32,783 nucleotides of DNA, from assembly GCA_050309765.1 (NCBI GenBank), contig JBNRMU010000050.1:1-32783 (forward strand). The letters are read 5' to 3'. Source of the stretch: Christensenellales bacterium. Its GTDB lineage: Bacteria; Bacillota; Clostridia; Christensenellales; UBA1750. The translations under genes were made by a program, and so were the position numbers. Shown here in pieces: positions 1-32,783 of this stretch (its first letter is position 1; every line of letters begins with the position of its first letter). The notes under the pieces were generated by a model. That model searched no databases and was not told where the DNA came from. It worked only from the letters and a program-made list of their open reading frames with translations.

Positions 1-2645
1 GCCCACACCTCGTTGATGGGCCAAAGGTGCTCGGGCTTTAAGAAGCGCTGCAGCGATTCCAGAGCCGGCACGTTGGGGATGCCGCGCTCACTGCGCAGCA
101 CCGAGGAGGAAACGTCGTCAAAGTACTGCTTGACGCCCTTGTCCGGGCCGGGGCCTGCCAGGGAATAGCCGCCGCCGCTGCCCACGGGCAGGCTGGCGGA
201 ATGGGGAAAATAGATGCGCGTGCCGTCCAGGCCCTGCGTCAGTTCCTCCAGGCCTTTGTTCAGCTCCTCGATGGGGTTGCCCTCGTTGCGGCCGCAGTAC
301 AGGGCAAGGGACGGATGGCTGCGCACCATGCGCACCTTGTCGGCGGCGTTTTCCAGGAACATGGCCCTGTCGTTGGGCTCCGGCCCGTCCACGGGGTTTG
401 CCAGCCAGAAATCGTCCCAGATCAGCACGCCGTACTTGTCGCAGGCGTCGTAAAAGCCGGGATGGCCCGTCATGCCCACCCAGTTGCGGATCATGGTCAT
501 GTTCTGCTCGGCGTGCAGGCGCACCTTATCGTCCAGCACGCGGGCCGTGTCGCGCTTCATACCGTCGTCAATGCCCCAGTTGCCGCCCTTGCACAGGATG
601 CGCACGCCGTTGCAGTACAGGGTGAGCAGCCCGCCGTCGATGGGATAATCAAAGCGCCTGACGCCAAAGCGGAAGCTCTTTTCGTCGCTGACCTCGCCCT
701 GGATCTTCACCTGCGCCTGAGCGGTATACAGGAACTGCTCCCCGTAGGTATTCGGCCACCAAAGCCTGGGCTTGGGCAGCAGGAAGGGCAGCTCCACCGG
801 CAGCGTTTCTCCGGCGGGGATCTCTATCGTGCAGCAGGCCGTTACATCGCCCGGCAAAACCTTTACACACAACTGGGCGCTTATGGGCTTATCGCCGCGG
901 TTTTTGATCTCCGTTTGGAAGGTCAGATCGGCTTTTTCGGTATCCAGTACATATTTATGCTCGACCGTCTGCTCCACCTGTTCCGGGCTTTGGGCGTAGG
1001 CAAGCAGCTCGCGGATGCGGGTATCCACCGGTTTGCCGTTTAATTCGCGCCGTTTTTGCACCGTAAACCTTAAGAAGCGCACCCGGTTTGGCATGAAGAA
1101 GGGCCTTTGCACCACGCCCCTGCCGAAGCGGGAAAGGTCCAGCGTCACCAGGGCCGTGCCTCCCTGTACGCTGTCGGCTAAGGAATCGCCGGCAAAACAC
1201 GCGCTGACGGGGTTTGCCTCCGCCTGCAGCTTGCCGAAGCGCCCGGCGTCCACCTCACCGCCCGGATAGGCGTCGAAATTCGTCCAAGTCTGTCCGTCGC
1301 AGGAAGTTTCCAGCGAAAACTGTTCCGGATGGCGGCTTTCCATATCGGCGGCCGCGCCGCCCGCCTCGCTGCCCCAGACCAGCGTGACCGTGCCCAGGGT
1401 GAGGGCCTCGCCTAAATCGACCACGAAGCCGTCGCCTTCCCCGCCCTGCCAGTCCTTGAGCGCTTCATTCTTTCCGTCGATGCGCACGCCACTTCTCAGC
1501 ATCAGGTTTTCGGCGGGAACGGCCACCTTTTCATCCAACAGGGCAAGGTGGGTCTGAATCCAGGGATCGACCAGCTCCGCAGCGCCGCTGTAGCTAATCG
1601 TCACGTCGCCGTAAATGCCGATGTCGCGCCCGCGGATGGTGGGCAGCCAGTCCCAGCCCACGGCCGCGTGCATGGTGGGGTTGTCCGCGCCCAGCAGTCC
1701 GCCGTTGGGTCCGGGGCCGAAGGCCAGGCCCTGGGTGGTGACAAGGCCCGGCGTCTCGTTTTTATAGATGTACACGGCAAGCTGGTTTTCGCCGCCGAAG
1801 ACCGCCAGATCCGTGATGTCGAACCTGGCGCGGATGAACGCGCCCTCGATGGAATGCTCGCGGCCTTGCAGGCTATTTTTAAGCCTTTGTCCGTTGAAAT
1901 ACACATCCGCCTTCCAGTTGATGGCCTGGAAGTTCAAATAGACCCGCCGGCCCTGCTTTTCAGCGGGAATGGCGAAGCGGTTGCGATACCAGAAATCGGC
2001 GGTAAAATACGCCTCGGAGATCTGGAACTGCCAGTCGTCGTAGTCGGGGTCGGGGATGGCGCCGGCGTTCAGGTAGGAGATAAGCGCCGTGCCGGGCACG
2101 GTCGCGGGCAGCCAGCCGCTGTCGTCGTACGCGGCGTCGGACAGGGCCGCGCCGTCGCCGTCCACCTGCTCCGCGCGGCAAATACGCCAATTGCCGCCGC
2201 TCAAAAGCTGTGTGCCGTCCGCCTGCGCGTCGGGCATTGGCGGCAGCGCATAGGCCAGGTCGTTATCGCCAAAGACCTCGATTTTGTAAACGACATAGTT
2301 CGCGCCGGAGCAGTCCCGGCACAGGAGCTTGACATAGCGGCCGCTTTGATGAACCGCCGTCTGCGTTTCCGTGTCCGCCGCCGCGCAGCCTGCGCCGGCA
2401 GACAGCCAATCCTTTCCGTCCGGAGAAACCAGCACCTCGTAGGCCCTGGCGAACGCCTCGCCCCAGCGGATAGAAACCGTCTCGATACGGGAAACGGTTC
2501 CAAGGTCTATGGTGATCCATTCTTCCCCGCTGCCGGCGCTGATCCAGGGCAGCTTGGAATCGAAGGTGGTCAGGTGGGCCGTGTGGTCGTAATCTTTGGC
2601 GCTGGAATGGTACGCAGCGCGGAATCTGGCGATGTCTCTCTTCAT
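1..2645 (-). CDS. Glycoside hydrolase family 2 protein (beta-mannosidase/exo-beta-glucosaminidase-like) with two F5/8 type C (discoidin/CBM32-like) domains; 3' end outside window
   Basis: Manual translation from ATG at 2645: MKRDIARFRAAYHSS...GEEWITIDLG...IRWGEAFARAYEVLVSPDGKDW (discoidin). Second discoidin FVVDLGEALTLGTVTLVWG...FSLETSCDGQTW...VRFLRFTV. GH2 barrel motifs MIRNWVG, FYDACDKYGVLIWDDFW, RSHPSLALYCGRNEG. Same frame at both ends, but not every codon was checked. Absent from the ORF track because there is no stop in the window. Confidence 0.85.
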   Translation of the reverse strand, partial: MKRDIARFRAAYHSSAKDYDHTAHLTTFDSKLPWISAGSGEEWITIDLGTVSRIETVSIRWGEAFARAYEVLVSPDGKDWLSAGAGCAAADTETQTAVHQSGRYVKLLCRDCSGANYVVYKIEVFGDNDLAYALPPMPDAQADGTQLLSGGNWRICRAEQVDGDGAALSDAAYDDSGWLPATVPGTALISYLNAGAIPDPDYDDWQFQISEAYFTADFWYRNRFAIPAEKQGRRVYLNFQAINWKADVYFNGQRLKNSLQGREHSIEGAFIRARFDITDLAVFGGENQLAVYIYKNETPGLVTTQGLAFGPGPNGGLLGADNPTMHAAVGWDWLPTIRGRDIGIYGDVTISYSGAAELVDPWIQTHLALLDEKVAVPAENLMLRSGVRIDGKNEALKDWQGGEGDGFVVDLGEALTLGTVTLVWGSEAGGAAADMESRHPEQFSLETSCDGQTWTNFDAYPGGEVDAGRFGKLQAEANPVSACFAGDSLADSVQGGTALVTLDLSRFGRGVVQRPFFMPNRVRFLRFTVQKRRELNGKPVDTRIRELLAYAQSPEQVEQTVEHKYVLDTEKADLTFQTEIKNRGDKPISAQLCVKVLPGDVTACCTIEIPAGETLPVELPFLLPKPRLWWPNTYGEQFLYTAQAQVKIQGEVSDEKSFRFGVRRFDYPIDGGLLTLYCNGVRILCKGGNWGIDDGMKRDTARVLDDKVRLHAEQNMTMIRNWVGMTGHPGFYDACDKYGVLIWDDFWLANPVDGPEPNDRAMFLENAADKVRMVRSHPSLALYCGRNEGNPIEELNKGLEELTQGLDGTRIYFPHSASLPVGSGGGYSLAGPGPDKGVKQYFDDVSSSVLRSERGIPNVPALESLQRFLKPEHLWPINEVW

Positions 2646-2732
2646 CCTGTCAAACCCTCTTTTTTGCGGCGTTTTGTGGTCCTGCCGCCCGCTTTGTATG
2701 GGTGGCAGAGTTCTAAATCTGTTCTTAACATT

Positions 2733-2762
2733 TTTATACCATAGACAAAAGGTCCTGTGCAA
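2733..2762 (-). promoter_or_regulatory. Putative sigma-A promoter of the GH2 gene
   Basis: Minus strand TTGCAC-N18-TATAAA with TG extension (TGGTATAAA). Confidence 0.4.
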
Positions 2763-2844
2763 GACGAAATTATGGCAAAGTATCGGCCTTGCCTTTGATT
2801 TGGATGCGGCTAAAGTATCGTCAGGAAAAAACATTAGTTTTTGT

Positions 2845-2873
2845 TTTACAAAGCGCCTTTACTCTGTTATGAT
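2845..2873 (+). promoter_or_regulatory. Sigma-A promoter of the esterase pair
   Basis: TTTACA-N17-TATGAT with extended -10 (TGnTATGAT); AAAGGAG RBS downstream. Confidence 0.65.
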
Positions 2874-2918
2874 GAAAAGGTAAAAACTTGAACACGCAAG
2901 CGAGAAAGGAGTCTTAGT

Positions 2919-3719
2919 ATGGCGTATGCCCGACTGACCTTCACGTCGGAAAAACTGCACGGAAACACAGACGTTTCCGTCTTCCTGCCCGCGGCGCCCA
3001 GCGGCGGCGGCTGGGGACGCAACATTTCCAAGGCCTCCTACAACAAGGACGAGGTTTACCAGGTTCTATGGCTGATCCACGGCGGCGGGGACGATTACAC
3101 CGCCTGGGCGCTGGACGCCATGGTGCAGCGTGCCTGCGATGCGGCCAAACTCGTGGTCATCATGCCCACCATCCAGGACCCGTCCGGCCATGACCCCATG
3201 GTGGACACCATGGGCTACATCACCGAGGAACTGCCTGAGGTTATGGGCTTTTTGTTCCCCATCTCCAGCAGGCGGCAGGATAACTTCATCGCCGGCCTTT
3301 CCTACGGCGGCTACTGCGCTTATCGCTGCGCGATGACCCGTCCCGACCTGTACGCGTGCGTGGGCTCCTTCTCCAGCCCCCTGGATGTGGCTGAGGATGT
3401 GCGCAGGCTGCATGCCAACGACCCGCGCTTTGGCGGCGGGGACACCATCACCGGCACCGACCGCGACCTGCTTTACCTCACCTCGCAGCTCAAGGAAAAG
3501 GGCATCGAAATCCCCAAAACCTTCCAGACGGTGGGCACCGAAGACTTTACCTGGGACTTCAACGTAGTGGCACGGGATCATTTCGTAAAGCTGGGCATGG
3601 ACCACACCTTCATCCAGCGGCCGGGCACCCACAACTTTGAATTCTGGGATGGGGCTCTGAAGGATTATCTGGAGTGGCTCCCGCTCACCAAAGCCCCCGT
3701 TAGAAAGGAGAGGTTCTGA
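2919..3719 (+). CDS. Alpha/beta-hydrolase esterase (FrmB/tributyrin esterase/CE1-like family)
   Basis: LWLIHGGGDD, nucleophile elbow GLSYGG, Asp in GTEDF, His in GTHNFEFW; RBS AAAGGAG. Confidence 0.9.
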   Translation: MAYARLTFTSEKLHGNTDVSVFLPAAPSGGGWGRNISKASYNKDEVYQVLWLIHGGGDDYTAWALDAMVQRACDAAKLVVIMPTIQDPSGHDPMVDTMGYITEELPEVMGFLFPISSRRQDNFIAGLSYGGYCAYRCAMTRPDLYACVGSFSSPLDVAEDVRRLHANDPRFGGGDTITGTDRDLLYLTSQLKEKGIEIPKTFQTVGTEDFTWDFNVVARDHFVKLGMDHTFIQRPGTHNFEFWDGALKDYLEWLPLTKAPVRKERF

Positions 3720-4495
3720 TGGCACGCTTGCAGATACACACCGGTCTTCCCGACGTTTCCCTGGATGTGATCATCCCCGAATACGCGCGCAGTCAAAAGG
3801 CTAAGGAAGCCGGACTTAGCGCAAAGGAATACTACGCCAAGCAAAACCTGCCGGTGCTTTGGCTTTTGCACGGCGGCCTTGGCAACGCCACGGACTGGCC
3901 CCGGTATACCATGATCGAGCTGTATGCCGAGGAAAAGGGCCTCATCGTGGTATGCCCCACGGGCAACAACGGCTGCTGGGTCAACCAGGTAGCCGGCCCC
4001 GCCTGGGAGGATCTTTTGACCGAGCGGATCTGGGAATTTGTGCACTCCATGTTCCCGACCTCCGACGATCCTAAGGATAACTACATCGCCGGGCTTTCGA
4101 TGGGCGGCTACGGCGCCCTGCGCATCGGCCTTAGGCATCCGGAGCGCTATTCCCGCATCGGCTCCTTCTCCTCGGGCATCGGCATCGCCCAGGAGTATGT
4201 GGCCGGCACCTTCCGCATGCCCGGGAGCGAAAGCATCTTCGGCGATCCCAACAAGGTGATCGGCAGCGAATACGACGGCTTCGCCGCCGCCGAGGTCCGC
4301 AAGCAGAGCAAAGCGCCCCTGCCGCCGATCTATCTTTCCTGCGGAACAGAGGACCGCCTGTACAAGGTCAACGCCGAGTACCGCGATCATCTGCTCAATC
4401 TCGGCTACGACGTGACCTGGGACGAGGGCCCCTACGGCCACGAATGGCGCTTCTGGGATCAACAGGTGGAGAAGTTCATCCAAACGCTTCCGTAA
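3719..4495 (+). CDS. Alpha/beta-hydrolase esterase (FrmB/tributyrin esterase/CE1-like family), second paralog
   Basis: PVLWLLHGGLG, GLSMGGYGA, CGTEDRL, GHEWRFWD; TGATG overlap with the upstream gene; RBS AAAGGAGAGG. Confidence 0.92.
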   Translation: MARLQIHTGLPDVSLDVIIPEYARSQKAKEAGLSAKEYYAKQNLPVLWLLHGGLGNATDWPRYTMIELYAEEKGLIVVCPTGNNGCWVNQVAGPAWEDLLTERIWEFVHSMFPTSDDPKDNYIAGLSMGGYGALRIGLRHPERYSRIGSFSSGIGIAQEYVAGTFRMPGSESIFGDPNKVIGSEYDGFAAAEVRKQSKAPLPPIYLSCGTEDRLYKVNAEYRDHLLNLGYDVTWDEGPYGHEWRFWDQQVEKFIQTLP

Positions 4496-4513
4496 ACCCC
4501 AAACGCACAAGCC

Positions 4514-4546
4514 AGCCCGTCGGTCGAAATCGGCCGGCGGGTTTTT
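4514..4546 (+). terminator. Intrinsic terminator after the esterase pair
   Basis: CCCGTCGGTCGA/TCGGCCGGCGGG stem (with G-U pairs) followed by TTTTT. Confidence 0.75.
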
Positions 4547-4651
4547 CTCTGGTGCTGCGGCGTATGAATCCACAGACGCAAAACAAATCCGTGCCATTTT
4601 CCCGCAAAAAAAGCGAATTTTTTTGAATTGGGTCAAAAAACGGCCTTATTT

Positions 4652-4684
4652 GTTGGTATGGCGTTGGTATGCATGTGGTACACT
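4652..4684 (+). promoter_or_regulatory. Extended -10 promoter with a direct repeat over the -35 region
   Basis: TGGTACACT at 4676-4684; GTTGGTATG repeated at 4652-4660 and 4663-4671 (11-bp period). Confidence 0.45.
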
Positions 4685-4689
4685 AAGCA

Positions 4690-4797
4690 TGCAGTAACCG
4701 AAAAGTGGATTAAGGAAAAGCCCGCGCCCTTCGGATGGATCGGCTCCGAAGGGCTGGGCGTGTGTTTGGGCGCGCGAAATGCGCGTCTTTTGTTTTT
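4690..4797 (+). ncRNA. Candidate ~105-nt small RNA (A-rich 5' part, long hairpin, terminator)
   Basis: Follows the extended -10. Hairpin GCCCTTCGGA/TCCGAAGGGC (4726-4754) with outer GCCC/GGGC. Terminator GGGCGCGC-GAAAT-GCGCGTCT then TTTGTTTTT. No convincing ORF. Confidence 0.4.
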
Positions 4798-4844
4798 GAA
4801 CATGTTGGCTTCCGTTTCTTAACCTCTCCTTTCCCCCGCCTTGC

Positions 4845-4873
4845 TTTACAGAAGAGGCCAAATATGCTAAAAT
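4845..4873 (+). promoter_or_regulatory. Sigma-A promoter of the radical SAM gene
   Basis: TTTACA-N17-TAAAAT with TG extension. Confidence 0.65.
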
Positions 4874-4905
4874 AGCGGAAAATTTGCATAAGGAGTAACG
4901 CTTTT

Positions 4906-6048
4906 ATGTCCAAAGACGTATTCGAGCTTGGTCCCATTCGCCCCACCAGCGAAGCCGCCAGCCTTTTGATCCGCGTGACCAGGGGCTGCGCCTGGAATAG
5001 ATGCCGCTTCTGCAACAACTACCGCACGGAAACCTTCTGCCTGCGCCCGATCGAAACCCTCAAGAGCGAGATCGATATGATGGCGCGCTACCGCGACCGC
5101 ATCCTAAAGCACCGCGACAGCTCCGGCGAGTTCGATATGGACGAAATCAACCGCGAGTATTCCTCCCTTTCGCCCGAGGAGCGCCAGTGCTACGCCATGT
5201 TGTACAACTGGATCAACTACGGCGAGTATTCCATTTTCCTGCAGGACGCCGACGCCATGATCCTGAAGGCCCCCGATCTGGCCGAGGTCATCCGCTATAT
5301 CCGCAAGCAGTTGCCCGAAACCACCCGCATCACCTCCTACGGCCGTCCCGATACCCTGGGCCGCATCACGCCCGAGGGCTATGCGGAGCTTAAGGAGGCC
5401 GGTCTTGGCCGCATCCACGCCGGGTTTGAGACCGGCTCCGACATCGTGCTTGAGCGCATCCAGAAGGGCTGCACCAGCGAGCAGCAGATCGTCGGCGGCC
5501 GCAACGTCATGCAGGCCGGCATCGAGCTTTCCACCTTCCTCATGGCCGGCATCGGCGGCAAAAAGCTCAGCGACCATAACGCCGACGAGACCGCCCGCGT
5601 CATCAACGCCGTCAACCCCAGCTTCGTGCGCCTGCGCACCGCCGTGGTCATCAAGGGCACGCCCCTGTGGGAGGACCAGCAAAACGGCCTGTTCGACGAG
5701 TGCACCGATATGGAGCAGTTCCTGGAAATGCGCCGCTTCCTCACCAAGGTGGAGGGCTGCACCGGCAATGTGTACACCGACCACATGATCAACCTCATGC
5801 AGGAGCTGGAAGGCCCCCTGACCGACACCGCCTCCCTGATCGCCTATATGGACGAGTTCCTGGCCCAGGATCCCCATGAGATCCGCCGCTACCAGCTGGC
5901 CAAGCGCCTGGGCTTCAACGGCACCTGGAAGCAGATGAACCTTTTGAGCAAAAAGGACAGCGACATGCTGGACGATACCTGCCGCCGCGTGCCCGAAGGC
6001 CCCGAATGGGAAAAGCTCATGAAGGACTGCCTGCGCAGATACATCTAA
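4906..6048 (+). CDS. Radical SAM protein, function unknown
   Basis: CxxxCxxC (CAWNRCRFC) after GPIRPTSEAASLLIRVTRG; IFLQDAD, IHAGFETGS core motifs; RBS AAGGAG. Confidence 0.9.
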   Translation: MSKDVFELGPIRPTSEAASLLIRVTRGCAWNRCRFCNNYRTETFCLRPIETLKSEIDMMARYRDRILKHRDSSGEFDMDEINREYSSLSPEERQCYAMLYNWINYGEYSIFLQDADAMILKAPDLAEVIRYIRKQLPETTRITSYGRPDTLGRITPEGYAELKEAGLGRIHAGFETGSDIVLERIQKGCTSEQQIVGGRNVMQAGIELSTFLMAGIGGKKLSDHNADETARVINAVNPSFVRLRTAVVIKGTPLWEDQQNGLFDECTDMEQFLEMRRFLTKVEGCTGNVYTDHMINLMQELEGPLTDTASLIAYMDEFLAQDPHEIRRYQLAKRLGFNGTWKQMNLLSKKDSDMLDDTCRRVPEGPEWEKLMKDCLRRYI

Positions 6049-6069
6049 ACCGCTTACATAGTTTATAAC

Positions 6070-6102
6070 GACGCGGAAGTTCATGCTTTCCGCGTCTTTT
6101 TT
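6070..6102 (+). terminator. Intrinsic terminator
   Basis: GACGCGGAAG/TTTCCGCGTC stem + TTTTTT. Confidence 0.8.
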
Positions 6103-6119
6103 GTGTCTTTGGCCAAAGC

Positions 6120-6161
6120 CCGTCAAAGGCGCTTGACGGCGGTTTTTGCCTTCAGTACAAT
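6120..6161 (+). promoter_or_regulatory. Sigma-A promoter of the GH42 gene with an inverted repeat overlapping -35
   Basis: TTGACG(6133-6138)-N17-TACAAT(6156-6161); CCGTCAA-N6-TTGACGG palindrome at 6120-6139. Confidence 0.7.
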
Positions 6162-6202
6162 AAAATAAAAGCTATGATTTTTTCTTACAGGAGGTAATCG
6201 CC

Positions 6203-8203
6203 ATGCCCAGCCTGCATCTGCCCTATCTCGCCCACGGCGGCGACTACAACCCCGACCAGTGGCGCGACCGCCCCGATATCCTGCAGGAGGACATCCGCCT
6301 GATGAAGCTGGCGGGCTGCAACCTGATGAGCGTCGGCATCTTCGCCTGGGCCGCGCTGGAGCCGCGCGAGGGCGAATACGACTTCGACTGGCTGGAAGAG
6401 GTGCTGGATAACCTGCACGCGGCGGGCATCGGCGTGTTCCTTGCCACGCCCAGCGGCGCACGTCCTGCCTGGATGGACGCAAAATATCCCGAGGTCATGC
6501 GCGTGAACCGTTCCGGCCAGCGCAACCTGCACGGCGGGCGGCACAACCACTGCATGACGTCACCGGTGTACCGCGCCTTCGTCACGCGGATGAACCTGGC
6601 CCTGGCCTCGCGTTTCGGCAGCCATCCGGCAGTCAAGGGCTGGCACATCTCCAACGAATACAGCGGCGAATGCCACTGCGAGTACTGCCAGGAGGCCTTC
6701 CGCAGCTATTTGAAGCAGCGCTACGGCACGCTGGATCAGCTCAACCATGCCTGGTGGACGGCGTTCTGGAGCAAGACCTACACCGACTGGAGCCAACTGC
6801 ACAGCCCCATGCCCCACGGGGAAACCAGCATCCACGGCCTGAACCTGGCCTGGAAGCGCTTTGTCACTTATCAGACGGCAGACTTTATGCGCATGGAGGC
6901 CGTGCACATCCGCAGGCTCACGCCGGAGCTTCCCATCACCGCCAACCTGATGGATATCTTCGACGGTCTGGATTACTTCGCCCTGGCCAGGGAAATGGAC
7001 TTTGCCAGCTTTGACAACTATCCTCGCTGGGGGTACGACGATTCGCAGGCGTCCCTGCGCGCGGCCTTCAATTACGACTGGATGCGCTCGCTCAAGCAGC
7101 GGCCCTTTGCCCTGATGGAATCCACCCCCAGCCAGGTGAACTGGGCCGAGGTCTGCAAGCTGAAAAAGCCGGGCATGCACGTGCTGTCCAGCCTGCAGGC
7201 GGTGGCGCACGGTGCGGACACCGTGCAGTATTTCCAGTGGCGCAAGAGCCGCGGCGCCAGCGAAAAATTCCACGGCGCCGTAGTGGATCACGTGGGGCAC
7301 GAGCACACCCGCGTTTTTGGCGACGTGCAGGCCGTGGGCGAACTGCTGCAAAAGCTGCAGGGCACGCAGGGCACCATGGTGAAGGCGCAGGCGGCCCTGA
7401 TCTACGACACGGAGAACCGCTGGGCGCTGGAGGACGCGCAGGGCCCGCGCAGGGAAAAGCACTATCTGGAAACCGTGCTGGAGCACTACCGCGCCTTAAA
7501 AGCCCTGGGCCTGGATGTGGACGTGATCGACGAAAGCTGCGATTTCTCGCAATATAAGCTGATCGCCGCGCCCATGCTCTACATGCTGCGCCCGAGCTGC
7601 GCCGAGCGCCTGGCCCAGTTTGTGCGCGGCGGCGGCACGCTGGTGTGCACCTGCCTCACCGGCCGCGTGGACGAGGACGACCTGGTGTTCCTGGGCGGCT
7701 TCCCGGGGCCCCTGCGCGACGTGCTGGGCATCTGGATCGAGGAGACCGACGCCCTGTACGACGACGAACAAAACGGCATCAGCCTGAACGGCCAGACCTA
7801 CGCCTGCAGGGATATGTGCGATCTGATCCACGCCGAAGGCGCGCAGGTGCTGGGCAGCTACGCAAGCGACTTTTATGCCGGCGAGCCCTGCGTGACGGTA
7901 AACAGCTACGGCAAGGGCAAGGCCTATTACATCGCCTCGCGGCCGGACATGGCGCTGCTGGAAGGGCTCTACGATGGGCTGTCCGCACAGGCGGGCGTGT
8001 ATCGGCCCATCGCAAACCTGCCCAGGGACGTGCAGGTCACCTGCCGCGGCAAGCGCCTGTTCGTATTGAACTTCTCCGGCAAGGAGGTTGCTGTAACACT
8101 GCCCGCGGGGACGGACGTGCTGCTGGGCGAGCCGGTGGAAGGCCCGATCTCCCTGCCTGTCTGCGGTTACCGCGTAATAGAGCTGAAAGACGCCGCAGAA
8201 TAA
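6203..8203 (+). CDS. Beta-galactosidase, glycoside hydrolase family 42
   Basis: GGDYNPDQW, GIFAWAALEP, WHISNEY (acid/base), Zn motif CHCEYC, LMESTPS (nucleophile), YFQWRKSRGASEKFHGA; RBS AGGAGG. Confidence 0.96.
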   Translation: MPSLHLPYLAHGGDYNPDQWRDRPDILQEDIRLMKLAGCNLMSVGIFAWAALEPREGEYDFDWLEEVLDNLHAAGIGVFLATPSGARPAWMDAKYPEVMRVNRSGQRNLHGGRHNHCMTSPVYRAFVTRMNLALASRFGSHPAVKGWHISNEYSGECHCEYCQEAFRSYLKQRYGTLDQLNHAWWTAFWSKTYTDWSQLHSPMPHGETSIHGLNLAWKRFVTYQTADFMRMEAVHIRRLTPELPITANLMDIFDGLDYFALAREMDFASFDNYPRWGYDDSQASLRAAFNYDWMRSLKQRPFALMESTPSQVNWAEVCKLKKPGMHVLSSLQAVAHGADTVQYFQWRKSRGASEKFHGAVVDHVGHEHTRVFGDVQAVGELLQKLQGTQGTMVKAQAALIYDTENRWALEDAQGPRREKHYLETVLEHYRALKALGLDVDVIDESCDFSQYKLIAAPMLYMLRPSCAERLAQFVRGGGTLVCTCLTGRVDEDDLVFLGGFPGPLRDVLGIWIEETDALYDDEQNGISLNGQTYACRDMCDLIHAEGAQVLGSYASDFYAGEPCVTVNSYGKGKAYYIASRPDMALLEGLYDGLSAQAGVYRPIANLPRDVQVTCRGKRLFVLNFSGKEVAVTLPAGTDVLLGEPVEGPISLPVCGYRVIELKDAAE

Positions 8204-8227
8204 CCCTTTCCACAAATCAATCCACCT

Positions 8228-8260
8228 GGAAAAGCCGCTGCCCGCGGCTTTTCCTTTTTT
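8228..8260 (+). terminator. Intrinsic terminator
   Basis: GGAAAAGCCGC/GCGGCTTTTCC stem + TTTTTT. Confidence 0.75.
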
Positions 8261-8344
8261 GCGGAGGACAGGCGGCAAAGAGGTCCTTCTTTGTGGTATA
8301 CTGTGTGCAAAACACACAGGCGCTTTGGCAAAGGGGGGACGCGC

Positions 8345-8731
8345 ATGCAGGATTTGAGCCTGGACGAGCTGCAGTTTTTCGACGGCCATGCGCCGGCCTT
8401 TCCGCTGTATCTGTGCCTGCGTCAAGCGCTGCTGGATCGCGCTGTGCCGTTTGAAATACGAACGCACAAGACGCAGATCTCGTTTTATTGTCGATACCTG
8501 TTCGCGGCGGCGTCCTTTTTGCCCGTGCGCAAGCGCGGGGAAAGGCCCGACCCCTTCCTGACCATCAGCTTCGGCCTGCCGGAAAGGCTCTGCTCATCGC
8601 GCATCGATGCGGCCGTGGAAGCGTATTCCGGGCGCTGGACGCACCATGTAACGATCGGCTCCGCGGAAGAGATCGATGCGCAGCTGCTGGCCTGGCTTTT
8701 GCAGGCCGCCGCGTTTGCCTTAAGCAAATGA
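8345..8731 (+). CDS. DUF5655-like small protein
   Basis: Start moved to ATG 8345 (RBS AAGGGGG; extended -10 TGGTATACT at 8294-8302). Motifs KTQISFY, GRWTHHVTI, EIDAQLLAWL resemble the DUF5655/YjbR-like family. Confidence 0.65.
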   Translation: MQDLSLDELQFFDGHAPAFPLYLCLRQALLDRAVPFEIRTHKTQISFYCRYLFAAASFLPVRKRGERPDPFLTISFGLPERLCSSRIDAAVEAYSGRWTHHVTIGSAEEIDAQLLAWLLQAAAFALSK

Positions 8732-8763
8732 GCCTTGCGCCATCAAAAAAAGGAGGTTTGCCT

Positions 8764-9612
8764 TTGAAATACAAAAGATTGTTTTCCCTGCTGCTGGCCG
8801 TCTGCCTGCTGCCCTTTATCGGCTGCGCAAAGCCGCCGGCCCCACAGGAGGAAGCGGACATGCTTACCGCAGCCTTCCTAAAGGTGGGCAAGGCGGACGC
8901 CATCGTCGTGCGCACGAATGATAAGACCCTGGTCCTGGACACCGGCGAGGACGACGACGGTGCGGAGATCGTCTCCTTTCTCGTCGCGCAGGGGATCAAA
9001 AAGGTGGACGTGCTGCTCATCACCCACTTTGACAAGGACCACGTGGGCGGCGCGGACACGCTGGTAAACGCCCTGCCCGTGGATCGGGTGCTGCTGCCCG
9101 CCTACGAAGGAACCAGCGCGGATTACCTTTCCTTTATGGACGCGCTGGCGGCCAAGTCCATCGAGCCTGAACGCCTGACGGAGCCGCTTACCTTTGCCTT
9201 TGGAACCGCGCAGGCGCTGGTGGAGCCGCCCGCTTCCTACGAGATTCCGGCGGACAGCGATGAAGAAATGGATAACGACTTTTCGCTCATCCTCACCCTG
9301 ACCCATGGCGATCAGCGCCTGGTGTTTGCCGGGGATATCGAAAAGAAGCGCATCCGTCAATGGCTGGAGAGCGAACCGCCTGCCTGCGACTTTTTGAAGA
9401 TGCCGCACCACGGCGCGTTCAACAAGGCCCTGGACGAGCTGCTGGCACAGCTCAGCCCCCAATATGCCGTCATCTGTTCCTCCGAAAAGAACCCCGCCGA
9501 GGACAAGACCCTGGCGCTTTTGCAGGAGCGCGGCGTGCAGTTCTTTGAAACAAAGGACGGCAATGTCACCCTGACCTGCGACGGCAAGACGCTTTCGCTG
9601 CGCCAGAACTGA
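8764..9612 (+). CDS. Lipoprotein, MBL-fold metallo-hydrolase of ComEC/Rec2 C-terminal type
   Basis: TTG start after AGGAGG; signal peptide with lipobox (LLPFIGC); LKVGKADA, LDTG, THFDKDHVGG, FAGDIE, LKMPHHG. Confidence 0.85.
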   Translation: MKYKRLFSLLLAVCLLPFIGCAKPPAPQEEADMLTAAFLKVGKADAIVVRTNDKTLVLDTGEDDDGAEIVSFLVAQGIKKVDVLLITHFDKDHVGGADTLVNALPVDRVLLPAYEGTSADYLSFMDALAAKSIEPERLTEPLTFAFGTAQALVEPPASYEIPADSDEEMDNDFSLILTLTHGDQRLVFAGDIEKKRIRQWLESEPPACDFLKMPHHGAFNKALDELLAQLSPQYAVICSSEKNPAEDKTLALLQERGVQFFETKDGNVTLTCDGKTLSLRQN

Positions 9613-9678
9613 CGCGGGCAGGCAGGAAAATGCCCCTGCAGGTGGAATCTATCAAAAGAAGTTGATTGGAAAGGATCG

Positions 9679-10836
9679 GTGGATCATATGCAATATCGCG
9701 AGCTTGGAAACACCGGCCTTCAGGCCAGCGTCATCGGCCTTGGCTGCGAAGGGCTTTCGCAGGAGAACTACGCCATGGCGCAGAAAATGCTCGATGCGGC
9801 GGAAACGCTCGGCATCAACTATTTCGACCTGTACGCCTCGGACCCCGATCTGCGCCGCGCGGTGGGCAGGGCGATCCGGGGCCGGCGCGAGAAGTTCCTC
9901 ATCCAGGCGCACCTGTGCTCCGTGTGGAAAAACGGCCAGTACCTGCGCACGCGCGACCTTGGCGAGGTCAAGCAGGCCTTTGAGGACTTGTTGGCGCTGC
10001 TTCAAACCGACTACATAGACGTGGGCATGATCCACTACTGCGACGCCATGGCCGACTGGGAGCAGATCGTGCAAAACGGCATCCTGGACTATGCCCGCGA
10101 GCTCAAGGCCCAGGGCCGCATCCGCCACATCGGCCTTTCCAGCCACAACCCGCTGGTGGCCGAGCGCGCCGTGGTCGAGGGCGGCATCGAGGTTTTGATG
10201 TTCTCCGTCAACCCCTGTTATGACCTGCAGCCGGCAAACGAAGACTGCAACGCCCTGTGGGCGGACGAGGCCTATGCAGGCGAGCTTACCAACATGGACC
10301 CCGACCGCCAGCGCCTGTACGAAACCTGCCAGCGCCTGGGCGTGGGCATCACGGTGATGAAGTGCTTCGGCGGCGGCGATCTGCTGGATGAAAAGCTTTC
10401 CCCCGCCGGTGCGGCGCTCACCGTCAACCAATGCATCCATTACGCCCTGTCCAGGCCCGCCGTGTCCGTGGTACTGCCCGGTGCGCGCACGCTGGACGAG
10501 CTTTACCAAAGCGCTGCCTACTGCGACGCTTCCGATGCACAAAAGGACTATGCCGCGGCCTTTGCCGCCTTCCCCAAGATCAATTGGCAGGGGCACTGCA
10601 TGTATTGCAGCCACTGCGCACCCTGCCCAAAGCAGATCGACGTCGCCACCGTGACCAAATTCCTGCACCTGGCCAAGGCGCAGGATACGCTGCCGGAAAC
10701 CGTGCGCGAGCATTACGCCGCACTGGAAAAGCATGCGGGCGACTGCATCCGCTGCGGGGTGTGCGAAACGCGCTGCCCCTTTGGCGTGGACGTGCGTAAA
10801 AACATGGCCGCAGCCAGGGAAGTGTTCGGCTACTAA
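9679..10836 (+). CDS. Aldo/keto reductase with C-terminal 4Fe-4S dicluster domain (start may be ATG 9688)
   Basis: YRELGNTGLQASVIGLG, INYFD, LQTDYID, IRHIGLSSH; C-terminal CMYCSHCAPCP and CIRCGVCETRCP. Confidence 0.92.
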   Translation: MDHMQYRELGNTGLQASVIGLGCEGLSQENYAMAQKMLDAAETLGINYFDLYASDPDLRRAVGRAIRGRREKFLIQAHLCSVWKNGQYLRTRDLGEVKQAFEDLLALLQTDYIDVGMIHYCDAMADWEQIVQNGILDYARELKAQGRIRHIGLSSHNPLVAERAVVEGGIEVLMFSVNPCYDLQPANEDCNALWADEAYAGELTNMDPDRQRLYETCQRLGVGITVMKCFGGGDLLDEKLSPAGAALTVNQCIHYALSRPAVSVVLPGARTLDELYQSAAYCDASDAQKDYAAAFAAFPKINWQGHCMYCSHCAPCPKQIDVATVTKFLHLAKAQDTLPETVREHYAALEKHAGDCIRCGVCETRCPFGVDVRKNMAAAREVFGY

Positions 10837-10857
10837 GCCCTTTTTGCGCAGACAAAG

Positions 10858-10895
10858 CGGGCGGGCATCCCTTGGATGCCCGCCCGATGTTTTTT
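10858..10895. terminator. Terminator between the convergent AKR and microprotein genes
   Basis: 13-bp stem CGGGCGGGCATCC/GGATGCCCGCCCG followed by a T-rich tract. Confidence 0.8.
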
Positions 10896-10904
10896 CTTTT
10901 CTCT

Positions 10905-11087
10905 TTAGGGGGTCGGCTTGTGCAAAAGGCACAGGATGACCAGCCCCACCACCACCGCGACGAAGATCGCCGCGCCGATGAAGATCGTCTTTCGGGAAAG
11001 CGGCTTTTTTCCAGAAAACAGCGAAAACCCGGCGCGGTCGCGCTCGTTGGCGCCGGCCATAAAATCGGAGCTTTCGCGCAGCGGCAT
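10905..11087 (-). CDS. 60-aa single-pass membrane microprotein, unknown function
   Basis: Strong RBS AAAGAGGTG 7 nt before ATG; own promoter; hydrophobic C-terminal segment IFIGAAIFVAVVVGLVILCLL preceded by KK..RK; ends next to the terminator. Confidence 0.7.
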   Translation of the reverse strand: MPLRESSDFMAGANERDRAGFSLFSGKKPLSRKTIFIGAAIFVAVVVGLVILCLLHKPTP

Positions 11088-11167
11088 GCGTGTTCACCTC
11101 TTTATCCATGGCACAAGGGCGGTCGCCGGTCTGTTGGCCGGCTGGAAAGGTTTCCTCTTTTTCTCTC

Positions 11168-11196
11168 AATGTAGCATAAAATTTCGTGTTATGCAA
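11168..11196 (-). promoter_or_regulatory. Promoter of the microprotein gene
   Basis: TTGCAT-N17-TACATT with TG extension. Confidence 0.5.
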
Positions 11197-11254
11197 ACAT
11201 CGACCTCCCTAATGATAAAAAACGTCTTTGCGGAGTTGCCCTTTCTTTCATTGC

Positions 11255-11283
11255 TTGCAATTTAATTGTTTTCGTTGTATACT
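11255..11283 (+). promoter_or_regulatory. Promoter of the radical SAM/SPASM gene
   Basis: TTGCAA-N17-TATACT. Confidence 0.65.
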
Positions 11284-11348
11284 GGTGGTAACGTATAGCT
11301 GTCCCGCTGCAGCGCATATCCTTAAAAAGAATTATTTGTGAGGTCAAT

Positions 11349-12445
11349 ATGAGCGAAACCTTCAATCTGCAGGAATACATGTCCAAAGGCGTGTCCCTTC
11401 TGGTGTCCGACGCCGTGCGCGCCACCTTCAAAAACCCCCGTGAGACCCTTTTCCTTGCCAAATTTGGCAGGGCGGCCGCCGCGGCCAGCCAAAAGCGCCT
11501 TAACGCCGAGCAAAAGGGCGAGCACGTGCCGCCCTTCCTCATCGCCAGCATCACCAGCAGCTGCAACCTGCACTGCGCGGGCTGCTATTCGCGCCAGAAC
11601 CAGGCCTGCCTGGACGACGAACCCGTGGAGCAGCTCTCCGGCGACGATTGGGACAAGATCTTTACTGAGGCCGAGGATTTGGGCGTGAGCTTCATCCTGC
11701 TGGCGGGCGGCGAACCCCTGTTGCGCAAGGACGTGATCGACGCCGCTGCGGGACACGATAAGCTGCTGTTCCCCATCTTCACCAACGGCTATTTCATCGG
11801 CGAAAAATACATGGACATGTTCGATAAGCATCGCAATCTGCTGCCCATCATCAGCATCGAGGGCGACGAGGCCGCCACCGACGCCGCCGCGGCGACGGCG
11901 TGTATCAGGTGGTGCTGCAGTCCATGCAAAGCCTTAAGGCCCGCGACCTGATCTTTGGCGTGTCCATCACCGTGACCACGGAGAACATGCAGCAGGTCTA
12001 TTCCCGCGAATTTATCGACAACCTCGTCTCCCTGGGCTGCCGGGCGATGATCTTTGTGGAATATGTGCCCGTTTCCGAGGAAACAAAGCGCCTGGCCCCC
12101 TCCGAACCCGAGCGCGAATACGCCGCGCAGCGCATCGCCGTTTTGCGCGACGAGGTGCCGGAGATGGTGTTCATCTCCTTCCCCGGCGATGAAAAGGAAA
12201 CCGGCGGCTGCGTGGCCGCGGGCCGCGGCTTTTTCCACATCAACTCGCACGGCGGCGCAGAGCCCTGCCCCTTCTCTCCCTATTCGGACATCAACGTCAG
12301 GGATACCTCCCTGCGCGAAGCGCTGAACTCCCGCCTGTTCCAGGCCCTGCAGTCGGACGGCATGCTGGACGATTTCCACACGGGCGGCTGCGTGCTGTTT
12401 GAAAAAAGGGCCCAGGTGGAAGCCTTCCTGGCGCAAAACGCTTAA
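11349..12445 (+). pseudogene. Radical SAM/SPASM(twitch)-domain protein split by a 1-nt frameshift near 11885 (pseudogene or sequencing error)
   Basis: N-half has CNLHCAGC and LAGGEPL; C-half has GGCVAAGRGFFHINSHGGAEPCPF. Adding one C after 11885 gives ...ATDARRGDGVYQ... and a single 365-aa ORF. Confidence 0.85.
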
Positions 12446-12469
12446 AACTCCTCTTTCTCCAAAACGTAT

Positions 12470-12501
12470 GGGAGCGAACCAAATCGGTTCGCTCCCTTTT
12501 T
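12470..12501. terminator. Terminator between convergent genes
   Basis: GGGAGCGAACC/GGTTCGCTCCC perfect 11-bp stem + TTTTT. Confidence 0.85.
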
Positions 12502-12504
12502 CGT

Positions 12505-12930
12505 TTAGTCCATGCTGCCCTGGCCGCCCATCTGGTTTGTCAGCTCCCGGATGTATTCCAGGGGAAAGGGCGGCGATGTCAGCGGTTTTAGGGCCAGGGA
12601 CATCAGCTTCATCGGGTTGTCGTCCGCGGCGATGCGGTTTTGATGCAGCACGCCGCAGCGGCGGCAGCGGTGAATGATGGCCCACTCGCCGTTCTTTTTC
12701 ACCCACACGGACACCGGCTCCATCAGCGCGCCGCAGTCGGCGGCGCGGTCGCCCGGCTCCACGTCCAGATGCAGGCTGCAGAGGCAGTTGGGGCAATGGT
12801 TGCGGTGCCCGCTGCCCGCGCCCTCGGGGATCACCGGTCGGCCGCATTGCCGGCAGGTGAAGGTCTCGTCGGACGGGTGGGTTTTGTAATAGGTTTTGTC
12901 AAACGTTCTTCTTTTGTTCTCGCGATTCAC
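12505..12930 (-). CDS. RNHCP domain protein (Zn-ribbon type), 141 aa
   Basis: GTG start at 12930 after AGGAGG; FTCRQCG, HRNHCPNCLCSLH, PGDRAADCG, HRCRRCG, NRIAADDN. Confidence 0.92.
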   Translation of the reverse strand: MNRENKRRTFDKTYYKTHPSDETFTCRQCGRPVIPEGAGSGHRNHCPNCLCSLHLDVEPGDRAADCGALMEPVSVWVKKNGEWAIIHRCRRCGVLHQNRIAADDNPMKLMSLALKPLTSPPFPLEYIRELTNQMGGQGSMD

Positions 12931-13238
12931 GGGTTTTCCTCCTGCCTGGCGCCGTCCGGCGCGCTCTGGGAGGGTTCGCATTCGCGAAGAATCCTTTGAA
13001 TGCTCTTTTCGGACAGGAAATAGGTTTGTGCCAGCTCCTTTACACCGACGCCACCGCGAAAGTCCGCGGCAATCTGTGCGTTGCGCCTTTGCAAAAACTC
13101 CTTCGCCCCGCTGACGCTGCCCCACGCGCTGCGCGCGCAAGTTTTGCGGGGAATATAAAGCAGCCGTCCATCCACATATTCCTGTACCAGCAGGAGCAGT
13201 TCCTTGGGCAGGACATCCTGCGCCTTGCTATAGCCCAT
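12927..13238 (-). CDS. CD3324-family protein (Mor-like helix-turn-helix)
   Basis: MGYSKAQDVLPKELLLLVQEYVDG..LYIPRK...RNAQI...ELAQTYFLSEKSIQRIL; RBS GGAGGG; 4-nt GTGA overlap with the RNHCP gene. Confidence 0.85.
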   Translation of the reverse strand: MGYSKAQDVLPKELLLLVQEYVDGRLLYIPRKTCARSAWGSVSGAKEFLQRRNAQIAADFRGGVGVKELAQTYFLSEKSIQRILRECEPSQSAPDGARQEENP

Positions 13239-13313
13239 GCTTTCCCTCCAGTGTTAGCGAATTTGGCTTTGGGAAAGCGACGGCTATCGGGTTTTGTGCG
13301 CGTAGCCGTCGCT
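13239..13313 (-). promoter_or_regulatory. Attenuator-like leader RNA
   Basis: 11-bp stem AGCGACGGCTA/TAGCCGTCGCT (13276-13313). Competing 8-bp GCTTTCCC/GGGAAAGC pairing (13271-13278 with 13239-13246) covers the SD-to-start region. Confidence 0.65.
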
Positions 13314-13362
13314 AGCTGCGCACAGCCTCCGCTTCATAATTCCTAAACATGAAATCATCCAT
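13312..13362 (-). CDS. Putative leader peptide (MDDF)MFRNYEAEAVRS (start 13362 or 13350)
   Basis: AAAGGA-type RBS before each of two in-frame ATGs; TAG stop overlaps the 5' arm of the 11-bp stem. Confidence 0.5.
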   Translation of the reverse strand: MDDFMFRNYEAEAVRS

Positions 13363-13401
13363 CCTTTCTTTCCTTTGGGCGGTACAGGCCGCCTTTATTG
13401 T

Positions 13402-13430
13402 ATCTTAACATGGGAAAACATCGCGAACAA
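13402..13430 (-). promoter_or_regulatory. Promoter of the leader-CD3324-RNHCP transcript
   Basis: TTGTTC-N17-TAAGAT with TG extension. Confidence 0.6.
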
Positions 13431-13507
13431 GCCTAAGAACGATTTTAGCCGTTTTCGCGCAATGTGTATGAATTTAGAAACGGAATAACAGCTTTGCTTT
13501 ACGGTAA

Positions 13508-13536
13508 TTGTACTTTTGCTATAAATATGTTATCAT
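13508..13536 (+). promoter_or_regulatory. Promoter of the PfkB kinase gene
   Basis: TTGTAC-N17-TATCAT with TG extension. Confidence 0.5.
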
Positions 13537-13620
13537 TTGTTTAGATGCGCGTCCCGCCTGCCGTGGGCGGCGTCGCGCTCCCAAACACAAAAATTCAACA
13601 CAGACAGGAGTGCGTTTTTC

Positions 13621-14574
13621 ATGAGAGACGTTGTGGCGCTCGGCACGCCGTTTATGGATTATCTGGTTCACATCGACCACCTTCCCACAAAAAAGGACGA
13701 AGGCGCAAGGATCCTGCAAACCAGCTGGCAGGGCGGCGGCAAGGTGTCCTCCGCGCTGGCGGCGCTGGGACAGCTGGGCCGCAACGGCTCCATGATGGGC
13801 GTGATCGGCAGCGACAGCTATGGCGACTTTTTGCTGCGCGATTATGAGCGCTTCAATATCGACGTATCGCACATGATCCGCGACGGCGCCAACTCCTTCT
13901 CCCTGGTGCTTTCCGATAAGATCACCCAGGGCCGCAACATCATCGGCCGCCCCGGAACGGGCCGCAAATACACCGTGGAGGACATCGACGAGCCCTTCGT
14001 GCGCGACCACCGCATGCTGCACTTAGAGCGCGCGGACGCGCCCTCCCACCGTCTGGCGGATATTATGCACGACTGCGGCGGCCTGGTCGCCTTCGACGGC
14101 GACGGCTTTTCCGAAGAAACGCAGGCCATGCTGCCCAAGATCGACGTGTTCATCGGTTCTGAATTCTATTACAAGGCCCTGTTCGGCGAGAGCGAGAACT
14201 ATAAGGAAAACATGCTGACCCTGCAGCGCAAGGGCGTCAAGATCGTGGTCTTCACCTTGGGCGACAAAGGCTCCGTGGCCCTGTGGAACGGCGGTTACCG
14301 CTTCTGTCCCGGCTACAAGATCGACGTGGTCGATACCCTGGGCGCCGGCGATGTGTACCACGGCGGCTATCTGTTCGCCCTGCTCGAGGGCATGGACCCC
14401 GGCGAGTGCGCCCAGTTTGCCAACGCCGTGGCCGCCATCAAATGCATGGGCATCGGCGGCCGCGCCAACACCCCCAACTACCAGATGGTGCGCGATTTTA
14501 TGGCAACGGGCGACTTCGACCGCACGCTGGTGCAGCAAAAGACCGCGTTTTACGCCAATTTCAGCGTAAAGTAA
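13621..14574 (+). CDS. PfkB/ribokinase-family carbohydrate kinase
   Basis: Start reset to ATG 13621 (RBS CAGGAG); GGGKVSSALAALGQLG, GVIGSDSYG, VVDTLGAGDVYHGGY signatures. Confidence 0.92.
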   Translation: MRDVVALGTPFMDYLVHIDHLPTKKDEGARILQTSWQGGGKVSSALAALGQLGRNGSMMGVIGSDSYGDFLLRDYERFNIDVSHMIRDGANSFSLVLSDKITQGRNIIGRPGTGRKYTVEDIDEPFVRDHRMLHLERADAPSHRLADIMHDCGGLVAFDGDGFSEETQAMLPKIDVFIGSEFYYKALFGESENYKENMLTLQRKGVKIVVFTLGDKGSVALWNGGYRFCPGYKIDVVDTLGAGDVYHGGYLFALLEGMDPGECAQFANAVAAIKCMGIGGRANTPNYQMVRDFMATGDFDRTLVQQKTAFYANFSVK

Positions 14575-14621
14575 GGGAGGCTGTCCCGGGCTTTTGGCCT
14601 TACGGCCCTTTTTCGATGTGC

Positions 14622-14657
14622 AAAGCACGCCGTCTTAAATGCGACGGCGTGCTTTTT
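14622..14657 (+). terminator. Intrinsic terminator after the PfkB gene
   Basis: AAAGCACGCCGTC/GACGGCGTGCTTT + TT. Confidence 0.75.
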
Positions 14658-14702
14658 ATGCCCTGCTTTGGCCAAGGCAAAAGCAGCCGTCGCCGTCGCA
14701 AC

Positions 14703-14741
14703 AAAAAGGCCGTCCGCAAAAACCTTGCGGACGGTCTTTTT
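14703..14741 (-). terminator. Terminator of the ribosomal superoperon (bidirectional shape)
   Basis: AAAAAGGCCGTCCGCAA/TTGCGGACGGTCTTTTT, 10 nt after the rplQ stop. Confidence 0.85.
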
Positions 14742-14751
14742 CCCTTACGGT

Positions 14752-15264
14752 TTACACAAACTCAAGGATGACCATCTCGGCGCCGTCGCCCTTGCGGGGA
14801 CCCATCTTCAGGATGCGGGTATAACCGCCGCCCTGACCGAGCTCTTCCTTGCGCTTTTTGTACTTGGGGCCATATTCGCGGAACAGCTTCTCCACCACGG
14901 GATGCTTGTTGTCCTTGGTGCGTTCCTTGAACTCAGCCTTGGACTCGTCGGCCTTCTTGACCTCTTTGATGTCGTACAGATACGCCATCATGATGCGGCG
15001 CGCATGCAGCTTGGAGGGCGCGTCGTTCACAAAGGTCTCCGTTACGGTCTGACCCTTCTCGTTGTTGAAGGTCTTCTGCACTTCTACGGTGTTATCGCAC
15101 TCGCGCATGGCCAACGTCACGAACTTTTCAGCGATGGAGCGCACTTCCTTGGCGCGCGCCTCAGTGGTTACGAGCTTACCGTTCCAGATCAGCTGGGTAA
15201 CCTGGTTGCGCAGGAGCGCCTTTCGCTGGTCGGCCGGCTTGCCGAGTTTGCGCTGCATAGGCAT
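14752..15264 (-). CDS. rplQ: 50S ribosomal protein L17 (long, 170-aa form)
   Basis: [20 protein letters not shown]...TTEARAKE...[19 protein letters not shown]; RBS GGAGGG; follows rpoA. Confidence 0.96.
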
Positions 15265-15286
15265 AGGTGTTTCCCTCCGTTTAAAG

Positions 15287-16231
15287 TTACTCCTCGCTGC
15301 GCCTGAGGCCAAGCCCCAGAGCGGCGAGCTTTTGCTCCACTTCCTCAAGCGATTTCTTGCCAAGGTTGCGGACCTTCATCATGTCCTCCTCGTTGCGCTG
15401 GATCAACTCCGCTACGGTGTTGATGTTTGCACGCTTGAGGCAGTTGTATGCGCGCACGGAGAGATCCAAATCCTCGATGGTCATCTCCTGCACTTTTTCC
15501 ATCTTGTTGTCCTCGGGCTCGTTAAAGTCCACGGGGGCAACGTTTTCGGTCAAATTGATAAACAGCATCAGATGCTCAGAGAGTATCTTCGCCGCCATGG
15601 ATGTGGCTTCGTCCGGCTTGATGCTTCCGTTGGTCCATACTTCCAAAGTGAGCTTGTCGTAATCCGTAACCTGGCCCACGCGGGTGTTTTCCACGGTGTA
15701 GTTCACCTTGCGGATGGGCGTGAAGATGGAGTCTACCGGCAGCACACCGATGGGCATGTTGGGGGTCTTGTTCCTTTCCGCGGAAAAATAGCCGCGGCCC
15801 TTGTTCAGGGTGATCTCCATATTCAGGTTTGCGTCCTCGTTCAGCGTGGCGATGACCAGGTCGGGATTGATGATCTCTACCTCTTCGTCATGCACGATGT
15901 CGGCAGCCGTCACGATCTTGGGGCCCTGCTGCGAAATGGTCACAACCTTGGGCATATCGGTGAACAGCTTGGCGCACAGGCCTTTGAGGTTGAGGATGAT
16001 CTCCGTGACATCCTCCTTCACTCCGGGTATGGTAGAAAACTCATGCAGAACGCCATCGATGCGAATGGAAGAAACCGCGACGCCGGGCAGAGAGGAAAGC
16101 AGGATTCTGCGCAGGGAATTTCCCAAGGTCGTGCCAAAGCCGCGCTCAAGCGGCTCGATCACGAACTTGCCGTAATCGTTCCCTCCACTGATCTCGACAC
16201 ATTCGATTTTGGGCTTTTCGATCTCGATCAT
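15287..16231 (-). CDS. rpoA: RNA polymerase alpha subunit
   Basis: MIEIEKP...[25 protein letters not shown]...[12 protein letters not shown]; RBS GAGGGAGG. Confidence 0.99.
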
Positions 16232-16300
16232 TGATGTCCCTCCCTCATCAATACGTTCCGGGTACCAAAAAACTGTCATTCATCGGCAAGTCAAGCCGCC

Positions 16301-16927
16301 TTACTTGGAGTAGTACTCGACAACGAGATGCTCTTCGAAGGTCATCTCGACATCCTCGCGCGTCGGGAGCGCCAGAACGCTGCCGGTGAGGTTTTCAGCA
16401 TCGAAGGAGAGCCACTTGGGGAGCGTGCGGGTGCTGCCCTCGCGCAGAGCCTTGAAGTGCTCCACGTCGCGGCTGTGCTCGCGCACGGCGATGGTCTGGC
16501 CGGCATCCACCAGGAAAGAGGGGATGTTGACCTTTTTGCCGTCCACGGTGATGTGGCCGTGGCGGACGAACTGCCTGGCCTGGGGCCTGGAGGAAGCAAG
16601 ACCCATGCGGTAAACCACATTGTCCAGTCTCCTCTCCAGCATGGAGAGCATGTTGTCGCCGGTGACGCCCTTCTGGCGGTTGGCCTTTTCGAAGGTGCGG
16701 CGGAACTGGGTCTCCAGCATGCCATAGGTGCGGCGGATCTTCTGCTTTTCACGCAGCTGCATGCCGTATTCGCTCATCTTGCGGGCCCTGGCCTGGCCGT
16801 GCTGGCCGGGAGGGGTGGGGCGCTTGGTGATGGCGCACTTGGCGGAGTAGCAACGATCGCCCTTCAAAAACAACTTAGTGCCTTCGCGCCTGCACAGGCG
16901 GCAAACGGAACCAGTATAACGTGCCAT
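16301..16927 (-). CDS. rpsD: 30S ribosomal protein S4 (Zn-binding form)
   Basis: [16 protein letters not shown]...[12 protein letters not shown]...[11 protein letters not shown]. Confidence 0.99.
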
Positions 16928-16949
16928 GGTGTACCTTTACCTCCTGTTC

Positions 16950-17351
16950 TTACACTCTTCTGCGCTTGGGCGGACGGCATCCGTTGTGGGGAATGGGCGT
17001 CACGTCCTTGATGAGGGAAACCTCCAGGCCCGCGGCCTGCAGGGAACGAATGGCGGCTTCACGTCCGGAGCCAGGGCCCTTGACATAAACCTCAACGGTC
17101 TTCAGGCCGTGCTCCATCGCGGCCTTGGCCGCGGTCTCGGCAGCGGTCTGGGCGGCGAAGGGAGTGGACTTTTTGGAGCCGCGGAAACCGAGGCCACCGG
17201 CGGAAGCCCAGGAAATGGCGTTGCCAGCGGTATCGGTGATGGTAACGATGGTATTGTTGAAGGAAGAAGCGATATGCGCCGCGCCGCGCTCGATATTCTT
17301 GCGCTCCTTGCGCCTGCGCACGACCCTTCTGGTCCTGGTGGTCTTTGCCAT
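16950..17351 (-). CDS. rpsK: 30S ribosomal protein S11
   Basis: [11 protein letters not shown]...KKSTPFAAQ...[18 protein letters not shown]. Confidence 0.99.
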
Positions 17352-17370
17352 GATTTTTCCTCCTTACGCC

Positions 17371-17748
17371 TTACTTTGCGGCCTTTTTCTTGCCGGCTAC
17401 CTGCTTCTTGGGGCCCTTGCGGGTACGCGCGTTCTGCTTGGTGGACTGTCCGCGCACGGGCAGGCCACGGCGATGACGAACGCCGCGGTAGCAGCCGATT
17501 TCGACAAGGCGCTTGATGTTCATGGAAACTTCACGGCGAAGGTCGCCTTCCACCTTCAGATTGTGTTCGATATAGTCGCGCAGCTTGGCAACCTCAGCCT
17601 CGGTCAGATCCTTCACGCGGGTATCGGGATTGATCCCGGTCTCGCTGATGATCTTGGCGGCGGTGGTGCGGCCAATGCCGAAGATGTAGGTGATACCAAT
17701 TTCAACGCGCTTTTCTCTGGGCAGGTCAACGCCCGCTATACGTGCCAT
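17371..17748 (-). CDS. rpsM: 30S ribosomal protein S13
   Basis: [14 protein letters not shown]...[15 protein letters not shown]. Confidence 0.99.
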
Positions 17749-17832
17749 ATTGCTGTAAACACCTCCGTGTTCCTATGCGTGTTTGGGTTTGGTTACGAAA
17801 TACCTTTGGTACAAAAGAAACTATCGATCTAT

Positions 17833-17933
17833 GTACAAAAGGCAGCTTTGCACGCGCAAATCACGGGGATGACCCCATGCAGCCGCTTGCGCGCAGGCAC
17901 AACTGAATGTACGTGCCTTAGCGCCCCTTATAC
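17833..17933 (-). ncRNA. Structured leader upstream of rpsM-rpsK-rpsD (probable S4-responsive ribosomal leader)
   Basis: Closing stem GTATAAGGGG/CCTTTTGTAC enclosing AGGCAC/GTGCCT and GCGCGCAA/TTGCGCGT (capped by ATGGGG/CCCCGT), in a 220-nt intergenic gap. Confidence 0.6.
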
Positions 17934-17969
17934 CGAAGCTGTGGGCAAAAACCCTTAAACTACCCGGGC

Positions 17970-18083
17970 TTAGCCCTGGCGCTGCTTATGCTTGGGGTTT
18001 TCGCAGATGATCATCACGCGGCCCTTGCGCTTGATGATCTTGCACTTTTCGCAAATGGGCTTGACAGAAGGTCTGACTTTCAT
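17970..18083 (-). CDS. rpmJ: 50S ribosomal protein L36 (Zn-binding form; below ORF-track cutoff)
   Basis: Manual translation [37 protein letters not shown]; RBS AGGAGGT. Confidence 0.99.
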
Positions 18084-18144
18084 GGTTAATTACCTCCTAA
18101 GGAGCATTTGATGCTTTAAATATGCGGGAGCGGCAGGCTGCGCT

Positions 18145-18366
18145 TTAGGCTTTGCCACGCCAGGTGATGCGGCCCCTGGTCAGATCATAGGGCGAAAGCT
18201 CTATAGTGACCTTGTCGCCGGGCAAGATCCGGATAAAGTTCATGCGGAGCTTTCCGGAGATATGGGCAAGTATCTTATGGCCGTTGGGCAGTTCCACCTG
18301 GAACATCGCGTTTGGATAGGCCTCCAGGACCTTGCCTTCCACTTCGATAACATCCTGCTTTGACAT
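18145..18366 (-). CDS. infA: Translation initiation factor IF-1
   Basis: [11 protein letters not shown]...[32 protein letters not shown]. Confidence 0.99.
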
Positions 18367-18375
18367 AACCTTAAC

Positions 18376-18681
18376 TTATCCCTCCTCGTCGGGCGGCGCA
18401 TCGGTACATGCGGACTTTAAGGCGTTCAGGCTTTTGCGCAGCTCCGAGTCGAAGACGCGAACCCCCGTATTCAGCTTTTCCGCCAGATTGGAAATGTATT
18501 CCTGTGTCGGCTCCAAATGCTTTTCCTTTTTGCGTTTGGGCTTATCCAGGCGCCTTGCAGCCCCATCGGCGATCCGCACATAGGGCGCTTCGTCGCGCGC
18601 CACCACCAGAAACAGTTTACCCTTGTCGCGGCCGGCCTTGGCCCTGACGACCTGGCCTACCTGCAATCTATCCTGGCTCAT
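18376..18681 (-). CDS. KOW-domain RNA-binding protein (L14e-like), 101 aa
   Basis: ATG 18681 after AGGAGG, overlapping the map stop; GQVVRAKAGRDKG...IADG..RRLDKPKRKKEKHL; conserved map-infA position in Firmicutes. Confidence 0.9.
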   Translation of the reverse strand: MSQDRLQVGQVVRAKAGRDKGKLFLVVARDEAPYVRIADGAARRLDKPKRKKEKHLEPTQEYISNLAEKLNTGVRVFDSELRKSLNALKSACTDAPPDEEG

Positions 18682-19454
18682 ACGTCCTCCTTCGCGTCGG
18701 AGGGGATGGTCAAAATCTCGGGCTCCCCGTCGGGGGTTACGCAAATGGTGTTCTCGTAATGGGCGGCCAGGCTGCGGTCGCGGGTGACGTAGGTCCAGCG
18801 GTCGCGCTGCAGAACCACCTCGTACACGCCCGATTGGGTGGTCATGGGTTCCACGGCGATGACCAGGCCGCTTCTCAGCCTCAGCCCATGGCCCGCGATG
18901 CCGAAGTTGGGCACCTCCGGGTCTTCGTGCATTTCCTGGCCGATGCCGTGTCCGCACAGGGCGCGCACGACGCCGTAACCAAAGCTTTCTACATACTTCT
19001 GGATGGCGGAGGAAACATCCCCCAGCCGGTAGCCGACCTTGGCATACGCAATGCCCTCGTAAAAGGACTGGCGCGTGCGCTCGATGAAAAGCCTGGCCTC
19101 CTCGCTGATCTGCCCCACCGCGTAGGTGCGGGCCATGTCGGCCTGGTAGCCGTCCTTTTCCACCGTGCAGTCGATGCTGACGATCTGGCCTTCCCTAAGG
19201 ATGGTGGCCTTGAGCGGGATGCCGTGCACCACCTGCGCATCCACAGAGGCGCAGATGCTGGCGGGGAACCCGCCGTAGCCCTTGGAAGAAGGCCGGCCGC
19301 CGCGGCTCAGGATCGCCTGTTCCGCGATCTGGTCCAGCTCGTAGGTAGAGATTCCCGGGCGAATGGCGCTTTTTACTTCCTGCATGGTTTCAAACAGCAC
19401 CCGGCCCGCGCTGCGGATCTTTTCGATCTCCGCTTGGTTTTTGTAGGTAATCAT
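18678..19454 (-). CDS. map: Methionine aminopeptidase type I
   Basis: VVHGIP, SIDC, ADMART, GHGIG..MHEDP, AVEPM, AHYENT. Confidence 0.98.
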   Translation of the reverse strand: MITYKNQAEIEKIRSAGRVLFETMQEVKSAIRPGISTYELDQIAEQAILSRGGRPSSKGYGGFPASICASVDAQVVHGIPLKATILREGQIVSIDCTVEKDGYQADMARTYAVGQISEEARLFIERTRQSFYEGIAYAKVGYRLGDVSSAIQKYVESFGYGVVRALCGHGIGQEMHEDPEVPNFGIAGHGLRLRSGLVIAVEPMTTQSGVYEVVLQRDRWTYVTRDRSLAAHYENTICVTPDGEPEILTIPSDAKEDV

Positions 19455-19457
19455 ACC

Positions 19458-20081
19458 TTAAGCACCTTTGAGCGTGCGAAGGATGTTCGCCGTTACGGTA
19501 TCGATCTCTTCGCAGCCGTTGACGCTGACCAGTATGCCCTTCTTCTCGTAATACTCGATCAGGGGGCGGGTCTGGTCGGCGTATACCTTCAGCCGGTTGC
19601 GCACGGCGGAAGCCTCGTCGTCCTTACGCTGGGTAAGGGGCTTGCCGCACACGGGGCAAATGCCGTCCGGCGCCAGGTCCACATGGGTGGTGTGTCCGCA
19701 CTCAGCGCACACACGCCTGCCGGAAAGGCGGTTGACGATCACCTCGTCCGGCACCTGGATGTTGACCACGGCGTCCATCTTGGCAAAGTCCTCGAGCGCT
19801 TCGGCCTGGGCAATGGTGCGGGGGAAGCCGTCCAGCAGGTAACCGTTTTTGCAGTCGTCCTGATTCAGGCGCTCGCGCACCAGGGCAAGGACCACCTCAT
19901 CCGGCACCAGGGCGCCGCTCTCGATGAAGGAGCGGGCCTTCAGGCCGATCTCGGTCCCCTCGCGCATGGCCCGGCGGAGGATCTCGCCGGTGGAGATCTG
20001 GGGGATGCCCAGCTCCTTGATCACTCGTTCCGCCTGCGTGCCTTTGCCGGCACCCGGCGGGCCAAGAAAGATCAGTTTCAT
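19458..20081 (-). CDS. adk: Adenylate kinase (Zn lid)
   Basis: GPPGAGKGTQA, LLDGFPRT, lid CAECG...CPVCG, QRKDD. Confidence 0.99.
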   Translation of the reverse strand: MKLIFLGPPGAGKGTQAERVIKELGIPQISTGEILRRAMREGTEIGLKARSFIESGALVPDEVVLALVRERLNQDDCKNGYLLDGFPRTIAQAEALEDFAKMDAVVNIQVPDEVIVNRLSGRRVCAECGHTTHVDLAPDGICPVCGKPLTQRKDDEASAVRNRLKVYADQTRPLIEYYEKKGILVSVNGCEEIDTVTANILRTLKGA

Positions 20082-20095
20082 TTTTTGTCCTCCGT

Positions 20096-21361
20096 TTACT
20101 TCATGAAGCCCCTGTAATGACGCATCATCATCTGCGCTTCCAGCTCCTTGGTGGTTTCAAGGGCAACGGAAACAACGATCAGAATACCGGTGGCGGTAAA
20201 GGGAGCTCTGGTGCCGGTCAGGGCCAGGACAGCGGACGGGATCGTCGCGATCACGGCCAGATACAGGGCGCCGAAGAGCGTGATGCGGTTGGAGATCTTG
20301 GCAAGATAGTCGGCAGTGGGCTTGCCCGGGCGGATGCCGGGGATGAAGCCGCCGTTCTGCTGCAGGTTCTTGGAGATCTCGCCGGGGTTAAAGGTAATGG
20401 AAGAGTAGAAGTAGGTGAACACCAGGATCAACAGCGCGAACACCAGCATGTACAGCCAGCTGGAGGCGTTGAACCACTTGCCATACCAGAGCGCAAAGCC
20501 GCTGTTGGGCCAGAAGGCCGCAAAGATGGAAGGCGTCTGGATGATGGAAATGGCGAAGATCAGGGGCATAACGCCGGAAGAGTTCACCTTGATGGGGATG
20601 TGGGTGGACTGGCCGCCGTACATCTTGCGGCCCACCACACGCTTGGCATACTGCACGGGGATGCGGCGCTGGCCTTCGTCCACAAACACGATGGCAACCA
20701 CCAGCAGAAGGATGCAGACGATCACCAGCGGGATAAACCACGCATTCATCGGATTGATGGCGATGGAGGTGATGCCTTCATATATCTGGCCGGGGAAGGA
20801 CGCGATGATGCCGACGAAAATCAGCAGGGAAACGCCGTTGCCGATGCCATTTTCGGTGATGCGCTCACCGATCCACATGGCGAAGGCGGTGCCGGCCGTC
20901 AGGGAGAAGAACACAACAATGTAATGGAAGATGTTGGGATTGCCCCCGATGAAGGCCTGCTTGCCAAAGCCCATGATGATGCCCAGGGCCATGATGAAGC
21001 CCAGAGCGACGGTCACATAACGGGTGATCTGCGCGATCTTCTTGCGGCCCTCCTCGCCTTCCTTCTGGAGTCTTTCCAGGGCGGGAATGGCGTAGGCGAG
21101 CAGCTGCATGATGATCGACGAGGTGATGTAGGGCTGGATGCCCATGGCAAAGATGGTGAAGTTGGAGAAGTTCTGGCCGTTGATGAAGTCGATCATGCCA
21201 AACACAGACATGTTGGAGATGCTGTTGGCGATGACTTCGGTGTTGATGAAGGGGGTCGGGATGATTCCGCCCAAACGATAGACCAGAAGCATCATTAACG
21301 TGTACAGAATCTTCTTGCGAAGCTCCTCTACTCTCCATGCATTACGGAAAGTTTCCAGCAC
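20096..21361 (-). CDS. secY: Preprotein translocase subunit SecY (GTG start)
   Basis: FAMGIQPYITSSIIMQLL, WIGERITENGIGNGVSL, RRIPVQY, FIPGIRPG. Confidence 0.99.
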   Translation of the reverse strand: MLETFRNAWRVEELRKKILYTLMMLLVYRLGGIIPTPFINTEVIANSISNMSVFGMIDFINGQNFSNFTIFAMGIQPYITSSIIMQLLAYAIPALERLQKEGEEGRKKIAQITRYVTVALGFIMALGIIMGFGKQAFIGGNPNIFHYIVVFFSLTAGTAFAMWIGERITENGIGNGVSLLIFVGIIASFPGQIYEGITSIAINPMNAWFIPLVIVCILLLVVAIVFVDEGQRRIPVQYAKRVVGRKMYGGQSTHIPIKVNSSGVMPLIFAISIIQTPSIFAAFWPNSGFALWYGKWFNASSWLYMLVFALLILVFTYFYSSITFNPGEISKNLQQNGGFIPGIRPGKPTADYLAKISNRITLFGALYLAVIATIPSAVLALTGTRAPFTATGILIVVSVALETTKELEAQMMMRHYRGFMK

Positions 21362-21362
21362 G

Positions 21363-21803
21363 TTAAATCACCTCAGCTTTCCCACCGTTCGCTTCAATCT
21401 TGGCCTGCGCGTTCTTGGAGAACTTGGCAGCCTTCACGGTCAGGCTCTTGGTGAGGTCGCCCTCGCCCAGGATCTTGACGCCACACAGGCTCTTCTTGAT
21501 GATGCCGGCGTTCAGAAGAGCGTCCACATCCACCACGGAGCCGTTCTCGAAGATCTCCAAGGAGGAGACGTTCACTTCGGCATATTCCTTGGCAAAAATG
21601 TTGGTGAAGCCGCGCTTGGGCAGGCGCCTGGCCAAAGGCATCTGGCCGCCCTCAAATCCGGGCTGCTTGCCGCCGCCGGAGCGCGCCTTGGCGCCCTTGT
21701 GGCCCTTGCCGGAGGTTTTGCCAAGCCCGGAGCCGGTGCCGCGGCCCAAACGCTTTGGTGCGGTGGTGGAACCGGCTGCAGGAGAAATTTCATGGAGTTT
21801 CAT
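21363..21803 (-). CDS. rplO: 50S ribosomal protein L15
   Basis: [20 protein letters not shown]...[16 protein letters not shown]. Confidence 0.99.
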
Positions 21804-21818
21804 GTCGTACCTCCTTGC

Positions 21819-22001
21819 TTACTCAGCGATTTCTTCAACAGAAACCATATGTTTTACTCGAAAGATCATGCCCCGGATGGCGGGGTTGTCGGGCTGGATC
21901 ACGGAGGAACCGATCTTCTTCAGGCCCAGCGCCTCAACGGTGCGCTGCTGCTTGACCAATCGTCCGCTCGTGCTCTTTTTCAGAGTGATCTTAAGCTTCA
22001 T
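21819..22001 (-). CDS. rpmD: 50S ribosomal protein L30
   Basis: [10 protein letters not shown]...[11 protein letters not shown]...AIRGMI; synteny. Confidence 0.97.
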
Positions 22002-22014
22002 TGATGTGTCCTCC

Positions 22015-22515
22015 TTAGCCCAGCAGCTCTTCCACGGTCTTGCCGCGAAGCTTGGCCACGTCCTCGATGGTCTTAAGCTGCTTGAGGCCCTCGATGGTGG
22101 CCTTGACCACGTTGGTGGGGTTGTTGGTGCCGTAAGACTTGGTGACGATGTCGCGGATGCCGCAGCTCTCGATCACCGCACGGGCGGGACCGCCGGCGAT
22201 AACGCCGGAGCCAGCGGGTGCAGGCATCAGAACAACCTTGCCGGTGCCGAACTTGCCGATGACCTCGTGGGGAATGGTGGTGCCGACGATGGGCACGTTC
22301 ACCAGGTGCTTCTTGGCATCCTCGACGCCCTTGCGGATGGCTTCGGGGATTTCCACAGCCTTGCCCATGCCCACGCCAACGCGACCCTTTTCGTCGCCGA
22401 TGACGATCAGGGCGCTGAAGCGGAAGTTGCGGCCGCCCTTAACAACCTTGGTTACGCGATTGACGGCAACCAGCTTTTCTTTAAATTCGCTCTCTTGGCG
22501 ATCATTGCGCTGCAT
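22015..22515 (-). CDS. rpsE: 30S ribosomal protein S5
   Basis: [18 protein letters not shown]...GVIAGG. Confidence 0.99.
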
Positions 22516-22534
22516 TTAATACCCTCCTGTCGAT

Positions 22535-22903
22535 TTAGAAGCTAAGGCCAGCTTCCCTGGCGCCCTCAGCAACAGCGGCCACACGGCCGGTGTAGACATA
22601 ACCGCCGCGGTCGAACACGACCTGCTTGATGCCGGCTTCCAGCGCGCGCTCGGCGGCCAGCTTGCCAACCAGCTTGGCGGCACCCTTCTTGTCGACGGAG
22701 TCAAGCTGCGGCTTGATGCTCTTGTCGAGGGTGGAGGCGGACACGAGGGTGGCACCCTTGGTGTCGTCGATCACCTGCACATAGATGTTGTTCAGGCTCC
22801 GGTACACGCAGAAGCGGGGGCGCTCGGTGTTCCCGGAAATCTTTTTGCGGACGCGCTGATGGCGAATCCGACGAATGGCATTTTTGTCCTTCTTCTGGAT
22901 CAC
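22535..22903 (-). CDS. rplR: 50S ribosomal protein L18 (GTG start)
   Basis: RPRFCVYRS...[14 protein letters not shown]...AREAGL. Confidence 0.99.
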
Positions 22904-22920
22904 TTGCGTTCACCCCTTTT

Positions 22921-23460
22921 TTACTTACCGGTCTTGCCTTCCTTGCGGCGGATGACCTCGGTCTCATACTTGATGCCCTTGCCGTGATAGGGTTCGGGCT
23001 CGCGGACGGAACGAACGTTGGCGGCAACCGCGCCGACCAACTGCTTGTCGATGCCCTTCACCAGGATCTTGTTGGGGGTGGGGCACTCAAAGGTGATGCC
23101 GTCGGCCGGCTCCATCTCGACGGGATGGGAGTAACCGATGTTGATCACCAGCTTCTTGCCCTGCACCTGCGCGCGGTAGCCGACGCCGACCACGTCCAGG
23201 CCCTTCTGGTAGCCCTCGGTCACGCCCACCACCATGTTGTGGATCAGGCTGCGGCTCAGGCCGTGCAGAGACTTGTGAAGCTTGCTTTCGGAGGGACGCT
23301 GCACATGCAGAACGCCGGCCTCCTGGTTCAAAATCATATCCGGATGGATTTCCTGGGTCAGCTGACCTTTGGGGCCCTTGACGGTAACCAGATTGTTATC
23401 GCCGATGGTGACCGTGACGCCCGCGGGGATCGCAACCGGAAGTCTGCCTATACGAGACAA
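22921..23460 (-). CDS. rplF: 50S ribosomal protein L6 (TTG start)
   Basis: MSRIGRLPV...GVGYRA...[11 protein letters not shown]. Confidence 0.99.
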
Positions 23461-23481
23461 TTCAATGCACCTCCTAATTCA

Positions 23482-23880
23482 TCACCAAACGTAGCAGAGC
23501 ACTTCGCCACCCACTGCGTTTTTACGGGCCTGACGATCGGTCATAACGCCCTTGGACGTGGAAATGATGGCAATTCCCAGGCCGCCCAATACCTTGGGAA
23601 TATCTTCGGACTTGGCATACACGCGCAGGCCGGGCTTGGAGATGCGCTTCAGGCCCGTGATAACGCCGTTGCGGTTGCCGTCATATTTCAAAGTGAGCTT
23701 GATGGTTCCCTGGACGCCGTCCTCAATTACCTCAAAGCCCTTGATGTAACCCTCGTCCACCAGGATCTGCGCAATGGCCTTTTTCATGTTGGACGCGGGA
23801 AGGGTAGTGGTTTCGTGTTTGGCGACCAGAGCATTGCGGATACGGGTAAGCATATCAGCGACGGGATCATTGATGAGCAT
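23482..23880 (-). CDS. rpsH: 30S ribosomal protein S8
   Basis: [13 protein letters not shown]...[10 protein letters not shown]...STSKGVMT. Confidence 0.99.
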
Positions 23881-23913
23881 ACTGCTTTTTCCTCCTAAGA
23901 CATTGAACTCCGG

Positions 23914-24099
23914 TTACCAACTTGCCTTGCGGACACCGGGAATCTGCCCCTTGTAGGCCAGTTCGCGGAAGCAAATGCGGCAGATGCCGTACTTGCGCAG
24001 CACGGAATGGGGCCTGCCGCAGATGCGGCAGCGGGTGTAGGCTCGGGTGGAGAACTTGGCAGGCTTTTGCTGACGAAGGATGATACTCTTTTTAGCCAT
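23914..24099 (-). CDS. rpsN: 30S ribosomal protein S14 type Z
   Basis: 61 aa; RCRICGRP...[10 protein letters not shown]...IPGVRKASW. Confidence 0.99.
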
Positions 24100-24118
24100 T
24101 GATTTATGTTCTCCTCTC

Positions 24119-24661
24119 TTAGGCCTGGGCGAAGGGCATGCCCAGGAGCCTCAAAAGCTCCTTTGCCTCTTCGTCGGTATTGGCGGTGGTCACGAAAATC
24201 ATTTCCATGCCGCGGATCTTGTCGATCTTGTCGTACTCGATCTCGGGGAAGATGAGCTGCTCGCGGATGCCCAGCGCGTAGTTGCCGCGGCCGTCAAAGG
24301 CGTTGGCAGACACGCCGCGGAAGTCGCGGACGCGGGGCAGAGCGATATTCATCAGCTTATCAGCGAACTCATACATGCGGTCGCCGCGGAGCGTAACCTT
24401 GGCGCCGATCTTCATGCCGGTACGCACCTTGAAGTTTGCAACGGACTTCTTGGCGGTGGTGACCAGCGGCTTCTGGCCGGAGATGATCGCCAGGTCATTG
24501 ACGGCGGCATCCAGGGCCTTGGGGTTGTCCTTCGCCTCGCCAAGACCCATGTTGATGACGATCTTGTCGAGCTTGGGGGTCTGGTTTACGTTTTTATAGC
24601 CGAACTTCTGCTGCAGAGCCTGCGCGACTTCGGCCTTATACTTATCCTTTAACCTGGGCAC
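24119..24661 (-). CDS. rplE: 50S ribosomal protein L5 (GTG start)
   Basis: KIVINMG...ISGQKP...LPRVRDFRG...FDGRGNY. Confidence 0.99.
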
Positions 24662-24693
24662 TGTGTATGTCCCTCCTGTTTTCTAAGTAAAGC

Positions 24694-25044
24694 CTACTTG
24701 TCAAAGGTTTCGCCGCACTTTTTGCACAGGCGCACCTTGCTGCCATCGTCCAGCAGCTTATGGGCAAGACGGGTGGGTTTGCCGCAGCGCGGGCAGACGA
24801 GCATCACCTTGGAAGCGTAGATGGGAGCTTCCCTCTTGACGATGCCGCCCTGCTGGCCCATGGCGCGGGGCTTGGTGTGCTTGGAAACAATGCCCACGCC
24901 TTCCACGATGATCTTGCCCTGCTTGGGCAGCGCGGTGAGCACCTTGCCCTTTTTGCCCTTATCCTTGCCGGAAATGACGATCACCAGATCGTCCTTTTTC
25001 ACATGAATCTTTTCGACCTTCTTTGGTGCCTGCAAGTTAGCCAC
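24694..25044 (-). CDS. rplX: 50S ribosomal protein L24 (GTG start)
   Basis: [21 protein letters not shown]...EAPIYASKV; CPRC/CKKC motif. Confidence 0.98.
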
Positions 25045-25050
25045 CTCCCA

Positions 25051-25419
25051 TTAAAGTACCTCGGGCGCAAGCGAGACGATCTTCATGAAATCCTTCTCGC
25101 GCAGCTCTCTCGCCACCGGCCCAAAGATGCGTGTTCCGCGGGGCTGCTTCTGATCGTTGATGATCACAGCCGCGTTGTCGTCAAAGCGGATATAGGAACC
25201 GTCCTTGCGGCGCCTGGACTTCACCGTGCGCACCACAACGGCTTTTACAACGTCGCCCTTCTTTACAACACCGCCGGGTGTTGCGCTCTTGACAGAAGCC
25301 ACGATCACATCGCCGATGCTGCCATAGGAGCGGAAGGAACCGCCGAGCACACGAATGCACATGATTTCCTTGGCGCCGGTGTTATCGGCAACCTTCAATC
25401 TGGTTTGCGGTTGTACCAT
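25051..25419 (-). CDS. rplN: 50S ribosomal protein L14
   Basis: VADNTGAK...FDDNAAV...[12 protein letters not shown]...SLAPEVL. Confidence 0.99.
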
Positions 25420-25446
25420 AGTGTTTTCCTCCTAAAATTGCCCGGC

Positions 25447-25707
25447 TTACTTCGCCTTTTCGATGATCTCGACCAAACGCCAGCGCTTGGTTTTGCTCAG
25501 GGGCCTGGTCTCCATCACGCGAACCCTGTCGCCGATGCCGCAGCTGTTGAGCTCGTCATGAGCCTGCAGCTTGGTGGTGCGTTTCATAATTTTGCCGTAC
25601 AGGCCGTGCTTTACGCGGGTGGAAATGGCTACGACGATCGTCTTGTCCATCTTATCGCTGACCACGGTGCCCACACGGGTTTTGCGGTTACCTCTTACCT
25701 CAGACAT
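25447..25707 (-). CDS. rpsQ: 30S ribosomal protein S17
   Basis: [14 protein letters not shown]...[13 protein letters not shown]. Confidence 0.99.
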
Positions 25708-25737
25708 GGTTGAAGTTTCTCCTTTCCGTTGTGCACA

Positions 25738-25938
25738 TTAGGCCTGCGCCTTGATCTCGCGCTGACGCAGGATCGTCTTGACCCTGGCGATGTTGCGCCT
25801 GGTTTCCCGAATGCTGATCGGGTTCTGGAGCTGGCCGGTGGCCATCTGAAAGCGAAGGTTGAAAAGCTCCGATTTCAGCTCCTTGAGCTGATCGTTCAGC
25901 TCCTGATCGTTCATCTCGAAATACTTGCTCGCTTTCAT
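25738..25938 (-). CDS. rpmC: 50S ribosomal protein L29
   Basis: [17 protein letters not shown]...IARVKT. Confidence 0.99.
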
Positions 25939-25941
25939 TGA

Positions 25942-26367
25942 TTATTCACCACCCTTGGCAGTCTCTTTGGCAAGGATCTTCGTCTTTAAGGGAAGCTTGT
26001 GGGCGGCAAGGCGCAGCGCTTCGCGGGCGGCGTCCTCGGGCACGCCGGCGATCTCAAAGAGAACGCGGCCCGGCTTGACCACGGCAACCCAGTATTCGGG
26101 AGAGCCTTTGCCGGAGCCCATGCGGGTCTCGGCGGGCTTTTCGGTAACGGGCTTATCGGGGAAGATCTTGATCCAGACCTGGCCGCCACGACGGATGAAA
26201 CGGGTCATGGCAACACGGGCGGACTCGATCTGGTTGGACGTAACCCAGGCGGGCTGGGTGGCGACAAGGCCGAAATCGCCGTAAGCGACAAAGTTGCCGC
26301 GGCTGGCCTTGCCCTTCATGCGGCCGCGGAACACGCGACGACGCTTAACCCTCTTTGGCATCAACAT
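25942..26367 (-). CDS. rplP: 50S ribosomal protein L16
   Basis: MLMPKRVK...QIESAR...[12 protein letters not shown]. Confidence 0.99.
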
Positions 26368-26370
26368 TGG

Positions 26371-27042
26371 TTATTTTCCTCCCTCCGCGTTCTTGACGGG
26401 GCGCTTGGCGGCGCGGGGAAGCACCTGCCCTTTGTAGATCCACACCTTGACGCCGATGCGGCCATAGGTGGTGGAAGCTTCGGCAAAGCCGTAATCGATG
26501 TTCGCGCGCAGGGTCTGCAGGGGGATGGAACCCTCGTGGTACCCTTCGGCCCTGGCGATTTCGGCACCGCCCAGGCGGCCGCCGGCCTTGACCTTGACGC
26601 CCTTGGCGCCGGCACGCATGGCGCGGCCCATGGCCTGCTTCATGGCGCGGCGGAAAGAAACGCGCTTTTCCAGGGACGCGGCGATGGACTCTGCCATCAG
26701 CTGAGCGTCGGCATCGGCACCCTTGATCTCAACGATGTTGAGGGAAACGGTTTTGCCGGTGAAGGCCTCGATCTCCTTTTTCAGAGCCTCGGCGCCAGCG
26801 CCGCCGCGGCCGATCACGATGCCGGGCTTGGCGGTGAAGATGTTAACGGTAACCTTATTGGCAGCGCGCTCGATGTCGATGCGGGAGATACCGGCCGCAT
26901 ACAGCTTTTCCTTGAGCATCTTGCGCAGGTTGTAATCCTCAATAAGGTAATTGGAAAAATCCTTCTTATCGGCGTACCAGCGAGTGGACCAGTCCTTGAT
27001 CACGCCAACGCGCGCGCCGTGGGGATTTACCTTCTGACCCAT
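26371..27042 (-). CDS. rpsC: 30S ribosomal protein S3
   Basis: MGQKVNPHG...[10 protein letters not shown]...[11 protein letters not shown]...GVKVWIY. Confidence 0.99.
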
Positions 27043-27057
27043 GAATTTCCCTCCTTG

Positions 27058-27444
27058 TTACTTTACCTGATCCAGGATCACGGTGATGTGGCTCGTGCGC
27101 TTCTTGATGGGGAACGCCTGACCCCTGCTGCGGGGATGGTAGCGCTTGAGCGTGGGGCCCTGGTTGGCAAAGCACTCGGCGACATACAGAGAGCCTTTGT
27201 CGAGCTCCAGGTTGTTTTCAGCGTTGGCCATGGCGGAAAGGAGAACCTTTTCCACGATGGGGGACGCCGCCTTGGGGGTGCTCATCAGAATCGCCAGCGC
27301 CTGCTCGGCCTTTTTGCCGCGGATCAGGTCCAGCACGATGTGCACCTTGCGGGAAGGGATGCGAACATATTTAGCGATGGCGCGGGGGCGCTTGTCGGCA
27401 GCAGCCTTGCGCGCCGCGCTCTTTTCACGACTTCTTGTGGCCAT
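27058..27444 (-). CDS. rplV: 50S ribosomal protein L22
   Basis: [10 protein letters not shown]...SAMANAENN...KRTSHITV; synteny; RBS AAGGAGG. Confidence 0.98.
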
Positions 27445-27460
27445 ACTAATCCTCCTTCAA

Positions 27461-27739
27461 TTATCGGCCGCCGGAAGACTTTTCGCCGGCATGGCCACGG
27501 AAGGTCCTGGTGGGGGCAAACTCGCCCAGCTTGTGGCCGACCATGTCCTCGGTAACGTAAACGGGAACATGCTTGCGGCCGTCGTGTACGGCGATGGTGT
27601 GTCCCACAAAGTCGGGGAAGATGGTGGAAGACCTGGACCAGGTCCTTAAAACCTTCTTGTCGCCCGTCTTATTCATCTCTTCAACCCTCTTGAGCAGCTT
27701 TTCCGCTACGAAAGGGCCCTTTTTAACAGATCTTGACAT
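27461..27739 (-). CDS. rpsS: 30S ribosomal protein S19
   Basis: [10 protein letters not shown]...TWSRSS...[13 protein letters not shown]. Confidence 0.99.
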
Positions 27740-27766
27740 GCTTCAAACAGTCTCCTTTCAAACGGC

Positions 27767-28600
27767 TTACTTGCTGCCCCTGCGACGAACGATGAACTTG
27801 TCGGTGGGGTTGCGATGCTTGCGGGTCTTGCGTCCCTGCGTGGGCTTGCCCCAGGGGGTCACAGGACCGGGCATACCAACGGGGGACTTGCCTTCGCCGC
27901 CGCCGTGGGGGTGGTCGTTCGGGTTCATGACAACGCCGCGGTTGTGCGGGCGCTTGCCCATGTGGCGAACACGGCCGGCCTTGCCCAGGTTGACGTTCTC
28001 ATGGTCGATGTTGCCGACCTGGCCGATGGTCGCCTTGGCGCCCAGGGGGATCAGGCGAACCTCGCCGGAGGGCAGGCGGACCTGCGCGTACTTATCTTCC
28101 TTGGCCATCAGCTGCGCCGAGTTGCCGGCGGAGCGGACGAGCTTTCCGCCCTTGCCGGGGAGCAGCTCGATGTTGTGGATCAGGGTACCCACGGGGATGG
28201 CGCTGATGGGAAGGGCGTTGCCGGGCTTGATATCGGCGGTCTCGCCGCTTACGATGGTGTCGCCGACCTTCAGGCCGTAAGGCGCCAGGATGTAGCGCTT
28301 TTCGCCGTCCGCATAGTGCAGAAGAGCGATGTTGGCGCTGCGGTTGGGATCGTACTCGATGGTGGCAACCTTGGCGGGCACGCCGTCCTTGTTGCGCTTA
28401 AAGTCGATGATGCGGTACTTTCTGCGGGCCTGACCGCCGCGGAAACGGACGGTGATGTGGCCGTGCACGTTGCGGCCAGCCTTGCCGCGCTTATCCTCAA
28501 GCAGCGACTTTTCCGGAGTGTTGGTCGTGATCTCCTCGAAGGTGGAAACCGACATGAAACGGCGTCCCGGAGAAGTCGGCTTATAAAACTTGATAGGCAT
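27767..28600 (-). CDS. rplB: 50S ribosomal protein L2
   Basis: KPTSPGRR...IEYDPNRSA...[13 protein letters not shown]. Confidence 0.99.
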
Positions 28601-28632
28601 TTGGGACTTACCTCCTTAGGAAACGTGGTTCT

Positions 28633-28926
28633 TTAGGCCATACCCTCGAAGAACTCGATGGGCTTGGAATCGGCGGTCAGCTTCACGAAAGCCTTTTTGA
28701 CCTCGGGCCTGCGGCCGGAGTTCATGCCCATGCGCTTAACCTTGCCGATCTGACGAAGGGTGTTGACTCGCTCTACCTTCACGCCGAAGATGGCTTCGAT
28801 CGCCTGCTTGATCTCGGTCTTGTTGGCCCGGATGGCGACCTCGAAGGTGTAATCCTTATCGGAAATGGTCTGGTAGCTCTTTTCGGTGAGTACCGGACGG
28901 ATGATCACATCGTGGAAATCCTTCAT
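28633..28926 (-). CDS. rplW: 50S ribosomal protein L23
   Basis: [10 protein letters not shown]...[20 protein letters not shown]. Confidence 0.99.
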
Positions 28927-29543
28927 GCGTACACCTCCTCAACCTTGGGCAACGCCGCCTGAAGAATGACCAGCTTCTCGTACTTGAGAATGTCGTACAC
29001 GTTCAAGGTGTTGACATAGGCCAGCTTCAGGGACTGGATGTTGCCGCTTGCGCGCTGCACGCTCTCGTCCTTTTCGTTGAGCACGACCAGCGCCTTTTCG
29101 GCGTTGATGGCCTTCAAAACGGCGGCCATCTCGCGGGTCTTGGGCTGGGAAAGCTTAAGCTCGTCCAGCACGACCAGTTCGCCGGCGTCCACCTTGGCGC
29201 TCAAAGCGCACTTCATGGCCAGACGCTTCATTTTGCGGGGTACGGACTGGGAGTAATCCCTGGGCTTGGGCGCGAACACCACGCCGCCGTGGGTCCACTG
29301 CGGGGAGCGGGTGCTGCCCTGGCGGGCGCGGCCGGTTCCCTTCTGCCTCCAGGGCTTCCTGCCGCCGCCGGAAACCTCGGCGCGGGTCAGGGCGCTCTGG
29401 GTGCCCTGACGCTTGTTGGCCAGCTGGGCCTTGACCACCTGGTGCACAACCGCCTCGTTCATTTCAACAGCGAAGATGCCTTCGCTCAATTCTGCTTCGC
29501 CTACCTTGGCGCCTTGCATATTCAACACGTCAACCTTTGGCAT
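28923..29543 (-). CDS. rplD: 50S ribosomal protein L4
   Basis: [33 protein letters not shown]. Confidence 0.99.
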
Positions 29544-29574
29544 GATTTTCTGTCCTCCTTAACGCTGCCCGCCC

Positions 29575-30216
29575 TTAACCCTTGACGGAGTTGCGAACGA
29601 TGAGCAGGCCGCCGTTGGGGCCGGGAACGGCGCCCTTGATGAAGAGCAGGTTCCTCTGGGCGTCCACACGGACCAGCTTTAGATGCTGGATGGTGACGCG
29701 CTCGTGTCCCCACTGACCCGCCATGTGCTTGTTCTTGAACACACGGGAGGGATCGGAGTTCGCGCTCAGGGAGCCTACGCCGCGGTGATACTTGGAGCCG
29801 TGGGCCATGGGGCCGGTGTGCGCGTTCCAGCGCTGGATGACGCCGGAATAGCCGTGGCCCTTGCTGGTGCCCACAACGTCAACAAATTCGTCCTCGCCGA
29901 ACACATCCACCTGGATCTGCTGACCTACTTCATACTTTTCGGCATCTTCGAGCCTCAGCTCGCGCAGATACCTGGTGGGGGCGACCCCCGCCTTTTTGAA
30001 GTGGCCTTGCTCGGGCTTGTTCTTAAGCTTCTTTACACGGGACTCGGGCAGAGTCTGGAAGCCTACCTGGATAGCCTTGTAGCCATCCTTCTCCACGGAT
30101 TTGACCTGCACCACAGGGCAGGGACCCGCTTCGACGACGGTCACGGGAACGACGGTGCCATCCTGGAGGAAAAGCTGCGTCATCCCGACCTTCGTGCCGA
30201 GAATTGCCTTTTTCAT
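29575..30216 (-). CDS. rplC: 50S ribosomal protein L3
   Basis: Start reset to ATG 30216 (RBS GAGG); [14 protein letters not shown]...GTSKGHG...HGSKYHR...IKGAVPG. Confidence 0.99.
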
Positions 30217-30235
30217 TGGTTGGTCCTCGCTTTCA

Positions 30236-30544
30236 TTACAGCTTGATTTCGATATCCACACCCGCGGGCAGATCCAGGCGCATGAGCGCGTCTACCGTGC
30301 GGGGGGTAGGAGAGAGGATGTCGATCAGGCGCTTGTGGGTGCGCATCTCGAACTGTTCTCTCGAATCCTTGTACTTGTGGGGCGAGCGCAGGATGGTCAC
30401 GATCTCCTTCTGGGTGGGAAGGGGGATGGGGCCGGAGACGCGGGCGCCGGTGCGCTTGGCGGTCTCGACGATGCGCTGCGCGGACTGGTCGATGAGGCTG
30501 TGCTCATAGGCCTTGAGCTTGATGCGGATTTTCTGATTGGCCAT
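30236..30544 (-). CDS. rpsJ: 30S ribosomal protein S10
   Basis: [11 protein letters not shown]...GPIPLPT...[18 protein letters not shown]. Confidence 0.99.
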
Positions 30545-30559
30545 GCGGTTAAAACCTCC

Positions 30560-30727
30560 TTGTTTTAGCGATGTTCACACAGTGTCTCATGAACACTTAG
30601 CCGTGTGTGCCGCACCTTAATTTTTCACGGCGAGTGTGAACTCGTCGTCCATCTCAAAAACGGACTGGTCCACGGGAATTACCCGGCGGCCGACCGGCAA
30701 CCTCCCGCTTCATCCCATGCGGCAACT
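30560..30727 (-). ncRNA. S10 operon 5' leader RNA (Firmicutes/Clostridia type)
   Basis: GATGAAGCGGGAGGTTGC...TCCCGTGGA core resembles the Firmicutes rpsJ leader as I recall it; further hairpins GTCCGTTT/AGATGGAC, GCCGTG/CACGGC, TGTTCAT/GTGAACA. Confidence 0.7.
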
Positions 30728-30732
30728 CATTT

Positions 30733-30761
30733 ATCATACAGCATAAGACAGGCATTCGCAA
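30733..30761 (-). promoter_or_regulatory. S10 operon promoter
   Basis: TTGCGA-N17-TATGAT just upstream of the leader. Confidence 0.7.
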
Positions 30762-30834
30762 GGGTGGGATTTTGTTTTACAAACATTTAACGGACCATTT
30801 TGCCCGTATAACAGCCATTTCCCGCAATTTGCAT

Positions 30835-30870
30835 AAAACAGGGGCCCGCGCACGCAAAACGCGGGCCCCT
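30835..30870 (-). terminator. Terminator after the membrane protein gene
   Basis: AGGGGCCCGCG/CGCGGGCCCCT perfect stem + GTTTT on the minus strand. Confidence 0.75.
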
Positions 30871-30890
30871 ATAAGCGATGGGAATGCGGT

Positions 30891-31688
30891 TTATGTGGTC
30901 TTGCCCTTGCGCGCCAGCAGGCACCAAAGCCCGGCCAGCAGCAGGCCAAAATACAGCGAGCGTGCCTCCATCTGGAACAGGAAATTGCCCAGACCCCCCA
31001 GGATGCCCAGCACCCCGGGCACATACAAAAACACCAGGCTTATAATCGTCATCGCGCCGCCCAAGGCCACCAGCCACCAGCCCTGGCGGCTTTCCTTCTT
31101 TATAATAGGTAGCAGCGCCGGCGCGCAGAGCAGCGGCAGCAGGGTAAGCGTCCAGATAAGATACTGGTTTGCGGGCACTCTTCCCATCGAGCTGTGCAGC
31201 ATGTAACCCATCAGGCCGTCGCGGGCCGCGGTTTCCAGCAGCGCCAGCAGCAGCACCGAAAACAGCGCCGCCGCCCTCGACAGGTCGAAACGGCCCAGGC
31301 TTTTCTGCCGCACGACGCTAAGGACGAATACCAGCAGGAAGCAAGCCCACAGGCACAGCCCCAACGGCGATAAAGACACGAGCCCCACAGGCAGGGCATT
31401 GCCGCCGTAATAGCCGCCGAAAAAGGGCTGCTTGTTCAGGGGCAGCAGGAGCATGCCCAGCACCAGGGCGGGCAGGAGATTTGCGGGCGCCTCATCCTCG
31501 CGCAGGAGCCCGAGCAGGTAAAGCCCGACGGCCATCAACAGATACAGCAGCAGATAGGGCACGAAAGCCCGCTGTTCGTACAGGCCCGCCTTGGCGGCGC
31601 CGGCGGGCGCAGCCAGCAGCCATCTGGCCAGCACGGTCGTCAGCACCAGCAGACAGCCGCCCAGGATGGTCCAACGCTTCTTTTTCAT
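30891..31688 (-). CDS. Polytopic membrane protein (about 8 hydrophobic segments), unknown function
   Basis: 265 aa, very Leu-rich, host-like GC-rich codons; no family recognised. Confidence 0.8.
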   Translation of the reverse strand: MKKKRWTILGGCLLVLTTVLARWLLAAPAGAAKAGLYEQRAFVPYLLLYLLMAVGLYLLGLLREDEAPANLLPALVLGMLLLPLNKQPFFGGYYGGNALPVGLVSLSPLGLCLWACFLLVFVLSVVRQKSLGRFDLSRAAALFSVLLLALLETAARDGLMGYMLHSSMGRVPANQYLIWTLTLLPLLCAPALLPIIKKESRQGWWLVALGGAMTIISLVFLYVPGVLGILGGLGNFLFQMEARSLYFGLLLAGLWCLLARKGKTT

Positions 31689-31745
31689 CGCTTAACCCCA
31701 CTTCTCTTAATTCATCATGATTAAGGATGTTCTGAATAACTATGC

Positions 31746-32474
31746 TTAGAACTTCTTGAAAACATTAACAGTAGCACTGTTGTCATCATAGAAGTATGCT
31801 GTAGAATCGGCAGAGAAATAAGAATCTATTTCCGTTAAGTAATGAATCGGAGCAGAATCCGGACTAGATAGTGTGTATTTTGTTCCGCTAGACGGACTAT
31901 TAAAGTTTCCGCTGTTATAGTTAATATTCGGAATTGTCCTACACACTTCATTCTCTGCACGAATATACCTGACAGCAGTACTAGTTTGTGTGATCCAATG
32001 CTTAGAGCTTGTACACTGCACATAAGGCACACCTAAAGAATCAGATCCTGTGCTCCAAAACACTTGCACATACACTCTAACTCCTGCACCTGCATTGACA
32101 GAATTCTGTTTACTATATGATGCAAGGATTGTGGTTATATAATCTTCACGGAAACCTTTGCTTCCTATGAGCACACGTGATACAAGTTGCGTCGTCTGAA
32201 ACGCTTGAATTGGTCTAATAATATTGCCATCTTTGTCTTTTAGATAAGCAGAATAACCTCCCTCAGATTCGATTTCTTTTGCAAAGTCACTTCGTTCATC
32301 AATACCAGCAATTGCCCGAGCAAACAACTCTTGTTCGTTTACAATTTCTGCACGTTGAATCGGGATTCGAGCTTCATTTTTTGGCAGCTCGGCCGCATAG
32401 GCGATCGGAGTTAGGCATAGAACCAACATACAACAGCAAACCAGGAACGACATCATCTTACTACTTCTACACAT
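31746..32474 (-). CDS. Low-GC putative secreted protein (242 aa), unknown function
   Basis: ATG 32474 after AGAGGAG; signal-peptide-like FLVCCCMLVLCLTPIAYA|AE; S/T/N/Y-rich, likely beta C-terminal half; spot count GC about 38%. Confidence 0.8.
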   Translation of the reverse strand: MCRSSKMMSFLVCCCMLVLCLTPIAYAAELPKNEARIPIQRAEIVNEQELFARAIAGIDERSDFAKEIESEGGYSAYLKDKDGNIIRPIQAFQTTQLVSRVLIGSKGFREDYITTILASYSKQNSVNAGAGVRVYVQVFWSTGSDSLGVPYVQCTSSKHWITQTSTAVRYIRAENEVCRTIPNINYNSGNFNSPSSGTKYTLSSPDSAPIHYLTEIDSYFSADSTAYFYDDNSATVNVFKKF

Positions 32475-32525
32475 GCCAACTTTCTCCTCTCTTATTTTGT
32501 TCAATTGTGTCTTACGTGCATCTGT

Positions 32526-32554
32526 ATTATAACACGTTTTCTTTTTTATTTCAA
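32526..32554 (-). promoter_or_regulatory. Near-consensus sigma-A promoter with AT-rich upstream region
   Basis: TTGAAA-N17-TATAAT with TG extension. Confidence 0.8.
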
Positions 32555-32593
32555 TGCATTTTTTCAAAAATTGAATTTTATTTCCATGATCAT

Positions 32594-32632
32594 AAAAAAG
32601 GGTCCCGATTCCTTGCGGAACCGGGACCCTTT
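32594..32632 (-). terminator. tuf terminator
   Basis: AAAGGGTCCCGGTTCC-GCAA-GGAATCGGGACCCTTTTTT (GNRA loop). Confidence 0.9.
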
Positions 32633-32646
32633 AATGGCGTATTTGC

Positions 32647-32783
32647 TTACTCGATAACCTTGGAAACAACGCCGGAGCCAACCGTGCGGCCGCCCTCGCG
32701 GATAGCGAAGCGCAGGCCTTCCTCAATGGCGATAGGCGTGATCAGCTTGATCGTCATCTTGATGTTGTCGCCAGGCATTACCA
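32647..32783 (-). CDS. tuf: Elongation factor Tu, C-terminal fragment
   Basis: Manual translation [44 protein letters not shown]. Confidence 0.98.

Follow-up and report, generated by a model that had tools for sequence, protein, structure and literature searches.

A candidate ribosome-position sensor in the conserved leader of CD3324-RNHCP operons

Background

The DNA analyzed here (the window, a 32,783-nt stretch from a Christensenellales bacterium) carries on its minus strand two adjacent genes of the families CD3324_fam and RNHCP. These are named families for which, to our knowledge, no function has been established. The region upstream of the gene pair was initially annotated as a possible attenuator resembling those of ermC and cat genes, in which expression would depend on the position of a ribosome on a short upstream ORF (uORF). 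Does this leader sense ribosome position and thereby control the CD3324 gene? A literature search produced nothing on the CD3324 leader, on CD3324_fam, or on RNHCP. On balance, comparative and folding analyses lead us to favor the view that the leader of the CD3324-RNHCP mRNA functions as an erm-like ribosome-position sensor controlling initiation of CD3324 translation.

The leader and its downstream genes

The predicted elements of the leader, namely a 5' hairpin, a ribosome-binding site (RBS), a short ORF, an 11-bp stem, and pairing between an anti-Shine-Dalgarno (anti-SD) segment and the SD, are all found on the minus strand of the window, and most are conserved. A promoter, which had also been proposed, is readable at positions 13402..13430 (minus strand), with a −35 element TTGTTC (13430-13425), a 17-nt spacer, and TGT followed by a −10 element TAAGAT (13407-13402). 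However, this putative promoter is absent from the list that a consensus scanner produced for the window, because its −35 element matches the consensus at only three of six positions. Its assignment is a reading based on position rather than on a scanner match. In an alignment of related leaders, a −35-like GAGGTTGC motif lies equally far from a TA-rich −10 region.

The mRNA is predicted to begin with a GGCGG/CCGCC hairpin (13377..13394, minus strand), which has a folding energy of −9.1 kcal/mol (z −2.46, equalled by 5 of 200 shuffles). Small but unrelated hairpins occupy this place in other family members, and the element may act as an mRNA stabilizer. It is followed by a purine-rich SD region, AAAGGAAAGAAAGG (13363..13376, minus strand), and by the uORF, MDDFMFRNYEAEAVRS plus a TAG stop codon (13312..13362, minus strand; stop at 13314-13312). 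An in-frame ATG at 13350 would give MFRNYEAEAVRS. In common with erm-type leaders, the window leader places a short ORF and its SD ahead of the CD3324 gene.

The CD3324-family gene (12927..13238, minus strand) encodes 103 amino acids and matches NF040785 at 106.3 bits against a cut-off of 65. The product is likely a small helix-turn-helix protein. It scores 24.0 bits against the Pfam Mor profile, just under the cut-off of 24.9, and its structure model has a pLDDT of 74.7. A Foldseek search with this model returned no match at E ≤ 0.001, and the top weak matches were sigma region 4, LuxR/GerE, and Mor. The best matches in a profile search of the PDB were weak (E 0.008 or worse). The RNHCP-domain gene (12505..12930, minus strand; 141 amino acids; PF12647, 133.8 bits against a gathering cut-off of 24) begins with a GTG codon that overlaps the CD3324 stop codon (GTGA, 12930-12927), and its translation would follow that of CD3324 through this overlap. 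The RNHCP profile gave only chance-level zinc-finger matches among PDB sequences. A bidirectional terminator-like hairpin with 12 pairs and T-runs on both strands (12470..12496) lies after the RNHCP gene.

Contigs from RNA libraries span the leader and both genes (12503..13388, minus strand) in four metatranscriptome runs, with one contig per run. Their extents are 12503-13384, 12508-13388, 12508-13384, and 12524-13364, and their sequences are identical to the window. Contigs end at 13384-13388, a few nucleotides downstream of the expected start near 13395, although adapter letters stand beside seven of the eight contig ends and such contigs are no rigorous guide to RNA ends or levels. The flanking genes have no contig in the RNA runs, which is not evidence of silence.

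Conservation of the leader and its uORF

As a single sequence, the 181-nt leader folds overall only moderately better than its shuffles (z −1.96, 5 of 200). Conservation among relatives, rather than this one sequence, shows its layout to be more than chance. The leader was found before all 17 CD3324-RNHCP operons among 80 RNHCP loci, which were retrieved via RNHCP, and in 52 of 64 distinct CD3324 upstream regions from metagenomes, which were collected with a protein pattern derived from a narrower CD3324 alignment. Conservation of the leader does not depend on which of these routes, RNHCP or CD3324, was used to retrieve loci. The CD3324 proteins of the related loci are 39-59% identical to that of the window, except that of locus L091 (100%). 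Of 399 genomes sampled from the class, 50 carry CD3324 genes, often more than one copy. A covariance model of the leader gave one match in the window's own genome and matches in three of 149 other genomes of the class, and these three matches all abut a CD3324 gene.

The common layout consists of a short uORF, usually of eight codons, whose UAG lies within a hairpin; a long hairpin (hairpin B); and finally an anti-SD:SD hairpin. Family statistics are based on 67 aligned leaders and overstate independence, because these leaders are related. A uORF whose stop codon occupies the same structural position is present in 67 of 67. Its start codon is ATG in 58 leaders, TTG in eight, and GTG in one; its length is eight codons in 40 leaders and ranges from seven to 14. 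The stop codon is TAG in 65 leaders and TAA in two, and the base after it is C in 64. At least 42 leaders have an SD-like 4-mer no more than 12 nt from the uORF start.

The alignment of upstream regions had been suggested as a check for conservation of both the peptide and the stem. The position of the uORF and covariation of the stem were borne out, but the peptide is not conserved: 50 distinct peptides occur among the 67 leaders. Codon-position entropy of the uORF in these leaders gave no coding signature and no third-position pattern. Given the variability of the peptide, a sequence-specific arrest peptide is not supported family-wide. The initial annotation had left the translated frame undecided and pointed to a second frame containing a K-R-R (+X+) motif. 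This frame is present in the sequence, but an ORF ending at the corresponding TAG occurs in only 18 of 67 leaders. We take the MFRNYEAEAVRS frame to be the translated one, because its stop codon sits at the conserved place. Macrolide arrest at a +X+ motif was considered and rejected, as the conserved uORF frame of the window lacks such a motif and most family uORFs likewise do.

Alternative hairpins and a four-segment core

Three hairpins can be drawn on the minus strand of the window. In hairpin A (segments 1:2; 13295..13324), the 5' arm of hairpin B is paired with the end of the uORF, comprising its final codons and its stop codon. Hairpin A has a folding energy of −16.7 kcal/mol (z −2.06, 8 of 200 shuffles), and it is present in the ribosome-free minimum free energy (MFE) structure of the window leader. 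Hairpin B (segments 2:3; 13276..13313) has a perfect 11-bp stem (13313-13303 / 13286-13276) that begins at the A of the uORF stop codon and encloses a 16-nt loop (−20.5 kcal/mol, z −5.13, 0 of 200 shuffles). Hairpin C (13239..13278) joins the anti-SD GCTTTCCC (13278-13271) to GGGAAAGC (13246-13239), which lies within the SD GGAGGGAAAGC (13249-13239). The anti-SD shares 3 nt with the 3' arm of hairpin B, and its perfectly paired partner adjoins the ATG at 13238 (−13.1 kcal/mol, z −2.46, 3 of 200 shuffles).

The segment 3 core, ATAGCC (13282..13287, minus strand), belongs to the 3' arm of hairpin B and has segment 4 as an alternative partner. The segment 4 core, GGCTAT (13230..13235, minus strand), constitutes codons 2-3 (Gly-Tyr) of CD3324. 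In the ribosome-free MFE structure of the window, the segment 3 core pairs with 13235-13230. Hairpins 1:2, 2:3, and 3:4 are mutually exclusive in silico, with the regulated RBS in 3:4, as in the erm-type scheme.

Comparative evidence for helix B is of several kinds. Among 804 cells of the family alignment, 93.3% are paired, and sliding the partner lowers this to 21-51%. Double changes occur in 38 cells, compared with 11.6 in shuffles, and none of 500 shuffles reaches 38. The family alignment contains four covarying pairs in helix B, a same-genus ortholog (L007) has two compensatory pairs in this helix, and RNAalifold recovers helix B alone. Hairpin A has a median energy of −9.4 kcal/mol in the family, with z below −2 in 62 of 67 leaders. 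For helix C, at least three of the four SD core positions are paired in 58 of 59 distinct sequences; the mean z is −3.3, and several pair types occur beside the SD.

In 48 of the 67 leaders, each of the four segments carries its part of a TAGC/GCTA/TAGC/GCTA core, whose final element falls in codons 2-3 of CD3324. Segment 3 reads ATAGC in 65 leaders and segment 4 reads GCTAT in 61. At the protein level, the CD3324 N-terminus is conserved as M-G/S-Y. The fourth core place is thus fixed by conserved Gly/Ser-Tyr codons, and the stems are consequently conserved in sequence. Helices A and 3:4 have no covariation of their own because their bases are nearly invariant.

Two further pairings proved to be less general. 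A TAGCGA/TCGCTA pairing, offered in the initial annotation as a further alternative, exists in the window but in only two of 67 leaders, both from the window's organism. Roughly half of the first 19 leaders, inspected by eye, show a pairing between an SD-like GGAG within the uORF and the anti-SD. It is absent from the commonest, eight-codon group and was dropped as a general element.

Ribosome position and the CD3324 start region

In the proposed mechanism, the four segments that carry the TAGC/GCTA core would be the uORF end with its UAG (segment 1), the sequence just past the stop codon (segment 2), the 3' arm of the long stem (segment 3), and codons 2-3 of CD3324 (segment 4). If no ribosome occupies the uORF, segments 1 and 2 would form hairpin A, whereas segment 3 and the anti-SD would hold the SD, the start region, and codons 2-3, and the gene would be off. 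A ribosome arrested roughly four to six codons before the stop codon would cover segment 1 and leave segment 2 free to form hairpin B with segment 3. The start codon and codons 2-3 would then be freed, only the short anti-SD:SD hairpin would be left, and initiation would become easier. This arrest position would correspond to Ala7-Ala9 in the window and to Tyr4/Val5 in the common MKRYVMxA form of the peptide. A ribosome that reaches the UAG would also cover segment 2, so that segment 3 would stay on the start region and the gene would be most tightly off. In this scheme, we infer uORF translation, ribosome stalling, and the polarity of the switch.

Folding with and without a ribosome footprint had been recommended as a check. 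We used as a readout the energy needed to open the CD3324 RBS when a ribosome is masked at successive uORF positions, with an assumed footprint, based on toeprint data, that extends from −12 to +13 relative to the first base in the P site. For 52 metagenome leaders, opening the RBS costs 12.4 kcal/mol in the ribosome-free state, 9.2 with the P site five codons before the stop codon, and 15.0 with the P site at the last sense codon. The corresponding values for the window are 11.5, 9.9-10.4, and 17.6-18.2 kcal/mol. The difference between the last-codon position and the position five codons before the stop is +5.8 kcal/mol (sd 2.4) for real leaders, whereas shuffling of the middle part gives −0.3 (sd 1.7). 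A difference of 3 kcal/mol or more is seen in 85% of real leaders versus 2% of shuffled ones. The modeled opening cost therefore falls with a ribosome held four to five codons ahead of the stop codon and rises with one at the stop, unlike that of shuffled sequences. A second leader type, found before stand-alone RNHCP genes, gives a like profile (9.7, 6.6-7.1, and 13.0 kcal/mol).

Relative to the ribosome-free state, a ribosome held before the stop codon saves ~3 kcal/mol in the family but only 1-1.6 kcal/mol in the window. In the first 19 leaders, ribosome masks raise the mean unpaired probability of the region from the SD to the AUG only weakly (0.27 to 0.36). Because the SD remains paired to the anti-SD in every modeled state, the modeled switch is partial. 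The initially proposed dependence on ribosome position thus gains from the conserved uORF, the three helices, covariation in helix B, the core, and the modeled RBS energies, but the persistent pairing of the SD speaks against a complete switch.

Other explanations of the conserved features

Translation of the uORF could instead act positively and without a sensor, by melting the structure over the CD3324 start, in which case any regulation would be exerted at uORF initiation. Leader-peptide coupling of this type operates in plasmid replication genes, as in tap/repA of R1. In the RNHCP-linked subgroup, the uORF end TCATAGC can pair with the main start region GCTATGA (1:4), and a translating ribosome would melt this pairing. 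The variable uORF peptide also fits a role for translation per se. However, as read by eye in the alignment, the 1:4 pairing is missing from the commonest subgroup, and a ribosome at the uORF end produces the highest modeled RBS opening cost (15.0 versus 12.4 kcal/mol for the free state). We regard this explanation as unlikely, and it is nevertheless the one that fares best among those that compete with a ribosome-position sensor.

Slightly less probable is that a protein binds the conserved stem, be it CD3324 in autoregulation, a ribosomal protein, or another RNA-binding protein, with the uORF being secondary. Four pairs of helix B (GGCU/AGCC) are invariant or vary in one of 67 rows while the loops are variable, which is unusually strong conservation of bases, and the leader is always with CD3324 whatever the cargo. 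Yet the invariant bases are explained by the chain of complementarity that ends in codons 2-3, and a protein site would not explain why the uORF keeps its length and the place of its stop codon. The spacing of the helix B arms, which ranges from 11 to 61 nt among leaders, makes a DNA operator unlikely.

We give a similarly low probability to the idea that the target of the uORF and hairpins is transcription or the fate of the mRNA, through Rho-dependent termination or RNase access, in the manner of whiB7 or bmrCD. Three U residues follow hairpin B, and uORF-controlled transcription attenuation has been proposed for whiB7 (PMC10274678). Against this, the scanner reported no minus-strand terminator-like site within the leader, family members have mixed sequence such as TATTCC after the stem, and the RNA contigs cross the leader into both genes without a break. 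Moreover, the parts that are paired are the SD and the start region.

A ligand-binding riboswitch, or palindromes that arose by chance and lack function, are very improbable: the failure of Rfam 15 to match the window at the gathering score is compatible with an unknown riboswitch class (a search of 13100-13650 at E up to 10 gave only a chance 11-bit match, and 12 related loci gave nothing apart from a 5S rRNA), but the loops and junctions where any ligand pocket would lie are conserved in neither sequence nor length, and chance is ruled out by conservation across proteins that are 39-59% identical to that of the window, together with covariation. Nor was any loss of the elements observed among close relatives, as chance would predict.

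Cargo genes and a possible signal

If the leader is a ribosome-position sensor, the gene neighborhoods of relatives suggest that its signal is most likely a translation inhibitor or other translation stress. On pSOL1, a CatA-type acetyltransferase gene lies 170 nt after a CD3324 gene, and other relatives have methyltransferases, GNATs, or hydrolases downstream. Gaps between a CD3324 gene and its cargo gene are 80-250 nt long. Further cargo includes the zinc proteins RNHCP and DUF1062. The CD3324 leader accompanies CD3324 regardless of this cargo. A search of 12 cargo proteins, including five methyltransferases, against NCBIfam found nothing over a cut-off, and a phage collection contained no CD3324 relative.

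Because CD3324 genes occur beside genes for enzymes of drug-modifying types, the leader may mark inducible resistance or detoxification modules, and such modules in gut and digester Clostridia may have been missed by annotation. By analogy with WhiB7, it is conceivable, although we hold this only tentatively, that CD3324 proteins act in Clostridia and Bacilli as switches gated by the uORF. Translation stress sensed on the leader would permit synthesis of the small helix-turn-helix protein, which would in turn activate the adjacent cargo gene. If so, they would constitute a widespread, modular, and inducible response to ribosome-targeting compounds that has hitherto gone unnoticed, and RNHCP, whose stand-alone genes are preceded by a different uORF leader, would be a translation-stress protein. 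A ribosome-sensing leader would give CD3324_fam and RNHCP a testable regulatory input, translation stress, and would itself be a compact reporter with which to search for the inducer. It would also be a clear case of an attenuator tied in sequence to the opening codons of the gene it regulates, which explains why conservation of its stems extends to their sequence and is not limited to pairing.

Comparison with known systems

The ermC leader uses a four-segment scheme of alternative hairpins. In erm leaders, it has been proposed that a ribosome stalled on the leader ORF causes a refolding that permits initiation (PMC11264731). Like ermC and ermB leaders, the CD3324 leader has a short ORF with an SD, alternative hairpins built from palindromic segments, and an RBS that is paired in the ground state. 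However, the regulated genes here are CD3324_fam and RNHCP rather than an Erm rRNA methyltransferase, and the uORF is shorter (typically eight codons) and encodes a variable peptide. A separate anti-SD hairpin persists in all modeled states, and the last segment lies inside the coding sequence, at codons 2-3.

In cat86 and cmlA, a uORF of ~9 codons precedes a single RBS-hiding hairpin whose 5' arm is in the leader ORF, and induction results from stalling a few codons before the uORF end. The CD3324 uORF likewise lies just upstream of a hairpin, and a CD3324 relative is located beside the CatA-type gene on pSOL1, where the leader is unlike that of the window in sequence. In contrast to cat86 and cmlA, the CD3324 RBS hairpin (13278-13239) contains no uORF codons, and the switch would operate via an intermediate hairpin.

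Stalling on the uORF of the whiB7 leader is believed to switch on a factor that drives resistance genes, and this uORF varies between species (PMC10274678). The CD3324 leader likewise has a uORF of variable sequence. The gene behind the leader encodes a small transcription factor in the case of whiB7 and a candidate one here. However, control of whiB7 is described as transcriptional antitermination, whereas no terminator was found in the CD3324 leader, in which the RBS is the paired element. Nor is CD3324 related to WhiB proteins, and it is a putative activator at most.

The leader of stand-alone RNHCP genes has a uORF of 10-12 codons, alternative hairpins, and the same modeled dependence on ribosome position. 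Its sequence is unrelated, with CCGGGAGG after the stop codon and one CCTCCC anti-SD common to two partners. It is associated with no CD3324 gene and controls the other gene of the operon type found in the window.

Leader elements in the window

The operon on the minus strand comprises CD3324 (12927-13238; CD3324_fam, NF040785, 106.3 bits against a cut-off of 65) and RNHCP (12505-12930; PF12647, 133.8 bits). The CD3324 stop codon overlaps the RNHCP start (GTGA), and a scanner lists a bidirectional terminator-like hairpin after RNHCP at 12470-12496. The initial annotation had proposed an ermC/cat-like, ribosome-sensing attenuator upstream of these genes, and a minus-strand reading of 12900-13700 together with the ORF list recovers all of the elements it named.

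A promoter-like pair can be read from the sequence (TTGTTC at 13430-13425, a 17-nt spacer, and TGT-TAAGAT to 13402). The promoter is absent from the consensus scanner's listing for this strand of the leader, and the scanner finds no minus-strand terminator-like site inside the leader. A GGCGG/CCGCC 5' hairpin (13394-13377; -9.1 kcal/mol, z -2.46, 5 of 200 shuffles as good) is separated by a purine-rich Shine-Dalgarno (SD) sequence, also read from the sequence, from a short upstream ORF (uORF) that begins at 13362 (MDDFMFRNYEAEAVRS) or 13350 (MFRNYEAEAVRS) and ends with TAG at 13314-13312. The plus-strand complement of the 5' hairpin (13377-13394), followed by a T-rich run, is listed by the scanner as terminator-like; it looks incidental, because no plus-strand gene ends nearby.

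Three further helices on the minus strand involve the region from the uORF end to the CD3324 start. Hairpin A joins the uORF end to the 5' arm of the long stem (-16.7 kcal/mol, z -2.06, 8 of 200 shuffles as good). Hairpin B, the long stem, is a perfect 11-bp helix (13313-13303/13286-13276) whose first base lies within the uORF stop codon (-20.5 kcal/mol, z -5.13, 0 of 200 shuffles). Hairpin C pairs the anti-SD GCTTTCCC (13278-13271) with GGGAAAGC (13246-13239), which adjoins the CD3324 ATG at 13238 (-13.1 kcal/mol, z -2.46, 3 of 200 shuffles). All of these values, including those for the 5' hairpin, are for elements folded alone and compared with 200 shuffles.

A metagenome contig encoding a 100% identical CD3324 protein (L091) carries a strain variant of the leader with three base differences. 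One is synonymous (AGC to AGT) at a bulged base ahead of the uORF stop codon. Within the anti-SD:SD hairpin, the remaining two fall in the loop region, one in a weak inner 3-bp stem, and none of the three affects helix A, helix B or the 8-bp core of helix C.

Elsewhere in the window, rplQ-, rpoA-, rpsD- and rpsK-like ORFs, named by eye from translations, lie upstream on the same strand (14752-17351), and a pfkB-family kinase gene (13618-14574, plus strand) stands between them and the operon. A radical SAM/SPASM gene is apparently split into overlapping plus-strand frames, with the Radical_SAM domain in the first (11349-11951) and SPASM in the second (11900-12445), which reflects either a frameshift or an assembly error.

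Association with CD3324 genes

A scan with an RNHCP alignment, using one genome per species, matched 600 stretches; 522 of these were confirmed as relatives, of which the best 80 were kept. A CD3324 gene is directly upstream of RNHCP in 17 of these best 80 loci, and all 17 have the same leader type. Its order is an SD, a uORF of 7-12 codons with its stop within CATAGCRATGGCTAT, a variable loop and ATAGCCRTYGC, followed further 3' by a TTCC-type anti-SD, an AGGAGG SD and ATG-G/AGC-TAT. The uORF peptides include MKKETQVS, MKRYVVVA and MRYYESAAR. In the ortholog from a genome of the same genus (L007, G001), the uORF is different (MRDLKKKESVRRTA) and the long stem carries two compensatory pairs.

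A metagenome scan based on an alignment of 14 CD3324 proteins, which are 39-54% identical to the window's protein, matched 394 stretches, and 365 of these were confirmed as relatives. RNHCP is downstream in only 13 of the 80 that were kept. Removal of 12 duplicates, three loci with <150 nt upstream and one containing N left 64 distinct upstream regions. An automatic test (ATAG[C/T] downstream of a GG[C/G]T core that adjoins a uORF stop) was passed by 52 of the 64. Among the 12 that failed, some are partial-motif variants (L094, L113, L117, L137, L140 and L146) and others have different leaders.

Of 399 genomes sampled across the class, 50 carry CD3324 genes, at most five apiece. Thirty CD3324 loci fetched from different genomes include six with the strict motif and five variants recognized by eye (L179, L184, L188, L190 and L197); the remainder have other, uORF-containing leaders. 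Another CD3324 subgroup (L003, L178, L181, L182, L187, L189, L192, L200 and L203) has a longer uORF that starts from a strong SD and crosses the main gene's SD and start codon in another frame. A covariance model of the leader, slightly biased by the 15 nt of coding sequence it takes in, finds a single copy in the window's own genome and matches in three of 149 other genomes, all three adjoining a CD3324 gene of the class-wide sample. The window's genome has a second CD3324-family gene (L002, C79:24036-24278) that lacks the leader; it lies between a 356-aa ORF, which ends 19 nt ahead of it, and a 327-aa ORF, a context shared by L005 and L006 in other genomes. We rate the leader as a widespread, previously undescribed candidate leader-peptide attenuator that is tied to the CD3324 family.

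The upstream ORF

Sixty-seven leaders were aligned (the window, L007, 49 metagenome rows and 16 genome rows), with identical stretches and the incomplete L026 excluded. The uORF starts with ATG in 58, TTG in eight and GTG in one, and an SD-like 4-mer precedes it in at least 42 (12 nt upstream were kept). Its stop is TAG in 65 leaders (64 by a column rule and L007 by direct reading) and TAA in two, and C directly follows in 64. Eight codons is the length in 40 of the 67, and GCA is the last sense codon in 41. The commonest metagenome uORFs likewise have eight codons (MKRYVMFA, MRRYVMSA and MKKYITAA); others are MTTDVYSA, MGDPNYVA and MAVNKLCA. The most conserved inner residues of eight-codon uORFs are Arg3 (21/34), Tyr4 (22/34) and Val5 (22/34).

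A specific arrest peptide is disfavored, as the 67 leaders encode 50 distinct peptides and variability is alike at all three codon positions, with no pattern of protein selection found. The family-wide constants of the uORF are its existence, length and end point.

Conservation of alternative helices

Helix B is the sole output of RNAalifold for the 67 leaders. Its partners are paired in 93.3% of 804 cells, versus 21-51% with slid partners, and it shows 38 double-sided changes versus 11.6 in shuffles (0/500). Four of its pairs covary; for example, columns 86/163 hold UA in 41 leaders, AU in 10, GU in six, UG in four and CG in three, and are unpaired in three. Twenty rows have a mismatch at one inner position. 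The loop of this stem ranges from 11 to 61 nt, which argues against a DNA operator.

Helix C is poorly aligned by MAFFT, and 59 distinct sub-sequences were instead folded singly. At least three-quarters of the SD core is paired in 58 of the 59, a count that is fitted per sequence and thus biased towards the helix. The median energy is -11.1 kcal/mol (mean z -3.3), and pair types beside the SD vary among AU, GU, GC, UA and CG. The median energy of hairpin A is -9.4 kcal/mol, and 62 of 67 leaders give z < -2. It lacks covariation of its own because its core bases are nearly invariant.

The cores TAGC, GCTA, TAGC and GCTA lie, respectively, at the uORF stop, just 3' of it, in the 3' arm of the long stem and at CD3324 codons 2-3, and all four occur together in 48 of 67 rows. 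Such a four-fold core is what a chain of alternative pairings would predict. The conserved N-terminal Met-Gly/Ser-Tyr of CD3324 fixes the fourth core, and the stems are conserved in sequence because the chain is anchored at these codons.

Modeled effect of ribosome position

We calculated the energy needed to open positions -15 to +12 around the CD3324 start while masking a ribosome footprint, assumed to span -12 to +13 from the first P-site base on the basis of toeprint distances. For the first 19 leaders this energy is 10.5 kcal/mol in free RNA, 9.9 with the P-site five codons before the stop and 15.8 at the last sense codon; the corresponding values for 52 metagenome leaders are 12.4, 9.2 and 15.0. 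The difference between the last codon and position -5 is +5.8 (sd 2.4) kcal/mol in real leaders versus -0.3 (sd 1.7) in leaders shuffled between stop and SD, and it reaches at least 3 kcal/mol in 85% versus 2%, although the leaders are kin and P values for this comparison are overstated.

For the window, the values are 11.5 kcal/mol free, 9.9-10.4 with the P-site 4-6 codons before the stop and 17.6-18.2 at the last two sense codons. The free RNA is modeled with hairpin A, a pairing of ATAGCC (13287-13282) with GGCTAT (13235-13230), and the anti-SD:SD helix. A ribosome in mid-uORF would allow the long stem to form and free the start codon region, and one at the stop would keep the ATAGCC:GGCTAT pairing. 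In the window, the mid-uORF state gains little over free RNA. The SD is paired in every modeled state. Across the first 19 leaders, ribosome position alters the SD-AUG region little, its mean unpaired probability going from 0.27 to at most 0.36.

Contigs from RNA libraries

Ten RNA runs contain 50% or more of the words sampled from 12500-13450. Four metatranscriptome runs from anaerobic digesters were compared with the window, and each yields one contig identical to it (12503-13384, 12508-13388, 12508-13384 and 12524-13364; word depth 19-100). Sequencing-adapter letters lie beside seven of the eight contig ends. The upper ends fall 6-10 nt short of the predicted transcript start; at the other side, the contigs end at the RNHCP stop. 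These ends fit a leader-CD3324-RNHCP transcript without termination in the leader, with the proviso that contigs cannot prove strand or RNA ends and that DNA carry-over is possible.

The CD3324 protein and associated genes

The structure model of CD3324 is helical (pLDDT 74.7) and has no Foldseek match at E <=0.001. Its weak top matches are sigma region 4, LuxR-type domains, Mor and Mu C, and a profile search of PDB sequences gave the same kinds of match at E >=0.008. CD3324 is probably a small DNA-binding protein. No solved relative of RNHCP was found by sequence among PDB sequences.

Thirty proteins encoded downstream of metagenome CD3324 genes, 25 of them at loci that passed the leader test, were scanned with Pfam. 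They comprise class I methyltransferases (12), DUF1062 (7), GNAT (2), alpha/beta hydrolases (2), one each of DUF2441, CxxCxxCC, an RsgA-like GTPase and a FusB-like EF-G-binding protein (L150, whose leader is of another type), and three with no family. Twelve of these proteins were also scanned with NCBIfam, which names none of them above a cut-off.

CD3324 relatives also occur in 32 plasmid records. On pSOL1 of C. acetobutylicum (L171, 60359-64616), a CD3324-family gene that has a leader of its own, with a 19-codon uORF, lies 170 nt upstream of a gene annotated as chloramphenicol acetyltransferase (203.5 bits on the CatA model, below the cut-off of 270). A relative on a Bacillus mycoides plasmid precedes a metallo-beta-lactamase-fold hydrolase. 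At three distant plasmid loci, including these two, the gene is preceded by a uORF leader of its own in which alternative pairings can be read by eye. The associated genes hint at a response to antibiotics or xenobiotics.

A second leader type upstream of RNHCP

A motif test flags 41 of the 63 loci among the best 80 RNHCP loci that lack CD3324. In 39 of the 41, a uORF of 10-19 codons ends at or across CCGGGAGG, beyond which come CCTCCC, AAAG, a loop, CTTT and the SD. At L011, L016, L019, L030, L033, L035, L038 and ~30 other loci, where the leader is ~110 nt upstream of RNHCP (locus position ~1390-1500), the uORF has 10-12 codons (for example, MKNYFDSVLAG), with CCGGGAGG directly past its stop. 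This leader has no Rfam match.

The CCTCCC anti-SD has two possible partners, the CCGGGAGG motif or the RNHCP SD. Codons -5/-4 keep the bases NNG-GAG/GTG even though the amino acid at -5 differs between leaders, which points to a constraint at the RNA level. For 32 leaders of this type with uORFs of <=13 codons, the opening energy is 9.7 kcal/mol free, 6.6-7.1 mid-uORF and 13.0 at the stop. Two unrelated leaders ahead of the RNHCP gene family share their logic as modeled.

Comparison with known systems

The window has no Rfam match at gathering scores, a permissive scan of 13100-13650 gave a single chance-level match, and 12 related loci yielded only 5S rRNA. Literature searches returned only chemistry papers for RNHCP, with nothing on the family, only unrelated papers for CD3324, and nothing for the Mor family combined with leader peptides. 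Leaders of the cat/cmlA type are defined by a single hairpin, a definition that the CD3324 leader fails.

The matching passages of a structured-RNA survey covering 26 genomes name other uORF motifs (odc1, cysS, hflX and Acholeplasma), and the words helix-turn-helix and chloramphenicol are absent from its main text (PMC8632094). Common to whiB7 (PMC10274678) and the CD3324 leader is the notion of a uORF gating a small regulator, but the latter lacks a terminator. In erm leaders, small uORFs are combined with palindromic repeats, and alternative hairpins free the erm start upon ribosome stalling (PMC11264731). The CD3324 leader would work in the same way, but it is not a member of the erm family because the regulated gene is different.
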